DNA of 64,000 bases from Desulfovibrionaceae bacterium (GTDB taxonomy: Bacteria; Desulfobacterota; Desulfovibrionia; Desulfovibrionales; Desulfovibrionaceae). The notes under the pieces were generated by a model. It made no database searches, was not told the origin of the DNA, and saw only the letters and a program-made list of their open reading frames with translations. Of the stretch, positions 1 to 64,000 are shown one piece after another. How positions within the stretch are numbered: position 1 is the first letter of the stretch; each line of letters opens with the position of its first letter. Both the position numbers and the translations under genes were made by a program. The stretch is taken from assembly GCA_963674955.2 (NCBI GenBank), contig CAXXKR010000004.1, positions 1,017,804-1,081,803 on the forward strand, written 5' to 3'.

Positions 1-79
1 CCTGAACGTTGAGCACCTTCAGCTTGATGTGGTCTCCCAGGTATAGGCTTTCTCCCGGTCTCCGGGTAAGGATCAACAT
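1..79 (-). CDS. csrA: Carbon storage regulator CsrA, N-terminal part (runs off window edge)
   Basis: Reverse-strand translation from the ATG at 79 reads MLILTRRPGESLYLGDHIKLKVLNVQ, the conserved CsrA N-terminus. It lies downstream of flgL, as in flagellar csrA-fliW loci. It is absent from the ORF track because it is truncated. Confidence 0.8.
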   Translation of the reverse strand, partial: MLILTRRPGESLYLGDHIKLKVLNVQ

Positions 80-207
80 GTCTTAAAGGCTTCCCGTGGG
101 TTTGATTGAAATACCGGACGGTACAATGAAAGAAATAATGAGAACCCGTCCGAACCGTATGATTTTCTAGCCCAAACACAGTTCAAAGTCCACAAGCCCG
201 GATCGGC

Positions 208-1887
208 CTAAATGTACTTCATCAGATTCATCTGCATGATCATGCTGGCCGACCGGAGAACCGATTCGTACACGATCTGCTGTTGGGTGAGCTGGGTCAT
301 GAGCTCGGTGATATCCACGTCTTCGACCTGGCTCAACTGTTCTATCTCGTTGATCTTGACGGAATCGATTATCGCCTCGGCGGTCTCGACCCGATTTTCA
401 CGGCCGCCTACGCTGCCCGCCGAGTTCATCACATGGGCGTGAACTTCCTTGAGATTGGCCAGGGCCTGCTGCACGCCGGTCTGGTTGTTGGTTTCCAGGA
501 AGGCCACAAGGTTTCCTATGGTCTCGAACAGATTCTTGGAACCGCCGCTGTTGGAGGTCAGGACAATGGTCGCATTGGGATTGCCGGCCTCAGAGAAAAC
601 AACGGAGGCGTTGCTGCTGGCCAGGTCAAGATTATCACCGCCGGCCGACAACACCAGGTCCGGATCCTGAAAGATTCCGCCGAAAATATCCATGCCCACA
701 TCATTGATGCGCACTGTTTCCGTGGACGTTATCCCAAGATTAATGGAGGCGGTCCTGGGGGTAAGGAGAAATTGGTTGCCCGGCTGCAGGGTGTTGCCGC
801 CGTTGGAGGTCAGGGTAAGGACCGCAGGCGGGATGCTGATGACCGCATTGGAGGCCGTCCCGTCGGCCGGAGTAGTGTTGCCCGACACCCAGGTCATTCC
901 GCCGTCTTCGCTGTAGGAATACTCGATCTGCTGATCAAGGCCCACGGCCGTGCTGTTGTCGATGCGCACCAGAAGATTTCTGTTCAGCGTTCCGCCGCCC
1001 ACCGTGGCGTTTATCGTGCTCAGGTTCGCTCCGAACTTCTGGACCGCAATGCTCTCCTCGTCGTCGCCCATGTACTGGGCCGAAGGCCGCAGCCAGAGCC
1101 ATGTGCCCTGAGACTCTCCCGGATCGTTCTCGGGAGTGACCTTGACCGCAGTGTTCACGTTGTCGAAAACCACGGCAGTGCCGCTTGAAGGCAAATCCAG
1201 CCTGACGTTGCTGCCGGCCACCGTGATGGCGCCGTCGGTCTCCCAGCTGTCTCCGCCGTCAACGCTGTAACGCACCGCGCAGTTTGGATTGGAAAGGGCT
1301 ATGCTCCCGCCTGTGGGAGTGGCTCCCGTGGTGTCGTAGAACTGGACCAGAACCGTGGTTCTGGAATCGCCCTCAATGGAAAAAGACGAACCGGTGGCGC
1401 TGCCGGTGTCCACCAGATTCTCGTCGTTGGTGGTCATCCAGAGGATTTCCTTGAAGGCGGGCTGGTCGGTCTTGTGCCCCGCATAGATGCTTTTTCCGGA
1501 AAATTCAGTGTTGCTGAGCCCCACAAGCTGGCTCATGATGTTCCGAAGCTCGTATCCGATCTGCTCCCTGTTGTCGTCGGTCAAGGTGCCTGTCGCCGCT
1601 TGCTGGGCCAGTTCCTTGGCCCTGGTCAGGAGCACGGAAACCTGCTGGATGGTGCCGTCGGACTGGGCAAGCCAGCCCTTGGCCGTGCTGATGTTCTCCT
1701 CGTACTGTTCCAAGGCGTTTATGGCGTCCCTGTGATCGAGGATATTCGCCATGCCTGACGGATCGTCCGAAGGCTTATTGACCTTCTTCTGGGTCTGGGC
1801 CTGAATGTTCAGCTCCATCAATTCAGACAACGACTTATTCATGTTGCTGATATAATTTGTAAAGAGCATCTGTTGAGAAACACGCAT
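208..1887 (-). CDS. flgL: Flagellar hook-associated protein 3 (FlgL), long form with central insert
   Basis: It has a flagellin-type N-terminal domain (SDDPSGMANIL, LLTRAKELAQQAATGT) and a flagellin-type C-terminal helix (ELMTQLTQQQIVYESVLRSASMIMQMNLMKYI). It sits directly downstream of flgK. Confidence 0.85.
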   Translation of the reverse strand: MRVSQQMLFTNYISNMNKSLSELMELNIQAQTQKKVNKPSDDPSGMANILDHRDAINALEQYEENISTAKGWLAQSDGTIQQVSVLLTRAKELAQQAATGTLTDDNREQIGYELRNIMSQLVGLSNTEFSGKSIYAGHKTDQPAFKEILWMTTNDENLVDTGSATGSSFSIEGDSRTTVLVQFYDTTGATPTGGSIALSNPNCAVRYSVDGGDSWETDGAITVAGSNVRLDLPSSGTAVVFDNVNTAVKVTPENDPGESQGTWLWLRPSAQYMGDDEESIAVQKFGANLSTINATVGGGTLNRNLLVRIDNSTAVGLDQQIEYSYSEDGGMTWVSGNTTPADGTASNAVISIPPAVLTLTSNGGNTLQPGNQFLLTPRTASINLGITSTETVRINDVGMDIFGGIFQDPDLVLSAGGDNLDLASSNASVVFSEAGNPNATIVLTSNSGGSKNLFETIGNLVAFLETNNQTGVQQALANLKEVHAHVMNSAGSVGGRENRVETAEAIIDSVKINEIEQLSQVEDVDITELMTQLTQQQIVYESVLRSASMIMQMNLMKYI

Positions 1888-1902
1888 GGCTTATCCCTCT
1901 CC

Positions 1903-4053
1903 CTACTGTTTCAGAGCCAGCACGGTTTGCAGCATCTCGTCGGCCGTGGTTATGAGCTTGGCAGCGGCCGTGTAGGCATGCTGGTACATGACGAGATTGG
2001 TCATTTCCTCGTCCAGGTTGACGCCCGCCATGGACTGCTGGCGATCGTTCAGATTGTCGGTCAGCGCTTTGGTGTAATCCTTGTTGTATGAAACGTTGGC
2101 CACGTCCCTGCCCACGTTGGTGACCAGTCCGTTATAGTATTCCAGCAGGGTGCTGGTCGTGGAGCCTTCCTGAAAGGTCACGAAGGCCATTTCCATGTCC
2201 TTCACATCGTAAAGCAGCTGGGCCGTGGTTATGTCGCCGCTGTTCATCTCTCCCGCGCCGTTGACGTGGCCGGTGGCCAGATGGTCGAGGTCGCTGCCGA
2301 GGTGATCGCAGACGGCTATGCTTCCGGCGTCGGTGCCCTTAAAAAAAGTGTTCAGTCCCAATGCGGCGTATATTCCGGTGGAATCGGTCCCAAAGGCGAA
2401 ATTATAGCCAGACTGGGCTTCGATCCTGAGCTGGTTGTTGACCAGGGTGGCGGTCAGGGCCCCGTTGAACGTCCTGTTGATGGCCGCAGCCGCATCACTC
2501 AAGGTATGAACATCGGGATTGAAATTCTGCTGCCCGGCGGCGGCGCTCCAGTCCAGGGCCGCGCCCGAAGCCAGATTGCCGGTGCTGGTATTGTAGACAT
2601 ACATCATGGAGCTGCCGGACTGCAGCCTTCTGTTGAAGTAAAGCCCGGTGGAGTCGCTGCCCAGGGCCATGTCGGTATGGTCCACGGAATAGGTCCCGTT
2701 CATGAAGGAATAAGTTTCCTGCCCGGTTCCCTGGCTGTGCAGCCGGTTCACGTTCCAGATCAGATTCTCGGTGAAGGTGTCCAGCTTGTCGCGATACTTA
2801 CCCACATAGTCGTCGTGAAAATTGAAATATGCGGCCAGTGTCCCGCCGCGCACCCGGCGCGTATTGTCTTCGCCGCTCTGGAATATCTGGGGGGTAATGT
2901 TTTCCTTGTGGGAAGTGTTCCGCACCCAGTAAAGGGCCTTTTTGGGCACGATGGTGAAACGGTCGCCCGCCGTGAAGTTCTGGGCGGGAGCGGCAGCCGG
3001 GTCGGCGCTGGTTCCGAACCAAATGTCCAGGTTCTCGACCTGGACCTTGCCGTCTTCAGGACGGGCATAAAAATATTTCACGTCTCCGTTCTCATCCGTG
3101 AGCCAGGTGTTGCCGCCGTCCAGGGAAACCCTGAACTGGGCCGCAGCGGAACCATTGCTGACCATGCCCAGTGCGGCGCCTTCATTGCCCAAATTGGCCG
3201 GATCAACGAACTCGAGAGTATATTCGTAAGTGTCGTTGCCCTCGTAATACAATTCCCCGTCAAAGGTCGAACTGTGGTACAAATCCTTGGTGGTCTCGCC
3301 TGCGGAGTACTCCAGAAGAAAATGATCTTGGCCGTCCACCAGCACCTGACCGGCCAGGGTGGTGATGGTCACCTCGCCCCTGCCGTTGTCGATGTAGTTG
3401 ATGTCGATGGTTTCGCCCAGGCTGCGCACCAACAGATCCCTCTTGTCGTAGAGAGAATTGGGAGTATTGCTCCCCTCGATATGGTGGATGTTGATCTGCC
3501 GGTTCAACTCGGCAATATCCTCCATCAACTGATTGGCCGTCTTCACGGTCTCGTCGATAAGCAGCTCCACCCTGTCCTGCATGACGGCAAGGCTGGTGTC
3601 CGCCTGATTAAGCAGGCCGCTCAAAGTGGTCGCCTGGTTGACCACCTGAAGACGGCTGGCGTATCCGGATGGGTCCTGGGTCAGGTCGTTCCATGAATTG
3701 AAATAGGCGGATATGGCGCCGCTGATGCCGTTTTCCTTGGATTCGTTGAACAGGGCCTCCACCGAGCCGAGGGTGCTGTCAAGGGCTTCCCAGCGGGAAG
3801 ACTTGGCGGCTTCGGAATAGTATTGCAGTTCCACGAATTCGTCGAAACTGCGCATGATCTGGGTGGCCCGCACCCCTGTGCCGATCTGTCCGGGATAATA
3901 GTCTATTCCCGGACCTTCCTCCAGAACCACCCGCCTTCGGGCATAGCCTTCCGTGTCCACATTGGCGATGTTCTCGCCCGTGACCTGGAGAGCGGCCTGG
4001 GACGCAAAAAGCGCCCAGCGGCCTACATTGAGTATGGAACTGGGACTGGACAT
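1903..4053 (-). CDS. flgK: Flagellar hook-associated protein 1 (FlgK)
   Basis: The N-terminus (GENIANVDTEGYARRRV) carries the rod/hook-family motif. The C-terminus (LDEEMTNLVMYQHAYTAAAKLITTADEMLQTVL) is the conserved rod/hook C-terminal domain. Position upstream of flgL fits. Confidence 0.9.
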   Translation of the reverse strand: MSSPSSILNVGRWALFASQAALQVTGENIANVDTEGYARRRVVLEEGPGIDYYPGQIGTGVRATQIMRSFDEFVELQYYSEAAKSSRWEALDSTLGSVEALFNESKENGISGAISAYFNSWNDLTQDPSGYASRLQVVNQATTLSGLLNQADTSLAVMQDRVELLIDETVKTANQLMEDIAELNRQINIHHIEGSNTPNSLYDKRDLLVRSLGETIDINYIDNGRGEVTITTLAGQVLVDGQDHFLLEYSAGETTKDLYHSSTFDGELYYEGNDTYEYTLEFVDPANLGNEGAALGMVSNGSAAAQFRVSLDGGNTWLTDENGDVKYFYARPEDGKVQVENLDIWFGTSADPAAAPAQNFTAGDRFTIVPKKALYWVRNTSHKENITPQIFQSGEDNTRRVRGGTLAAYFNFHDDYVGKYRDKLDTFTENLIWNVNRLHSQGTGQETYSFMNGTYSVDHTDMALGSDSTGLYFNRRLQSGSSMMYVYNTSTGNLASGAALDWSAAAGQQNFNPDVHTLSDAAAAINRTFNGALTATLVNNQLRIEAQSGYNFAFGTDSTGIYAALGLNTFFKGTDAGSIAVCDHLGSDLDHLATGHVNGAGEMNSGDITTAQLLYDVKDMEMAFVTFQEGSTTSTLLEYYNGLVTNVGRDVANVSYNKDYTKALTDNLNDRQQSMAGVNLDEEMTNLVMYQHAYTAAAKLITTADEMLQTVLALKQ

Positions 4054-4529
4054 CAGAGCCTACCACTAAGCAGCGAGGGCTGCGTCCCGCCTACATTGGC
4101 GAAACGCCCCTTGGCTGAATAGGTGTCCCTGTTCTTGGGCTGGATTTCCTTGTGCAGGAACTGCAGAAGTTGCTTGCTCTGGTCAAACAGGCCCATTGCC
4201 AGGTTCTGGTTCTTGGCCGCCTGGACAGCGCTTTGCTGCTCCATTTCGTCCAATTCGGCCAGAAGCGCGTCCACCTTGTCCCTGTCGTCGCACGCCATGT
4301 CCAGCTGGACAAGCCTTTCAGCCTCGGGGTCGTGTCTCTTGATCTCGGTCTTGAGAGACAAGCGTTCCACCGCCAGCTGGCGCATGAGTTCCTGAATGGA
4401 CAATTCCATGCGCGAGACTTCCTTGGGACGGCGATCCATGAGCAGGGAAAATTCTTCCTCAAGAAGGGTGCGCAAAAGGAGCATTCCCTTTTGCTGGCGG
4501 GTCAAACTTTCCTGTATCCTTTGCATCAT
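4053..4529 (-). CDS. flgN: FlgN-like flagellar export chaperone
   Basis: A 158-aa helical protein immediately upstream of flgK. Its stop overlaps the flgK start (TGATG), and its composition resembles the FlgN family. The assignment rests mainly on position. Confidence 0.5.
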   Translation of the reverse strand: MMQRIQESLTRQQKGMLLLRTLLEEEFSLLMDRRPKEVSRMELSIQELMRQLAVERLSLKTEIKRHDPEAERLVQLDMACDDRDKVDALLAELDEMEQQSAVQAAKNQNLAMGLFDQSKQLLQFLHKEIQPKNRDTYSAKGRFANVGGTQPSLLSGRL

Positions 4530-4629
4530 CCTGCCCCTTGATACTACATAATAACTTGTTTTTTAAGCCATTAATAAACAATTTTAGATTCGCACGGCCC
4601 TGACGAACAATTTGCTTCGCCGTTGATTT

Positions 4630-4645
4630 TGCAAGTACCCTGCCA
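4630..4645 (-). promoter_or_regulatory. Sigma-54 (-24/-12) promoter upstream of flgN-flgK-flgL-csrA
   Basis: The minus strand reads TGGCAGGGTACTTGCA, i.e. GG-N10-GC with TTGCA at -12. That is one mismatch to TGGCAC-N5-TTGCA. It lies in the 138-nt gap between the rod-binding gene and flgN. Confidence 0.65.
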
Positions 4646-4667
4646 CGATGAAAAAGGCTGTCTCGGC

Positions 4668-5291
4668 CTATTTGCCGCCGTCCTTCATGACCACGTTCAT
4701 GGTTCCGGCCTGCTCCCTCGCGTGGTCCAGCTCAATCTGCCGGGCCAGGGCGTTGACCCGGGACATTACGTCGTTGTTTCCCACTATGGGCCTGGAAACG
4801 GCCTTGTTTGTAGACGCATCCCCGTTCAAGGCCTTTTCAGGGGACTTGAATCCATCTTCCGCCTCTTGCAGGGAGCGGATTCCGTTCTTGCCGGACTCGG
4901 TCAGGGGTTTGATCTCGACGGTCCCCGGCATGCTTTCCGCGCCTGTGTTCTTGAGCTTGTCCTTGAGCTGGTCATAGAGCATGTCGCTGAGGCCGATGCC
5001 TCCGCCCTCGGCAATCTTTTCGGCAAAGGCCCGGTCGAACATGGACAGGTACATTTCCTCCTGCTTGCTGTGCAGATAGCCTTCCTTGGGTATGGTGGAC
5101 TGCATCTCCTGCCAAAGCTTGCTGATGAACACAGCCTCGAAATCCTGGCAGGCCTCTTTGAGCTTCTTTTCCTTGCCCGGGCCTGGGGTCAGGTTGTTCT
5201 TCAGGTTGTCCATCTGGACCTTGAAACGGACCAGCTCCTGATTGCTGGCCTGGGCCTTCATGGTCGCGGCATTGACGCCTGATTCGATCAT
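4668..5291 (-). CDS. flgJ: Rod-binding protein (single-domain FlgJ-like, no muramidase domain)
   Basis: The segment ACQDFEAVFISKLWQEMQSTIP...MFDRAFAEKIAEGGGIGLSDMLYDQL matches the FlgJ N-terminal rod-binding domain. No glucosaminidase-like region follows. It sits directly downstream of flgI. Confidence 0.7.
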   Translation of the reverse strand: MIESGVNAATMKAQASNQELVRFKVQMDNLKNNLTPGPGKEKKLKEACQDFEAVFISKLWQEMQSTIPKEGYLHSKQEEMYLSMFDRAFAEKIAEGGGIGLSDMLYDQLKDKLKNTGAESMPGTVEIKPLTESGKNGIRSLQEAEDGFKSPEKALNGDASTNKAVSRPIVGNNDVMSRVNALARQIELDHAREQAGTMNVVMKDGGK

Positions 5292-5292
5292 C

Positions 5293-6420
5293 TTAAATCA
5301 CCTCCACCACTGAATGCAGCGAACCGGCCGCCTTGAGCGCCCTGATTATCGAGATGAGATCCCTGGGGGCCGCGCCGATGGAGTTCAACCCGTCCACCAG
5401 TTCCTGCAAGGTCGCGCCCTCCATGAGCATCAGCCTGTTGTTCTGCTCCTCCACGGCTATGTCCGTGACCGGTGTGGTCACGGTCTGGCCCTGGGATGCG
5501 GGCAGGGGCTGGCTCACGTCCGCGCTCTCGGCGATGACGATCTGAAGGTTGCCGTGAGCCACGGCCACCTTGGACAGACGCACGTTGCCGCCGAGCACGA
5601 TGGTGCCGGTCTTTTCGTCCACCACGACCCTGGACCTGCCGTCGGGGGTGACTTCCAGATTTTCCAGGGAGGCCATGAGCGGGACCATGTCGCCCCTGAA
5701 CTTCTCGGGCACGTCCAGGGAAACGGTGGAAATGTCCAAAGCCCTTGCAAACTGCCCGCCGATGGCTCCGTTGATGCTTCGGACCACCTGCATGGTGGTT
5801 CCGAAATCACGCGTGCTGAGATTCAGGGTCAAAATATCCTGCTGGTTGAATTTGAAGGGAACGCCTCTCTCCACCGTTGCTCCCCCCGGAATGCGGCCAA
5901 CGGTGGGAATGTTCTTCTGAGCAGTGGCCGCCTCGCCCGCGGCGCTGAATCCGCCGATGGTCAAAGGCCCCTGCGCAACCGCGTAGACCTTGCCATCCAG
6001 CCCCTTAAGAGGGGTGACCAACAGGGTTCCGCCCAAAAGACTCTTGGCGTCGCCGAGGGAGGAAACCGTCACGTCCATGGGCGAACCGGGCTTGATGGAG
6101 ACCGGCATCTTGGCCGAAACCATGACTGCGGCGACGTTCTTGGGCTTGAGGGTGTTCACGTTCACCTCGACGCCCATCTTGTCCAGCATGTTGCTCATGG
6201 AGCGCATGGTGAACGGGGAGGAATTGCCGTCGCCCGTGCCCGAAAGTCCGACCACCAGGCCGTAGCCGATGAGTTCGTTGGTGCGCACGCCGCTGAAGGA
6301 TGCGATGTCCTTGAGCCTGACCGCGGATACGTTCCGGGCCGGAAAAAGGGTCAGCAGCAGCGCCATGACGAGAGCTGCGGCAACCAGTGCGCTTACATTA
6401 TAATACCTCTGAACGGCCAT
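5293..6420 (-). CDS. flgI: Flagellar P-ring protein FlgI
   Basis: Conserved FlgI sequence is present ([46 protein letters not shown]). The ORF extends to 6483, but the ATG at 6420 follows an AAGGAG site at 6-nt spacing and gives a signal peptide ([23 protein letters not shown]). Confidence 0.9.
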
Positions 6421-6470
6421 CTTCATCTCCTTGCGGGTCCGCTTTCTACGCGAAACCATTGGCTGATTCC

Positions 6471-7166
6471 TTAAAAGGGCCAAATATTGTCCAGAATCCT
6501 GGCCAGCCAGCCGGGACGCTGCTTGTCCGAAAGCACGCCTTCGCCGTAAACCTCTATGCGGGCCTCGGCCAGGTTCTTGGATGAAACGGTGTTGTCCGAG
6601 GCCACGTCGCTCTTGCGCACCAGCCCCCGGACCACCAAAATCTGGGTCTCGTTGTTGATCCTGATCTGACGGGCGCCCTCCACCTGCATGACCTTGCCGG
6701 GCAGCATGCGCACGATGCGGCAGGCCACAGTGGCGTTGAAGCTCGATTCCTGCTTGGTCTCACCGCTGCCCTTGAAGTCGCTGGTGGAACCCGCCTTGAC
6801 CTTGGGATCCTGCATGTGCTGGACTCCAAGAGGCGTGGCCAGAAGGCCTACTATCCCTTCTGTGGGAAAGGCCTCTATTCCCAGTTCGATGTTGCTTTCG
6901 CGGTCCGCGTCGGTGTCGGCCTTGTTGCTGGCCTTGGTGGCTTCGGAAACCGTAACCAGGACGATGTCGCCCACCCTGGTGGCGCGATTGTCGTCAAACA
7001 AAAATTCAGCCTGTGCCGGGCTGTACAGGGAACCCGGATTGTCCACCGGCTCCAGGTCCACCTGATCGGGCGGCGTCAATGCCGGCATGGTGGCCGGTTC
7101 CTGTCGTGCGGCGCATCCGTAGATCAAAAAAAGCACGGCAATGGCTGACAACATCAATCTATTCAT
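6471..7166 (-). CDS. flgH: Flagellar L-ring lipoprotein FlgH
   Basis: It has a lipoprotein signal (LFLIYGC) and FlgH core motifs ([41 protein letters not shown]). It lies between flgA and flgI. Confidence 0.9.
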
Positions 7167-7193
7167 GACCTTCTCCTAACGGGCCGTTGATAA

Positions 7194-8219
7194 TCACCTG
7201 ACGGCCACTGTGTGTTCGTCCACCACTGTGGCCTGAACGGTCTTGTTGCTTTGCAGGTTGCGTACGGAAACATCGTCGCCCACAGAACCGTCGCCAAGGG
7301 CCAGGGCCTTTACGGACAGCTTGATCCTGTCGCCCTGGTAGACCAAAACGACCTTGTCGCCCTTGGCCACCGCCGGCATGGGTTCAATAATGTCCAGAGA
7401 TATGATCTGCCCCGCGCCCACCGAGCGGATGGTCCTCCAGGGACCGCCCTTCCCGTCCCAGGCGTCTTGATAATATGCGGTGTTCTTGCGCTTGAAAGTT
7501 ATGTTTTCCGGCTTGATGGCCGCACCCCGGTGTATGGGATGCGCGGCGCAGGGAACAGACCGCCAGAGATTGATGAACACGCTGGCCGAAAGCCTTTGCC
7601 GAATCCGGTCGCCTGAACTCATGATGTTCAGCCTCAGAGGCAGCCGCCCGGCGTTGACATCCCTGGCCGAGGTTATCTCAAGCCTTTCGAACTCATTGGC
7701 CAGAAAAACACTGGGCGGCAGTCTGAAATCCCTCAATTCCGCCTGTCCGTCCAGGCCGGCCAATCGAATCCTGACGAATTCGCTGATCCGTTTCCTGAGT
7801 TCGTCGGCGGTGATGACCAGTCCGCCTTTTTGTATGGACAATTGGGAGGGCAAGGCGCACATGGCCGCCAATTCGGCTCCGAGATAGTATTTCAAGAGCC
7901 CTTGAAGCTTGGAACGGACCACAGTGACGGCGCGGCCATCCGGAGGCGAGGCCCAAAGCTCCTTCATTGACAGTTCTTGCCAAAGCCTTTCCGGGACTTC
8001 GCCATAGGCTTCGGCTATGTCGCCAAGCAGGACCTTTTCGCCCTTCACGCAGGCGGCGTCCATGATCTTGAGCCGCCACTGGCTGGCTCCGGCCTCTTCG
8101 GGCGCGGAAAAGGACATGACCGCGAGGCCCAAGACAAGCGCCACCAGCAATACCCTTCCCGTCCTGGCCAGCATGTCCGTCGTCCCGGTTCCGAGCATAA
8201 TCCCTCCTCTCCCTGTCAA
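7194..8219 (-). CDS. flgA: Flagellar P-ring assembly chaperone FlgA (long form)
   Basis: The C-terminal SAF-like region (GDKVVLVYQGDRIKLSVKALALGDGSVGDDVSVRNLQSNKTVQATVVD) is typical of FlgA. It has a signal/anchor at the N-terminus and sits between flgG and flgH. Confidence 0.75.
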   Translation of the reverse strand: MTGRGGIMLGTGTTDMLARTGRVLLVALVLGLAVMSFSAPEEAGASQWRLKIMDAACVKGEKVLLGDIAEAYGEVPERLWQELSMKELWASPPDGRAVTVVRSKLQGLLKYYLGAELAAMCALPSQLSIQKGGLVITADELRKRISEFVRIRLAGLDGQAELRDFRLPPSVFLANEFERLEITSARDVNAGRLPLRLNIMSSGDRIRQRLSASVFINLWRSVPCAAHPIHRGAAIKPENITFKRKNTAYYQDAWDGKGGPWRTIRSVGAGQIISLDIIEPMPAVAKGDKVVLVYQGDRIKLSVKALALGDGSVGDDVSVRNLQSNKTVQATVVDEHTVAVR

Positions 8220-8224
8220 GTCCG

Positions 8225-9007
8225 CTAACGCTTGACGTTGATGGCCGTCTGCAACATGGCGTCCGAAGTGGTGATGGCCTTGGAGTTGACCTCAAAGGCC
8301 CTCTGCCCGATGATCAGGCCGACCATTTCGTCCACCATCTCCACGTTGGAGCCTTCCAGAAATCCCTGGGCCAAAGTGCCGTACTGGTTGTCGCCGGGAG
8401 TTCCCTGGACCGCAGGACCGGATGCCTCGGTGGCCACGTAGAGATTGCGGCCCACGGCGTTGAGTCCGGCGGGATTGATGAAATCGTAGACCTGGATATC
8501 GGCGGAGGCCAGTTCCTGCCCTCCCTTGTCCAGAGCCGCTATGTGTCCATCCTCGGTGATGGTCACGTTCACGGTCTCCGCCGGAACAGTGAATTCCGGC
8601 TGAAGGGGATACCCGTTGGCGGTCACGACCTTGCCGTCATTGTCCAGCTTGAAGGAACCGTCGCGCGTGTAGACATCCTCGCCGTTCTGGTTGACCAGGA
8701 AAAAGCCGTTGCCCTCGATGGCCACGTCCAGAGGGTTGCCCGTATTCTGGAAATCGCCCTGGGCAAAGAACTTGTGCACCGTCACGGGCCTGACGCCCAT
8801 GCCGACCTGCATGCCCACAGGCAGCCTGTTGCCGCCCGCATTGACTGTACCGGCGATCTGCATGGTCTGGTACATGAGATCCTCGAACTCGGCCCTGCTT
8901 TTCTTGAAGGCTGTGGTATTGACGTTGGCCAGGTTGTTGGACAGCACATCTATGTGAGTCTGCTGGGCAACCATTCCCGTGGCCGCGGTCCACAATGAAC
9001 GCATCAT
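8225..9007 (-). CDS. flgG: Flagellar distal rod protein FlgG
   Basis: The sequence MMRSLWTAATGMVAQQTHIDVLSNNLANVNTTAFKKSR ... EGSNVEMVDEMVGLIIGQRAFEVNSKAITTSDAMLQTAINV is canonical for FlgG. Length is 260 aa. Confidence 0.9.
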   Translation of the reverse strand: MMRSLWTAATGMVAQQTHIDVLSNNLANVNTTAFKKSRAEFEDLMYQTMQIAGTVNAGGNRLPVGMQVGMGVRPVTVHKFFAQGDFQNTGNPLDVAIEGNGFFLVNQNGEDVYTRDGSFKLDNDGKVVTANGYPLQPEFTVPAETVNVTITEDGHIAALDKGGQELASADIQVYDFINPAGLNAVGRNLYVATEASGPAVQGTPGDNQYGTLAQGFLEGSNVEMVDEMVGLIIGQRAFEVNSKAITTSDAMLQTAINVKR

Positions 9008-9030
9008 TTCTTAAAACCCTCCGTTTCTCA

Positions 9031-9810
9031 TCAAGTTGTACGGCCAAGCCTCATGATCATCTGCTTGCTCATCTGATCCGTGGTGGTCATCATTTTCTGA
9101 TAGGCCTGAAAGGAGCGCTGGGTCTCGATCATGGAAACCATTTCCGTGACCACCTCCACGTTGCTCTTTTCCAGGTAGCCCTGTTCCACGGTCAAGCCTT
9201 CAGGCTCGGTCTCCTGAGCCGCGCTTCCGTCACGTATTTTCAAAAGATTGCTGCCGATCTTTTCCAATTCCTTGAGGTCGGTAACCCCGACAAGCTCCAA
9301 GGCTCCGACAACCTCGCCGTCAACCCGGAAGGTGCCGCTGGTGTCGACCTGGAGCTGCGCCCCTATGGGCAGGTTGATGGGTCCGCCCTGGCCGAGAACC
9401 TCGAAGCCCTGCTCGGTCAGCACGCGCCCGTCCGAGGAAAGCTGAAAACTGCCGCTGCGCGTCAAAAAATCGCCTTCCGGGGTTCGAACCTTGAAGAAGC
9501 CCTCACCGTTCAGGGCGAAATCCAATGAGTTCCCGGTGACTTGCATGCTGCCCTGGGTGAAGTCCATCTTCTCGTCGGACAGCCTGGGCTTGGCCACAAT
9601 ATCCGGCTTGGGCCAAAGCTCCTTATCGCGAAGAAAAGGCTTGGCATCCACCAGATAATCATGGGCATAGCGCAAGAAGGTGTCGTGAAACGCGACCTTG
9701 TCCTTTTTGTATCCCGTGGTGTTAACGTTCGCCAAATTATTGGCTATCAGGTTCATCCTGACTTCATTGGCCATTGCGCCGTACATGGCGCTGTATACGC
9801 TGTCTCGCAT
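9031..9810 (-). CDS. flgF: Flagellar proximal rod protein (FlgF-type)
   Basis: Rod-family N-terminal (NLIANNLANVNTTGYKKD) and C-terminal (EKSNVEVVTEMVSMIETQRSFQAYQKMMTTTDQM) domains are present. The start is set at ATG 9810, which follows GGAGGG. The longer ORF to 9882 would swallow the sigma-54 promoter. Confidence 0.8.
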   Translation of the reverse strand: MRDSVYSAMYGAMANEVRMNLIANNLANVNTTGYKKDKVAFHDTFLRYAHDYLVDAKPFLRDKELWPKPDIVAKPRLSDEKMDFTQGSMQVTGNSLDFALNGEGFFKVRTPEGDFLTRSGSFQLSSDGRVLTEQGFEVLGQGGPINLPIGAQLQVDTSGTFRVDGEVVGALELVGVTDLKELEKIGSNLLKIRDGSAAQETEPEGLTVEQGYLEKSNVEVVTEMVSMIETQRSFQAYQKMMTTTDQMSKQMIMRLGRTT

Positions 9811-9840
9811 GAGTTTCCCTCCTGCTCTGGGCAAAAAATA

Positions 9841-9856
9841 TGCAACATGCGAGCCA
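9841..9856 (-). promoter_or_regulatory. Sigma-54 (-24/-12) promoter upstream of the flgF-flgG-flgA-flgH-flgI-flgJ operon
   Basis: The minus strand reads TGGCTCGCATGTTGCA, one mismatch to TGGCACG-N4-TTGCA. It ends about 30 nt upstream of the flgF ATG at 9810. Confidence 0.7.
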
Positions 9857-10166
9857 ACCAAAAAACGCCGGACATATTTCATGGACGACCGAAAAACAGG
9901 CAGAACCGCCCGTTGACAAAAAAAAGATAGGTCTTATTGTATTATTAGCCTGGGACGCAGGTTCAGGCTTTCGGCTTAGGGAACCAACAAGAACAGAAGT
10001 GGACAATTAAAACATAAACGTTCCAGCCGAAGACCTGCACGGCGTCGCCGGGCTTCTTCAATGCCTCAGCCCCGCCTGGACGTTTCTTCCGGGCGAATCA
10101 TCCGACCCGACGACATCATTTTCCGCACAATAGGGTTTCCCGGCCCGCGCAGCAGAAAAACAAGAG

Positions 10167-10195
10167 TTGACAACGGCTACAGGTATGTCTAAATA
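10167..10195 (+). promoter_or_regulatory. Sigma-70-type promoter for tRNA-Gly (and possibly the rimP operon)
   Basis: TTGACA (10167-10172), a 17-nt spacer, then TAAATA (10190-10195). The predicted start is a few nt before the tRNA 5' end at 10209. Confidence 0.6.
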
Positions 10196-10208
10196 GTGTC
10201 GTTTCAGA

Positions 10209-10284
10209 GCGGGTGTAGCTCAGTTGGTAGAGTACAAGCTTCCCAAGCTTGGTGTCGCGGGTTCGACCCCCGTCACCCGCTCCA
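10209..10284 (+). tRNA. tRNA-Gly (anticodon CCC), CCA encoded
   Basis: A 76-nt cloverleaf folded by eye. Acceptor stem GCGGGTG/CACCCGC, D arm GCTC-AGTTGGTA-GAGT, anticodon stem CAAGC/GCTTG with loop TTCCCAA, T arm GCGGG-TTCGACC-CCCGT, and a terminal TCCA. Confidence 0.9.
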
Positions 10285-10329
10285 AGGCCTATTTTGGTAC
10301 AACCGCCTGTTTGTTTCGCTTTAAAGCCG

Positions 10330-10356
10330 GGTGGGCCTTAGGGCTCACCTTTTTTA
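10330..10356 (+). terminator. Intrinsic terminator/attenuator hairpin after tRNA-Gly, abutting the rimP start
   Basis: GGTGGGCC-TTAG-GGCTCACC (8 bp including one G-U pair) followed by TTTTTTATT. It ends 11 nt before the rimP ATG. Confidence 0.65.
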
Positions 10357-10367
10357 TTGGTGTTTGC

Positions 10368-10829
10368 ATGGCACGAAACGATTTGGAAAAACGGCTTCAC
10401 GAGCTGATCGACCCAGTGGTGGAATCATTTGGCCTGGATTTGTGGGGATTCACCATCGGGCAGGCGGGACACAGGCGGGTGCTCAAGATATACGTCGATT
10501 CCCCCAACGGGGTTAACATCGACCAGTGCGCACAGGTGAGCAGGCACGTGGGCCTGAACATTGAAGTCGAGGACGCAATTCCCGGGGCCTACACCCTGGA
10601 AGTGTCCTCGCCGGGGCTGGAAAGAGTTTTCTTTTCCCCTTTGCAGATGCACGCTTACATTGGCCGCGAAATAGATGTAAAACTTCATGAGGCCCTGAAC
10701 GAACGAAAGAGCTTTCACGGCACCATAACAAGCGCGGCGGACGATTCCTTCACCCTTGATGAAAACGGAGAAAGAATCGAATTCGACTGGCAACTGATCA
10801 AACGCGCCAAGCTTGTGCATAATTTTTAA
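10368..10829 (+). CDS. rimP: Ribosome maturation factor RimP
   Basis: The motifs LIDPVVESFGLDLWGF, RVLKIYVDSPNGVNIDQCAQVSRHV and LEVSSPGLERVF match the RimP family. The start is set at ATG 10368 because the track ORF (10224) overlaps the tRNA gene. Confidence 0.85.
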   Translation: MARNDLEKRLHELIDPVVESFGLDLWGFTIGQAGHRRVLKIYVDSPNGVNIDQCAQVSRHVGLNIEVEDAIPGAYTLEVSSPGLERVFFSPLQMHAYIGREIDVKLHEALNERKSFHGTITSAADDSFTLDENGERIEFDWQLIKRAKLVHNF

Positions 10830-10854
10830 AAACAACTGATCAAGAGGACTGAAA

Positions 10855-12234
10855 ATGTCTGAACTAAAAAAAGCAATCGATCAGATCAGCAAGGACAGAG
10901 GGATCGACCGCGATCTGCTCATCGACACGCTTGAAGAGGCCGTGCGCTCTTCCGTGGCCCGCAAATACGGCGAGGACATGGATATCGAGGTCAACTTCAA
11001 CGAAGAGACCGGCGAAATCGACGTTTACCAATTCAAGGTCGTGGTCAAAGAGATCACGGACGACGTAAGCGAGATTCAACTGGAGGAAGCCAGGACCCAT
11101 GATCCGGCCGTACAGCTGGACGACGAGATGGGCTTCAAGCTGAACATTGAAGATTTGGGAAGAATCGCCGCCCAGTCCGCAAAACAGGTCATCATCCAGC
11201 GCATGCGCGACGCAGAGCAGGAAATCATATACGAGGAATACAAGGACCGGATAGGAGAAATCGTGTCCGGCATCATCCAGCGTCGGGACCGCACCGGCTG
11301 GATCATAAATATGGGGCGCACCGAAGCCCTGCTTCCCAAGGACGAACAGATCCCCCGCGAAAGGTACAAACGGGGCGACAGGGTCCAGGCCTACATCATC
11401 GACGTTCAGAAAGAATCCCGCGGCCCGCAGGTCCTTGTCTCCAGGTCGCATCCCGACTACATGGCCACCCTGTTCGACCGCGAGGTGCCCGAAGTGTCGG
11501 ACGGCACCGTCAAGATCATGGGCGTGGCTCGCGATCCTGGCCTCAGGGCCAAGGTGGCTGTCCAGTCCAGGGACAGGGATGTGGACCCGGTTGGCGCCTG
11601 CGTCGGCATCAGGGGGTCGCGCATTCAAAACGTGGTGCAGGAACTCAAGGGCGAACGCATAGACATCGTGGTCTGGAGTCCGGACATCGCCATGTACGCC
11701 CAGCACGCCCTCTCCCCCGCAGTTGTGACCCGCATAACAGTGGACGAGGAAGAGAACATGCTGGAAGTGATCGTGCCCGACGATCAGCTTACCCTGGCCA
11801 TTGGCCGCAAGGGACAGAACGTGAAGCTGGCCTCCAAGCTTCTGGGCTGGAAAATAGACATCTTTACCGAAAGCCGTTACGGCGAACTTAATGCCGCCAG
11901 GCAAGGCCTGGACCAGGTGGCCAGCGTTGCCGAGGTCAACATGGGCAACTTCATTTCGGCCGGATTTGAAACCCTCGAATCCCTGACCAAGGCCACCAAC
12001 GAAGAGCTGCTCGCGGTGGAAGGCCTGACCGAATCGAAAATCTCGGACCTGCGCGCAGCCATCAATCTGCTGGGCATTCCCACGGAAACCGAGCCGACGG
12101 AAGAAGAGGCTGAGATCGAGGCCAATACCGAAGTGGAGACAGAGGCTGAAGAAGCCGCGGTCGAGGAAAAAGAAGAAAAACAGGCTGAAACTTCCGAGGC
12201 TTCCCAAGAGGAGTCCGAGGACAAGGCCGAGTAA
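10855..12234 (+). CDS. nusA: Transcription termination/antitermination factor NusA
   Basis: Canonical NusA N-terminal, S1 and KH domains are present (GRTEALLPKDEQIPRERYKRGDRVQAYI, DPVGACVGIRGSRIQNVVQELKGERIDIV, AIGRKGQNVKLASKLLGWKIDI). It has an acidic C-terminal tail. Confidence 0.95.
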   Translation: MSELKKAIDQISKDRGIDRDLLIDTLEEAVRSSVARKYGEDMDIEVNFNEETGEIDVYQFKVVVKEITDDVSEIQLEEARTHDPAVQLDDEMGFKLNIEDLGRIAAQSAKQVIIQRMRDAEQEIIYEEYKDRIGEIVSGIIQRRDRTGWIINMGRTEALLPKDEQIPRERYKRGDRVQAYIIDVQKESRGPQVLVSRSHPDYMATLFDREVPEVSDGTVKIMGVARDPGLRAKVAVQSRDRDVDPVGACVGIRGSRIQNVVQELKGERIDIVVWSPDIAMYAQHALSPAVVTRITVDEEENMLEVIVPDDQLTLAIGRKGQNVKLASKLLGWKIDIFTESRYGELNAARQGLDQVASVAEVNMGNFISAGFETLESLTKATNEELLAVEGLTESKISDLRAAINLLGIPTETEPTEEEAEIEANTEVETEAEEAAVEEKEEKQAETSEASQEESEDKAE

Positions 12235-12240
12235 ATTATA

Positions 12241-12471
12241 TTGAAAGAAAAGGGTAAGGCCGACCTCGGCCCCATCCGGATGTGCGCGATCTGCCGCAAA
12301 CGGTTCCCCAAGAGGGAACTCATGCGCTTCGCCTGCCGGGACAATGGGACCAGGCTGATCCCTGATCCTGAGCAGAAATTGTCTGGTCGGGGTAAATATG
12401 TATGTTCCCAGGCTAAATGCCGGGAAAAATTTCAAAGCGCTACGGGGCTGCGGAATATTCAAGGGGGATAA
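12241..12471 (+). CDS. YlxR/DUF448 family RNA-binding protein
   Basis: IRMCAICRKRFPKRELMRF is the YlxR signature. It occupies the conserved position between nusA and infB. The start appears to be TTG; an alternative ATG lies at 12280. Confidence 0.75.
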   Translation: MKEKGKADLGPIRMCAICRKRFPKRELMRFACRDNGTRLIPDPEQKLSGRGKYVCSQAKCREKFQSATGLRNIQGG

Positions 12472-12474
12472 TTA

Positions 12475-15270
12475 ATGTCCACAAAGGTCAGAGTCAAAGA
12501 CCTTGCTGCCCAATTCGGAGTCAGCAACAAAGATATTATTCAGCATCTTCGGGAAGTCGAGGTTCAAGTGAAAAGTCACATGAGCAGTATCGAGCCTGAA
12601 GACGTTGAAAAGCTCAAAACCGTGTTGAAGAACCCCGACCAGAAGACTTCGCAGGTTGTCAGCCGCGAAGTCGAGCCCGGCATCATTGTCAGGCGCAGAA
12701 AGGCCCGCCCCAAAGCGGCCGAGACGGCAGACGAGCAGGAAGAGGCCCTGGCCGACGAGAGCAAGGAAGAAACGCCTGTCGAGGCCAAGGAACCCGTAGT
12801 CGATAAAGCCGAGGAAGAGGCAGCCCCCGCCAAAAAATCCCCGGCCAAGAAAACCAAGAAGGCAGCCCCCAGGAAAGAACAAGTCGCCAGGATCATCCAA
12901 AGACCGAAGTCGGAGGAGGAACCTGTAGAAATTTCAGAGGTAAAAACCGAGGAGGAGGTTGCCGAAAAGCCCGAAACCACGGTGCCGCCGACGCAAGAGG
13001 TCGAGACCCAGGAGCTGAAGCCCGCCGACGCACAGGCTGAAGATGCGGCCAAGGCCGCGGCGCCTGTCGAGGACGCCCCGATAAGCGACGAGACCCCCGC
13101 GCAGACCGTTGCGGAAGAAGTCTCGGACAGGCAGTCCAAAAAGGTCAAGAAAAAGAGAAGGACTGCTGCCCCTGAACCCCAGGTACGCGTTATTTCCCGT
13201 CCCGACCCCAGCCAGGTCAAACCTACGGAGCCCAAGAGTCCGTCCCGTCCGAGCGTAGGCAGAAAAAGCCGTCCGGCCCCCTCCTCCGCTCCGACCGAAC
13301 CGGGAGGCGTGGACCCGGCCGATGGCCGCAAGCGCAAAAAACGCGTTGTGGAATTCACTCATGACAAAAAGGAACAGGGCTGGAAAAAAGGCAAAAAGCA
13401 GGACGGCGGGTCCCAGGATAAATTTATAGGCGCAGGCAAGGGGCGCCGGAAAAAGGGCAGACAGCCCGCAATCCACACTCCCGAACCTTCGGGGACGCAG
13501 CCCCTCAAGGCTGCCAAGCGCAAGATCAGGATCGACGAGGCCATCCGCTTGAGCGACATGGCCAAACAGATGGGCGTCAAGGCCCAGGAACTGATCAAGG
13601 CCCTGTTTGGTCTCGGCGTCATGGCCACCATCAACCAGTCACTTGATCTTGATACGGCGACTCTGGTCGCCTCCGAGTTCGGCTATGAGGTTGAGAATGT
13701 CACTTTCGACGAGCAGGAATTCCTCATTCCCGTGGAAAAGGACAAGCCCGAAGAACTGAAGCCCAGGCCGCCCATCGTGACCATCATGGGCCACGTCGAC
13801 CACGGCAAGACATCCCTGTTGGACGCCATCCGCAAGACCCACGTCACCGACGGCGAGGCCGGCGGCATAACCCAGCATATCGGAGCGTACCACGTCACCA
13901 CGAAACGCGGCGACATCGTCTTTCTGGACACTCCGGGCCACGAGGCCTTTACAACTATGCGCGCCAGGGGCGCCCAGGTGACAGACATCGTCATCCTGGT
14001 CGTGGCCGCCGACGACGGCGTCATGGACCAGACCCGCGAAGCCATCAACCACTCCAGGGCCGCAGGCGTGCCCATTGTCGTGGCCGTGAACAAGATCGAC
14101 AAGGAAGGGGCCAACCCGGACAACGTGAAACGGGAACTGGCCGAGCACGGCCTTGCTCCGGAAGACTGGGGCGGGGACACCATCTTTGCCAACGTTTCCG
14201 CGAAAAAGGGAACCGGCCTTGACGAATTGCTGGAACTTGTCCAGCTCCAGGCGGAAGTCATGGAACTCTCGGCCAACCCGGACAAGCCCGCCAGAGGCCA
14301 CATAGTCGAGGCGCGGCTGGACAAGGGACGCGGACCAGTGGGCACAATGCTCATGGCCGAGGGCACCTTGAAACAGGGCGACGCATTCGTCTGCGGCGTG
14401 CATTTCGGCAAGGTCCGGGCCATGTTCACGGACCAGGGGCAGAAGACGCACAAGGTCGGGCCTGCCATTCCCGTTGAAATCCAGGGCTTTGACGGACTGC
14501 CGGAAGCCGGTGACGAGTTCGTTGTCGTGGCCGACGACAAGGTCGCGAGGCGCATCGCCCAGACCAGGATGTCCAAACAACGCGAAAAGGAACTGGCCGG
14601 CAAGACCAAGGTCACCCTCGAGTCCTTCCTGGCCTCCAGGCCGGATCAGGAGGCGCAGTCCCTCAATCTGGTCATCAAGGCCGATGTGCAGGGTTCCCTT
14701 GAGGCCGTGAACGAGGCATTGCAAAAGCTCAGCACCGACGAAATCAAGATCGAGGTCGTGCACGGCGCCACAGGAGCGATCACTGAATCGGACATCCTGC
14801 TCGCTTCCGCCTCCCAGGCCATCATACTTGGATTCAACGTGCGTCCGGAAGCACGGATCAAGGACATCGCGGAAACCGAAAAGGTGGAGATCAGGTTCTA
14901 CGACATCATTTACAAGCTGGTTGCCGAGATCAAGGCGGCCATGTCCGGAATGCTCGCACCGGACATCGAAGAGGTCTACCTCGGACAGGCCGAGGTGCGC
15001 GACACCTTCAGCGTTTCCAAGATCGGGACCATCGCCGGCTGCTTCGTGGTGGACGGAAAGCTGTCCAGAAACGCCCAAATTCGCCTGTTGCGCGACGGTG
15101 CGGTCATCTATACCGGCAGCCTGGCTTCCCTCAAGAGATTCAAGGACGACGCCAAGGAAGTGGCCAAGGGCTACGAATGCGGCGCCAGCCTGGAGCGTTT
15201 CAACGACATCAAGGTCGGCGACCTCATCGAAGCATTTGAGGAAAAAGAGGTGGCCCGCACCCTGGACTAA
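12475..15270 (+). CDS. infB: Translation initiation factor IF-2
   Basis: It has a GTPase domain ([29 protein letters not shown]), conserved C-terminal domains, and a long low-complexity K/E/P/A-rich N-terminal region. Confidence 0.95.
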
Positions 15271-15312
15271 CCCTTTGGGGGCGTCCAACTGTTGTGAGGC
15301 AGCGGTCAAGGC

Positions 15313-15618
15313 ATGATAATCGGCGTATTGAACCTGGAATTTCACCTGCACGGCAACAGCTCCCTCAAGGGCAAGCGCAAGGTGGCGTCGAGCCTCAAGC
15401 AGAAGCTCAGAAACAAGTTCAACGTGGCCGTGGCCGAGACCAGCCACCAGGACGTGCATGAAAAGCTTGTTCTGGGCGTGGTCACCCTTGGCAACGAAAC
15501 CGCCATTGTGGAAAGCAGGCTGGCCAAGGCCCTGGCAATGGTCGAAGCCATATCCCCAGCGGAGTTGACCAATTGCGGGACTGAAATTTTTTCCAGCCGG
15601 GAGGCTGAAACCCGATGA
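15313..15618 (+). CDS. DUF503 (YlxP-like) protein
   Basis: The sequence MIIGVLNLEFHLHGNSSLKGKRKVASSLKQKLRNKFNVAVAE is typical of DUF503. It occupies the conserved slot between infB and rbfA. Confidence 0.75.
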   Translation: MIIGVLNLEFHLHGNSSLKGKRKVASSLKQKLRNKFNVAVAETSHQDVHEKLVLGVVTLGNETAIVESRLAKALAMVEAISPAELTNCGTEIFSSREAETR

Positions 15619-15974
15619 AAATATCAAGCGGCAGGAGAGCCAGCCGTCTCGGCGACCAGATCATGCGCGAGTTGGCCAACATGCTCCTGGAGGAAAGCCA
15701 GGACCCCAGACTGGCCTTCGTCACCCTCAGCGGGGTGCGCATGAACAGCAATCTGCGCGTGGCCGAAATCCTGTTCACCCTGTCCGGCGGAGAAGAAAAC
15801 CTGAAGGACGCGGAAGTCGCCCTTGAAAAGGCCAAGGGATTCTTGCGCTCCGGACTCGGCAAACGGCTGAAACTAAGATACTTGCCGGAACTGCGTTTCG
15901 TACACGACAGATTTCTCGAGGATATGATTTATGGCAAGCCCTGTCCGGGAAATAGCCCGGATAATCAAGAATAA
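15615..15974 (+). CDS. rbfA: Ribosome-binding factor A
   Basis: RASRLGDQIMRELANMLLEESQDPRL..VTLSGVRMNSNLRVAEILF and LRYLPELRFVHD match RbfA. Its start overlaps the upstream stop by 4 nt. Confidence 0.9.
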   Translation: MKISSGRRASRLGDQIMRELANMLLEESQDPRLAFVTLSGVRMNSNLRVAEILFTLSGGEENLKDAEVALEKAKGFLRSGLGKRLKLRYLPELRFVHDRFLEDMIYGKPCPGNSPDNQE

Positions 15975-16899
15975 CGACGGATTTCTGATTGCGTCCCACT
16001 ACAACCCGGACGGCGACGCCATCGGCTCCACTGTTGCCCTTGGATTCATACTCAAGGCATTGGGCAAGAAATTCATCATGTACAATCCTTCGGGCCTGCC
16101 TGAACGTTTCAATTGGGTGGACATGCCCGGCCCCTTTCTGGATGTCCTGCCGGACGAGCCTCCGCAATGGACCTTCGTGCTGGACTGCGGCAACGCCGAA
16201 AGGTCCGGCTCGGCCCTTGTGAATTTCATGGAAGGACTAAACGTCGTGAACATTGACCATCATGTGAGCAATCCCGAATTCGGGACAGTGAACTGGGTGG
16301 ACATGAAACAGCCCTCCGTGGGGTCCATGATCGCGCAACTGGCCAGGGAACTGGACATCCCCCTTTCCGAAGGCCTTGGCGAAGCCGTTTATCTCGCGCT
16401 GGCCACGGACACCGGGTTCTTCACATACGGCTCGACCACAGCCGAATCCCACGATCTTGCGGCTGAGATCCTGCGCCTGGGCCTCGAACCCGGCCCCATC
16501 AGCGCCAAGATCACCAACCAGTGGTCATTGAACCGCATGCGCCTCTGGCACAGGGCCATCGGCAAATTGGAGCTGCACCACGACAAGCTTACCGGACTGG
16601 TCTGCATCACCAAAGAGGATTTCACCAAGACCGGTGCGGCCATCCCGGACACCGAAGGATTGATCAACATCGTCCGCAGGTTGAGGGGCATTAGAATTTC
16701 AGCCATACTCAGGGAAAACGGGGCCGGGGTTTACAAATTCAGCCTGCGTTCCCACGGCAAGGACAACGTCCAGGCCATAGCGGCGACTTTCGGCGGCGGC
16801 GGACACATAAACGCCGCAGGCGGCCAGATCAACGCCGACCTGGACTCGGCCAAAAAGCAATTGCTGGCGGCCATTGGCGAAGCCCTGAATCTGGTGTAG
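15931..16899 (+). CDS. nrnA: DHH/DHHA1 phosphoesterase (NrnA-type oligoribonuclease / pAp phosphatase)
   Basis: DHH motifs are present (HYNPDGDAIGS, NIDHHVSN, TDTGFF), along with the DHHA1 GGGH motif (FGGGGHINAAG). Confidence 0.8.
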   Translation: MASPVREIARIIKNNDGFLIASHYNPDGDAIGSTVALGFILKALGKKFIMYNPSGLPERFNWVDMPGPFLDVLPDEPPQWTFVLDCGNAERSGSALVNFMEGLNVVNIDHHVSNPEFGTVNWVDMKQPSVGSMIAQLARELDIPLSEGLGEAVYLALATDTGFFTYGSTTAESHDLAAEILRLGLEPGPISAKITNQWSLNRMRLWHRAIGKLELHHDKLTGLVCITKEDFTKTGAAIPDTEGLINIVRRLRGIRISAILRENGAGVYKFSLRSHGKDNVQAIAATFGGGGHINAAGGQINADLDSAKKQLLAAIGEALNLV

Positions 16900-16903
16900 A
16901 ATA

Positions 16904-17878
16904 ATGGGACGCAAACCGAAACGCAGTCCGCAACAGCTTGACGGCCTGCTGATTCTCGACAAGCCTTCCGGCCCGACTTCCGCCGGTTGCCTGAACGAGA
17001 TCAAGCACAAGCTGAAGCAATACAAGATAGGACACGCCGGAACCCTCGACCCGCTGGCCACGGGAGTGCTCCTGGTTCTGCTGGGCCACGGCACGAAACT
17101 GGCCTCCTACCTGACCGGAAGAGAAAAGACCTACCGGGGCAGGCTCAGGCTGGGACTGACCACGGACACCTACGACAGCCAGGGTGAAACCACCTCCGAG
17201 GCCGAGGTGAAGGCAACGCCCCAAGAGGTCCGTAACCAAATAGTTGCCTGGAAAGACTTGACAGAACAGGAAGTACCCGCCTATTCGGCGGCTAAACATA
17301 ATGGCAAGGCCCTTTACTCTCTCGCGAGAGCGGGGCAGGATGTGCCGGTCAAGACAAAGACCATTGCTCTTTCAAATGTCGAAGTGCTGGATATCGAACT
17401 CCCGATGGCGGAATTCAGGATAACATGCTCCGCAGGCACCTATGTACGTTCCCTGGTCCACAGCTTGGGGAAACGACTGGGATGCGGCGCCATCCTGACC
17501 GAATTGACGCGCGAGAGCAGCCACCCCTTCGGGCTGGATGCCGCGCACCGTCTGGAGGACGTCCTCAATGAGCCGGAAAGGTTCCCGGAAAAGGTCATAC
17601 CTCTTTCGGAAGCCCTACCCCACTGGCCCAAATTCTGCCTGACCGGACCCCTGTCCGGACTGGTCAGAAACGGAGCCTGGCTGCCGGTCAACGAACAAGC
17701 CGGAGAAGCTCTTTCCGGAAAGCCCGGAGACCGGGCGATCTTCAAGAGCGAAGACGGCGTGCCGCTGGCCCTGGTGGAGGCGAAAATGAAGGACGACCAA
17801 CTGAGATGGGCGATTCTTAGAGGCCTGTGGAATAAACAGGCTTCCGCCGATGCGGATAGAAATCCAGCTTCGAAATAA
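16904..17878 (+). CDS. truB: tRNA pseudouridine-55 synthase TruB
   Basis: LDKPSGPTS......KIGHAGTLDPLATGVLLVLLG contains the catalytic-Asp motif. Position after rbfA/nrnA fits. Confidence 0.9.
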   Translation: MGRKPKRSPQQLDGLLILDKPSGPTSAGCLNEIKHKLKQYKIGHAGTLDPLATGVLLVLLGHGTKLASYLTGREKTYRGRLRLGLTTDTYDSQGETTSEAEVKATPQEVRNQIVAWKDLTEQEVPAYSAAKHNGKALYSLARAGQDVPVKTKTIALSNVEVLDIELPMAEFRITCSAGTYVRSLVHSLGKRLGCGAILTELTRESSHPFGLDAAHRLEDVLNEPERFPEKVIPLSEALPHWPKFCLTGPLSGLVRNGAWLPVNEQAGEALSGKPGDRAIFKSEDGVPLALVEAKMKDDQLRWAILRGLWNKQASADADRNPASK

Positions 17879-17908
17879 TGTCCAATCCAACAACAAGGAG
17901 GAACCGCT

Positions 17909-18178
17909 GTGGTAATGGATGCCGCTAAGAAAAGCGAAATCATCGAGAAGTACAAGGCGCACGAAGGCGATACTGGTTCGCCCGAAGTGCAGGTGGCACT
18001 GCTCACCGAACGTATTACCTACCTGACTGACCACTTCAAGGTGCACAAGAAGGATTTTCACTCCCGCACCGGCCTGCTTAAACTCGTAGGCCAGCGCAGA
18101 AAGCTTCTGAACTACCTGAAGAAGAAAGACGTTCAGCGCTATCGCGAACTGATCCAGCAACTGGGTCTGCGCAAGTAG
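17909..18178 (+). CDS. rpsO: 30S ribosomal protein S15
   Basis: [51 protein letters not shown] is canonical S15. An AAGGAGG site sits 9 nt upstream of the GTG start. Confidence 0.95.
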
Positions 18179-18189
18179 CGATGAGAAGT

Positions 18190-18218
18190 CCGGGAAGGGT
18201 CGACGTGACCCTTCCCGG
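18190..18218 (+). terminator. GC-rich hairpin after rpsO (terminator or processing site, no U-tract)
   Basis: CCGGGAAGGGTC-GACGT-GACCCTTCCCGG, a 12-bp perfect stem beginning 12 nt after the rpsO stop. It is followed by CTATTGAC rather than a T-run. Confidence 0.5.
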
Positions 18219-18252
18219 CTATTGACATTCGGCCGCACAGGAGAGTTTGATA

Positions 18253-18325
18253 TTAGCCGGCTGCGTCAGGTGTTTTTGCGAATTATTGACGACAAATCGC
18301 AAAAGCCCTTGCCAGAGCCGACTAA
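18253..18325 (+). promoter_or_regulatory. Nested stem-loop in the pnp 5' leader
   Basis: The outer stem pairs TTAGCCGGCT (18253-18262) with AGCCGACTAA (18316-18325), 10 bp with 1 mismatch. It encloses an 8-bp hairpin, TTTTGCGA (18274-18281) with TCGCAAAA (18297-18304). Confidence 0.35.
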
Positions 18326-18382
18326 GATTCCTGGGGCGTAGCGCCGAGTTCACCCCAACACCGCAAATACGCGGAGGAAATT

Positions 18383-20638
18383 ATGCTAATACCTTTTGAC
18401 AAAACCAGCATCGAGACACGAGTCGGCGATCTGGACATCTCACTTGAAACCGGCAAGCTGGCCAATCAGGCCGGCGGCGCCATCCGTGTCCAGGTCGGCG
18501 GGACCGTCATTCTGGTCACCGCCACCACCCAGACGCTTGAATTCGACAGGGGCTTTTTCCCCCTGACCTGCAACTATCAGGAAATGGCCTATGCCGCGGG
18601 ACGCATCCCCGGCGGCTACTTCCGCCGCGAGGTGGGCCGTCCCTCCGAGCGCGAGACCCTGGTCTCCCGCCTCATCGACCGCCCCATCCGCCCCCTGTTC
18701 GCCAAAGGCTTCAAGGACGAAGTCCAGGTCATCGCCACGGTGCTTTCCGCAGGAAAGAACACCAACCCCGACGTTCTGGCCATCACCGGAGCCTCGGCAG
18801 CCCTGCACATCTCAGAAATCCCCTTCCTCGGCCCCATCGCCGGCGCCAGGGTCGGATACGTGGACGGAAAATTCGTTCTCTATCCCACATATAAGGGAAT
18901 CAACGAGCAAAGCGCCCTGAACCTGATTTTTGCGGCCTCCCGCGACGCCGTGGTCATGGTCGAAGGCGCGGCCGAATTCCTTTCCGAAGACATAATCGCC
19001 GAAGCCCTTGAATGGGGCCACCAACAGATCATGCCCCTTCTGGACATTCAGGACGAGCTCAGGGAAAAAATCGGCAAACCCAAGATCGCGGTCGAACCTC
19101 CGGTACGGGACGAAGCCCTGGCTTCCTACATCGGAGAAATCATCAGCGACGACCTGAAAAAGGCCCTGACCACACCGGAGAAAATGGCCCGCAAGGAAGC
19201 CAAGGCCAAGGCCAAGGCCAAGACCGTCGAAGCGGTTGCCGAAAAATTCACTGAGAACGAAGAGGCCCAGAAGCAGGTTTCCGAAGTTTTTGGCGATCTC
19301 GAAAAGAAGATCGTCCGCGCCAGGATCAAGGAAGAAGGCGTCAGAATCGACGGCCGCGACCTGACCACCGTCAGGCCCCTGTCCATCGAAGTCGGCCTGC
19401 TTCCCTCGACCCACGGCTCATCCCTGTTCAGGCGCGGCGAGACATCGGCCTTGGCCATCGCCACCTTGGGCAGCTCCCGCGACGAACAGCGCATGGAAAC
19501 CCTGACCGGCGAAATCAGCAAGCGCTTCATGCTCCATTACAACTTCCCGCCCTACTGCGTCGGCGAGGCCAGAATGCTTCGCGGCCCCAGCAGGCGCGAG
19601 GTCGGACACGGCGCGCTGGCCGAAAGAGCCCTCACACCCGTGCTTCCCGATACCGACGACTTCCCCTTCACCATCCGCGTGGTCTCCGAAATCATGGAAT
19701 CCAACGGTTCTTCCAGCATGGCCTCGGTCTGCGGAACAACCCTGGCCCTGATGGACGCGGGCGTGCCCATCAAGGAACCCATCGCGGGCATCGCAATGGG
19801 CCTGGCCAAGGAAGGCGAAGACTTCTTCATCCTCACCGACATCCTCGGCGACGAGGACGCGCTGGGCGACATGGACTTCAAGGTCGCCGGTTCCAAGGAC
19901 GGCATCACCGCCATCCAGATGGACATAAAGATCAGCGGCATCCCCTATGACGTGCTGCGCCGCGCCCTGCATCAGGCCAAGGACGCCCGCCTGCACATCC
20001 TCGGACACATGAACGAGATCATCGCCGCGCCCAGGGCCGAGTTGTCCGACCTGGCGCCGCAAATGACCGTTCTGCAAATCAATCCGGAAAAAATCCGCAG
20101 CGTCATCGGACCCGGCGGCAAGAACATCAAAGCCATCACCGCCGAGACCCAGGCCGACATCGACATCGAAGATTCCGGAAAGATTTCCATCTTCGCCCCG
20201 ACCCTGGAGTCCATGGAAAAGGCCAAGGAAATGGTCCTCTACTACGACCAGAGCCCGGAACCGGGCAAGAACTACGTGGGCACGGTGAAAAGGATTCTCG
20301 AATCCGGAGCCCTCGTGGAGATACTTCCCGGCCTCGAAGGCATGCTGCACGTGTCCCAACTTGACGTGGACCGCATCGAGAACGTCACCGACCTGCTCCA
20401 GCTGGGCCAGGAAGTGACGGTCAAATGCATTGAACTCGGTCCCAACGACCGCATCCGTCTCTCCCGAAAGGCATGGCTCATGGAGCAGGCCGGGCAGGAG
20501 GTCAACCTTGAGGACTTCAAGCGTCCCGCCCCCAGGCGCGACGGAGGAGGCGGACGCGACGGCAGGCGCGACAGTCGCGGCGGTGGACGAGACAGCCGTG
20601 GCGGTGGACGAGACAGCCGTGGCGGCGGGCGCAGATAG
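18383..20638 (+). CDS. pnp: Polyribonucleotide nucleotidyltransferase (PNPase) with C-terminal RGG-repeat tail
   Basis: It has two RNase PH domains (FFRREVGRPSERETLVSRLIDRPIRPLF, GHGALAERAL), plus KH and S1 domains (GTVKRILESGALVEILPGLEGMLHVSQL). A tail RRDGGGGRDGRRDSRGGGRDSRGGGRDSRGGGRR follows. Confidence 0.95.
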   Translation: MLIPFDKTSIETRVGDLDISLETGKLANQAGGAIRVQVGGTVILVTATTQTLEFDRGFFPLTCNYQEMAYAAGRIPGGYFRREVGRPSERETLVSRLIDRPIRPLFAKGFKDEVQVIATVLSAGKNTNPDVLAITGASAALHISEIPFLGPIAGARVGYVDGKFVLYPTYKGINEQSALNLIFAASRDAVVMVEGAAEFLSEDIIAEALEWGHQQIMPLLDIQDELREKIGKPKIAVEPPVRDEALASYIGEIISDDLKKALTTPEKMARKEAKAKAKAKTVEAVAEKFTENEEAQKQVSEVFGDLEKKIVRARIKEEGVRIDGRDLTTVRPLSIEVGLLPSTHGSSLFRRGETSALAIATLGSSRDEQRMETLTGEISKRFMLHYNFPPYCVGEARMLRGPSRREVGHGALAERALTPVLPDTDDFPFTIRVVSEIMESNGSSSMASVCGTTLALMDAGVPIKEPIAGIAMGLAKEGEDFFILTDILGDEDALGDMDFKVAGSKDGITAIQMDIKISGIPYDVLRRALHQAKDARLHILGHMNEIIAAPRAELSDLAPQMTVLQINPEKIRSVIGPGGKNIKAITAETQADIDIEDSGKISIFAPTLESMEKAKEMVLYYDQSPEPGKNYVGTVKRILESGALVEILPGLEGMLHVSQLDVDRIENVTDLLQLGQEVTVKCIELGPNDRIRLSRKAWLMEQAGQEVNLEDFKRPAPRRDGGGGRDGRRDSRGGGRDSRGGGRDSRGGGRR
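20570..20632 (+). repeat. 3 x 21-bp tandem repeat encoding DSRGGGR units at the pnp 3' end
   Basis: The units are GACAGTCGCGGCGGTGGACGA / GACAGCCGTGGCGGTGGACGA / GACAGCCGTGGCGGCGGGCGC. Confidence 0.85.
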
Positions 20639-20663
20639 GCTGCAAAAAAGATAAACAACAAAA

Positions 20664-20693
20664 ACGGCGGTCCATTGTGGCCGCCGTTTTTTT
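20664..20693 (+). terminator. Intrinsic terminator after pnp
   Basis: ACGGCGG ... CCGCCGT stem followed by TTTTTTTAT. Confidence 0.75.
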
Positions 20694-20717
20694 ATGGAAT
20701 TCAAAGATTGCATCACT

Positions 20718-20746
20718 TTGACAAGTGGATATGCCTCGTCTAGATT
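20718..20746 (+). promoter_or_regulatory. Sigma-70-type promoter for the small glutaredoxin-like gene
   Basis: TTGACA (20718-20723), a 17-nt spacer, then TAGATT (20741-20746). A GGGGAGG ribosome-binding site lies at 20761-20767 and the ATG at 20775. Confidence 0.6.
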
Positions 20747-20774
20747 ATTTTTAATGATAACGGGGAGGCTGAAA

Positions 20775-20990
20775 ATGGATGAACGAATTGTGATCTACGG
20801 GAAAAGCACTTGACCTCACACCACACGGGCCCGTGAGGCCCTGAAGGACGCTGTCTTCCATGACGTGCTTCTTGATCCCACCAAGCTGGAAGAGATGCTC
20901 AAACTGACCAACGGCGCGCGCAAGGTGCCCGTGCTGGTGGAAAATGGACAGGTCAGCATCGGATTCAACAGGGGATCGTGAGGGGTATGA
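20775..20990 (+). CDS. Glutaredoxin-like (NrdH/YruB-type) small protein with two in-frame TGA codons, a putative double selenocysteine protein
   Basis: Manual translation gives MDERIVIYGKSTUPHTTRAREALKDAVFHDVLLDPTKLEEMLKLTNGARKVPVLVENGQVSIGFNRGSUGV. U marks the TGAs at 20811-20813 and 20979-20981. The first U replaces the first Cys of the Grx CPxC motif, and KVPVLVENGQVSIGF is the Grx fold signature. It has its own promoter and RBS, and a hairpin follows each TGA. It is not in the ORF track because of the TGAs. Confidence 0.7.
20827..20841 (+). promoter_or_regulatory. Candidate SECIS hairpin for the first TGA
   Basis: GGGCC-CGTGA-GGCCC. The stem starts 16 nt and the loop 21 nt after the T of TGA 20811. 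An alternative pairing, CCTCAC (20814-20819) with GTGAGG (20833-20838), is also possible. Confidence 0.5.
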
Positions 20991-20993
20991 TCA

Positions 20994-21012
20994 TTCCGGC
21001 GGTCTGCCGGAA
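20994..21012 (+). promoter_or_regulatory. Candidate SECIS hairpin for the second TGA (lies in the 3' UTR)
   Basis: TTCCGGC-GGTCT-GCCGGAA, a 7-bp stem. The stem starts 15 nt and the loop 22 nt after the T of TGA 20979. The GGUCU loop resembles the apical loop of the E. coli fdhF SECIS as I remember it. An A-run follows, not a T-run, so it is not a canonical terminator. Confidence 0.55.
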
Positions 21013-21034
21013 AAAAAAATAAAAAAATCCGAAA

Positions 21035-21844
21035 TCAGCTCACCAAAATCCCGGCGTAGCCCACCACCTTGCTGAAATCCCGGTTCATCTCTCCGGAGGT
21101 GGCGTAGGCGACCAGTTCAGCCCTTTGAGCGCCAAGACCAAGCGCTGCGGACAACCCCAGAGTCATGGGAAGCACGCCGCACATGCTGATGCCCTTTCCC
21201 CGCACCACACTGTACAAGTCCAGCGGCTTCAGTCCGCAGGCGGCCTTGATTGCCAGCACATCCTGTTCCCTGGCCCGGTCGTGGGAAACGTAATGGCTCA
21301 TGTCCGAGCTGACCACTATGGACACGGAACGGTCTTTCCTGTTCAGCACTGTCGCCAAGGCCCCGCCAACCGCAAGCAATGTCTCCGGGTTGGATTCCGC
21401 CACGCAAACCGGCACTATTCGTGTGTCCGGATTGAGCCGGGCCAGAAAAGGCAGGACCACTTCCAGGGAGTGCTCGTTCAAATGCGCGTCCCTGTTGGCC
21501 GTGAACCTCGGTTCGGCCTCCATGATCTCAAGGGCCAGCTCGCTGTCCACTTCCAGGCCGCCGCCGGGAAAAAGCCACTGGCCATCGGGCCAAAGGGCCA
21601 AACGCGCCCCCAGGCCCGTGTGGTTGGGTCCGAGCAGAACCACCGTTGAACGCAGTCTGGCCCGGCCCAGAGTCTTGCCGCAGACCCCACCCGAAAACAC
21701 GTAACCGGCATGGGGGACCATGGCCAGGATGGTTGGATCAATCTCGCGATCTCCGGCCTGGGCCAGATATCCGTCCACTTCCGACACCAGGGCTTCTGCC
21801 GTCCCGGGATAAAACTGTCCGCTGACCACCGGCTGCCTGTCCAT
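21035..21844 (-). CDS. Memo-like protein (AmmeMemoRadiSam system protein B family)
   Basis: MDRQPVVSGQFYPG...ILAMVPHAGYVFSGGVCGKTL...LGPNHTG...VVSSDMSHY are the conserved MEMO1/AmmeMemoRadiSam B motifs. Confidence 0.8.
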   Translation of the reverse strand: MDRQPVVSGQFYPGTAEALVSEVDGYLAQAGDREIDPTILAMVPHAGYVFSGGVCGKTLGRARLRSTVVLLGPNHTGLGARLALWPDGQWLFPGGGLEVDSELALEIMEAEPRFTANRDAHLNEHSLEVVLPFLARLNPDTRIVPVCVAESNPETLLAVGGALATVLNRKDRSVSIVVSSDMSHYVSHDRAREQDVLAIKAACGLKPLDLYSVVRGKGISMCGVLPMTLGLSAALGLGAQRAELVAYATSGEMNRDFSKVVGYAGILVS

Positions 21845-21856
21845 CGATCCTCCAGA

Positions 21857-24800
21857 TCAGTTGGGCACGGGAGCGTATTCCATGGCCCGTTGCTCGATGT
21901 TGTAGGTTTCAACGGCCGAGGCCGCCAGGCGACCGTACAGGCTGTCGGGCTTCTTGTCCTTGATGTCGTTCATTATCTCCCGCCACTGAGCCACGTCGCC
22001 GTTCATGCGGTAAATCTGGGCCAGCTTGTATCTGGCGGAAGACCATTCAGGATCTTCCTCCGGCACATACTTGCCGTACTCCCGAGCCCACTTCAAGGCC
22101 TCTGAATAACGCCCCGACCGCTCTGTGGCGTAAATGGACATGAGGATGCAATCCTTGATCTTCTGCGGATCGCCATCGCTTTCCAGAAGCAGGGAAAGAG
22201 CTTCCTGCGAATAGAGAAAGACCCGGCGAAGGTCCTGCTTTTCCATGCCCGCCTTGGCCATGTAGTACATGGCGTAGGCACGGGGCCCGGTCTCGAAATT
22301 CACGTCCCCGGCCAGCTTGGCCCAGATGGGCAGCGCCTTGCCGGAATCGCCCAGGCTTTCTAGGGACATGGCCCTTGCGAACTCCAATTGCCTGTCCAGC
22401 CTTGGCGTGATGGTCCAGTTGGTACGCGCCATGCCCACCAGTTGGGAAATATTGTTCCAGGCCAGTTGCTCAAGGTAGATGTTCACAGCCAGACTCAAGG
22501 CCTCCTCGGAATACCTTTCGATCTGATTCTTGCCGAGATAGGGCTGGACAAGTTCAAGGGCCTTTGCCGGGTTGCCTGTTTTCCAATAGCTGAGAGCCAC
22601 ATCCAGCTTGACCTCGTCGGTTATGCTGCTCTGGGCCTCGTCCACAAAACGGTAATCCTCCCAGTACCTGACCACCCGGCCATAGTTGCCGTCGGCCACC
22701 AGCTGGGGAACCGCCAGGGTGAAGCTCTTGTCGCCCACTTCCCTGGCCCTGTCGGCCAATTCGCTGTCCGGGTACCTGTCCAGAAAATCCTGGGCCGCGG
22801 CCAGGGCCTCGGCATACTTGTCGTGAAACGAATACCACATGGCCAGCTTGAGCAGGGCCAGCGGAGCCACCGGGCTCTCGGGATAATTTTCGATTATCTC
22901 CGTGTATATTTCCTTGGGCCGCATATTGTATGGCCGGTCAAAGACCGAAACCATCTCCGTCATGGTCGGCTTGTCGTAAATGGCCTCTTCCGCAAGGCGC
23001 ATCTTGGCCACCAATCCGCCCTCACGGTCCGGGAACTCCTTGATGGCCTTCTGGTATATTTCCTTGGCCGCGGCGTTCTTGCCCTGGGTCAGATAGATGT
23101 CGCCGATGCGGGCCAGCACCACGTCGGCCGATTCGGATTCGGGATTGATGTTGTAATAGGTCCAGTAATGATCCTTGGCCTCGGCGATCTTCTCCAGCCG
23201 CCTTTCCACGTCCGCCGCCAGCTTCAGGAATTCCGGATTCTCAAGATAGTAAAGTGGCCAGCGCTTGTCGATGTAGTCCACGATCTGGAAGGCCTGGTCG
23301 TCGTACTGAAGCTCGTTCAGGGCCTGGGCCAGGAGAAAGGCCGCGTTCTTGACGATCCTGCTGTCCGGATAGGTCTGGACCAACTCCTGGAACTTGTCGG
23401 AGGCCTTCTCGAAGTCGCCCTTGTTAAAATAGTACTCTCCCCAGTAGTAGCCGATGAAGGGAATGTTGTCGTCGTCCGGGTAGCGGTCGGCGAGAATGTT
23501 GAAATAGGCCTGCGCCTCCGGAATGTTGCCCACCTTGAGATTCAGGAGACCGAGGTTGAGCAGGGCCTGGGGCACCCTGGAAGACTTGAGGTTGCTGTTC
23601 ATGGCTTCCTCGTACTTGCTCTTTATCTCCTCGAAATGATCGACAAGGCTGTCCTTGTAGAGCTGGGAGTAGATGTCGCCCAATGTATACAGGGCCTCTT
23701 CCCTGAGCGGCTCGCCGGTGTCCGGCTGCTTGAGCAGTTCCTCGAACTTGACGGACGCGCCCCTGAGATCGCCGGCAGCCATGGCCGACTGGGCTGCGTA
23801 TTTCAGGTCGTCCAGATACTGCTCGCGCTCGGTCAGGGTCTTTTCCGCTCCTTCTTCGGCGACCTGCCCGTCCGCGCCTTCCTGTTCCTGGACGGCAGGC
23901 TCGGCCTGGTCTGCGGCTTCCTCCCCCGCGTCTTCGATCTGCGCAGCGGGCTGTTGCGCCTGCTGCTGGTCTTCCTGTGGAGCTTCCGGTGAAGCTTCAG
24001 GCTGCCGCGTTTCTGGGGTGGCTTCCGGTTGGGTTTCGGTCTGAACTTCCTGCGGCTGCGGAGCTTCGGCCACGGCCTGGGTCTGTTCCCGCTCCGGCGT
24101 GGCGTTGTCCACGGCAGCCGGTCCGGGCTGCGTTTCCTGCACGGCGGATTCGAGCTCCCTGGTCACGATCTGGGCGAAATCCACCTCTTCCGGTCCCTTG
24201 CGCACAGCCACGAAACGGAGTTCCGACTCGTCCTTGTCGCTGGAGGATGGGTCGCCCGGCTCCATTATCACGGCCTGATCAGGACCGACCTTGAGAACCT
24301 CGGCCCTCATGGAATAGGGCACGGAAAAAAACGAACGCTGAATGCCCGGAGTACCGCTTTCCGCAGGCAAAACCGGCTTCTGCGCGAGAGTTTGTGGTCC
24401 CTCCGCCGGAATATCCTTCTCTCCGTCGACAGCCGGAGTTTTGTCCGCTGCGGGTTGGGCTGTGGGAGCGGGCGCGAGTTCAGTCTCAGCGGCAACGGGC
24501 TTCGCTTCGGGTGTCGGCTCGGGCTTGACCGCAGGAGTCGTTTCCGGCTTGGGAGCGGGTTTGGCGGCAGGCACCGGTTCAGGTGTCGGTTTCGGCGTCT
24601 CCGCAACCTGGGCCGGAGGTTCCGGTTTCTTTGCCGGAGCAGGCTTTGACCTGTCGCCCCACTTGGCCCCGATGGGATCGCGAAAAATATGGATTTGAAG
24701 CTCGGGCTGCCCAGAAACCGGAACAGTTATGTAGCCGAAGGCGTTGCTCTTCATGGAAATGGTCACGCCGTTGTCCGTGGCGGACACGGAAGCAGCCAAC

Positions 24801-25102
24801 CTCGATCCTGTCAAAGGTTTGGATTCCGGCCTGCGTTCCGAGGCCCAGGCCCCGCCGGGCAGGGAAAGGGTCACTGTCTGCTTGCCGGTTCGACTGACTG
24901 AATACTCAGGTATCTGACCGGATTCAAAGATAAAACTTAAAACATCAATATCCGGTCTGGTCTGAAGCCGGACCAAAAGGGCGTACCCGTCCGAAGGGGC
25001 AAACAGCCCCGCCAGGAAGGCAAGCAGAAGCGGCCAAAGCATCTTGGCGAAATGTTTCGCGATCACGCCGCGAATATTTGCAAATATCATGCAACCAGCC
25101 AA
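21857..25102 (-). CDS. Large (1081 aa) secreted/anchored tetratricopeptide-repeat protein with a Pro/Glu/Ala-rich linker
   Basis: It has an N-terminal hydrophobic signal/anchor and a beta-rich module (LLVRLQTRPDIDVLSFIFESG...TVTLSLPG). About 250 aa of PEPTPE/QPE low-complexity sequence follow. The remaining ~650 aa are TPR-like repeats (e.g. AQAYFNILADRYPDDDNIPFIGYYWGEYYF, AKEIYQKAIKEFPD). Confidence 0.7.
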   Translation of the reverse strand: MAGCMIFANIRGVIAKHFAKMLWPLLLAFLAGLFAPSDGYALLVRLQTRPDIDVLSFIFESGQIPEYSVSRTGKQTVTLSLPGGAWASERRPESKPLTGSRLAASVSATDNGVTISMKSNAFGYITVPVSGQPELQIHIFRDPIGAKWGDRSKPAPAKKPEPPAQVAETPKPTPEPVPAAKPAPKPETTPAVKPEPTPEAKPVAAETELAPAPTAQPAADKTPAVDGEKDIPAEGPQTLAQKPVLPAESGTPGIQRSFFSVPYSMRAEVLKVGPDQAVIMEPGDPSSSDKDESELRFVAVRKGPEEVDFAQIVTRELESAVQETQPGPAAVDNATPEREQTQAVAEAPQPQEVQTETQPEATPETRQPEASPEAPQEDQQQAQQPAAQIEDAGEEAADQAEPAVQEQEGADGQVAEEGAEKTLTEREQYLDDLKYAAQSAMAAGDLRGASVKFEELLKQPDTGEPLREEALYTLGDIYSQLYKDSLVDHFEEIKSKYEEAMNSNLKSSRVPQALLNLGLLNLKVGNIPEAQAYFNILADRYPDDDNIPFIGYYWGEYYFNKGDFEKASDKFQELVQTYPDSRIVKNAAFLLAQALNELQYDDQAFQIVDYIDKRWPLYYLENPEFLKLAADVERRLEKIAEAKDHYWTYYNINPESESADVVLARIGDIYLTQGKNAAAKEIYQKAIKEFPDREGGLVAKMRLAEEAIYDKPTMTEMVSVFDRPYNMRPKEIYTEIIENYPESPVAPLALLKLAMWYSFHDKYAEALAAAQDFLDRYPDSELADRAREVGDKSFTLAVPQLVADGNYGRVVRYWEDYRFVDEAQSSITDEVKLDVALSYWKTGNPAKALELVQPYLGKNQIERYSEEALSLAVNIYLEQLAWNNISQLVGMARTNWTITPRLDRQLEFARAMSLESLGDSGKALPIWAKLAGDVNFETGPRAYAMYYMAKAGMEKQDLRRVFLYSQEALSLLLESDGDPQKIKDCILMSIYATERSGRYSEALKWAREYGKYVPEEDPEWSSARYKLAQIYRMNGDVAQWREIMNDIKDKKPDSLYGRLAASAVETYNIEQRAMEYAPVPN

Positions 25103-25142
25103 ATAAATCGCCCCGGCTAATGGTATGTGATGCTTACTTTTC

Positions 25143-26159
25143 CTATTTAATCATCAAATTTTTCTTCTTGAGCTTCTCGATGAGGGTCGTGCGCTTGATG
25201 CCCAGCATTTCGGCGGCCTGATTCTTCACGCCCCCAGCCGCATCAAGGGCCTCGGAAAGAAGCTTATCCTCAATGGCTTCAAGGAAATCCTTCAAGGCCA
25301 GTTCCCTATCGGTCATATCCTTGAGCCTGGGCCAGGAGAATCCCGCCGGAACAGTCTGGACAACGACCTTCTTCTTGGGAGTCTTGCCCACATCCTTCCA
25401 TATCTTCTCAGGCAGATCATCCGGAACGATCTTGTCCCCGTCGCAAAGGATGGCCAGCCTTTCCATGAAATTTTCAAGCTCGCGCACGTTGCCGGGCCAG
25501 GAATAGGACAAGAACATCTCTTCGGCCTCTTTGGAGATGGAAAGAAGCTTTCTTTCGCGCCCGGCGCAGAACCCGGAAAGAAAATGGCGGGTCAGAAGCA
25601 TTATATCGTTGCCCCTTTCCCTGAGGGGCGGAAGATGCATGGGAATGACGTTCAGGCGGTAATACAGGTCTTCCCTGAACCGGCCCTGGGCCACTTCAAG
25701 CTCAAGGTCGCGGTTGGTGGCCGCCACCACGCGCACGCTGACCTTGGTGATCTGGGTGCCGCCGACCCGCTCGATCTCGCGTTCCTGCAAGGCCCGCAGT
25801 ATCTTGACCTGAAGGCTCAGGTCCATTTCCGCGATCTCGTCAAGAAAAATGGTCCCGCCGTCGGCCAGCTCGAAACGACCCGGCTTGGAACGGATGGCGT
25901 GGGTGAAGGCGCCCTTCTCGTGGCCGAAGAGCTCCGACTCCAGAAGTTCCTTGGGTATGGCACCACAGTTCACGGGAACGAAAGGCCTGCCGTAGCGCTG
26001 GCTGTTGCGGTGCAGGGCGCGGACAAGAAGTTCCTTGCCCGTCCCCGATTCGCCGGTGACAAGAACCGTACTGTCGGTGGGCGCAACTTTTCCCAAAATG
26101 GAATAGACTTCGCTCAGGGCTGGGCTTTCGCCTATTATTCCGGTCAGATCGAGGGACAT
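25143..26159 (-). CDS. Sigma-54-dependent transcriptional activator, AAA+ plus Fis-type HTH only (no N-terminal sensory domain)
   Basis: Walker [33 protein letters not shown] (a GAFTGA-loop variant), [40 protein letters not shown], and a C-terminal [21 protein letters not shown]. The protein starts directly at the AAA+ domain. Confidence 0.85.
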
Positions 26160-26283
26160 TCATCCTCCGCTTGGGATACGGTTCAAAAGGCCGTAAAATA
26201 CTTTCGGTACGCGTCCTGCAATACTTTACTTCCTCCCTGTCAATTTAATGACACAAAGTCAATCATTTTTCTAGAAAAAATAT

Positions 26284-26318
26284 AAAAAAAGGGAATCCTA
26301 ATAGAAAAAAGGATTCCC
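26284..26318 (-). terminator. Intrinsic terminator after the FAD oxidoreductase gene
   Basis: The minus strand reads GGGAATCCT-loop-AGGATTCCC followed by TTTTTTTATATTTTTT. Confidence 0.7.
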
Positions 26319-26339
26319 TGAAGTCGTCCTCGACCAGCC

Positions 26340-27743
26340 CTATTTCTTTCGCCGGGCGATCTCCCTGGCCGGGATAATGCCCGTGGCGGCAGCGGAAACA
26401 ATGTTTCCGGCCACTCCCGGACCGTCTCCGGCCACGAACAATCCCTGGATTCCGGTTTCCAGGACCTTGCTGGTGTCCACCTGGGTGGCGAAAAACTTTA
26501 TTTCAGGGGCGTAGAGCAAGGTCTCGTCGTTGGAAACCCCCGGCACCACCTGATTCAGTTGCTCAAGGCCTTCCACGAGATTGGTCAAAATGCGCTCAGG
26601 CAAGGCCATTGCTATGTCGCCGCAGGTCACATTCTTCATGGTCGGTTCGATATAGCTGTGCTTGATCCTGTTCCAGGTGCTTCTGCGTCCGCGCTTGAGA
26701 TCGCCGAAGCGTTGCAGGATGGGCTTGCCGCCGCCGATAAGGGTGGCAAGTCGGCCTATGGATTCGCCGTAGCTCTGGTTGTCGGTCACCGGCTCGTTGA
26801 GCACCACCTTGGACAGAAAGGCGAAATTGGTGTTCTCGGATTTCCTGTCCATGTAGGCGTGGCCGTTGACGCAGACGAAATCCTGATAGTTTTCCAGGGC
26901 CACGTATCCGCCCTGGTTGGTGCAAAAGGTCCTGGTCTCGTCGTCGTATTTTGAGGTGCGGATGAAAAACGTCGGGTCGTAGATTATGGAGCACAGGTCC
27001 TGGGTGATCTCCTTGTGCACCTCCACGCGCACGCCGACCTCGATTCCGCGCTGGGACAGGCCCAGTCCGTGGCTTTTGGCCAGAGAGCCGACCCACTCCG
27101 CGCCTGCCCTGCCCGGAGCGAGTATGACGTTTTCGGCCCGGTATTCGGCCCGGCTGGTGGTCACGCCGACCACGCGCCCCTTTTCCACAAGGATGTCCTT
27201 GACATCCTCGGAGGTGTGCATGGTCACGCCGTTGTTGCGGATGTAGTCGGCCATGCCCGCTATGTGATTTGGCAGCTTGTCGCTGCCCAGATGTTTCTGC
27301 TTGATGACCAGAAGGTCTATGCCGTGTTTCCTGGCTTCCTTGCGAATGGCCTTGGCCGCGTCCATGTCTGTAGGATAGACTTGGCCGTCCATGCCGAAAC
27401 GGTTGAAGATTTCCTCCGTCTCGTCAATAAGCCGCATGGCCTTGGACGGGCTCAGGAACTGGGTCAGGTCGGTCTTGCCGAGCTTGTGGATGTAGTTGAG
27501 CTTGCCGTCGGAAAAAAGTCCCGCGCCGCCCTCGCCGCAAAGGATGTTGCAGGGCCTGCACTTGATGCAGGGGCTGTCCCCGGCGATGGGGCACTCGCGG
27601 TTCAGCGACCGTTTGCCCTTTTCAATGACCAGCACGTCAAGGCCGGTATGCTCGGCCAGATAGTAGGATGCGAAAAGTCCTGCCGGACCGGCACCCACTA
27701 TTATCACGTCGAATTCGGTTTTCGTCTGCTTGGTCGGCGCCAT
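26340..27743 (-). CDS. FAD-dependent oxidoreductase (COG2509-like uncharacterised dehydrogenase)
   Basis: It has an N-terminal dinucleotide fold (DVIIVGAGPAGLFASYYLAE ... VLVIEKG) and a C-terminal GLFVAGDGPGVAGNIVSAAATG motif. Confidence 0.7.
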   Translation of the reverse strand: MAPTKQTKTEFDVIIVGAGPAGLFASYYLAEHTGLDVLVIEKGKRSLNRECPIAGDSPCIKCRPCNILCGEGGAGLFSDGKLNYIHKLGKTDLTQFLSPSKAMRLIDETEEIFNRFGMDGQVYPTDMDAAKAIRKEARKHGIDLLVIKQKHLGSDKLPNHIAGMADYIRNNGVTMHTSEDVKDILVEKGRVVGVTTSRAEYRAENVILAPGRAGAEWVGSLAKSHGLGLSQRGIEVGVRVEVHKEITQDLCSIIYDPTFFIRTSKYDDETRTFCTNQGGYVALENYQDFVCVNGHAYMDRKSENTNFAFLSKVVLNEPVTDNQSYGESIGRLATLIGGGKPILQRFGDLKRGRRSTWNRIKHSYIEPTMKNVTCGDIAMALPERILTNLVEGLEQLNQVVPGVSNDETLLYAPEIKFFATQVDTSKVLETGIQGLFVAGDGPGVAGNIVSAAATGIIPAREIARRKK

Positions 27744-27852
27744 TCATATCTCCTGGGCGTGGGACAAGGGCGTCCGTGCAGACGCAATGGTTCCCAATCG
27801 GATTCTTTTCTTTAACATCGTCTGGATCAATCTTCTGAAGGTTGGGAAGGAG

Positions 27853-28233
27853 TCAGATCATCATGTCCATCAGGTAACCTGTGGTCTGATCCCAGTTGCG
27901 CACGGCCGCGACGTTGGCGGAAAAGGCGTTCTGGGTTCTGATCATGCCGGTCATTTCGGTGGCGATGTCGGTGTTGCTGCCCTCCACGTAACCGGGCACT
28001 CCCACCATCATCCCGGACTCGTTCATCCCGGGAATGGTGGCGGGAACGAGCGGCCCGTCGGCTGTGGATCGTGTGATGTCCTGGATACGCACACCGTATC
28101 CTTCGTCGCCGGTTTCCAGATGCACCCGGCTGGACTGAAACTCGTCCGTGTTCACGTTGGCCACATTGTTGGCCGTGACGTTCTGTTCCACTCCGAAAGC
28201 GGACAGGGCCTGAATATTGGCGTCAATTCTCAC
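27853..28233 (-). CDS. Small stand-alone flagellar rod-family protein (FlgB/FlgC-like, 126 aa)
   Basis: It has the N-terminal rod motif NVTANNVANVNTDEF and the C-terminal rod motif EGSNTDIATEMTGMIRTQNAFSANVAAVRNWDQTTGYLMD. The start is GTG after AGAGGTG. Confidence 0.65.
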   Translation of the reverse strand: MRIDANIQALSAFGVEQNVTANNVANVNTDEFQSSRVHLETGDEGYGVRIQDITRSTADGPLVPATIPGMNESGMMVGVPGYVEGSNTDIATEMTGMIRTQNAFSANVAAVRNWDQTTGYLMDMMI

Positions 28234-28317
28234 AATTCACCTCTGGCCGACTTGCGGCCGACAGCCTCCGGCCAAGGACCGAAACAGCGTTGCCCGCTGT
28301 TTTCCCTATTAAGGAAT

Positions 28318-29106
28318 TTAGCCCTTTTTCAAACTTCTTTCAATAGATGAATATGCCGAGTGGTCGTGGATGGATTCGAAGCTCTCAACCTCCACCTTGA
28401 ACCAGGTAATCTGGGGATGGTCGGCCAGCCCCTTGGCCGCCGTGCGAACCACGTCCTCCACAAAGCAGGGATTGGCAAAGGCCGCCTCGGTCACGAACTT
28501 CTCGTCCTCGCGCTTGAGCAGGGAGTAGACTGGGGACGATCCGGCGGCCTCGGCCAGTTCGATGAGGTCCTCCAGCCAGAGAAATCCCTTGTACCGGGCC
28601 ATGACACTGACCATGGCCCGCTGGCTGTGCGCCCCCTCGTCGCTGATGGCCTTGGAACAGGGACAAACCGTCATGATCGGCACTTCCACACCCAGGGTGA
28701 AATCCAGTCTTCCGTCCTGGTATTCCCCGATCACACTGCAGGTATAACTCATCAGCCCTTTGCTCCCGCTCATGGGCGACGACTGGCGCAGAAAGTAGGG
28801 AAAAACAAAACGGGCAAAGGCCTTCCTGGCCTGAAGACGCTTGGCTATGTCCGAAAGAAGACCCTTGAACGAAGCATAGCTTAGGTCCTCGGACCAGTCC
28901 TCAAGGGCCTCCACGAAACGGCTCATGTGCGTGCCCTTGAACTCCGCAGGGAGATCAACGGACAAATCCACGCTGGCCACGGTATGCTGGGTGCCGGACT
29001 CCCTGTCCCGGACCACCAGGGGCAGCCTGAGTCCCTTGACCCCTACGCGGTCTATGGGCAACGAGACGTCCGAAGGCCCGCTCTGTACGTCCTGCATGGG
29101 CTTCAT
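28318..29106 (-). CDS. folE2: GTP cyclohydrolase FolE2 (type IB)
   Basis: [40 protein letters not shown] and [21 protein letters not shown] are conserved FolE2/MptA-family motifs. Confidence 0.85.
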
Positions 29107-29526
29107 TTAAGTAAGTTCATGCCCGGTGGTGGTCAGGCCGAGATTGCCGTGCTTCACTCCCTTGGTGGAGATGAGCCTCTGCCCCAGGGACTTGATCTTT
29201 TCGGCCTCGCCCTTGAGCACCAGCACTTCAAGGCAGTTGTGATGATCCAGGTGCACGTGCAGGGTGGAAAGGATCACTTCGTGGACCTCGTGCTGAATCT
29301 CGGTCAGCTTCTGTGCCAGACCGCTCTGGTGGTGGTCGTAGACCATGGACAGGGTTCCCGCCAGCTCGCCGCTGGACTGTTCCCACTCCTGCTGCACCAG
29401 CTTGTTGCGGATCAGGTCCCTGATGGCCTCGGATCTGGTCTGGTAGCTTTTTTCATCGCACAGCTTGTCGAACTTGGTCAGAAGATCGGAATCAAGCGAT
29501 ACACCGAATCGAATGGTCTTGCCCAT
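29107..29526 (-). CDS. nikR: Nickel-responsive regulator NikR (RHH plus ACT-like metal-binding domain)
   Basis: [36 protein letters not shown] is the RHH domain. [28 protein letters not shown] carries the His/Cys nickel-site pattern. The start is set at the ATG after GGAGG. The stop TAA is immediately followed by the folE2 ATG. Confidence 0.85.
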
Positions 29527-29550
29527 GTCTGCCTCCAGCAATAGGTTTGT

Positions 29551-30276
29551 TCAAGGTCTGGTCATGCTCCAGATGTTGACCGTGGCGTTCTGCCCGCCAA
29601 AGGACTCCTTCCCGGTCTGAACCTTTTCCACCTGAAACCCGCTCTTTTGGAGCCTGTCCCATACGGGTCCGGATACGTTCCGTTCCTGGTCCGCAATCCA
29701 GATGACGCCGCCGGGAGCCAAAGCCCATTTGAAAAAATCACGCAGCGGCTCGAAAAAACGCTTCTCGTAAAAAATATCCCCGCCCCAGATGAAGGAACAG
29801 GATTTTTCCTTGATTCCCGACATTCGCCAGTCCATCTGAGTCCACAAGGGACTTTCAACACGGTTGAGCACGGTGTTGATCCGCGCCCACTCAAGGGCTT
29901 CCAGTTCATAATCCAGGGCCAGCACCTTCGCCCCCATGTCGGCGGCAACAAGGGCGGTCAGGCCCAGGCCGCAGCCAACGTCCAGACATATCCGGTCCCT
30001 GATCCGGTCCCTGTTGGCGTTCAGCCACTTGGCCAGGGCCAGGCTTGAGGGCCATATCTCGGCCCAGTAGGGCAGCCTTTCGTCGTCACCCAAATCAGCG
30101 CCGATGCTTTCCCACAGGGTCTCAAGATCTGCGGTGCGCCTGATTGTCCAGATCCGCCCGTTCAACGAAATCTCCAGGCTCCGCCCTTCATTTTCAGTGC
30201 TATTGCTGTTCATCTGCGTTATGTTGTCCAAAAAATTCGGGCCGCACACTATGTTAAGGCAAAATAACAAGGGCAT
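29551..30276 (-). CDS. Class I SAM-dependent methyltransferase (protein-lysine methyltransferase-like)
   Basis: EIWPSSLALAKWL...ICLDVGCGLGLTALVAADMGAKVLALDYE is SAM-binding motif I with the Methyltransf_16-like context. The start is uncertain; an alternative ATG lies at 30213. Confidence 0.7.
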   Translation of the reverse strand: MPLLFCLNIVCGPNFLDNITQMNSNSTENEGRSLEISLNGRIWTIRRTADLETLWESIGADLGDDERLPYWAEIWPSSLALAKWLNANRDRIRDRICLDVGCGLGLTALVAADMGAKVLALDYELEALEWARINTVLNRVESPLWTQMDWRMSGIKEKSCSFIWGGDIFYEKRFFEPLRDFFKWALAPGGVIWIADQERNVSGPVWDRLQKSGFQVEKVQTGKESFGGQNATVNIWSMTRP

Positions 30277-30468
30277 AGTGTTATTGGCAAGCGTTTTTTT
30301 GTCATCACTAATGCCTTCTGCGACAACCCGGTGACACGCATTGCTCTTGTTTCCTTCCGCCCGGCATGGCCGCCCATTTGAAATTAAGGCTAAAATTAGG
30401 GTTCAATTTCCAAAAAAGGAATGATAACAAGATGCACCCAAAGCAACCAAGCACAACCAGGAGGAAAC

Positions 30469-30849
30469 ATGATTCCCCAGGATTTACTTTACGACAAGAC
30501 CCATGAATGGGCAAAGATCGAAGGCGAGATCGTGACCATTGGCATCACCCACTTTGCCCAGGAACAGCTCGGCGATCTCACCTACGTCGAGCTGCCCGAC
30601 GTCGGCGACACTTTCAGCCAGGGCAATGAAATCGGGTCCGTGGAATCCGTCAAGGCAGCCAGCGAAATCTACACTCCCGTGGCCGGAGAGGTCGTGGAAG
30701 TCAACGAGGCTCTGGAAGACGCGCCCGAAAAGGTCAACGAAGAGCCGTACGGCGCTGGCTGGCTGTTGAAATTCAAGGTCTCGCAGGCCCCTGAGGGGCT
30801 GCTCACGGCCGACGAGTACCAGATATTCATCGAATCGGAAGCACACTAA
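30469..30849 (+). CDS. gcvH: Glycine cleavage system H protein
   Basis: [36 protein letters not shown] and the lipoyl-lysine context [22 protein letters not shown] match GcvH. The start is at ATG 30469, after AGGAGGA. Confidence 0.9.
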
Positions 30850-30870
30850 CTCCCAAGGAGTATCCCGGCA

Positions 30871-32205
30871 ATGCCCTTTGTCCCACATACCCCGGACGAG
30901 ATTCGGGAAATGCTCGAAGTCATAGGCGTGGACTCGGTGGCGGACCTCTTTGCCGAAATCGGCCCGGAGATGCAGCCCAAGAGCTTTGACCTGGCCAACG
31001 GCAAAAGCGAAATGGAAGTGCTGGAGCACATGGAACGCCTGGCCGACAGGAACCTGAGCGATCAGTTCAGCTTTCTCGGAGCGGGATTCTACGACCACCA
31101 CATCCCGGCGGCCGTCGGAGCGCTTACCTCGCGCAGTGAATTCTACACGGCCTACACCCCGTATCAGCCCGAGGCGGCCCAAGGCACCCTGCAGGCCATA
31201 TTCGAATACCAGACCGCCATGACCCGAATCATGGGCATGGAATGCGCCAACGCTTCGGTATATGACGGCGGCACCGCCCTGTACGAAGCGGCCATGATGG
31301 CCGTGCGCAAGACCAAGCGCAACAGACTTGTGGTCAGCGAAGGGCTGAACCCCATCTACAGGGTCATGCTCGACTCCTACACCACCAACCTGAACCTTGA
31401 ACTGATCACCGTGCCCCACGTCAAGGGGCAGACCGACGCGGCCGGGCTGATGAAGGCCCTGGACGACAACACGGCGGCAGTGCTGGTCCAGAACCCCAAT
31501 TTCTTCGGCAGCGTCAATGACTTCAGCGACCTCTTCGCCGCCGCCAAGGAAAAGAAGGCCGTATCCATCATTTCCGCCTACCCTGTGTTGCAGTCGGTGC
31601 TCAAGACCCCCGGCGAAATGCAGGCCGACATCGCAGTGGCCGAAGGCCAAAGCCTTGGACTGCCCCTTTCATTCGGCGGCCCCTATCTCGGCGTCATGAC
31701 CTGCACCAAGGCCATGATCCGCCAGATGCCAGGACGCATAGCCGGACGCACCCAGGACGATCAGGGGCGCACCGGATATGTGCTGACTCTGCAAGCCCGT
31801 GAGCAGCACATCCGCCGCCAAAGGGCCACGTCCAACATCTGCTCCAATCAGGCCCTGTGCGCCCTGCGCGCCCTGATTCACGTCTGCCTGCTGGGACAGG
31901 AAGGACTCAGGCGGACCGCCCAGACAAGCATCGAACGCGCCCATTACGCGGCCAAGCGCCTGAGCTCCATCCCCGGAGTGGAGCTGCTCACCGACGGCCC
32001 CTTCGGCAACGAATTCGCCGTCACCCTGCCCGTAAATGCCTTCGAGGTCATCGACGCGCTCACCGGGCGCGGCATCGTGCCGGGCTTTCCCCTGGGACGC
32101 TATTACAAGGGTCTGGAGAACGGGCTGCTCGTGGCCTGCACCGAAAAGAACACAAAGGAACAAATCGGCATATTCGCCGAGATGCTGCAAGGTATTCTGT
32201 CATGA
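30871..32205 (+). CDS. gcvPA: Glycine dehydrogenase (decarboxylating) subunit 1
   Basis: FLGAGFYDHHIPAAV, SEFYTAYTPYQPEAAQGTLQAIFEYQT and NASVYDGGTA are the GcvPA signature. Confidence 0.9.
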   Translation: MPFVPHTPDEIREMLEVIGVDSVADLFAEIGPEMQPKSFDLANGKSEMEVLEHMERLADRNLSDQFSFLGAGFYDHHIPAAVGALTSRSEFYTAYTPYQPEAAQGTLQAIFEYQTAMTRIMGMECANASVYDGGTALYEAAMMAVRKTKRNRLVVSEGLNPIYRVMLDSYTTNLNLELITVPHVKGQTDAAGLMKALDDNTAAVLVQNPNFFGSVNDFSDLFAAAKEKKAVSIISAYPVLQSVLKTPGEMQADIAVAEGQSLGLPLSFGGPYLGVMTCTKAMIRQMPGRIAGRTQDDQGRTGYVLTLQAREQHIRRQRATSNICSNQALCALRALIHVCLLGQEGLRRTAQTSIERAHYAAKRLSSIPGVELLTDGPFGNEFAVTLPVNAFEVIDALTGRGIVPGFPLGRYYKGLENGLLVACTEKNTKEQIGIFAEMLQGILS

Positions 32206-33647
32206 AGACCATATACGACAAGTCGATCCCCGGGCGCGAAGGCGTCTGGCCCAGAAAGCCCGAAGGCGTTCTTGAGGATTTCATCCCCGGAAACCTGCTG
32301 AGGTCCGGAGACACGAACCTGCCTTCGGTTTCCGAGCTTGACGTGGTCCGCCACTTCACCAGGCTCTCCCAGAAAAACTATGGCGTGGACGGGAATTTCT
32401 ACCCCCTCGGTTCCTGCACCATGAAATACAACCCCAAGTTCACGGAAACCGTGGCCGCAATGCCCGGATTCACCAGGCTGCATCCGGTCCTGCCCCAGCT
32501 CAAGGGAGCGGGCAGGCTCTGCCAGGGAGCGCTGGGGGTCATGCACGACCTGGAAAAGATGCTCTGTGAAATCTGCGGCATGGCCGCCTTTACCCTGCAT
32601 CCCATGGCCGGCGCCCACGGCGAACTGACCGGAGCCATGATCATGGCCGCCTATCATAAGGACAAGGGCAACAATAAGACCAAAATCATCTGCCCGGACT
32701 CGGCCCACGGCACCAACCCCGCTTCCGCCGCCATCGCCGGTTTCGACGTTGTGAACATCGACTCCAAGGACGGCATTGTCGATCCCGAAGCCCTGCGCGA
32801 AGTGCTTGACGACGAGGTGGCGGGCATGATGATGACCTGCCCCAACACACTCGGCCTTTTCGAGCGCAACCTGCCTGAAATCGTGGACATGCTCCGGGAA
32901 GTGGACGCCCTGCTCTATTACGACGGCGCGAACCTGAACGCGGTCATGGGCAAGATGCGCGTGGGCGACGTGGGCTTCGACGTGGTTCACCTGAACCTGC
33001 ACAAGACGTTCGCCACGCCCCACGGCGGCGGCGGTCCCGGTTCCGGTCCGGTCGGCGTCTGCAAAAGGCTGGAACCATATCTGCCCATCTCCCGCGTGGC
33101 CAAGCTGGAAGACGGCCAGTATTTTCTGGACTACGACTACCCCAAATCCATCGGCTACGTGGCCCCGTTCTACGGAAACTTCGGGGTGGCCCTCAAGGCC
33201 TACGCCTACATCCTGCGGCTGGGCCGCGATGGCCTGACCAGGGCCACGGAAGGCGCGGTCCTGGCGGCCAACTACATGCGCAAGAGGCTGGAGGACTACC
33301 TGCAGGTCCCCTACAACCGAATCTGCATGCACGAATTCGTGGCCTCGGCGGTCAAGCAGGCGGAAAAAGGCGTCCGCGCCCTGGACATTGCCAAGGCGCT
33401 CCTGGACAGAGGCTATCACGCCCCCACCGTTTACTTCCCGCTGATCATCAAGGAAGCCATCATGGTCGAACCCACCGAGACGGAAAACAAGGAAACCCTG
33501 GACAAATTCGTGGACGATCTCATTGAGATAGCCAAGCTGGCCGATTCCGATCCCGAAAGCCTGCAGGCCGCGCCCGTCAGCCTGCCCGTGGGTCGCCTGG
33601 ACGAGACCAAGGCCGCCAGGGCAATGGAACTGACCGATGACCTATGA
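32202..33647 (+). CDS. gcvPB: Glycine dehydrogenase (decarboxylating) subunit 2
   Basis: HFTRLSQKNYGVDGNFYPLGSCTMKYNP is present, with the PLP-lysine context HLNLHKTFATPHGGGGPG. The true start is ATG 32202, which overlaps the gcvPA stop (ATGA). The track ORF from 31857 is an in-frame upstream extension. Confidence 0.9.
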   Translation: MKTIYDKSIPGREGVWPRKPEGVLEDFIPGNLLRSGDTNLPSVSELDVVRHFTRLSQKNYGVDGNFYPLGSCTMKYNPKFTETVAAMPGFTRLHPVLPQLKGAGRLCQGALGVMHDLEKMLCEICGMAAFTLHPMAGAHGELTGAMIMAAYHKDKGNNKTKIICPDSAHGTNPASAAIAGFDVVNIDSKDGIVDPEALREVLDDEVAGMMMTCPNTLGLFERNLPEIVDMLREVDALLYYDGANLNAVMGKMRVGDVGFDVVHLNLHKTFATPHGGGGPGSGPVGVCKRLEPYLPISRVAKLEDGQYFLDYDYPKSIGYVAPFYGNFGVALKAYAYILRLGRDGLTRATEGAVLAANYMRKRLEDYLQVPYNRICMHEFVASAVKQAEKGVRALDIAKALLDRGYHAPTVYFPLIIKEAIMVEPTETENKETLDKFVDDLIEIAKLADSDPESLQAAPVSLPVGRLDETKAARAMELTDDL

Positions 33648-34995
33648 TCTCGTGGTGTTGGGGGCCGGGCCGGGAGGCTATGACGCCGCCGTCCTGGCCG
33701 CCGGACGCGGATTGAAGACCGCGCTCATTGAAAAGGACGAGATGGGCGGAACCTGTCTGAACCGGGGCTGCATCCCCACCAAGCTCATGCTCGGAGCCAC
33801 TTCCTCCCTGGAGGAAGTGGCCAACCAGTCCAAGGTCAAGATCATTTCCGGCGACATAGCCGTGGACTTTCCGGCCGTGCAAAGACGCAAGGAGCGGCTG
33901 CTGGGCGCGACGCGCAAGGCCATGTCCCAGCGGCTGAAAAACCTCGGCGCGGACCTGTTTCCAGGCCGGGGCAGTCTTGCCGGACCGGAAAACATCGAAA
34001 TCGTCTCGGACAATGGCCAGGAAACAGTCCAGTTCAAGAACCTGATCATCGCCACAGGCTCCAGCCCGTCCTCATTTCCGGGCATGGCTCCTGACGGCGA
34101 CGCGGTCATCGACTCCACAGGTTTCCTGAAACTCGAAGACATCCCCAAAAGCCTGATCGTCATCGGCGCGGGCTACATCGGCCTGGAGATGGCCCAGATC
34201 GCCCACCGGCTGGGAGCGGACATCACCATACTGGACTATGCCGAACGCATGGCCCCCATGGAAGACCCGGAGGTCTCCAAGGCCCTGCAATCCTCATTCA
34301 AGCGCAGGAAATGGGACATCCGTCTGGGAGTCAAGGTTTCCTCGGTGGCCACCAAAAGCGGCAAGGCCCTGCTGACCCTGGACACAGGCGAGGAGCTTGA
34401 AGCCGACAAGGCCCTTGTGGCCGTGGGGCGCAGACCAAACACCGGCGACCTCGGACTGGAAAAGGCGGGAATCGAAACATCCGGCCCCGGCTGGATCAAC
34501 GTGGACCGGAATCTCGCGGCCGCTCCCGGCATCTACGCCGTGGGCGATGTCAACGGCAGGGCCATGCTGGCCCATGCGGCCTCGCATCAGGCCCACTACG
34601 TGGTGAGCCGCATTGCCGGGGAAAACGACAATCCCTACTCCGCATCGGTCCCCAGCGTGCTCTACGGCTCTCCGGAGGCCATGTGCGTGGGCGCAAAGGC
34701 CCACGAACTGAAGGACAAGGGCGAACCCTGCCTGGTTTCCAGCTTTCAACTGGCGGCCAGCCCAATGGCCCAGGCCCATGCGGCCACCCAGGGCTTCGTA
34801 AAGGTCGTCTGGTCCGGAGACAGGATTGTCGGAGTCACCGCGGTGGGCCACGACGTTTCGCGCCTGACCACGGCGGCGGGCATGATGGTCGAACAGGGCT
34901 GGACCGTGAAGGACGCGGAAAAGTTCATATTTCACCACCCCTCGCTGGACGAAATGCTCAAGGAAGCCATTCTGTCCGAACAAAGGGAAGCCTGA
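33637..34995 (+). CDS. lpd: Dihydrolipoyl dehydrogenase (L protein)
   Basis: The FAD fold DLVVLGAGPGGYDAA, the redox disulfide GGTCLNRGCIPTK, and the C-terminal HAHPSL-like motif (FHHPSLDE) are all present. Confidence 0.9.
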   Translation: MTYDLVVLGAGPGGYDAAVLAAGRGLKTALIEKDEMGGTCLNRGCIPTKLMLGATSSLEEVANQSKVKIISGDIAVDFPAVQRRKERLLGATRKAMSQRLKNLGADLFPGRGSLAGPENIEIVSDNGQETVQFKNLIIATGSSPSSFPGMAPDGDAVIDSTGFLKLEDIPKSLIVIGAGYIGLEMAQIAHRLGADITILDYAERMAPMEDPEVSKALQSSFKRRKWDIRLGVKVSSVATKSGKALLTLDTGEELEADKALVAVGRRPNTGDLGLEKAGIETSGPGWINVDRNLAAAPGIYAVGDVNGRAMLAHAASHQAHYVVSRIAGENDNPYSASVPSVLYGSPEAMCVGAKAHELKDKGEPCLVSSFQLAASPMAQAHAATQGFVKVVWSGDRIVGVTAVGHDVSRLTTAAGMMVEQGWTVKDAEKFIFHHPSLDEMLKEAILSEQREA

Positions 34996-35139
34996 GGGCT
35001 TAAAGAATATCTCTTAGCAAAAGACCCAAATGGCTTGAACGCGAAACGCAAAAAAGGCTCAAGTCCGGTGTGCGCAAAAGATGCACGGGGATTTGAGCCT
35101 TGTCACGCAACACAGCGCTCAAGCCTTGGAAGACGGCAA

Positions 35140-36903
35140 TCAGGCCCCCCGCTCAATCTCCATCCTGACCAGGGCCTGGTTGTAGGCCGAGGTTACGGCC
35201 CTTTCGGTCAAGGTGCCCACAAGCTTCCTGGCCGCAGTGCTCTGGGTGACCGGCAGTTGGGACACGCCCTTGTTGGTCATCTTTTCCATGGCCGCCTGCA
35301 GGGTCTCGCCGGGAATCACCGTGACCAGCTGCGAACTGGCGATGTCCTTGGCTATTATCAGCTTCAAAAGCCCTTCCTCGTGAAGCAGGGAGCGGATATC
35401 CCTGAATGATATTATGCCGGTAAGCCAGCCCTTGTGGTTGACCACGTGCAGATAGGGCGCGTTTTCGTTCTTGAAGGTCTCGATGATTCCTTCCAGGGGC
35501 ATGCTTTCCGGTATGCTCAGGACATCCCTGTCCATGACATCGCCCACCTTTATGCCCTGCAAGACGGTCATCTCCCGGCCCGCCTCGATGTCTATGCCCC
35601 GGCGCAAAAGCTTGGTGGTGTATATGGACCCGCGCCTGAGGGTGGAGTTCAGGACCGAAGCGATGATGCAGGTGATCATCAGAGGCAGAATGATGGAGTA
35701 CTTGTTGGTCAGTTCGAAAATGATGAGTATGGCCGTGATGGGCGCATAGGTTGTTCCGGCCACCACGCCGCCCATGGCCACCAGCGCGTAGGCGCCGGGC
35801 GTGGCCGTGATTTCGGGAAACAGCCCGTGAACCACGCAGCCGAAGGCTCCGCCGGTCATGGCCCCGATGAACAGCGAAGGCGCGAAAATTCCGCCGGACC
35901 CTCCGCTGCCGAGCGTGATGGAGGTGGCCAGTATCTTGACCCAGATGAGGGTGAAAAGAACCAGCGCGCCCATCTGGTTGGTCAGGGAGAGGTTCATTGC
36001 CCCGTAGCCCACGCCGAAGATGAAGGGATACTTGATTATGACCAGGCCCAGAAGAGCGCCGCCCAGGGCGGGCTTGAGCCAGCCCGGAAACTTCAAGGCG
36101 TCGAAAACGTCCTCGAACTTGTAGAGCACCACGATAAAGGCCAGGGCCACCAGCCCGGAGGCAATGCCCAGCAATGGATAGAACCCGAACTCCCACAAGG
36201 AGACTATGCTGTAGTCCGGGATGTGAAAGGCCGGAAAATCGCCGAAGTAATAGCGGGAAATGGTGGTGGCCGTGACCGACGACAAAACCACGGGCGAAAA
36301 GGACATGAGCCCGAAATCGCCGATGATGATCTCAAGGGCGAAAAGCACTCCGGCGATGGGGGCGTTGAAGGTCGCTGCAATACCCGCAGCAGCCCCGCAG
36401 CCGACCATGGTCTTCATGTGGATGGACGGAATCTTGAAGAGCTGTCCCACGGATGAACCGATCGACGAGCCGATCTGAACCATCGGTCCCTCGCGGCCCA
36501 CGGAACCGCCCGAGCCGATGGTGATGGCCGAGGCGAATATCTTGGCCACGGCCACGCGCTTGCGGATGTGGCCGCCGCGCATGGCGATGGCCTCCATGAC
36601 CTCCGGGACTCCGTGCCCCTTGGCTTCCTTGGCGAAGAAATGGATAATCACTCCCGCCACGAGACCGCCTGCCGCAGGAAGAAGAATCTTTAGATATGAG
36701 GGTACGCTGTCGGTGAATTCCAGAAAGTCCGATCCGTTCTGGTAAAAAACCCATTGCATGGACTTGAGCACGAATCGAAAGAGGACAGCCCCGTAGCCGG
36801 CCAGAACGCCTATTATTATCGCCAGCAAGAGGTGCCTGACGTCTCGCCCGGCCTTGGGACGCCGGACTCTTTTCAATAGTTTTGCTAAGCTTCCTTCTGA
36901 CAT
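35140..36903 (-). CDS. ClC-family chloride channel/antiporter with C-terminal CBS pair
   Basis: It has the GSGGSVGREGP selectivity motif and GSGGSGGIFAPSLFIGA. Two CBS domains follow (VGDVMDRDVLSIPESMPLE..., IAKDIASSQLVTVIPGETLQAAMEKM). Confidence 0.85.
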   Translation of the reverse strand: MSEGSLAKLLKRVRRPKAGRDVRHLLLAIIIGVLAGYGAVLFRFVLKSMQWVFYQNGSDFLEFTDSVPSYLKILLPAAGGLVAGVIIHFFAKEAKGHGVPEVMEAIAMRGGHIRKRVAVAKIFASAITIGSGGSVGREGPMVQIGSSIGSSVGQLFKIPSIHMKTMVGCGAAAGIAATFNAPIAGVLFALEIIIGDFGLMSFSPVVLSSVTATTISRYYFGDFPAFHIPDYSIVSLWEFGFYPLLGIASGLVALAFIVVLYKFEDVFDALKFPGWLKPALGGALLGLVIIKYPFIFGVGYGAMNLSLTNQMGALVLFTLIWVKILATSITLGSGGSGGIFAPSLFIGAMTGGAFGCVVHGLFPEITATPGAYALVAMGGVVAGTTYAPITAILIIFELTNKYSIILPLMITCIIASVLNSTLRRGSIYTTKLLRRGIDIEAGREMTVLQGIKVGDVMDRDVLSIPESMPLEGIIETFKNENAPYLHVVNHKGWLTGIISFRDIRSLLHEEGLLKLIIAKDIASSQLVTVIPGETLQAAMEKMTNKGVSQLPVTQSTAARKLVGTLTERAVTSAYNQALVRMEIERGA

Positions 36904-37107
36904 TCGCCGAGACCGATTAAGTTACAGGATGAAGTCCAACTGCAGGCCAACGTCTCGATATTTCAGTTCTTACCGGCAATGTACGCAGTTACGCCAGGGA
37001 TTGCAACGCATCATTTCCAAAACCTTGAACCCCGGCGCAAAACCGGCTAAACACTGCCGGACGCCATACAGCGCAAAACGCAAGCATCTTTCAAACGGAG
37101 CCGACAA

Positions 37108-37632
37108 ATGGACAAGATGATCCTTGAGGAAATAAAGGCCGTACCTGAATTCGACATGTGGTACTACTGCGAGGTGGCGGGAGAAAGCCGCCTGGACCAC
37201 GATCTGCTCGAGGAATTGGAGCCCCGCTGGAACAAGTGGCAAAAGCACATGAAGGCCTACAGCCTGAAAAGCCCGAAGCCGGGCGGCGGCAGCTTTCTGC
37301 TGCTTTATCTGGAAAGCGAGATCGAAAGCGAAATCGAGGGCATCTGGCAGGATTCGCCCACCCTGGGCCTGGCCTTCCACCATCTGGCCATCACCATGGT
37401 CATGTCCGCAGCCCAGAGCCTGATTCCGGAACTTCTGGAAACACAGTGCGCCCCCCTGCCCAAGCCGGGCCAGGCGGTTCAGGAGGCCTTCAGGGAACTG
37501 GGACTTGAATGGAACATGGAAGGGACAATCAACCGCCAGTTTGCAGTCTTCACTCCCTATCCCTACGCCGGAGGCTGCGAAATCTGTTTTCTGTCCGACA
37601 CCTGCCCAAAGAGCAAGGTAAAGAAGCAATAG
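37108..37632 (+). CDS. Hypothetical protein (174 aa) with C-terminal Cys cluster
   Basis: An ORF with good coding appearance, and GGAG lies upstream. I recognise no family. The C-terminus is GGCEICFLSDTCPKSK. Confidence 0.45.
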   Translation: MDKMILEEIKAVPEFDMWYYCEVAGESRLDHDLLEELEPRWNKWQKHMKAYSLKSPKPGGGSFLLLYLESEIESEIEGIWQDSPTLGLAFHHLAITMVMSAAQSLIPELLETQCAPLPKPGQAVQEAFRELGLEWNMEGTINRQFAVFTPYPYAGGCEICFLSDTCPKSKVKKQ

Positions 37633-37644
37633 CGCGGCAAGTCC

Positions 37645-38112
37645 TTAAACGTAAACGAAATCCTTGAGCGGCTCCTTGTCCGTGAACAACTCGTCCAGCC
37701 TTGCCTTGTGACCGGGCAGGATTTTGATATCCGCGACCTCCAGGCCTGCGGGAAGGCCGGCATAGAACTTCAAGGCCCGGTCTATGAAGTCCGCGGCCAG
37801 GAAAGAAGCCTCCACCTCATGGGGCTGCCCGCCCCAATTGACCTCAAGTCGCAGGGTGTGTTCACGCTCAGGGGGACGGGTCACGAGGTTGCCGGTCTTG
37901 GTCAGGGCTTCCATGACCGTATCCGGAAGCATTCCGGACCAGCGGGCCAGGGCCTGGGTGAAGGCGGGCTGAAAGGCTATGTAATAATAGGGATCGACCT
38001 TGCAGGCCACGGCCTTGTCCGGCAGGTTGAGGATGTAGGGAGTCTGGGCAAAGACCTTTGCCAATCCCTTTTGCAGCCTGGAAACGATCTCCTGATAGTC
38101 TTTAAGCGGCAT
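37645..38112 (-). CDS. Hypothetical protein (155 aa), third gene of the ParB-like / radical SAM operon
   Basis: The start is at ATG 38112, after GGAGGA. It lies 50 nt downstream of the radical SAM gene on the same strand. I recognise no family. Confidence 0.5.
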   Translation of the reverse strand: MPLKDYQEIVSRLQKGLAKVFAQTPYILNLPDKAVACKVDPYYYIAFQPAFTQALARWSGMLPDTVMEALTKTGNLVTRPPEREHTLRLEVNWGGQPHEVEASFLAADFIDRALKFYAGLPAGLEVADIKILPGHKARLDELFTDKEPLKDFVYV

Positions 38113-38162
38113 GGCTATCCTCCTATAGACAAACAGAAAACACAAAACCCGTTTTTTATCAA

Positions 38163-39251
38163 CTACTCCCCGAAAGCCTGCGCCATGAGCCGCTTGTCCA
38201 GGCCTCCGAAATCAGGCGGGGCATAGCCGAAGACCTCGCGCCAGACCTCCCCCGATTCCATGCAGAAATAAAGCTGCCTGTCCAGGCCGTGGCCTCGAAG
38301 CCGGTCCACGAGAAAACGAAACTGCTCCACGCGCAAGGGCCGCAGCAGGCGCATCTTGCCGTCCAGACCGGGTATGAACTCATCATAGATGTAATTGGTG
38401 TCCGGAAAATTATCCTGAATTATGCCTTTCAGTTCCGGCATGTGGCGAAACGAGCCCAAACTCATGTAGGCGATGTCCTGGGGCCTGACGTAATCGAAGA
38501 TCATGTCCACTATCTCCGCGTAGCCCTTTTCCCAGCCGGGGTAGCGGATGATGGGGTCGAAATGCAGGCAGACCCTGAAGCCGTTTTCCGCGCATGTCCT
38601 TGCCGCCTCAAGCCTCTGCTTCAGGGTCGTGGTCCCGTGCTCCTCTTTCCTGTTGATGAGCGGGGTGTTCAGGGACCAGGCGGGCAACACCCGGCCCGGA
38701 TTCCTCACCGCGTCCATCCAGGACAGGTCGATGACCTTGGATTTCAATTCCAGGCAGACATTGGGGTAATCGTTCAGAAACTCAACCAGATCAAGGGCGT
38801 AGCCTGTCAAAGCCTCCAGGGCCAATGAATCGGTGAACTCGCCGGTGCCGACCCTGAACCGCCTGGACGGGTCAACACCGAAAGCCCGGCCCAACTCGTC
38901 GAACAACGGCTCCTGGTTGGCCCAGACCTTGAGCACCCGGTCCTGGAAATAGGCCTGCAGGATGCAATAGGAGCAGCGCATGGGACAGTTCTCGCCGATG
39001 TGGATGATGCGGTAGCCGCAACAATGGTATCTGCGCGTGCCCGGGCAGTTGCGCAGAAAACGCCCCCTGTACTCCTTGAGATACAGGGCCTGTCCGTCAC
39101 CCCTGGGCCTGACCGGACCGGAGTCGGGTTCTGTCTCAAACCAGGGCACTCCGGGCAGCCGCTCCCGCACGCGATTGGCAATGGATGAATCTATTACAGA
39201 AGGGTCGGCATGGACCTCGACTATCTCCCGAAGATGTTCGGGCAGGCTCAT
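38163..39251 (-). CDS. Spore-photoproduct-lyase-like radical SAM protein (COG1533-type)
   Basis: It has the radical SAM cluster motif CPMRCSYC followed by ILQAYF. The overall layout (GTGEFTDSLALE, FDPII) is typical of SplB-like enzymes. Confidence 0.75.
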   Translation of the reverse strand: MSLPEHLREIVEVHADPSVIDSSIANRVRERLPGVPWFETEPDSGPVRPRGDGQALYLKEYRGRFLRNCPGTRRYHCCGYRIIHIGENCPMRCSYCILQAYFQDRVLKVWANQEPLFDELGRAFGVDPSRRFRVGTGEFTDSLALEALTGYALDLVEFLNDYPNVCLELKSKVIDLSWMDAVRNPGRVLPAWSLNTPLINRKEEHGTTTLKQRLEAARTCAENGFRVCLHFDPIIRYPGWEKGYAEIVDMIFDYVRPQDIAYMSLGSFRHMPELKGIIQDNFPDTNYIYDEFIPGLDGKMRLLRPLRVEQFRFLVDRLRGHGLDRQLYFCMESGEVWREVFGYAPPDFGGLDKRLMAQAFGE

Positions 39252-40210
39252 CTGTCGTCACCGCCCACGGACCAAAGCCGCTCCCAGAGTTCGGAGCCTG
39301 AAATTTCACGCAAGGTTTGCACGGCCTTTTCCAGTTGCTCCTTGTTCCTGATCTGGATAGTCAGGTCAACGGCTCCGGCCTCGAAATTGATGCCGTGGGC
39401 CACTTTCCAGGGCGTACCGGCCACCAGCCTCGCGCCGTCATCTCCGAAACTTCTCTCCAGCTCGGCCAAAACGGGCAGGCGCAGCTTGCGGGCCAGGGCA
39501 GTGAGCGCGGCTATCCTGTCCTTGGGGGAAAGGTCTTGGTCAAGAATTCCGGCAAAGGCTTCGGTTTCCAGAAATTCCCGAACCCCGACGGAACGAGCCC
39601 TGGCCGTCTCGTAAGCCATTGTCAAAAAAATCAAGGCATTGGACCTGGACCATTTCAATTCACGAAAGAACGGCTCCACTGCCGCCAACCCTTGCGCATC
39701 GAAACACTCCAAAATCCGCACGGCGGCCAGGGGAATGCGTCCGGCCTCCAGATGAGCGTCAAAGGACAGGGGCAATTTCAGCCAGTTCAAGTATTGCCGC
39801 AACTCCCCGGACCCGGTTTTCAGCCCCAGCATAAGGACCAACTCGTCAACAGGGATTTTGCCGTCCGCGACCCTTGAGAAATACCTCAATGCGGCAACGC
39901 GCAAGCCCTCGTCCAGCGCCCGCGTCCCATTGTCCGCAAGGTACAGCAAACCCTTTTCAAAATCGCCAAGCTCCCCCTCCACGCAACGAACCAGAACCGG
40001 CAACCCCAATGCGGCAAGGGCCTTGACCCGCTTGTATCCGGCCAAAAGCACAGGCGACTCGCCCCCCTCCGCCAGAACGGGCTGGAGTTGTCCATGTTCG
40101 CCGATGGACCGGAGCAACTCGTCATCCGGCTCCCTTGCCCAAAAAAGACTCGGCGAGGACAATGACATGGATTCGGCGGACAGTTTCAGCAGATTGTCTG
40201 ACAGTCTCAA
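39248..40210 (-). CDS. ParB/Srx N-terminal-domain protein (320 aa)
   Basis: LLRSIGEHGQLQPVLAEGGESPVLLAGYKRVKALAALG resembles the ParB N-terminal fold. GYKRVKA stands in place of the GERRxRA box. The start appears to be TTG after GGAGAAAGG. The stop overlaps the radical SAM start (ATGA). Confidence 0.55.
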   Translation of the reverse strand: MRLSDNLLKLSAESMSLSSPSLFWAREPDDELLRSIGEHGQLQPVLAEGGESPVLLAGYKRVKALAALGLPVLVRCVEGELGDFEKGLLYLADNGTRALDEGLRVAALRYFSRVADGKIPVDELVLMLGLKTGSGELRQYLNWLKLPLSFDAHLEAGRIPLAAVRILECFDAQGLAAVEPFFRELKWSRSNALIFLTMAYETARARSVGVREFLETEAFAGILDQDLSPKDRIAALTALARKLRLPVLAELERSFGDDGARLVAGTPWKVAHGINFEAGAVDLTIQIRNKEQLEKAVQTLREISGSELWERLWSVGGDDR

Positions 40211-40305
40211 TATTCCTTTCTCCAGAAGCTTGGGACAATGCCGTTGTCAAAATATAAAGACATTTCATTCCGGCACGATGCGTCGTATCGGCAATCCAAG
40301 GGGGC

Positions 40306-40335
40306 TTGACATTATCGCGTTGCTCTTCCTATAGG
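40306..40335 (+). promoter_or_regulatory. Sigma-70-type promoter upstream of the EF-G paralogue
   Basis: TTGACA (40306-40311), an 18-nt spacer, then TATAGG (40330-40335). Confidence 0.4.
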
Positions 40336-40416
40336 TCTAAACCTTAGAAAAACCAAGCTGACCATGAAAAGGAAATCGGGGGGCAGCCCTCGATAGTAAA
40401 TAAAATCAATAGATAC

Positions 40417-42495
40417 ATGGAGTTGGCAATGTCGGAAGCACTAAAAAACCAAAGGACCTACGTCTTGGCCGGACATGGCGGCAGCGGGAAAACCTCTGTC
40501 GCCGAAATGCTTTTGCTCTCAGCCGGAGTGATCAATCGTCTGGGCAAGGTCGAGGATGGGACCACCTCCCTTGACTACGAACCCGAGGAAACCAAGCGCC
40601 GCGGCTCAACCCAGCCCGGTTTTGCCAACTACAAGTGGAAAAAGAACAGCCACTTTCTCATAGACACCCCCGGCGACTCCAACTTCAGCGGCGACCTTTC
40701 ATACAGTCTGACCGCCGCTGACGGAGTTGTATTCGTCATCGACGCCGTGGACGGCGTAAAACCCCTGAGCAGAAAAATCTGGGGCGAAATCCAGAAAGCG
40801 GGATTGCCCTCCCTGATCTTCATAAACAAGATGGACCGCGACCGCGCGGATTTCGATTCCGCCTTCGCCAGCATCTCCAACGTGCTGGGAGTGAAGCCCG
40901 CGCTTCTCTATTACCCCATCGGCAGCAAGGAAGACTTCAAGGGCGTGGTGGACATGCTGGCGGGCAAGGCTCTGATGCTCGACGACAAGGGCGGCATCAC
41001 GGAAGGCGACATTCCGGCCGACATCGCCGATGAAGTCGAAACCATGCGCGAGACCATGATCGAAAACATCGCGGAAAGCGACGAAGCGCTCATGGAAAAA
41101 TATTTCGAGGAAGGCGAACTGTCCGTGGAGGAGCTCCAGTCCGCATTGGGCAAGGGAATCCTTTCCGGCGAATTGGTGCCGGTCTGCGTTGGTTCGGCCC
41201 TCAACAACCAGGGCGGCTCCCTGCTTCTGGACACAGTCCAGGCTCTTCTGCCCTCCCCTCTGGCCCACGCCCCCTGGAAGGGCGAAGACGGCGCGGAGCG
41301 CAAAAGCGATCCGAACGAACCAGTGGCCTGCTTCGTGTTCAAGACCCTGGCCGACCCCTTTGCCGGACAGCTCACGGTCATGCGCGTACTCTCCGGAACG
41401 CTCAATCCGGACAGCACCCTGCTGAACACCAAAAAAGACGACAAGGAAAGAGTCGGCCAACTCCTGCTCATGCTGGGCAAGGAACAAAAACCCAGCAAGG
41501 AGCCGCTCGGTCCCGGTTCCATCGTCACCCTGGCCAAGCTGAAGAATACGGCCACCGGCGACACCCTTTGCGCTGAAAAAGCGCCTTTCACCTTTATCGC
41601 CCCGGAAACGGCCCCCAAACTGATCACATTCGCCCTGGCCCCGGCCGAAAAGGGCGACGAGGACAAGGTCTACTCCGCCGTGAGCAAACTGCTGGACGAG
41701 GACATCACCCTGAAGCTGTCCCGCGATGAGGAAACAGGCGACACCCTCTTGTCCGGCATGGGCCAGAACCACATCGAAGTTTCGGTGGACAAGGCCAAGC
41801 GCCGCTACAAGGCGGACATCCTGCTCAAGACGCCCAAGGTGCCCTACCGCGAAACCATCAAGGGCACGGCCAGGGAAATCCAGGGAAGGCACAAAAAACA
41901 GACCGGCGGACGCGGACAGTTCGGCGACTGCTGGATTCACCTGGAGCCCCAACCCAAGGGCGAGGGCTACGAATTCGTGGACCAGATCGTGGGCGGCTCC
42001 ATTCCCAGACAGTTCATTCCCGCAGTGGACAAGGGCATTCAGGAATCAATGGTCCGCGGCGTGCTGGCCGGATACCCCATGATCGACTTCAAGGTCACCC
42101 TTTACGACGGCTCCTACCATTCGGTGGACTCCTCTGAAATGGCCTTCAAGGTGGCCGGCTCCCTGGCCTTCAAGAAAGCCTGCGAAAAAGCCGGAATCGC
42201 CCTGCTTGAACCGATCATGACCATCAGCGTCAGCGTGCCCGACTCCTTCATGGGCGATGTGATAGGCGACCTGTCCAGCCGCAGGGGCAAGGTTCTGGGT
42301 TCCGACGCCCAGGGCGGAGTCACCGAGGTCAAGGCCCATGTGCCCATGTCCGAAATTCTTAGATACGCTCCGGACCTCAACTCCATGACCGGCGGACAGG
42401 GAACCTTCAGCATGGAGTTCTCCCACTACGAAGAGTGCCCGCCGCAGGTGGCCGAAAAGGTTGTCGCCGACAGCAAGAAAGACGCGGAAGAATAG
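40417..42495 (+). CDS. Elongation factor G paralogue (EF-G-like GTPase)
   Basis: It has the five-domain EF-G architecture (DTPGDSNF, NKMDR, domain IV/V motifs GGRGQFGDCWIHLEP, VLLEPIMTISVSVPDSFMGDVIGDLSSRRG). The P-loop is a divergent AGHGGSGKT. The start could instead be the second ATG at 40429. Confidence 0.85.
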   Translation: MELAMSEALKNQRTYVLAGHGGSGKTSVAEMLLLSAGVINRLGKVEDGTTSLDYEPEETKRRGSTQPGFANYKWKKNSHFLIDTPGDSNFSGDLSYSLTAADGVVFVIDAVDGVKPLSRKIWGEIQKAGLPSLIFINKMDRDRADFDSAFASISNVLGVKPALLYYPIGSKEDFKGVVDMLAGKALMLDDKGGITEGDIPADIADEVETMRETMIENIAESDEALMEKYFEEGELSVEELQSALGKGILSGELVPVCVGSALNNQGGSLLLDTVQALLPSPLAHAPWKGEDGAERKSDPNEPVACFVFKTLADPFAGQLTVMRVLSGTLNPDSTLLNTKKDDKERVGQLLLMLGKEQKPSKEPLGPGSIVTLAKLKNTATGDTLCAEKAPFTFIAPETAPKLITFALAPAEKGDEDKVYSAVSKLLDEDITLKLSRDEETGDTLLSGMGQNHIEVSVDKAKRRYKADILLKTPKVPYRETIKGTAREIQGRHKKQTGGRGQFGDCWIHLEPQPKGEGYEFVDQIVGGSIPRQFIPAVDKGIQESMVRGVLAGYPMIDFKVTLYDGSYHSVDSSEMAFKVAGSLAFKKACEKAGIALLEPIMTISVSVPDSFMGDVIGDLSSRRGKVLGSDAQGGVTEVKAHVPMSEILRYAPDLNSMTGGQGTFSMEFSHYEECPPQVAEKVVADSKKDAEE

Positions 42496-42520
42496 GCAAG
42501 AGGCAATCCAGCCATACCAG

Positions 42521-42552
42521 GGGCGGCGAGCTTTGGTTCGCCGCCCTTTTTG
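42521..42552 (+). terminator. Intrinsic terminator after the EF-G paralogue
   Basis: GGGCGGCGA-GCTTTGGT-TCGCCGCCC followed by TTTTTGCT. Confidence 0.8.
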
Positions 42553-42646
42553 CTGTGGACTGTAAAAGATACACTTATTCCCGATTCAACCTTGTTAGAG
42601 CGGGAAATTTGTTCTATCTTCGGTCATACTGAAACAAGGCATTGAA

Positions 42647-43369
42647 ATGTTTAGAGCTATATTATTCTACATCCTTATCTTACCTTTCACCGCATGGTAC
42701 AGCCTGCGCGCCCTTGCCAGCATCCTATTCAACAAGGGCAAAATTCACGAGAACTGGGCCGGAAGGGTCTGGGGCAAAAGAGTCGTCGCGCTCATGGGCC
42801 TGGATGTGGAGGCCGACCTTTCCAGCATCGAACCAAACGGCCACTACGTCTTCATGTCCAACCATCTGAGCAACTTCGACATCTGGATATTGTCCTCCCT
42901 GCTCTGGGACAACCGCCTGCGCTTCGTGGCCAAGAAAAGCCTTTTCGACATACCCCTTCTGGGCAGGGCAATGAAAAAAGCCGGCCACATATCAATCGAC
43001 AGGGAGAACCGCCGCTCGGCAATGAAAAGCGTGCAGGACGCCGTGGACTCGGCAAAAAGCGGCATATCGCCGCTCATCTTTCCCGAGGGAACCAGAAATT
43101 CGGCCCCTGACGAACTCATGAAATTCAGGGTGGGAGGCATGATACTGGCCCTGAAATGCGGATTGCCCGTGGTGCCGCTGATCATAACCGGGACGGACAA
43201 GGTCCTGCCCAAAAAAAAGATTCTTGTCCGGCGACGCCCTGTGCGGGTAAAGGCCCTCAAACCCATAGACATTTCAAAATACACCCTCAAGGACCGCGAC
43301 AAATTCAAGGACGACATGTGGACGATAATGAACAAGGCCTATCTGGAGATGCTCAATGAGCGAAGCTGA
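42647..43369 (+). CDS. plsC: 1-acyl-sn-glycerol-3-phosphate acyltransferase
   Basis: It has the acyltransferase motifs NHLSNFD (HxxxxD) and FPEGTR, plus an N-terminal membrane helix. Confidence 0.8.
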   Translation: MFRAILFYILILPFTAWYSLRALASILFNKGKIHENWAGRVWGKRVVALMGLDVEADLSSIEPNGHYVFMSNHLSNFDIWILSSLLWDNRLRFVAKKSLFDIPLLGRAMKKAGHISIDRENRRSAMKSVQDAVDSAKSGISPLIFPEGTRNSAPDELMKFRVGGMILALKCGLPVVPLIITGTDKVLPKKKILVRRRPVRVKALKPIDISKYTLKDRDKFKDDMWTIMNKAYLEMLNERS

Positions 43370-45014
43370 AAAATTCCTGACCCTCTATCCCTTGGGCGGG
43401 CTCGGCGAAATCGGGCGCAACTGCATGGTTCTTAAGACAAGGGAAACAATGGCTGTGGTGGACTGCGGACTCATGTTCCCCGACGACTACCTCTACGAGT
43501 GGACATCGCCATCCCCCGCTTCGACATGATCATCAAAAACAAAGACATCCTCAAAGGCATCGTCCTGACCCACGGCCATGAGGACCACATCGGAGCCCTG
43601 CCCTGGCTGCTGCCATATGTGGACGCCCCGGTCTACGGTTCGCGGTTTACCCTCGGACTGGTGGAAAACAAGCTTCGTGAGCACGATCTCCTGAACTATG
43701 TCGATTTGAGGGAAGTCAAACCCAATGAACGAGTCCAGCTGGGCGATCTGGCCTTCAACTTCTTTCCGGTCTGCCATTCCGTGATCAAGGGCTACGGGCT
43801 GGGCATCGAGACCCCTGTGGGCCGCATGGTGCACACCGGGGATTTCAAGATCGACAGAAACCCACTGGACGGCCACGCCACAGACCTCAAGGCCTTCAAG
43901 AAATTTTCGGAACCGGGCGTCAAGCTGCTCATGTCCGATTCGACCAATGTGGAGCGTGAAGGCTTTGCCCTGACGGAGAGGGAAATCAAGTCCAGTCTGC
44001 GGGAAATATTCTGCCAGCCCCACGGACGCATCCTGGTCACCCTCTTTTCCAGCCACATCCAGCGCATGCAGGAAATATTCGATCTGGCGGAAGCAGCCAA
44101 CAGAAAGGTCGGGGTCAGCGGCAAGAGCCTGCTCCGAAACATCGAACTGGCCAGGGAACTCGGCTACCTCAAGGTTCCCGGCAACACACTCATAAACGTT
44201 GACGAGATCAACAACTACGCCGACGACCAACTCGTCCTGCTCCTGACCGGATCCCAGGGCGAACCACTGTCCGCCCTGACGCGCATCTCCCAGGACGAAC
44301 ACAGGCAGGTCTCCATCAAGCCGGGCGATCTGGTGCTCTTGTCCTCGCGCTTCATCCCCGGAAACGTCCGGGCCATCACGAAACTCATCGACCGGCTCTA
44401 CAAGCTGGGCGCGGAGGTGTTTTACGAAAGGGTCCAGGCCATCCACGCTTCGGGCCACGCCCACCGCGAAGAACTGAGAATCATGCTGGACACGGTCAAA
44501 CCGACCTATTTCATCCCGGTTCATGGCGAATACCGCCACCTTGTCAAACACAAGCGGCTGGCGGAGGAAAGCGGAATCGCCGAGGAAAGGGCCATCCTCC
44601 TCGAAGACGGAATGCCCGTGACCTTTTTAGAACAGGGAGTGAGATTCGAGGAAGCCGTCTCGGCGGACATGATCCTGGTGGACGGAAAAGGCGTGGGCGA
44701 CGTAGGCCAGGCGGTTCTCAAGGAACGCCAGCTTCTGGCCGGGGAAGGCATGGTCATCGTCCTGCTGGTCGTCGACAAGGCCACGGGCGAAATAACCCTG
44801 GGACCGGATATCGTCTCCAAGGGCTTCGTCTTTGAACAGGATTATTCGCACCTGCTTGGAAGACGCCAAATGCATAGTGTTGGACGTATTCGAGAACATC
44901 GCGCCCGGAGAGACGAAAAAGCTCAAGGAAAAGATACGCTCGGCCCTGCGCCGCTTTTTCCGCAAGGTTCTGGACCGCGATCCCGTGGTGGTTCCGCTGG
45001 TCATTACAATGTAG
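43356..45014 (+). pseudogene. rnj: Ribonuclease J, reading frame interrupted by two 1-nt frameshifts
   Basis: The gene reads in three pieces:
- Piece 1 (from 43356): MSEAEKFLTLYPLGGLGEIGRNCMVLKTRETMAVVDCGLMFPDDYLY, then a stop at 43527-43529.
- Piece 2 (from 43499, shifted frame): VDIAIPRFDMII...GIVLTHGHEDHIGALPWLL ... GFVFEQDYSHLL.
- Piece 3 (from about 44859, back in the first frame): EDAKCIVLDVFENIAPGETKK...VVVPLVITM, stop at 45014.
Together they form a full-length RNase J. Confidence 0.75.
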
Positions 45015-45164
45015 CGGTTCTCGATTTTTTTCCTTGCCTTTTTTATGTTATAACCGTAGAAGTTTCTGTTTCAAAATTCACACATCTCGGATGGACCCTG
45101 GGTAACCCCAGTGAATCGGGGCGGTTCATAATTACCGGGATGGAGGAAAAACCCAGGAGGAATA

Positions 45165-46112
45165 ATGGCTTACATCAGCATGAAACAAATGCTGGAGACC
45201 GGTGTTCATTTCGGTCACCAGACCCGCCGCTGGAATCCCAAGATGCGCCCATACATATTCGGGGCCCGCAACGGAATCCACATCATGGACCTGCAGCAAA
45301 CCGTCAAGCTCTTTCAGACCGCCCACGACTACGTTGTCGACGCGGTGGCCAAGGGCGGAAAGGTCCTGTTCATCGGCACCAAGCGCCAGGCCCAGGAGGC
45401 CTTCAAGACCGAGGCGGCCCGAAGCGGGATGTACTATGTCACACACCGCTGGATGGGCGGCACACTGACCAACTTCCAGACCATCAAGCACAGCATCGAC
45501 CGCCTCAAGACCCTTGAAGAGATGTTCGAGGACGGTTCCATCAGCAAATTTCCCAAAAAAGAAATCGTCTGCATGAATCGCGAGGTCAAGAAGCTCAATA
45601 ACGCCCTAGGCGGAATCAAGGACATGACCGAACCGCCCAAGGTCGCCTTCATGGTCGACCCCAAGCGCGAACACATCGCGGTCATGGAATGCCGCAAACT
45701 GGGCATCCCCATTGTCGCGGTCGTCGACTCCAACTGCGATCCGGACGTGATCGACTACATCATACCGGGCAACGACGACGCCATCAGGGCCATCAAGCTC
45801 TTTGCAACCCACATGGCCGATGCCTGCATCGAAGGCGCGGCCCTTTATGAAGAATACAAGGCCGGTGAGGCCAAGAAGGCTGCCGAAGAAAGCAAGAAGG
45901 CCGCTGAAGAGGCCAAGAAAGCCGAGGCCGAGGCCAAGAAGTCGGAAAAGCCCAAGAAGGCCGCTCCCCCAAAGCCTGGTCCCAAGAAGGCCGCCCCCAA
46001 AAAGGAAGCCAAGGCTGAAGACAAGCCCAAGGCCAAAGAAGAAAAGAAAGCTGAAGCCGAGCCCAAGGCCGAAGCCAAGGAAACCGAGACAAAGACCCAG
46101 GAGGACGCTTAA
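45165..46112 (+). CDS. rpsB: 30S ribosomal protein S2 with K/A/E-rich C-terminal extension
   Basis: [39 protein letters not shown] is canonical S2. About 85 aa of AKKAAEE/KPK low-complexity tail follow. Confidence 0.95.
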
Positions 46113-46724
46113 ATGGCTATCAGCGCTCAAATGGTAAAAGGCCTGCGCGAAAAGACCGGCGCGGGCATGATGGACTGCAAAAAGGCTCTTGTGGAATCCG
46201 GCGGCGACGAGGAAAAGGCCATCGCCTACCTGAGGGAGAAAGGTCTTTCCAAGGCCGCCAAGAAGTCCGGCAGGGCCACTTCCCAGGGCATAGTCGGCTC
46301 CTACATCCATTCCAACGGCAAGATCGGCGTCATGGTCGAGCTCAAGTGCGAGACCGACTTCGTGGCCAAGAACGAGAAGTTCCAGGAACTGGCCAAGGAC
46401 TTGGCCATGCAGGTCGCGGCCACCAACCCCCTTTGCGTGAACCCCGAGGAGCTTCCCCAGGACGTTCTGGAAAAGGAAAGGGAAATTTACAAGAATCAGG
46501 CGATGGAAGAGGGCAAACCTGAAAACATAGCCGAGAAGATCGTCGAAGGACGCATCAGCAAATACTACAAGGAAGTCTGCCTCATCGAACAGCCTTTCAT
46601 CAAGGAAGACAAGAAATCCATCAGGGACTTGTTGAACGAGACCATCGCCGTACTGGGCGAAAACATGCAAATCGGTCGATTCACCCGTTTTGAACTGGGC
46701 GAAGACGCCGAAGGCGAAGAATAA
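46113..46724 (+). CDS. tsf: Elongation factor Ts
   Basis: [42 protein letters not shown] is the canonical EF-Ts N-terminus. It follows rpsB directly. Confidence 0.95.
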
Positions 46725-46728
46725 TAAA

Positions 46729-46753
46729 ACGGGCCGAACGGCCCGTTTTTTTT
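46729..46753 (+). terminator. Intrinsic terminator after tsf
   Basis: ACGGGCC-GAAC-GGCCCGT followed by TTTTTTTT. Confidence 0.85.
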
Positions 46754-46774
46754 ATAGAACATCGGGGAAGGGAT

Positions 46775-47497
46775 ATGGACAAACTGCGCTATTCGCGGGT
46801 AATGATCAAGTTGAGCGGCGAGGCTCTGGCCGGAAACCAAAAGTTCGGCATCGAACCCAAGGCAATCGGCAAGTTCTGCAAAGAAATCGCCGAAGTCGCC
46901 AAATCCGGTTTACAGATAGCCCTGGTAATCGGAGGCGGAAACATATTCCGCGGAATGCACGCATCCTCGCAGGGAATGGACAGGGTCTCGGCCGACTACA
47001 TGGGCATGCTGGCCACGGTCATGAACGCGCTGGCGGTTCAGGACGCGCTGGAGAAACTCGGTTGCGACACACGGGTAATGACCGCCTTCGACATGAAGGA
47101 AGTGGCCGAACCGTATATCCGCAGAAGAGCCGAGAGGCATCTTGAAAAAGGACGCGTGGTCATCTGCGCAGCCGGAACCGGAAACCCCTATTTTACTACG
47201 GATACGGCCGCCGCTCTCAGGGCCATGGAACTCAAGGCCGAAGCCCTGCTCAAGGCCACCAAGGTGGACGGGGTTTACGACAAAGACCCTTCCAAGTATA
47301 ACGACGCGAAAAAGTACGACAAGGTTACCTACCTGGAGGCCCTGGAAAAGAGGCTCGGCGTCATGGACGCAACAGCCATCTCCCTGGCCCGGGAAAACAA
47401 TATGCCCATTATCGTTTTCAACTTGTTTACTGAGGGAAATATCCATAGGGTAACCACCGGCGAGAAGGTGGGAACCATTGTTCAAGGAGGAGACTAA
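46775..47497 (+). CDS. pyrH: UMP kinase
   Basis: [41 protein letters not shown] and [21 protein letters not shown] match PyrH. Confidence 0.95.
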
Positions 47498-47499
47498 TC

Positions 47500-48054
47500 A
47501 TGCAATCGGTTATGGACGACGGGAAAAAACGCATGGCGGGCGCCATCGCCAGCCTTGAGGGTGATTTTGAAAAGCTAAGGACCGGACGTGCATCCACCTC
47601 TCTGGTGGACAACCTGACCGTGGACTACTACGGCACGCCAACCCCCCTGAACCAGCTTGCCTCCGTCTCTGTTCCCGACCCCCGCAGCATTACAATCCAG
47701 CCTTGGGACAAGGGCGCGTTCAGCGAGGTTGAAAAGGCCATCATGAAATCCGACCTGGGCCTGAACCCCGTAAATGACGGCAAACTTATCCGCATCAACA
47801 TCCCGGCCCTGACCGAGGAACGCCGCAAGGAACTGGTCAAGCTGGCCAAGAAATACACCGAAGAGGCCAAGGTGGCTGTCCGCAACGTCAGGCGCGACAT
47901 GAACGAATCCTTCAAGAGGATGCTCAAGGACAAGGAAATCACCGAGGACGAGCAGCACAACGCCGGCGACGACGTGCAAAAATTGACCGACGACTATGTG
48001 GCCAAATGCGATTCAGCCCTGGGCAAAAAAGAAAAGGAAATCCTTGAAATCTAG
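47500..48054 (+). CDS. frr: Ribosome recycling factor
   Basis: [46 protein letters not shown] and [14 protein letters not shown] match Frr. Confidence 0.95.
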
Positions 48055-48055
48055 G

Positions 48056-48781
48056 ATGGCCCCCAATCATATAGCCATCATAATGGATGGCAACGGCAGG
48101 TGGGCGCAGGCGCGGGGACTGAACAGAAACGACGGCCACAAGGCGGGAACCGAAGCCGCAATGGCCGTTGTGCGCAGATGCCGCGAACTCGGCGTGGGCC
48201 ACCTGACGCTCTACACTTTCTCCAAGGAAAACTGGTCAAGGCCCAAAACAGAAGTGGTCTATCTCTTTGAATTGCTGTCCAAGTTCCTCAAACAGGAAAC
48301 CCGCAACCTCCTGGATCAGGACATCCGCCTGAACGTGTTGGGGGAGATCAACGACCTACCCCTTGGGGCTCGACAGATCGTCAGCCATGTCTGCTCCAAG
48401 ACCAGCCATTGCCGCTCCATGACGCTCAACCTGGCCCTGAACTATTCCAGCCGGGAGGAGATACTGCGAGCCTGCCGCAACCTTGCGTCCAAAGGGCTGG
48501 GAGAAGACGAAATCAACGAGGAGGCCTTCGCTGCCGAGCTCTACACTTCGGGCCAGCCCGACCCGGACCTGATAATCAGAACCAGCGGGGAACTGAGACT
48601 TTCCAACTTTTTGCTCTTCCAGGCCGCTTACTCCGAGTTCTACTTCACGGAAACCTACTGGCCGGACTTTTCGCCGCAGGAACTGGACAAGGCCATCGAC
48701 GATTTCACTGGCCGCCAGCGCCGCTTCGGCAAAACCGGCGACCAGTGCCTTTCTTCGGAACAGGACAACCCGGAAGAGTGA
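48056..48781 (+). CDS. uppS: Undecaprenyl diphosphate synthase
   Basis: HIAIIMDGNGRWA, LTLYTFSKENWSRP, and IRTSGELRLSNFLLFQAAYSEFYF match UppS. The start is at ATG 48056; the track ORF from 47996 overlaps frr. Confidence 0.9.
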   Translation: MAPNHIAIIMDGNGRWAQARGLNRNDGHKAGTEAAMAVVRRCRELGVGHLTLYTFSKENWSRPKTEVVYLFELLSKFLKQETRNLLDQDIRLNVLGEINDLPLGARQIVSHVCSKTSHCRSMTLNLALNYSSREEILRACRNLASKGLGEDEINEEAFAAELYTSGQPDPDLIIRTSGELRLSNFLLFQAAYSEFYFTETYWPDFSPQELDKAIDDFTGRQRRFGKTGDQCLSSEQDNPEE

Positions 48782-48945
48782 CACAACCCCGGCGACCGAT
48801 TCACTACTCTTTGCAACTCTTCCTTACCTTCCGGGAACACGAACATTCTTCGTCCTGTCCGGGTTGCCCCCGGCAGGGGAATGGATTAAACCATTTCCCA
48901 TTGAGGGCGCTTTTCGTCAGCCACACTGAATCCACGGAATAGACA

Positions 48946-49743
48946 ATGGAAACCCACCAGAAAAGAGTCATCACCGCCGCCGCCGTTCTCACGCTGCCAA
49001 TAATTGCCATAATAATGCAGGGCTACGTATTGCTGGTCGTTCTGGCCATTTTTTGCGGAGCCGGACTATGGGAATATTACGGACTCTTCTGGTCCGGAGA
49101 CAAATTCAGGCGGACAAAAATCGGAGGCCTTATCTGCGCCGCCCTGCTCCTGGCGGCCCTCAGCCAGACCGACGGCAGGCTGGCCCTGGCCGCGCTTCTG
49201 GCGCTGTTCTGGGCCGTTAACATCTACTACCTGAAAAAATACGCCTCCAACCCCGAAGAAACGTCCTATTCGGACTGCCTGATACTTTTCAGCGGCCTCA
49301 TGTACATCCCCTTTTCCCTACACTTCACCCTGCATTTCCAGAGAGCCGAGATCATCCTGGTCCTGCTTGCCGCCTCGGTTTCCGACACTGCCGCATACTA
49401 TGCCGGTTCCTGGCTGGGAAAGAAAAAAGTCTGGCCGGTTATCAGCCCCAACAAGACAATCGCCGGAAGCGTGGGCGGATTCATGGCCTGCGTTCTCTGC
49501 ACGCTCATCCTGGGCCTGAGCCTGGGCGACTCTCCCTGGTGGTCCTGGATCATCCTGGGCGCCGTGCTCAATATGGCCGCCCAGCTCGGTGATTTCTTCG
49601 AATCCGCGTTGAAACGCAAGCTTTCGGTCAAGGACACGGGCTCCATCCTGCCCGGCCACGGCGGAGTCCTGGACCGAATGGACAGCCTGCTGTTCGTGGT
49701 TCCCGTCTTCGGCCTGGCCAAAATGTTCCACCCCTTTTTCTAA
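48946..49743 (+). CDS. cdsA: Phosphatidate cytidylyltransferase
   Basis: A multi-pass membrane protein carrying the CdsA signature SALKRKLSVKDTGSILPGHGGVLDRMDS. Confidence 0.85.
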   Translation: METHQKRVITAAAVLTLPIIAIIMQGYVLLVVLAIFCGAGLWEYYGLFWSGDKFRRTKIGGLICAALLLAALSQTDGRLALAALLALFWAVNIYYLKKYASNPEETSYSDCLILFSGLMYIPFSLHFTLHFQRAEIILVLLAASVSDTAAYYAGSWLGKKKVWPVISPNKTIAGSVGGFMACVLCTLILGLSLGDSPWWSWIILGAVLNMAAQLGDFFESALKRKLSVKDTGSILPGHGGVLDRMDSLLFVVPVFGLAKMFHPFF

Positions 49744-49764
49744 CCCCAATCCAGGACAGCATCC

Positions 49765-50961
49765 GTGAAAACATACATTTCGCCCTGGCCGGAAACAGCA
49801 GCCCTGCCCGATTTCCCGAGAAGCGTCTCCATCCTCGGCTCCACAGGTTCCATTGGAACCAGCGCACTGAACGTCATCGACCAGCATCCCGGAATGTTCA
49901 AGGTGGCGGCCCTGGCCGGCGGTCGCAACGCGGCCCGCCTGGCGCAGCAGGCCGACAAATACAAGCCCGGATATCTTGCGCTGCTCACGGATAAAGCCGC
50001 TGCGGAACTTAAAGCTGCGCTGCCCTCCGGATATTCGCCTAAAATACTGGTGGGCCCGGAAGCCTATGTGGCCCTTGCCGTTTTGCCGGAAGCGGACCTG
50101 ATCCTTTCAAGCATTGTCGGTGCGGCGGGTTTCGAGCCAACCCTGGCCGCCGCCAAGGCCGGCAAGGTCATCGCCCTGGCCAACAAGGAAAGCCTCGTAC
50201 TCGGCGGCAACCTGATCCGCAAGGCCTGCCACGAGTCCGGCGCGGTGATCCTTCCCGTGGATTCCGAACACAACGCCCTTTTCCAGGGATTGGCCGGACA
50301 TGGCGACGAGGTCAAACAATTGATCCTGACCGCCTCCGGCGGACCGTTCAGGGGCAGGGACCGCTCATTTCTGGAATCCGTGACCCTGAAACAGGCCCTG
50401 GATCATCCCAACTGGTCCATGGGACCGAAAATAACCATCGACTCCTCCACCCTGATGAACAAGGGGCTGGAGGTCATCGAAGCCTTTCACCTCTATGGCC
50501 TCGGCGTGGACAAGATCGACGTGGTCGTCCACCCCCAGAGCATAGTGCACTCCCTTGTGGAATACGTGGACGGCTCACAGCTTGGGCATCTGGGCGTGCC
50601 GAACATGCAGATTCCGATCGCCTACTGCATGTGCTTTCCCAGGCGCGTGCCCCTGGAACTGAAACCCCTCAAGCTGTCCGAAGTGGGCACGCTGACCTTT
50701 GAAAAACCGGACCTGGACGCGTTTCCCTGCCTTAGGCTGGCGATGGAGGCATACGCCGCCGGGCCGAGCCACCCCATAGTCCTGAACGCGGTCAACGAAA
50801 TCGCCGTGGAACTTTTTCTGAATGAAAAAATCAAGTATCTTGACATACCGGGCATGATCGAAAAGGCCCTGGAGAATCACTCGCCCATGACCGTGGACAC
50901 CCTGGAATCCATTTTGGAGCTGGACGTGGCGGCCAGGGCGGAGGCCCGCGGACGGTCCTGA
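49765..50961 (+). CDS. dxr: 1-deoxy-D-xylulose 5-phosphate reductoisomerase
   Basis: ILGSTGSIGTSALNVI, LANKESLV, LPVDSEHNALFQ, LTASGGPFR and NWSMGPKITIDSSTLMNKGLEVIEA match Dxr. The start is GTG. Confidence 0.95.
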   Translation: MKTYISPWPETAALPDFPRSVSILGSTGSIGTSALNVIDQHPGMFKVAALAGGRNAARLAQQADKYKPGYLALLTDKAAAELKAALPSGYSPKILVGPEAYVALAVLPEADLILSSIVGAAGFEPTLAAAKAGKVIALANKESLVLGGNLIRKACHESGAVILPVDSEHNALFQGLAGHGDEVKQLILTASGGPFRGRDRSFLESVTLKQALDHPNWSMGPKITIDSSTLMNKGLEVIEAFHLYGLGVDKIDVVVHPQSIVHSLVEYVDGSQLGHLGVPNMQIPIAYCMCFPRRVPLELKPLKLSEVGTLTFEKPDLDAFPCLRLAMEAYAAGPSHPIVLNAVNEIAVELFLNEKIKYLDIPGMIEKALENHSPMTVDTLESILELDVAARAEARGRS

Positions 50962-51031
50962 TCAACGCCGCGAACCTTAAACCGAAACGGATGGGCCCAG
51001 CCATATGGGAGATAGGCCCATCGGGGAAAAC

Positions 51032-52099
51032 ATGATAACAAGCATAGTCGCAGTACTGCTCGTCCTTGGCGGGCTGATATTCTTTCACGAACTGGGTCAT
51101 TTCCTGGTGGCCCGCATCCAGGGCATCGGAGTGAAAACCTTTTCCCTGGGCTGGGGGCCCAAGCTGGTCGGCTTCAAGCGCGGCCTGACCGAATACAGGA
51201 TTTCCATCATTCCCATCGGCGGCTTCGTGAGCCTGGCGGGAGAAAATCCCGACACGGAAGAGGATAATGGCGATTTTCCCGATTCCACCCTGTTCAAACT
51301 CAGGCCCGCCTGGCAGCGAATGCTGGTGGTGGCCGCAGGTCCGGTCTTCAACCTGCTTCTGGCTTGGCTCATCTACTGGGTGCTGATCCTCTCTCAGGGC
51401 CAAACGGCCATGCTGCCCACAGTGGGCAAGATATTGCCCGAAAGCCCCGCCCTGGCCTCCGGCTTCCAGACCGGGGACCGCATTCTCAAGTCGGACGGAC
51501 TGGCCATAGAATATTGGGGAGACCTTGTGGAGGCCATCCAGGAAAACACCGGACAGGTCATGCGTTTCGAGGTGCAACGCGGCCAGGAAATCCTGAACAT
51601 CAACGTGCAGCCCAAAATCAGCATGCGCAAGAACATCTTCGGCGAGGAAAAACGGGTGCCCATGATCGGCATCCAAGTCGCCGGGGAAACCGTCACCCTG
51701 CCCCTGGAAGGCGTCGGGGCCTTGGCGGCCCTGGAACAGACCTGGGTAGTGACCAAGCTCACCATCCAAGGCTTCGTCAAGATCATCGAACGGGTCATAC
51801 CGCTGGAGACCCTCGGCGGTCCCATACTCATCGCCCAGATCGTGGGAGAAAGCGCCCAATCGGGCCTGGCCGACATCCTGGCCCTGGCCGCGCTCATCAG
51901 CATCAATCTGGCCATCATAAACCTGCTGCCCATACCCGTGCTGGACGGCGGTCATATCCTGTATTTCGGACTGGAAATGATCTTCAAGAAACCCATCAGC
52001 GAACGCTGGCGGAATATCGCGACACGCATCGGCATCGCCTTTTTGCTGATGCTGATGTCCCTGGCCATTTACAATGACCTGCAAAGAATCTTCAGCTGA
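51032..52099 (+). CDS. rseP: RIP metalloprotease RseP (site-2 protease, M50)
   Basis: It has the HELGHF zinc motif in the first TM helix, a PDZ region (ASGFQTGDRILKSDG), and the C-terminal NLLPIPVLDGGH motif. The start is chosen at ATG 51032; the ORF extends to 51005. Confidence 0.85.
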   Translation: MITSIVAVLLVLGGLIFFHELGHFLVARIQGIGVKTFSLGWGPKLVGFKRGLTEYRISIIPIGGFVSLAGENPDTEEDNGDFPDSTLFKLRPAWQRMLVVAAGPVFNLLLAWLIYWVLILSQGQTAMLPTVGKILPESPALASGFQTGDRILKSDGLAIEYWGDLVEAIQENTGQVMRFEVQRGQEILNINVQPKISMRKNIFGEEKRVPMIGIQVAGETVTLPLEGVGALAALEQTWVVTKLTIQGFVKIIERVIPLETLGGPILIAQIVGESAQSGLADILALAALISINLAIINLLPIPVLDGGHILYFGLEMIFKKPISERWRNIATRIGIAFLLMLMSLAIYNDLQRIFS

Positions 52100-52865
52100 C
52101 CTCGGCGGCCTGCTGCTCTGCCTGAACGGGGTGGAGGAAAGGCTGCAGCTTGTGCTTGGCAGGCCCGGCCCTGACAAAATGGAACTGCTTGCGGCACAGG
52201 AATGGAACGTGCCCGGACAATCAGTGCGCTTTCTGGCGACGGGCATGGAGCAGACCCTGAAGCTCTTCGGCGTCGGCGTCGGGTCGATATCAAGGATCGC
52301 CTGCGTTCACGGTCCAGGCAGCTTCACGGGCCTGCGGCTCTCCCTGGCCTTTGCCGCAGGCATCTCGGCCGGGAGGGGCCAACTGCTGGCCGGGCTGGAC
52401 TATCTGCCCATCCTGGCCGCCGGACCCGCCCCGCTCCTGAAAGGCACACTGGTGGTGCTGACCCATTCCAGACGCAGGCAGGTCTACATCCAGTCCTTCA
52501 ACTGCCCGCAGGGACAACCCCTTTCACCTCTCGACGCCGTGTCCCTTGACGCTGCGCGGGAATCCATCGTCCAGGCCGAGGGCCCCGTCAGCCTGCTGGG
52601 CAGCGGCCTCAGGAACAACCTGGATTTCTTTTCCGGACTGGCGCAGGAGAGGGCCGACATTTCCATGCTGGGTCCGGAGTGGAACAGGACGCGCCCCGAA
52701 CTGCTGCTCAAGGCGGCGGAGAAGGCGCAATTCAGCCTGGACCCCATCGTCCCCCGCTATCTGCGCGAATCGGACGCTGAAGCCAACCTGGATCAGATCG
52801 CGGCCAAGCGCGGACTGGACCCGGAGGCCGCCCGCAGGATTCTGGACCAGAGCCGGGAAAAATAA
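52074..52865 (+). CDS. tsaB: tRNA t6A biosynthesis protein TsaB (YeaZ)
   Basis: IACVHGPGSFTGLRLSLAFAAGI is the TsaB/YeaZ signature. It overlaps the rseP end by 26 nt. Confidence 0.7.
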   Translation: MTCKESSADLGGLLLCLNGVEERLQLVLGRPGPDKMELLAAQEWNVPGQSVRFLATGMEQTLKLFGVGVGSISRIACVHGPGSFTGLRLSLAFAAGISAGRGQLLAGLDYLPILAAGPAPLLKGTLVVLTHSRRRQVYIQSFNCPQGQPLSPLDAVSLDAARESIVQAEGPVSLLGSGLRNNLDFFSGLAQERADISMLGPEWNRTRPELLLKAAEKAQFSLDPIVPRYLRESDAEANLDQIAAKRGLDPEAARRILDQSREK

Positions 52866-52890
52866 AAAAAGGCGATCTTCCGACCGCCTC
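52862..52890 (-). terminator. Intrinsic terminator after dnaA (minus strand)
   Basis: The minus strand reads GGCGGTC-GGAA-GATCGCC (one mismatch) followed by TTTTTTTATTTTT, about 25 nt downstream of the dnaA stop. Confidence 0.6.
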
Positions 52891-52915
52891 CCAATCTACC
52901 ATATCACTTGACGCC

Positions 52916-54274
52916 CTATGGCGTGAGCCGCTCCACGGTATGCTCCAGCTGTCTGCCCAGCGGGGTCTGCATGGTTATCTCGCGCTCGACGTTGGTAATG
53001 CCCTTGAGCACGGTCGAATGCTTGCGTCCCAAGGCTTCGCCAATGTCTTTAAGGGAAAGTTCGGTATGTTTGCGGGCAAGGAAAAAAGCGGTGTTGCGGG
53101 CCAGGACTATCTGTTTCTTGCGGCTCTTGGATTTGAGCTGTTTTCTGGTCAGGTCGTAGCCCTTGCAGATGAATTCGATGATGTGTTCAAGGTCGGGGCT
53201 GGAATGGGCCAGAGCATAGTTGTCCAGCACTTCCCAAGCCAATTCCATGGATACCTTGTGGTTCAGAAGTTTGGCCTTGAGCACAAGATTGTTCAGACAG
53301 CTTTCCAACTGGCGGATGTCGGTGGTGATGCGCTCGGCCAAAAGGCTGGAGACGCTGTCCGGCACTTCCACGTTCAGGGCCTTTGCCTTGCGTATCAGAA
53401 TGCGCTTTCTCGTCTCATAATCGGGCCTGTCGATGACCGCCAGGAACCCGGAGGTGATGCGGGAAATGAGCTGGGAATCCAGTTTGGACAAATCCTTGGG
53501 CAGAAAGGAACTGGTCAGGACGACCTTGCAACCTCTGGCCTGCAGGGCATTGAGCGTGCCCAGAAGCTCATCCTGCATCTTTTCCTTGCCCTGAAAAAAA
53601 TGCACGTCCTCCAGAAGAAGCACATCCACGGCATCCCTGAACTCGGCCTTGAAACGGGGCACTTCCCTGGACTTGATGGCCAGGATCAGCCTGGTGGCGA
53701 ATTCCTCGGCCGTGAGGCAGGCGATGGAAAGACGGTCCTTGTTGCTGGCGGCCGTAAGCATGTGGCCGATGGATTGCAAAAGATGCGTCTTGCCCAGTCC
53801 GGGGCCGGAACTGAGAAACAGGCTGTCTGAAGGCAGGGAATCGCGACAAAGTCCCTGAGAGGCGGCGTATGCCAACTCGTTGCAGGGACCGACCACGAAA
53901 TCGTTGAAGGTGAAACGCCATTTGGCGCAACGCCTTCCATTGGGAACATGGACAATGGGCAGCCCAAGGGGGCGGGAAGATTCTTCGCCGGAAGGAATTC
54001 CCTTGCCAGCGACCTCAAGGGATTCTTCCTTTTCGATTTCGGAAGCGACGATCTCGATCTTGGGCTGTACTCCCAGGACCTGGGCGGCGGCCTCTTCTAT
54101 GGCCCCGGCCAAACGGTCCCTGACCCAGGAGGCCACGAATTCGTTGGGCGCATGCAGGGTCACCGACCGGCCATTGACCACGGCGCGCAATGGCTTGATC
54201 CAGACCTTGAATAGCCCGGGGTTTAGGCTCTTTTCGAGCGCCAGGAGTATGTCGTTCCAGCTGTCTTTAAGCAT
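52916..54274 (-). CDS. dnaA: Chromosomal replication initiator protein DnaA
   Basis: The four DnaA domains are visible:
- Domain I: WNDILLALEKSLNPGLFKVWIKPL.
- AAA+ module: Walker A LFLSSGPGLGKTHLLQSIGH, Walker B VLLLEDVHFF.
- Domain IV: IVLARNTAFFLARKHTELSLKDIGEALGRKHSTVLKGI.
The start is set at ATG 54274; the track ORF extends to 54376. Confidence 0.9.
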   Translation of the reverse strand: MLKDSWNDILLALEKSLNPGLFKVWIKPLRAVVNGRSVTLHAPNEFVASWVRDRLAGAIEEAAAQVLGVQPKIEIVASEIEKEESLEVAGKGIPSGEESSRPLGLPIVHVPNGRRCAKWRFTFNDFVVGPCNELAYAASQGLCRDSLPSDSLFLSSGPGLGKTHLLQSIGHMLTAASNKDRLSIACLTAEEFATRLILAIKSREVPRFKAEFRDAVDVLLLEDVHFFQGKEKMQDELLGTLNALQARGCKVVLTSSFLPKDLSKLDSQLISRITSGFLAVIDRPDYETRKRILIRKAKALNVEVPDSVSSLLAERITTDIRQLESCLNNLVLKAKLLNHKVSMELAWEVLDNYALAHSSPDLEHIIEFICKGYDLTRKQLKSKSRKKQIVLARNTAFFLARKHTELSLKDIGEALGRKHSTVLKGITNVEREITMQTPLGRQLEHTVERLTP

Positions 54275-54350
54275 GAGCAATGTGATAGACTGACCGCCAG
54301 CAAATGGGCAACTGTGGTATTCACCACGGACAGCTAGTCCGACAAAAACA

Positions 54351-54359
54351 TTATCTACA
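54351..54359 (+). promoter_or_regulatory. DnaA-box-like 9-mer upstream of dnaA
   Basis: TTATCTACA, one mismatch to TTATCCACA. It lies 77 nt upstream of the chosen dnaA start. Confidence 0.45.
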
Positions 54360-54376
54360 AGGCAACACCCTTTCAT

Positions 54377-54760
54377 TAAACATCTTTTCCAAAACCCTCA
54401 TTCAGTAAGACATTCTCATCATCGGTTAGCGGCTTAGAGCATTCAAGGCTTGGCAGTTGAGAACGCAAAATCTTTAAACAGTAGTTAAATTATTTTTCAA
54501 CACCCACTCAGTCCCGTTTTTAGTAAAAATGACCGATAATTTTATTTATCTCATTTGCACAAAAAATTTCTAGACAATTTTTTGGGAAATCGCCCTAATT
54601 TTGCAGACACCATAAACATAACATGCTGAAATAAAATTAATAACAGAAAACGAAGAAATCAATTTAAAAAAAAGTTTTACACAGCCAAATCAGTGCCAAG
54701 CCCGGAAGCCCTTTACTGACAGGCACTGGTTGCCTCTTGGATTAGAAACATCTTTTATTT
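54377..54760. other. AT-rich non-coding region upstream of dnaA (dnaA control region, possibly oriC-like)
   Basis: This is by eye the most AT-rich stretch of the window (e.g. AAATAAAATTAATAACAGAAAACGAAGAAATCAATTTAAAAAAAAG). Weak DnaA-box-like words are TTTTACACA (54675-54683) and ATTTGCACA (54553-54561). There is no credible ORF. Confidence 0.4.
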
Positions 54761-54855
54761 GAAAACCATGAGTATGGATTGCCCCCTTGACAAGGAAAAA
54801 CAATCGCTTGAAGCGTCGGCAAAACCCTTTAGTCCTGCCAGGAAGTTCCTGCCTT

Positions 54856-55584
54856 TCATTTCTCCAGGGGAGGATACTTGCCGCAAGTGAAGCGGGCCGA
54901 TTCCGGACAATATCCCAACTGTTCGCAGCGTGGACCGGCCACAGCGAACAGGGCCGGCAGCTTTTCCTTGCAGATGGCCAGCATCATGTCCGCCACCCTG
55001 CGCACTTCCCACTGGGCGCGGGAACAGCAGCGAAGATGAAAGAAGTGGTGCAGGCTGCGGCAGTTCATGGTTATGACGATCTTGGTCTCCGCGGCCTGGG
55101 GCAATACGAACCGGGCGTCCTCGTTGGCCTTGTTCTTCCTGCCGTTGGCCACGAGTATCCCCTTCAGATCGCGATAGGCGCTGCCGACCTCTTCCATGAA
55201 TGCCTCGAATCTCTCCCTGGCCTCGGGGATGCGGGCAATGGCCGGGGGCATGATGTAGTCCATGTCCGACTCGTCCACATAACGCTGGCTCTGCTGGGAG
55301 TAGGAGGCGATGCGGTGGCGCACGATCTGGTGCGAGCAGGCCCTGGAAACCCCCTCCACGGCAAAGGTGAAGGAGACGTGCTCGATGGGGCTGTCGTGAC
55401 CGGACTCCAGTACGTTTTCGACGAACCTGGCCTGATCCTCCATGGGCACCTCGCCCGCAAGAAGCTTGGGCCACATGTCGGCCACGAACCCGGCGTGATA
55501 GCACTGTCTGAAAGCGGCGTAGATCAATGAAAGGGCATCCGGCGTCATGGCCAGGAACTCGACCCTGGCTTCCTTTTGGGGCAT
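54856..55584 (-). CDS. thyX: FAD-dependent thymidylate synthase ThyX
   Basis: The ThyX motif RHRIASYSQQSQRY (RHRxxSxxxxSxR) is present, together with SPIEHVSFTF. Confidence 0.9.
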   Translation of the reverse strand: MPQKEARVEFLAMTPDALSLIYAAFRQCYHAGFVADMWPKLLAGEVPMEDQARFVENVLESGHDSPIEHVSFTFAVEGVSRACSHQIVRHRIASYSQQSQRYVDESDMDYIMPPAIARIPEARERFEAFMEEVGSAYRDLKGILVANGRKNKANEDARFVLPQAAETKIVITMNCRSLHHFFHLRCCSRAQWEVRRVADMMLAICKEKLPALFAVAGPRCEQLGYCPESARFTCGKYPPLEK

Positions 55585-55711
55585 CTCCTAACTCCGTGGT
55601 TTATTGATGTTCAACCAGTCGCTGACCGACTTTCTAAATTATTAGCACCCTTTTGTCATTCCCCGGCCCTGCGGCCTTGACCGCCGGCATGAGCGGACTT
55701 AGTTTTCGGGC

Positions 55712-56155
55712 ATGAACACGAAAGACCTGGTGGATATTCTCACCGCCTCAATCGCACCTTTTCTGCTTATCTCCGGAACCGGCCTGCTGCTCCTGTCCAT
55801 GACCAACAGGCTGGCAAGGCCCCTGGACCTCATCAGGCGGCTGCTCGGCGAGGCTGCAACGGCCCAAGGCAGAACCAGGCGCATGCTGTCCGAGCAGATA
55901 CGCATCCTGCACCACCGCTGCCGATTGATGCGCACGGCCATCGCCCTGGCCGTGGCCTCCATACTTTGCATCAGCGTCATGGTCCTGGTGCTTTTCTACA
56001 GTTTCCTCTTTGACCTGTCCTCGCCCTTTCTTGTGGAATCGCTTTTCACGGCCAGCCTGATCTGCCTTTTCAGCTCCCTGCTCTTCTTTCTCTGGGACAT
56101 CCGCATCATGCTCAACACGCTGAAAATCGAAATCGACCGCCACCTGGGGGCTTAG
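55712..56155 (+). CDS. DUF2721-like membrane protein
   Basis: It has two hydrophobic segments flanking a basic helix (LSMTNRLARPLDLIRRLLGE ... RILHHRCRLMR), a layout typical of DUF2721. Confidence 0.55.
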   Translation: MNTKDLVDILTASIAPFLLISGTGLLLLSMTNRLARPLDLIRRLLGEAATAQGRTRRMLSEQIRILHHRCRLMRTAIALAVASILCISVMVLVLFYSFLFDLSSPFLVESLFTASLICLFSSLLFFLWDIRIMLNTLKIEIDRHLGA

Positions 56156-56161
56156 CCCGGA

Positions 56162-56731
56162 TCACCTCCCGGCCAGCCCTATTCTTTCCAGCGCGTCCTT
56201 CAGCACCTGATCCAAGGGCTTGGCGCCCTGCAATACGAAATGGACCGAGGACATGAGCACTGGTTCCCGTGCTTCGTACAGATCGGACATAAGGGGCCGT
56301 CCCGTTTCCGGGTCCGAATCCATGCCCGGCACACGCCCGGCCAGGGTGGTAAAATCCACCATCAGATAAAAGCCCATGCCCTGCTCCCTTACGATCTCCT
56401 GGATTTCGCTTGAGAGTTCAAGGCCGTTTACGGCCACCACCTGCTTGCCCTTGGCTGCCAGTGAGGCCAGTTCCGAATGGTCCCCGCCGCCGAACTCGCT
56501 GAACTCCAGTCCAAGGCGCTCGGCCAGGGCCGCGCCAAGGCTGCTCTTCCCGGAACCGGGCAGGCCCAGGATAAAAACGTTGCCGGTTTCAAACCCCGCG
56601 GATTTGAAGTCGCTGGCCTTGCGTTTTCTTAGAACCTGTTTCCGGTCCATGTCCTGAACCTGAATCCTCTTGCGAATGAAAGTCATATACCCATGCTCCC
56701 TCTTGATTTTAACGGGCAATTGCCCGGACAC
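56162..56731 (-). CDS. P-loop NTPase, shikimate-kinase-like
   Basis: The Walker A context FILGLPGSGKSSLGAALAERLGLEF resembles AroK-family kinases. The rest is divergent and the start is uncertain. Confidence 0.4.
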   Translation of the reverse strand: MSGQLPVKIKREHGYMTFIRKRIQVQDMDRKQVLRKRKASDFKSAGFETGNVFILGLPGSGKSSLGAALAERLGLEFSEFGGGDHSELASLAAKGKQVVAVNGLELSSEIQEIVREQGMGFYLMVDFTTLAGRVPGMDSDPETGRPLMSDLYEAREPVLMSSVHFVLQGAKPLDQVLKDALERIGLAGR

Positions 56732-56869
56732 ATTGAAATTCTGTTAAATTGCCGTCCACCGGCTCCAAAACCCCGACCAAATCACTACAGTGATTTTAGC
56801 TTCAGGCGGAATCCTTATATAAAGGTGGTCGGCCCAAGACTCAAGGGCGGACATCCCCATGTCCGGCAG

Positions 56870-56907
56870 GGAGTTGTCCCGAACCCTTGCAGGTCCGGGA
56901 CAACTCC
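56870..56907 (+). other. 12-bp perfect hairpin in the leader of the membrane-protein gene
   Basis: GGAGTTGTCCCG (56870-56881), a 14-nt loop, then CGGGACAACTCC (56896-56907), followed by TTTATGTTTG. A smaller hairpin, GGACAT-CCCC-ATGTCC, lies at 56849-56864. Confidence 0.5.
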
Positions 56908-56955
56908 TTTATGTTTGCCAAGATAAATCAAATCAATATCCAGGAGAAATCGATC

Positions 56956-57735
56956 ATGAAAAAATGGTTGCTCATAGGTGTCGGCGCCGTAGTTCTCATC
57001 ATCATCACTTTGCTGATAGTCGGTCTTTCCAATCTCGGCCCCATCATTAAGAAGGCCGTGGAGACCGTCGGACCCAAGATGACCAAAACCGAGGTCAAAC
57101 TGGCCGATGTGGGCATCTCCATCTTCTCGGGCGAGGCCAAACTCAAGGGATTTGTCCTCGGCAACCCCAAGGGATTCAAGACCCCCACGGCCATGAAGGT
57201 CGGTTCGGTGTACGTGGACATAGACGAGGCCTCCCTGACCAAGGACGTGATCGTCATCGACAAGATCGAAATCTCTTCGCCTCGGATAACCTACGAGACC
57301 AAGGGGAAGACCGACAACTTCAAGACCATCCAGAACAACGTCACCAAGTCTTCCGGAGCAACCAAAGAAGCGGCCAAATCCGGAGACTCCTCCGGAGAGG
57401 GCGGCAAGGAAAAGAAGCTCATCATTAATCGCGTCGTCGTCACGGACGGCGAGATCACCCTTGCGGGAGGACTTCTGGGAGAAGGTGTGACCCTGCCCCT
57501 GCCTGACATCGAACTCACCGACATCGGCAAGGACAAAGGCGGAGCCTCTCCGGCCGAGGCTTTTTCCCAGATCTTCGGCTCCCTGGCCGACGGCATCGGC
57601 AGCGCCGTCACTTCCGGCCTCGACCTGCTCAAGGACGGCGCCGAGGCACTCCAGGAAGGCGTTGAAGGCGCAGGCAAGGAAGTCGAGGAAGGCGCCGAGT
57701 CCTTGACCAAAGGCGTGAAGAGTTTGTTTGAGTAG
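56956..57735 (+). CDS. Membrane-anchored hypothetical protein (259 aa)
   Basis: It has an N-terminal TM helix (MKKWLLIGVGAVVLIIITLLIVG), a beta-rich middle and a Gly/Glu-rich tail. The start is at ATG 56956 after AGGAGA. I recognise no family with confidence. Confidence 0.5.
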   Translation: MKKWLLIGVGAVVLIIITLLIVGLSNLGPIIKKAVETVGPKMTKTEVKLADVGISIFSGEAKLKGFVLGNPKGFKTPTAMKVGSVYVDIDEASLTKDVIVIDKIEISSPRITYETKGKTDNFKTIQNNVTKSSGATKEAAKSGDSSGEGGKEKKLIINRVVVTDGEITLAGGLLGEGVTLPLPDIELTDIGKDKGGASPAEAFSQIFGSLADGIGSAVTSGLDLLKDGAEALQEGVEGAGKEVEEGAESLTKGVKSLFE

Positions 57736-57761
57736 TCCGCACAAATCATACCGAAACGGCA

Positions 57762-57797
57762 AGGTCGCGTTCAATTGAGCGCGGCCTTTTTCTTTTC
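57762..57797 (+). terminator. Intrinsic terminator
   Basis: AGGTCGCG-TTCAATTGAG-CGCGGCCT followed by TTTTCTTTTC. Confidence 0.7.
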
Positions 57798-57899
57798 ACT
57801 CAATCAGCCGCAACTGATTTCTTGAAAATCAAGACACCACAAGGCGTTCACATCGCCAACCGCACGAATATTTATTCGCAAAAAAACAAAGGGCTTTCC

Positions 57900-57926
57900 T
57901 AAAGTTTTAACCGGGCCAGCCGATCA
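57900..57926 (+). promoter_or_regulatory. Sigma-28 (FliA) promoter for fliC
   Basis: TAAA (57900-57903), a 15-nt spacer, then GCCGATCA (57919-57926). The consensus is TAAA-N15-GCCGATAA. Confidence 0.75.
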
Positions 57927-57992
57927 GGACTATAACAAAGGACGGATTGCGTCGGAGGCCTATGCGCCCTCAGGACGAATCCATAAACATCA

Positions 57993-58026
57993 GGCACGGA
58001 TGCCGTAACGATTCAAGGAGGAAGAC
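57993..58026 (+). promoter_or_regulatory. Candidate CsrA-binding sites in the fliC 5' leader
   Basis: The hairpin GGCA-CGGA-TGCC (57993-58004) presents GGA in its loop. The SD region TTCAAGGAGGAAG (58012-58024) contains AAGGA. Further GGA motifs lie at 57940-57947 and 57973-57975. Confidence 0.5.
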
Positions 58027-58956
58027 ATGTCCCTCATTATTAACCACAACTTGATGGCCATGAACGTGTCCAGAAACCTGGGCAGGGCTTATTCGTCATT
58101 GGCTCAATCCACAAGGCGCTTGTCCTCGGGACTGCGCGTGGACAACGCTGCTGACGACGCCGCCGGTCTGGCAGTTCGCGAGCTCATGCGTGCGGAAGTA
58201 ACTTCTCTGCAACAGGGCATTCGCAACGCCAACGACGCCATTTCCCTCATCCAGACGGCTGACGGCGCTCTCAGCGTTATCGACGAAAAGCTGATCCGCA
58301 TGAAGGAACTGGCGCAGCAGGCCGCCACGGGTACCTACAGTTCAGACCAGCGTCTGATCATCGACTCCGAGTATCAGGCCATGGCTTCGGAAATCACCCG
58401 TATCGCCAACGCCACGGACTTCAACGGAGTTTATCTGCTCAACGGCGCCCTGGCTGCAAGCGGCGGCAACATGAACGCTCACAACGGACACGGCCTCAAG
58501 GCCAGCGGTCCGCTGAAGGTTCACTTCGGCACAGGCAACGACTCGGCCGAGGACTACTACTACGTGTCCATCGGCACCTCCACGGCTTCGGCCCTTGGCC
58601 TCGGCCATGACGCCGCCACCAAGACCGGAACCGGGGAAGCCGCTGTTGCCGGACAGAGCATTTCCACACAGTCCCTGGCCCAGGCCACACTGGACGCCAT
58701 CGGCAACGCCATTGTCTCCAAGGACAAGATTCGCGCCAACCTCGGCGCCCTGCAAAACAGGCTGGAAAACACCATTACCAACCTGAGCATCCAGGCCGAG
58801 AACACGCAGGCCGCCGAATCCCGCATCTCCGACGTGGACGTGGCAACCGAAATGACCGAATTCGTGCGTCAGCAGATTCTGACCCAGGCCGCAGTGGCCA
58901 TGCTGGCCCAGGCCAACTCCCTGCCGAGGATGGCCCTGCAGCTCATCGGCGGCTAG
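58027..58956 (+). CDS. fliC: Flagellin
   Basis: The conserved N-terminus is LIINHNLMAMNVSRNLG...RLSSGLRVDNAADDAAGLAV. The conserved C-terminus is LGALQNRLENTITNLSIQAENTQAAESRISDVDVATEMTEFVRQQILTQAAVAMLAQANSLP. Confidence 0.9.
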   Translation: MSLIINHNLMAMNVSRNLGRAYSSLAQSTRRLSSGLRVDNAADDAAGLAVRELMRAEVTSLQQGIRNANDAISLIQTADGALSVIDEKLIRMKELAQQAATGTYSSDQRLIIDSEYQAMASEITRIANATDFNGVYLLNGALAASGGNMNAHNGHGLKASGPLKVHFGTGNDSAEDYYYVSIGTSTASALGLGHDAATKTGTGEAAVAGQSISTQSLAQATLDAIGNAIVSKDKIRANLGALQNRLENTITNLSIQAENTQAAESRISDVDVATEMTEFVRQQILTQAAVAMLAQANSLPRMALQLIGG

Positions 58957-58989
58957 TAAACGAACAGAAACGAACAAAACTGATCAACC

Positions 58990-59027
58990 GGGAAAGCCGG
59001 ACCGGCGGTTGCCGGTCCGGCTTTCCC
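58990..59027 (+). terminator. Strong hairpin after fliC
   Basis: GGGAAAGCCGGACCGGC-GGTT-GCCGGTCCGGCTTTCCC, a 17-bp perfect stem, followed by ACTTTC (weak U-tract). Confidence 0.65.
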
Positions 59028-59034
59028 ACTTTCA

Positions 59035-59050
59035 TGGCACCAGCCTTGCA
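59035..59050 (+). promoter_or_regulatory. Sigma-54 (-24/-12) promoter upstream of fliD-fliS
   Basis: TGGCACCAGCCTTGCA is a perfect match to TGGCAC-N5-TTGCA. It ends 54 nt upstream of the fliD ATG. Confidence 0.8.
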
Positions 59051-59103
59051 GACATTATGAGCGAACAGCTACGCGGAAAAAATTTCCTGCCAAGGACTAG
59101 ACC

Positions 59104-60837
59104 ATGAGCACATATACATCAGGAGCAATTTCCTTCACAGGACTTGGAAGCGGTACGGACTTCGACACACTGATCGAAGGATTGGTAGAAGTTGAAAAGA
59201 CCCATACCTACCGCCTCGAGAGCTGGCGAAATACCTGGGATTTGAAAGTAGAGGCCTTTAAGGCCCTGAACACAAAGCTTTTGTCCCTCCAGACCACCCT
59301 TGAAGGCATGGACTCCATGAACGAGTTCCTGTCAAAAAGCGCTTCCAGTTCCGACTCCACGCTGCTTACCGCCACACCGGACAGCGATGCAAGCGAGGGA
59401 ACCTATAGCATAGAAATCAACCAGCTGGCCCAAAACAAAGTCATGGTCAACGACAACGGATTCAGCGCTATCACTAATTCGGTGAATTCCTCGGGCGGAG
59501 CGCTCGTCCTGGAGTACGAATACAAGGGCACGGACTACCAGATTTCCGTTGCCGACGGCACGACCCTGGACGGCCTGAAAAACCTAATCAACAACGACCC
59601 GGACAACCCCGGAGTGAGGGCCTCAATCATTTCGGACGGTTCCAGCTATTTCATGCAGCTCAAAGGCATGGATCTCGGAGTGGAATCATCTCTAATCATC
59701 GAAGCGGGTACTACCCTGACAAATTGGGACGCAGGAAACTGGACGACGACGCAGACAAACCAGAACTCGCAAATCAAGGTGGACGGCTGGCCCACTGGCG
59801 CAGGCAGTTGGATAAGCAACGCCAGCAACACCGTGACCAACGTCATTGAGGGCTTGACCCTGAACCTCAAGGACGAGGGTTCATCCCCGCCCACGGAGGT
59901 GACCATCACCGTGGACACGGATACCGAGACCATCAAGGAAAATATCAGAACTTTTGTCGCGCAGATGAACGAGGTGCGTTCAGCCATACAGACCCTGACT
60001 GAAGTGGATGAAAGCTCCGGCAACGTCTCGATGGCTACGGACAGCAGCTTGACCACCGAAACCAGCGGATCGATCCTGACGGGCAACTACGGAATCGAGT
60101 TTATTTCCCAAAACCTGAAGAACATGGTCGCGGACAAGGGGTTGGGCTTTGTCTACTACGACGACTCGACCGGCACAGGCGACCTGTATTCAGCGCTTTC
60201 CCACATTGGTATAATGACGGATGCGGAACAAGGTTCCGCCACATACGGACTTCTGAAAATTGACGAAGACGCGCTGGACGATGCCTTGGACGATCACCCG
60301 GATTTGGTCGCACAACTTTTTTCCGGGCAGTATGTCGGCAGCTCGGACAACGGTGACCTGTCCTACTACTCCTGCATTGAAGGAACTACAAAGGCCGGAA
60401 CCTACGAGGTCGAAGTAACTGTTTCCGGCGGGGCCATCACCAGCGCGACCATCAACGGCCATGCCGCCACGGTCAGCGGATGGGAAATAACCGGCGCGGC
60501 CGGTACGGATGAAGCGGGTTTAGCCGTTCAGGTGGACAACCATGCGGACGGCAACTATTCAAGCAACGTTTCCCTCAAGCTGGGCAAGATTCCACAACTC
60601 ATTGACCAACTGGAAGATTTAAACAGCACTTCCAGTGGACCCCTGCACATCCTGGAAGAAAACTACCTGGACATCATCGACCAGATCGATGAAAAAATCG
60701 CCTCCGAAGCCGTTCGCCTTGAAAAAATGGAAAGAACCTTGAAACTCAAATACGCCCGGCTTGAAGCGCTTCTCGGAGAATACGAAAACATCAACACCCA
60801 GCTGGGCAGCAGCATCAGCCAATTATCCAGTGATTAG
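59104..60837 (+). CDS. fliD: Flagellar filament cap protein FliD
   Basis: The N-terminus ISFTGLGSGTDFDTLIEGLVEVEKTHTYRLESWRN and the C-terminal coiled coil LEKMERTLKLKYARLEALLGEYENINTQL match FliD. Position between fliC and fliS fits. Confidence 0.85.
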   Translation: MSTYTSGAISFTGLGSGTDFDTLIEGLVEVEKTHTYRLESWRNTWDLKVEAFKALNTKLLSLQTTLEGMDSMNEFLSKSASSSDSTLLTATPDSDASEGTYSIEINQLAQNKVMVNDNGFSAITNSVNSSGGALVLEYEYKGTDYQISVADGTTLDGLKNLINNDPDNPGVRASIISDGSSYFMQLKGMDLGVESSLIIEAGTTLTNWDAGNWTTTQTNQNSQIKVDGWPTGAGSWISNASNTVTNVIEGLTLNLKDEGSSPPTEVTITVDTDTETIKENIRTFVAQMNEVRSAIQTLTEVDESSGNVSMATDSSLTTETSGSILTGNYGIEFISQNLKNMVADKGLGFVYYDDSTGTGDLYSALSHIGIMTDAEQGSATYGLLKIDEDALDDALDDHPDLVAQLFSGQYVGSSDNGDLSYYSCIEGTTKAGTYEVEVTVSGGAITSATINGHAATVSGWEITGAAGTDEAGLAVQVDNHADGNYSSNVSLKLGKIPQLIDQLEDLNSTSSGPLHILEENYLDIIDQIDEKIASEAVRLEKMERTLKLKYARLEALLGEYENINTQLGSSISQLSSD

Positions 60838-60864
60838 CGATAAAAGAACGGAGGTCATCAACTA

Positions 60865-61455
60865 ATGTCCCAAGCCGCAAAAGCCTATCTGGCGACTCAG
60901 GTCACAACAACGACCCAGGGCGACCTGCTGATCATGCTCTACGACGCGGCCATCAAGTTCCTGAAGCAGGCCATGGTCAAGATGGAGGAAAAGAACTACG
61001 CCGAAAAGGGCATCCTCATCTCCCGGGCCATCGACATCATTGCTGAGCTGGCCAATTGCCTGAACAAGGAAAAGGGCGGAGACCTGTCCGCCCATCTGAG
61101 CCAGATATATTTCTTTTGCAGCACGCAGCTTGCCAAGGCCAACCTGAAAATGAGCCCGGCCATGCTCCAGGAAGTCATAAATATCCTCAGCGGCCTGCGC
61201 TCGGCCTACGCGCAGATCGTTCCCGGACAGGAAGACGCGGCACCGGCCTCCACAACCGCCGCGCCAAAGGCCCAGCCCAAAAATCCAGTTCAGGAATCCA
61301 CTGTTCCCCAAGGCCCGGCAGCTCCCCTGTATTCGCCGAACATGACCCAGTCAGCCATGCAACCGAGCGCCAAGGAGAAAACGGGACAACCCGTCACCAC
61401 CAAGGCCGGGTTCGACAGGAAAAGGGCCGCCAACGCCTATTCCAGCCTCAAGTAA
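60865..61455 (+). CDS. fliS: Flagellar export chaperone FliS with extended C-terminal tail
   Basis: YLATQVTTTTQGDLLIMLYDAAIKFLKQA ... AIDIIAELANCLNKEKGGDLSAHLSQIYFFCSTQL is the FliS four-helix core. About 70 extra Pro/Ala/Gln-rich residues follow. Confidence 0.8.
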   Translation: MSQAAKAYLATQVTTTTQGDLLIMLYDAAIKFLKQAMVKMEEKNYAEKGILISRAIDIIAELANCLNKEKGGDLSAHLSQIYFFCSTQLAKANLKMSPAMLQEVINILSGLRSAYAQIVPGQEDAAPASTTAAPKAQPKNPVQESTVPQGPAAPLYSPNMTQSAMQPSAKEKTGQPVTTKAGFDRKRAANAYSSLK

Positions 61456-61500
61456 CCGGGGCGCAATTTACTTATCGTCCAGGTTGTGGCACCTTGCGCC

Positions 61501-62568
61501 ATGCCCATTCGTGTCCTTCACGCCGCCAATTCCCTAGGTCCGGGCGGAACGGAAAAGGTGATGCAGCTTTTCGCCGTGCATCTGGACCGGACTCAATTCC
61601 AGGCCGCAGTCTACTCTCCAAGGGACGGCGAACGCGGCTCCCTGATCAGAAAAGAAGGCATCCCGACATACATCTCCACCGATCTGCTCAAGGTCGTGGA
61701 GTCATTCAAGCCCCACGTCGTTCACCTGCACAGGGCGGGCTGGCCCGACCCGGAGCTGCTCTCCCCCCTGCGGGGAGCCGGAATACCCGTGGTCGTGGAA
61801 ACCAATGTCTTCGGGCGACACGACCCAAGCCCACTTGGAAGAATCATTGACCGCCACCTGTTCGTCTCCAACTTCTGCGCCGACAGATTCGAGCGGGAAA
61901 CCGGGATCAAGGCGGAAGCGCCGGAATACGGCGTACTCTACAACCCGGTGGACACCGACTTTTTCGCCCGGATTGCAGGCGACAGAAGAGACTTATCCCG
62001 CCCGGTCGTGGGCAGGATATCCAGGGCGGACCCCGGCAAGTGGTCGCGGCTGGCTTTGGACATTCTCCCAATCCTGGCCAGGGAAGTTCCCGGCTTTCGC
62101 TACCGCGTCATCGGCGCAATCCCCGAAGCACGCGAGTTCGTGATAAATCACGGACTGGAATCATCGGTATCCTTTCTCCCGCCCATACTCACGGACAATG
62201 AACTGGCGGAGTTCCTCAATTCCATTTCGGTCCTGGCCCATGCCAACGACACAGGGGAATCCTTCGGGCTGGTCATAGCCGAAGCCATGGCCGCGGGCCT
62301 GCCGGTGGTCACGCACCCCTGCCCCGGCCTGAGGGACAACGCCCAGCTGGAACTGGTGGAGCACGGCCGCACCGGTCTTGTGGCCGAGAACGCAACCGAC
62401 TACGCGGCAGCGGTGAGGCATCTTCTGGACAACCCGGAAGAGGCCGGGCGCATGGGGCAGGCCGGGAGGGAAAAAGCCCAAAAGCTTTTCCGCGCCCAGA
62501 CAATCGCCCGGCAGCTGGAACAAATCTACATTGACCTTCTCAAACTCAAAAAGGCGCAAGTATCCTGA
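61501..62568 (+). CDS. Glycosyltransferase family 4 (GT-B)
   Basis: The N-terminus is IRVLHAANSLGPGGTEKV. The C-terminal region ESFGLVIAEAMAAGLPVVTH ... GRTGLV carries the EX7E-type motif. The ORF extends to a GTG at 61486. Confidence 0.75.
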   Translation: MPIRVLHAANSLGPGGTEKVMQLFAVHLDRTQFQAAVYSPRDGERGSLIRKEGIPTYISTDLLKVVESFKPHVVHLHRAGWPDPELLSPLRGAGIPVVVETNVFGRHDPSPLGRIIDRHLFVSNFCADRFERETGIKAEAPEYGVLYNPVDTDFFARIAGDRRDLSRPVVGRISRADPGKWSRLALDILPILAREVPGFRYRVIGAIPEAREFVINHGLESSVSFLPPILTDNELAEFLNSISVLAHANDTGESFGLVIAEAMAAGLPVVTHPCPGLRDNAQLELVEHGRTGLVAENATDYAAAVRHLLDNPEEAGRMGQAGREKAQKLFRAQTIARQLEQIYIDLLKLKKAQVS

Positions 62569-63788
62569 TGCAAGACCTTAAATTAATTTTCGATTATTCC
62601 ACCGAAGTTCTCTCCTTTTCCTGGAAAAACAACGAGAAACCGACAACGATTCCACCCCTGTCGGGGAACCAGGAAAGGGCCGTTGAACGCACTCTCAAAA
62701 TCTTGGGCAAGAAAAAAGCCGACAACCTCGTGGTCTTCGGTTTGGGTTCAGGCGGCTTCGCCTCCGAGATGCAGGACAGGCTGCCCACGGACACGAACAT
62801 GTTCGTCTGTGAACTGGATACGCAAAAGGCCAAGGCCGTTTATGACGCAGGCCGCCTTTCATGGTGGAGCGGGACATCGTCCCGCCAACTCCTGGCCGAC
62901 TCTTCCCCATGGGCGCACCTGCACCTGCTGACCATGCTGGGAGTGGATGCGGGCAATTCCTGCCTGATCCTGAATCCGGAGGCCTCGCCCGAGGAAAAGG
63001 AACAGCTTCAAAACCTGCAACGGATGTTCCATCAAATCAGGATCAAAAACGCATTCAACAGTCCGCTGCTGAGCCATGTGGCCACCCAGCCTCCTTCCCT
63101 TGCCGCGGCAGCCATCCTCAGCCCGGACGAACCGAACCTGGACAGATTTTTCGATCAGTTTCCAGCCTGGCTGGAAGAGCTTGTGATCGTCTGGGACAGT
63201 CGGGAGATACCGGATGTCGACCTGAGAACTTCCATTCCCGTCCGGCAAATCGCCCGTCCCCTGGGCAATGATTTCGCCGCCCAGCGCAACGCCATGCTTG
63301 AAGCCTGCAAAGCCGACTGGATTATCTACCTGGATGGCGACGAGACCCTGTCCGACGATGTATGGGACCTGTTTCCCGGATTGCTCCTGGCAAAAATTTC
63401 CGCCTGCTACCTGCCGAGGACAACCTACTTCCCGGACGAGAAGCGGGTAAGGGTGGGGCTGGGACTTTGGCCTGATTTGCAGCTCAGGCTGTTCAAGAAC
63501 GCTCCGGGACTGAAATTCGAAAACACCGTGCACGAACGGCTGACCGGAGTGCGGGGAGCGGTGGGACTGCTCCTTGACGGCTCCATCCGCCACTGGAGCC
63601 ACCTGGACAAGAAGCCGGAGCAACTGAAGGAAAAGCTGGCCCTGTTCGATCAGGCGGGCAAGGGTTCCATAAGCCACACCCTGAGCAGCGACTATCCGAA
63701 CCTGCCTGCGGAATACTTCCCCGACCCCAACAGCATGGCCGGTGTCCTGCGCATCATGGTCCTGCCGGAGAACCCCGCAAAATCCTGA
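62568..63788 (+). CDS. Two-domain putative glycosyltransferase (Maf/DUF115-like N-terminus, GT2-like C-terminus)
   Basis: The N-terminal NLVVFGLGSGGFASEM region resembles motility-associated-factor/MptE-like folds. The C-terminal half has GT-A features (FAAQRNAMLEACKADWIIYLDGDE). The start overlaps the upstream stop. Confidence 0.5.
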   Translation: MQDLKLIFDYSTEVLSFSWKNNEKPTTIPPLSGNQERAVERTLKILGKKKADNLVVFGLGSGGFASEMQDRLPTDTNMFVCELDTQKAKAVYDAGRLSWWSGTSSRQLLADSSPWAHLHLLTMLGVDAGNSCLILNPEASPEEKEQLQNLQRMFHQIRIKNAFNSPLLSHVATQPPSLAAAAILSPDEPNLDRFFDQFPAWLEELVIVWDSREIPDVDLRTSIPVRQIARPLGNDFAAQRNAMLEACKADWIIYLDGDETLSDDVWDLFPGLLLAKISACYLPRTTYFPDEKRVRVGLGLWPDLQLRLFKNAPGLKFENTVHERLTGVRGAVGLLLDGSIRHWSHLDKKPEQLKEKLALFDQAGKGSISHTLSSDYPNLPAEYFPDPNSMAGVLRIMVLPENPAKS

Positions 63789-63869
63789 GCTTGTTGCGAA
63801 CCTTTTCCATCTAAAGTATTAGGCAAGTCAACGCCTGACGCGGAACTGAAGGAAAGCAACGAGGACCAT

Positions 63870-64000
63870 ATGCTCATAACCTGCCCAGAATGCAATTTCA
63901 CCCGGGATGTCCGGGACGACAAGCTTCCCGAAAGGGCGCAGGTCGCCACCTGCCCCAAATGCAAGCACAAGTTCAAGTTCCGCGACCTTCCGCCCGAAGC
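63870..64000 (+). CDS. MJ0042-type zinc-ribbon protein, N-terminal part (runs off window)
   Basis: Manual translation from ATG 63870 gives MLITCPECNFTRDVRDDKLPERAQVATCPKCKHKFKFRDLPPE. This shows the CPxC...CPxC zinc-ribbon pattern. Confidence 0.5.
   Translation, partial: MLITCPECNFTRDVRDDKLPERAQVATCPKCKHKFKFRDLPPE

Follow-up and report, generated by a model that had tools for sequence, protein, structure and literature searches.

The interval between pnp (18383-20638, + strand) and a Memo-like gene (21035-21844, - strand) of a Desulfovibrionaceae bacterium raises the question of whether a gap that seems empty can hold a complete gene, read through two in-frame TGA codons, as an earlier note on this DNA had proposed. 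In the window, i.e. the whole stretch of 64,000 nucleotides that was analysed, no ORF of at least 60 aa is present between these two genes, as that note had stated. The ORF track looks empty at this place because the ORF list holds only the fragments of 39 and 38 aa that flank the first TGA, and gene callers which treat TGA as a stop indeed skip the gene or yield fragments of it, as had been anticipated. The translation of positions 20775-20990 (+ strand, terminal TGA stop included) is MDERIVIYGKST*PHTTRAREALKDAVFHDVLLDPTKLEEMLKLTNGARKVPVLVENGQVSIGFNRGS*GV*, which, with selenocysteine (Sec, U) at both internal TGA codons, gives a 71-aa protein of the form MDERIVIYGKST-U-PHT...NRGS-U-GV. The first TGA, codon 13 (20811-20813, +), corresponds by orthologue alignment to an active-site Sec in U-P-H-T; the second, codon 69 (20979-20981, +), to a C-terminal Sec in S-U-G-V-stop. 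The true stop codon, assigned from the translation and the comparison of loci, is the TGA at 20988-20990 (+), so that nucleotides 20979-20990 read TGA-GGG-GTA-TGA, a Sec-x-x-stop form.

The signals around this coding sequence were then considered. Upstream, pnp is divided from the small gene by its own intrinsic terminator (20660-20691, +), a 13-bp hairpin preceded by an A-tract and followed by U7, with a folding energy (MFE) of -20.1 kcal/mol and a z-score of -3.88, and none of 200 shuffled sequences folded as well; the weak Rfam matches at 20640-20700 correspond to this terminator and were set aside. A sigma-70-like promoter, TTGACA-N17-TAGATT, is proposed at 20718-20746 (+) from the match to the consensus only, with 10 of 12 positions matching and one site found against 0.3 expected from shuffles. 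It is followed by a Shine-Dalgarno sequence, GGGGAGG (20762-20768, +), read from the sequence, with the ATG 6 nt downstream. The start at an in-frame ATG further upstream (20694) was rejected, as it precedes the promoter-like site and lies directly 3' of the pnp terminator hairpin, and also because the orthologue N-termini fit the ATG at 20775. The promoter, the ribosome-binding site, the start codon, both TGA codons and the peptide of the earlier note were all recovered base for base. The gap is occupied by a real 71-codon glutaredoxin (Grx)-like gene, which, judged by the pnp terminator, the promoter-like site and the ribosome-binding site, forms a transcription unit of its own. The same apparent lack of ORF was noticed in the window at 49743-50575, where the gap is taken up by a 398-aa ORF. 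The scan of the window for other genes with in-frame TGA codons returned 191 candidates, the sequence being GC-rich, and this number says nothing on the use of Sec.

To which family the product belongs was examined with profile models, Sec being replaced by Cys. The 71-aa sequence scores 98.6 bits on the NCBIfam model NF041114, "UXX-star selenoprotein family 1", against a curated equivalog cutoff of 72 (E = 1.7e-28), residues 5-71 being aligned with positions 1-70 of the 70 positions of the profile. The parent subfamily model NF041212 (68.8 bits, cutoff 66) and the Pfam Glutaredoxin model PF00462 (36.9 bits, gathering threshold 22.9) are also passed, and NF041114 is the best model for 25 of 25 related sequences. 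The active site U-P-H-T at codons 13-16 conforms to the UxxT motif of the family, and the presence of two Sec per protein is also in agreement with it; with no second Cys, U-P-H-T is neither a dithiol C-x-x-C nor a monothiol CGFS site. The earlier note had described a Grx-like protein in which Sec occupies the first position of the active site and the third from the end, and it had mentioned a named "Sec-x-x-stop" family: both points hold, the named family being that of NF041114. Its assignment of the layout to the NrdH/YruB type does not, since the scores are only 12.0 bits on the NrdH model TIGR02194 (cutoff 85.75) and 30.8 bits on the YruB model TIGR02196 (cutoff 88.55).

A 2026 review (PMC13188914) describes UXX-star family 1 as Grx-like with the motif UxxT and 2 Sec, and gives WP_258313609.1. 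In the selenoproteome literature this family appears as "Distant Grx-like protein 1"; the phrase "distant Grx" is absent from the main text of Zhang & Gladyshev 2008, which is cited for family 1. In the literature searched, no experiments were found on any UXX-star family 1 member. Since the family is already named and its defining features (UxxT, Sec-x-x-stop, two Sec) are matched exactly, the locus was a correct catch of a known kind, and it is very likely indeed a member of this catalogued selenoprotein family rather than a selenoprotein of a new kind. The pairing of two Sec, which the earlier note regarded as unusual, is itself a catalogued feature of UXX-star family 1.

The fold is consistent with this assignment. 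When a profile of 25 family sequences was compared with the PDB, only Grx-type proteins were matched. In the alignment with solved Grx structures, TGA codon 13 falls on the first Cys of their CPHC/S motif, and among the orthologues on the Cys of CPxT, precisely where the earlier note had placed it. The structure was modelled with AF2 for P0045, another member of the family, in which W stood in for the two Sec, rather than for the protein of the window. The model (pLDDT 86.6) shows the order b1-a1-b2-a2-b3-b4, the usual C-terminal helix being absent, and its last three residues form a tail with a pLDDT of 48. With Foldseek, the best matches of this model were glutaredoxins and NrdH, with TM values of 0.77-0.81.

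For the comparative analysis, a sample of 28 related loci (26 distinct) was assembled from a protein search, a genome scan, a metagenome scan and the contigs of HMMER hits. The word-indexed protein search gave one homologue, P0001, leading to locus L001; the genome scan gave five loci, from which L002-L005 were kept and L006 was discarded as spurious. The metagenome scan contributed L007-L022, and L025-L036 are contigs encoding matches of an exhaustive HMMER search; L023 and L024 proved to be unrelated glutaredoxins and were removed. The patterns of the metagenome scan required one of the two Sec to be replaced by Cys, and every family member that it returned had Cys at codon 13 (Cys13) and a C-terminal TGA; the ratio of 16 Cys to 12 Sec forms in the sample is therefore uninformative on natural frequencies. 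Several database entries turned out to be genes of this family read with Trp at both TGA codons or clipped to begin after codon 13.

Codon 13 is TGA in 12 distinct loci (the window and 11 others) and Cys (TGC or TGT) in 16; across this codon the protein alignment runs on without a break. The earlier note had considered that its reading would fail if orthologues ended at the first TGA or if homology stopped there, and had suggested looking for Cys at this position. The orthologues do not end there, the homology continues past position 13, and the 16 Cys13 loci supply the expected counterpart. This comparison establishes that the UGA of codon 13 takes the place of the Cys that acts as nucleophile in a "monothiol-type" C-P-x-T active site.

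The genomic context allows the closest relatives to be considered separately. In the window, infB, an nrnA-like gene, truB, rpsO and pnp (TIGR03591, 976 bits) precede the small gene on the + strand, and an AmmeMemoRadiSam-B/Memo gene (TIGR04336, 279.8 bits) and a gene for a 1081-aa TPR protein converge on it from the - strand. The order rpsO-pnp-small gene followed by convergent Memo-TPR is common to L001, L002 (a Pseudodesulfovibrio MAG), L004 (Desulfovibrio caledoniensis), L007 and L008, whose pnp products are 75-79% identical to that of the window at the protein level, so that an origin of the window in the Desulfovibrionaceae is also the most likely one from its gene order. All five of these recovered syntenic Desulfovibrionaceae orthologues carry Cys13, encoded by TGC, together with the C-terminal Sec, and the window alone has Sec at codon 13 (Sec13), which therefore appears as a lineage-specific state. 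As a single base change suffices to turn TGC into TGA, this distribution is what would be seen if the first TGA of the window were a nonsense mutation or a sequencing error, leaving a pseudogene or a 12-residue peptide. Such an origin is nevertheless extremely improbable in our view, as the frame downstream is intact, with 54-70% identity to orthologues, and as TGA occurs at the same codon in eleven other independent loci.

The RNA that follows the first TGA brings a further argument. A SECIS-like hairpin, GGGCC-CGUGA-GGCCC, lies at 20827-20841 (+) inside the coding sequence, on the codons for R-A-R-E-A, its stem starting at +16 and its loop at +21. Taken alone, its folding energy is unremarkable (z = +0.37). 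Its pairing was examined in an ungapped alignment whose register is held by the coding frame: in the 12 sequences with TGA at codon 13, 85% of the cells of the helix (+16 to +20 with +26 to +30) are paired, and three of the five pairs show compensatory changes, located at third-codon positions, the inner C-G being replaced by U-A and the fourth pair occurring as G-C, A-U or G-U. When the 3' arm was slid by 1-3 columns as a control, the pairing dropped to 18-62%. The same columns in the 16 Cys13 orthologues are paired at 40%, no better than the slid controls. With a high pairing in the TGA forms and a background level in the Cys forms, the hairpin travels with the UGA, and the covariance check that the earlier note had called for thus turns out in favour of this element. 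The TGA and Cys forms could not be told apart by the energy of their best hairpin (Mann-Whitney p = 0.13), since the genomes that carry the Cys forms are richer in GC.

At the protein level, the codons that build the hairpin specify the block Ala-Arg-x-Ala (GCC CGU GAG GCC in the window). The Cys13 forms have A-R-D-x-Y or A-L-x-A-H at this place, and the A-R-E-A block of the window is otherwise seen in distant Sec13 forms, whereas its Cys13 syntenic relatives have an A-L-x-A-H block that is unpaired. That the Sec13 of the window comes together with this hairpin block argues against a simple nonsense mutation.

The second TGA was examined in the same set of loci. At codon 69, TGA is present in 28 of 28 loci. 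The codon that follows encodes Gly in 21 of the 28, with GGG, GGC, GGA and GGT all represented, and otherwise His, Thr, Ala, Arg or Lys; the next one encodes Val in 26 loci, with all four codons, and Ile in the other two. The true stop then comes, always after these two codons, as TGA in 15 loci, TAA in 5 and TAG in 8. An invariant TGA, two codons under selection at the amino-acid level and a free choice of the terminator indicate translation through TGA69. From these patterns, both in-frame UGAs, at codons 13 and 69, are shown to be under selection as sense codons, codon 69 being located beyond strand beta4, on a short tail, with the conserved Gly-Val and the real stop behind it.

It also speaks for this reading that TGA serves as an ordinary stop elsewhere in the window, where the Memo-like gene ends in TGA with its profile matched at 270 of 270 positions. 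Gene callers end the Cys13 homologues (P0001 and many of the HMMER hits) at TGA69. If this TGA were a plain stop, the protein would end in ...NRGS with at most one Sec, and the hairpin located downstream, between convergent genes where a terminator is expected, would be a transcript-end or stability element of these genes. This reading is very improbable: a plain stop would be expected neither to be TGA in every locus, whereas the next stop uses all three codons, nor to be followed by two codons of Gly/His type and then Val/Ile type, whose synonymous variation points to protein-level selection. Furthermore, the homologue L034 carries TGT (Cys) at the position of codon 69.

The downstream hairpin itself, UUCCGGC-GGUCU-GCCGGAA (20994-21012, +), is a SECIS-like element of the 3' UTR, its stem starting at +15 and its loop at +22 from the second UGA; RNA folding reproduced the spacings given in the earlier note for both hairpins. 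Folded alone, it has a z-score of -1.6 to -3.2, varying with the segment folded. It is followed by A9 on the + strand, and on the - strand the U run precedes it rather than following it. Since no T run follows on either strand, neither of the convergent genes has a canonical terminator in it, as the earlier note had already pointed out from the A's, which also speaks against the plain-stop reading, as does a hairpin-UGA distance that is fixed across unrelated genomic contexts.

This positional conservation was assessed with a fixed rule: the stem had to be uninterrupted and have at least 5 bp, the loop had to comprise 3-8 nt and begin 16-37 nt after the U of the UGA, with a G in its first two positions, and the energy had to be no higher than -5 kcal/mol. 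Of the 26 distinct loci, 23 have a hairpin of this description, whereas dinucleotide shuffles lead one to expect 6.8 (combined p ~1e-17, an optimistic value since some loci are related). The loops start between +19 and +25, with the exception of L035, an outlier at +31 whose hairpin (-4.7 kcal/mol) falls outside the rule, and the stems vary widely in sequence while their position is kept across loci. The mean MFE z-score of the 3' UTR is -1.0 (20 loci). This second element is supported by its conserved position, and no consensus fold was obtained by RNAalifold on a MAFFT alignment of these hairpins, whose offsets vary by a few bases and put them out of register. The rule on position was used for it, because an alignment anchored on the hairpin would make covariation circular. 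Nothing relevant was found in Rfam at the gathering or at permissive thresholds, in a collection that may lack an applicable bacterial SECIS model. Both hairpins exceed chance in the comparative analysis only, and not by their single-locus energy.

Taken together, the locus is very probably a gene with a transcript of its own, encoding a cytoplasmic selenoprotein of 71 residues and Grx fold that belongs to UXX-star family 1. The two hairpins would recruit SelB-GTP-Sec-tRNA(Sec), leading to the decoding of both UGAs as Sec. No selA, selB, selD or tRNA-Sec gene was found within the 64-kb window, in which 20 ORFs were scanned. Among Desulfovibrio relatives the use of Sec is common, formate dehydrogenase and [NiFeSe] hydrogenase being examples, which is a matter of background and not a test of this locus.

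Concerning the function, Sec13 would attack the substrate and Sec69, carried by the flexible C-terminal tail, would resolve the intermediate. In the window protein, the bond formed between positions 13 and 69 would be a selenenyl-selenide, and in the Cys13 orthologues a selenenyl-sulfide; a thiol or a thioredoxin-type system would then reduce the oxidised pair again. Because the second active-site Cys is replaced by Thr, Sec69 is the most probable resolving partner of Sec13, and a redox relay between Sec13 and Sec69 is the most likely role, which we put forward tentatively. With a pLDDT of 48 for the modelled tail, the contact between Sec69 and Sec13 stays putative.

The main functional rival is that the two selenolates form, instead of a redox couple, a pair of ligands with high affinity for a soft metal or metalloid (Hg, As, Cu, Se), the protein being then a chaperone or a carrier in detoxification. 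For the UXX-star family, binding of metals or of unknown substrates by the Sec residues has been put forward as a possibility (PMC13188914), and the related NCBIfam models include fusions such as HUGP/GUXX-star; the review cites Haft & Tolstoy 2025 for UXX-star family 2 and for the HUGP/GUXX-star fusion. The low confidence of the modelled tail fits chelation as well as redox chemistry. Against a metal carrier, the neighbours are pnp, Memo and TPR, with no metal-resistance or transport genes adjoining in the window or in the syntenic loci, and the fold, with its conserved cis-Pro "VPV" element, is of the thiol-disulfide oxidoreductase type; neither observation is decisive, and the gene neighbourhood supports neither this model nor the redox relay. 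We consider a metal carrier rather unlikely, and regard the relay as the preferred role.

Under the redox relay, a more specific reading would be that Sec13 and Sec69 constitute a natural intramolecular diselenide (selenenyl-selenide) couple, together with a recent Cys-to-Sec conversion within the pnp-linked Desulfovibrionaceae group. Such a conversion would have needed the evolution of a SECIS inside the coding sequence, from A-L-x-A-H to A-R-E-A, and this combined reading is possible but doubtful. If it is true, the group would offer a matched natural pair, Se-Se versus S-Se, on which the benefit of the second selenium could be measured.

Recognition of the gene corrects the annotation of the locus and adds one selenoprotein to the selenoproteome of the organism. 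It also bears on the public protein sets, where relatives are cut short, lack part of their N-terminus or are mistranslated, with Trp in place of the two Sec. The understanding of this kind of system is unchanged by these findings; what is added here is the Cys/Sec switch in the syntenic group, the UGA-linked coding hairpin with its compensatory changes and the consistent post-stop hairpin in the 3' UTR. The alternation of Sec and Cys at the nucleophile, the invariant C-terminal Sec and the two hairpins could guide a first biochemical study of UXX-star family 1.

Several known systems can be compared with this locus. With dithiol glutaredoxins such as E. coli Grx3, and with selenoprotein glutaredoxins such as cGrx1 of Clostridium oremlandii (C/U-P-x-C), the window protein shares the Trx/Grx fold, the nucleophile at the N-terminus of helix 1 after G-K-x-x, the cis-Pro in V-P-V and the G-F/G-G turn after beta4. 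In contrast to both, it has a Thr for the second active-site Cys, and helix alpha3 is absent in the family, being replaced by a tail of 5-8 residues that bears the second Sec. Like NrdH and YruB, it is small (70-80 aa) and has a Grx fold, with a structural TM of about 0.77, but unlike them it has neither a CxxC motif nor an nrd operon context, and its scores on their models are far under the cutoffs.

At the RNA level, the SECIS of E. coli fdhF, read from MG1655 (TGACACGGCCCATCGGTTGCAGGTCTGCACC), has a GGUC loop at +21. The resemblance of the second hairpin to it, which the earlier note had proposed, holds in that the 7-mer GGUCUGC and the loop distance are common to both. In both systems a stem-loop stands right after the UGA, with the apical loop at +21/+22 and a G (GU) in the loop, whereas the stems of the window are shorter (5 and 7 bp), with no bulged U evident, and the second hairpin, with only two codons left after its UGA, falls wholly in the 3' UTR, past the real stop. 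The elements agree with the description of bacterial SECIS, in which about 16-37 nt separate the UGA from the apical loop and a G stands in the first loop positions, and are predicted SelB sites; the internal one also shows compensatory change tied to the UGA.

For the C-terminal Sec, the animal thioredoxin reductase offers a comparison, its swinging C-terminal tail Gly-Cys-Sec-Gly-stop carrying redox equivalents from a buried redox centre, as does the monothiol Grx5, whose resolving Cys stands beside the GG motif and acts on that of the active site. In each case a Sec or Cys is found near the extreme C-terminus or just past the GG turn. Unlike thioredoxin reductase, the window protein has no Cys adjacent to this Sec, and the putative partner belongs to the same small Grx domain instead of a flavoprotein; the comparison with both proteins is one of analogy alone, the tail not being homologous. 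The closest system is UXX-star family 1 itself, with which the architecture is the same (about 70 residues, a Grx-like fold, UxxT, Sec-x-x-stop and two Sec), the local particulars being the position between pnp and Memo, conserved in Desulfovibrionaceae, and a Sec13 where the recovered syntenic relatives have Cys.

In the small selenoprotein gene (window 20775-20990, + strand), the active-site codon is TGA at position 20811, and TGC occupies this place in the four other members of its syntenic pnp-linked orthologous group (L001:3031, L002:3025, L004:3025 and L007:3025), so that among these five loci TGA is found at the active-site codon only in the window. The codon block that forms the coding-region hairpin encodes A-R-E-A in the window, and A-L-x-A-H is present there in all four orthologues. 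The Cys/Sec switch at the active-site codon is lineage-specific, and the structure in the coding region has changed to match it. Another arrangement is seen in a metagenomic homologue (L034:244-546), where the active-site codon is TGA but the C-terminal Sec position is TGT (Cys), and where the x-x-stop ending is replaced by about 30 further codons (GGS-C-SNQSGQ…). Its ending could represent a tail variant with Cys, or could be an artefact of assembly or of a frameshift.

The Memo-like gene (21035-21844, - strand) converges on the small selenoprotein gene, and a 44-bp spacer lies between the two. The sole hairpin of this spacer, the SECIS-like one at 20994-21012 (region 20994-21030), is followed by an A run on the + strand and preceded by a U run on the - strand; neither gene therefore has a canonical intrinsic terminator. 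On the other side, the C-terminal end of the pnp product is a tail rich in Arg and Gly (20520-20635; …RRDGGGGRDGRRDSRGGGRDSRGGGRDSRGGGRR), which has a direct DNA repeat, ggtggacgagacagccgtggcg in two copies, as its basis. This tail lies outside the PNPase profile matches, which end at about residue 697 of 751.

Elsewhere in the window, a tRNA-Val (GAC) was called by ARAGORN at 31380-31457 (- strand), within a 388-aa mechanical ORF (30484-31650, - strand). It was not reported by the Rfam scan of the window at the gathering threshold, in which a tRNA-Gly at 10209-10281 was the sole tRNA; of these calls, one is probably wrong. The dnaA gene (52916-54376, - strand; TIGR00362, 346.6 bits) has a 380-bp ORF-poor stretch upstream (54376-54755), and the window is therefore probably near the chromosomal replication origin. 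For the RNase J-family ORF (43499-45517, + strand), the alignment begins at profile position 43/44; the ORF may be short of about 43 N-terminal residues versus the family, or its start may lie 5' of an in-frame stop.

Among the UXX-star family 1 members in public protein collections, ten entries (P0005, P0006, P0011, P0012, P0019, P0022, P0029, P0032, P0044 and P0045) carry Trp at the TGA positions, and the contigs, translated with table 11, have TGA at these W residues. Some of these entries read past the TGA that is the true stop; others begin after codon 13, their N-termini having been clipped. The Trp-bearing family members look as if they had been called under a TGA=Trp code.

Follow-up and report, generated by a model that had tools for sequence, protein, structure and literature searches.

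The RNase J family (TIGR00649), of which RNase J1/J2 of Bacillus subtilis are the studied type, comprises proteins of about 552 aa with the motif HGHEDH, in which a metallo-beta-lactamase domain, a beta-CASP domain, an RMMBL domain and a C-terminal domain follow one another. Several bacteria that also possess RNase E can do without RNase J. Disrupted reading frames, for their part, have been described in different settings, such as the compensated frameshift pairs of real genes, in which a second indel of opposite sign returns the sequence to frame, and the transcriptional slippage of some endosymbionts. In addition, residual indels that fragment genes are a recognised error mode of long-read bacterial assemblies (PMC12007338, Kastor; PMC8442456, Trycycler).

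The locus considered here lies in a window of 64 kb, i.e., the whole stretch of DNA that was analysed, taken from a source genome assembled in 8 contigs and 3.16 Mb. Judged from its sequence, it is an ordinary single-copy RNase J gene (rnj) of about 552 aa, located between a plsC-like gene and rpsB-tsf, and it shares with the family the domain order and the HGHEDH motif; the gene is canonical and has no novel feature. Unlike that of any relative, its reading frame as assembled falls into three segments, separated by one-base indels of -1 and +1. The elements of the locus, all on the forward strand, are the following:

42647-43369, forward: plsC-like gene (1-acyl-glycerol-3-phosphate acyltransferase-like), 240 aa, from the list of open reading frames; upstream context
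43356-43496, forward: RNase J piece 1, codons 1-47 (MSEAEKFLTLYPLGGLGEIG...DDYLY), frame 0, aligning to the N-termini of intact relatives
43497-43498, forward: junction 1, two bases (GA) where all relatives have the Gly codon GGC, from the DNA alignment with 9 relatives
43499-44857, forward: RNase J piece 2, 453 codons, -1 frame (frame 2), from translation, Pfam and NCBIfam
43527-43529, forward: TGA that stops translation from the rnj ATG after 57 codons in the sequence as deposited, from reading of the open frame
43571-43588, forward: HGHEDH, i.e., the HxHxDH zinc-binding motif of the metallo-beta-lactamase fold, identical in all relatives
44858-44859, forward: junction 2, GG in place of the single G of relatives (CTN-GAA), from the DNA alignment
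44858-45517, forward: out-of-frame tail of a mechanical 672-aa open reading frame, running past the rnj stop and through the intergenic region into the 5' portion of rpsB
44859-45014, forward: RNase J piece 3, 51 codons (EDAKCIVLDVFENIAPGE...VVPLVITM) and TAG, again in frame 0, from translation and Pfam
45165-46112, forward: rpsB (ribosomal protein S2), intact and followed by tsf, from the list of open reading frames; context

The orthologue of one relative (G013) aligns to the plsC-like gene at 42647-43351 without stops, and the 3' end of the plsC-like gene contains the ATG of rnj; since the two genes overlap by 14 nt (43356-43369), they may be translationally coupled. Frame 0 of rnj extends from the ATG at 43356 to the TAC at 43494-43496 and resumes in piece 3, which ends with the TAG at 45012-45014, so the gene as deposited has no uninterrupted reading frame; none of the three pieces contains a stop. 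A preliminary description of this DNA had already divided the gene into N- and C-terminal pieces sharing one frame and a central, HGHEDH-bearing piece in the -1 frame, with translation from the ATG ending at 43527-43529 after 57 codons, and translation confirmed both points. The 672-aa reading frame (43499-45517) is present and crosses the start of rpsB at 45165 out of frame, and the preliminary description was right to call it an artefact. Its further proposal that one base is missing at junction 1 and one is extra at junction 2 agrees with the alignment described next.

To place both indels, the DNA of rnj was aligned with that of 9 relatives from the same family and order, in all of which (9/9) the protein is encoded by a single frame of about 550 aa. 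The deposited letters at the junctions are TACGAGTG within 43480-43520 and CTTGGAAG within 44840-44880. At junction 1 the source reads TAC-GA-GTG-GAC against TAC/TTC-GGC-GTG-GAC in 9/9 relatives, and because the Gly codon is complete in every one of them, one base is missing at 43497-43498. At junction 2 the source reads CTT-G-GAA-GAC against CTN-GAA/GAC/GAG-GAC, again in 9/9 relatives, whose single G indicates that one G is extra at 44858-44859. The two changes are thus GG to G and G to GG, i.e., -1 and +1, and for this reason the 453 central codons lie in the -1 frame with respect to the two end pieces. The pair resembles the compensated frameshifts of real genes in that its second indel, opposite in sign to the first, brings the downstream sequence back into frame, but here the indels enclose 453 of the 552 codons, and with them the entire catalytic core, and a stop occurs 10 codons after the first indel; therefore, the pair cannot be a tolerated compensation.

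The junctions also bear on whether the ribosome could deal with the gene as it stands, either by recoding, with a -1 shift at the first junction and a +1 shift at the second, or by making a functional truncated product from the GTG at 43499, a split that the preliminary description had listed among its options. Such a reading could appeal to the central frame, which is open and fully conserved, and to the position of the GTG, which falls exactly at 43499. Neither rnj junction, however, contains a slippery heptamer or a shift-prone stop context: the pattern X_XXY_YYZ is absent at junction 1 (CTC TAC GAG TGG), while junction 2 (CTT GGA AGA) has neither a stop nor an obviously rare codon. The product from GTG 43499, moreover, would be without residues 1-47 of the fold, among them the conserved LGGLGEIG strand region, and would end in an out-of-frame tail of about 220 aa overlapping rpsB, and so the split product finds no support. 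Relatives with the same split arrangement, which would have spoken for a genuine variant, number none among the 129 examined. Taken together, we regard recoding or a split product as highly improbable.

The identity of the gene can be followed through its domains. Metallo-beta-lactamase matches (PF12706 and PF00753) were obtained in rnj, and piece 2 holds the remainder of that domain, the beta-CASP domain (PF22505, 5.4e-47, covering 2-126/126), the RMMBL domain (PF07521, 4.6e-14) and the first half of the C-terminal domain. This last domain (PF17770) is divided between positions 1-47 in piece 2 and 51-101/102 in piece 3, and its break coincides exactly with junction 2. The scores of all the domains are normal. 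Piece 2 alone scores 459 bits against TIGR00649, for which the cut-off is 400, so that the HxHxDH motif, the beta-CASP, RMMBL and C-terminal domains, and the family score all identify the gene as an RNase J. The joined protein has 70-77% identity to its Desulfovibrionaceae orthologues, with the ribonuclease J of Salidesulfovibrio onnuriiensis (77%) as the nearest named homologue.

Comparison was then extended to the best 120 homologues listed, all of which have 549-567 aa in one frame and none of which exceeds 77% identity to rnj. A contig look-up with rpsB for a second assembly of the species found no other copy, and exact-pattern scans over the two junctions, with 0 or 1 additional base permitted, gave no match in metagenome and genome contigs. 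At 221 near-invariant columns the joined RNase J deviates in only two (N to D and V to I), both conservatively, and 16 of the 120 intact homologues deviate at more of these columns than it does. The joined protein is therefore without sign of decay and within the range of intact homologues. The two indels aside, the gene has the appearance of one under full selection, and either its lesions arose very recently or they are not real.

A rival possibility is a genuine null allele: both indels would be present in the sequenced strain, or in the dominant genotype of the sample, RNase J would be inactivated after 57 codons, and the second indel would be a neutral later event or an earlier lesion. 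Both indels are unambiguous in the deposited sequence, several lesions in one gene are expected of a pseudogene, and, as RNase J is dispensable beside RNase E in some bacteria, a real null would be viable. However, the drift implied by two indels in a neutral gene would be expected to leave several substitutions at conserved sites too, and none of the further degeneration of a pseudogene is seen in the 552 codons, with 2 conservative changes in 221 columns and no stops inside the pieces; in addition, the runs concerned have only 1-2 G and are expected to be poor substrates for replication slippage. Further evidence on this possibility comes from the rest of the assembly.

In a survey of the other genes, translated ORFs from 2.8 Mb of relative G013 were compared with the source genome by tblastn, and collinear matches that change frame were sought. 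About 1,175 sense-like queries were retained, with 1.17 Mb aligned, which corresponds to roughly 1,000 orthologous genes and covers about 40% of the coding sequence. The initial matches of the screen included antisense "shadow" ORFs, rRNA pseudo-ORFs, and stop-to-stop ORFs reaching by read-through into upstream genes, all of which were discarded on inspection. There remained about 13 single-copy genes, among them rnj with its two sites, that together contain about 17 frameshifts. This amounts to about one site per 70 kb of sampled coding sequence, and by extrapolation the genome as a whole may hold roughly 40 such sites. Besides rnj and one further, weaker candidate, the affected genes are:

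C4:1873110-1873997, forward: pstC (phosphate ABC permease), compensating pair 265 nt apart, tblastn; outside the window
C1:524801-526701, reverse: glmS, single-copy, three frames, two same-sign shifts about 90 nt apart; outside the window
C4:1983033-1984989, reverse: transketolase (tkt), one frameshift, tblastn
C1:843403-844651, forward: thiC, one frameshift, tblastn
C4:409665-411043, forward: M18 aminopeptidase, one frameshift, tblastn
near C4:1209930: sigma-54 regulator, frameshift, tblastn
near C4:1776390: NuoL/Mrp-like subunit, frameshift, tblastn
near C1:679060: HD-GYP protein, frameshift, tblastn
near C4:103520: PerM-like permease, frameshift, tblastn
near C4:601170: family-9 glycosyltransferase (GT9), frameshift, tblastn
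near C4:457025: porin-like protein, frameshift, tblastn

The identities of glmS, tkt, thiC and pstC were confirmed with NCBIfam. In pstC, a -1 change near 1873535 (GGC[C]TG or G run) and a +1 change near 1873800 (GGG/CC run) leave about 88 codons out of frame, a stretch over which the original frame contains 3 stops, while the shifts of glmS, GG to GGG and an extra base at AAC[A]TCC, do not compensate each other. Most indels with a readable context are 1-base changes in runs of 1-4 bases, in both directions and mostly of G or C, and replication slippage would not be expected to prefer such short runs. A formate-dehydrogenase-like gene at C4:939433 (reverse strand, outside the window) was set aside, its in-frame TGA (HQARI*HS against HQARVCHS in the relative) being a natural selenocysteine codon and no error.

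These results qualify the statement of the preliminary description that every other gene readable in the 64 kb is intact, which stood for the 30 orthologues tested inside the window and failed for the rest of the genome. For the same reason, two lesions confined to one gene are no longer conspicuous, as at least 12 other conserved single-copy genes are frameshifted, pstC and glmS twice each. True loss of glmS and tkt in a genome that is 99.9% complete is implausible, and a viable cell could hardly carry genuine lesions of this kind in glmS, tkt, thiC and pstC all together, which counts against a null allele of rnj as well. One might suppose instead that the indels are real and that the disruptions of rnj, pstC, glmS and tkt are tolerated or corrected at the level of the RNA or the ribosome, in the manner of the transcriptional slippage of some endosymbionts, though here the G/C runs are very short; to this supposition we attach hardly any probability.

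The distribution of the sites is not uniform. Three double-hit genes (rnj, pstC and glmS) among 17 sites have P ~1.5e-4 under uniform scatter, which indicates that the indels come in patches, and the spacing within the pairs is 90 nt in glmS, 265 nt in pstC and 1.36 kb in rnj. Two of the three pairs (rnj and pstC) are compensating. A systematic cause of such pairs, namely a block-wise shift of the consensus, was considered and dropped, because the two shifts of glmS do not cancel and the majority of the other sites lack a partner in their gene.

The assembly itself provides a view of such patches. The small contigs C2, C3, C6 and C8 each duplicate parts of C1 or C4 at 98.6-99.6% identity, over 0.6-20 kb, and differ from them by clustered 1-2-base indels. 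One of them, C3, a 99.3% duplicate of part of C1, has against it 7 insertions in 1 kb and 3 deletions in 200 nt, mostly in runs of 2-3 bases; four ORFs are disrupted by these (one aminotransferase-like, one deaminase-like, one MATE-like and one more), each of which (4/4) is intact in C1. Since ORFs intact in C1 are broken in C3, consensus indel errors exist in this assembly, a further point against the null allele. The small contigs also differ from C1 and C4 by about 0.5% substitutions, which suggests haplotigs or strain heterogeneity in the sample, and with such heterogeneity some indels could be real minor-allele variants; this hint, together with the clean 1.36 kb between the two sites, is what the duplicate contigs and the spacing lend to a null allele, which on the whole of the evidence we consider unlikely.

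Two other features of the contigs were recorded. The last 8.2 kb of C1 duplicate C4:905518-913695 at 99.85%, and C6:16300-18314 is a repetitive contig end with many offset self-matches at 75-80% identity, which suggests a tandem array.

As for the type of data, C4 holds two rRNA operons of 5.3 kb that are 99.98% identical, and a contig spanning such repeats suggests a long-read-type assembly. The source genome shares with the assemblies in which long-read indel errors have been described (PMC12007338, PMC8442456) the 1-base indels in short homopolymers that pseudogenize conserved genes throughout, the low-quality duplicate contigs with dense indel patches, and the contigs that run across rRNA repeats. 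Its density of sites is modest, about 1 site/70 kb of sampled coding sequence.

Given that one-base slips affect many other housekeeping genes of the assembly, the break in rnj is most likely a sequencing artefact, and the evidence, i.e., the indels across the genome and the errors of the duplicate contigs, favours the first option of the preliminary description, assembly or homopolymer error. From what was directly observed (the positions of the indels, their absence in all relatives, the lack of gene decay, the scatter and clustering over the genome, and the patches of the duplicate contigs) we infer that the two rnj indels are most likely residual consensus errors and that the gene is intact in the organism. 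Similar indels in indispensable genes and internal signs of consensus indel errors, as an artefact would produce, are both present. Two residual errors in rnj would then stem from a long-read-type assembly with patchy 1-2-base indels throughout, and in the living organism rnj is probably one uninterrupted ORF. Because errors are patchy, two indels in a single gene are unremarkable, and the cancelling of the -1 by the +1 would be a coincidence, with a chance of about 50% once two indels share a gene. The 1.36 kb between the rnj indels are otherwise clean, and compared with the pairs at 90 and 265 nt, the explanation by patches fits rnj less neatly.

The value of these findings lies mainly in the quality control of this assembly. 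RNase J, glmS, tkt, thiC, pstC and about 10 other "pseudogenes" that it contains are probable consensus errors, and as such they offer no basis for inferring gene loss in this organism. If resequencing showed the rnj indels to be real, this organism would be a sulfate reducer with a naturally occurring RNase J null, which would be of modest interest for studies of RNA decay.
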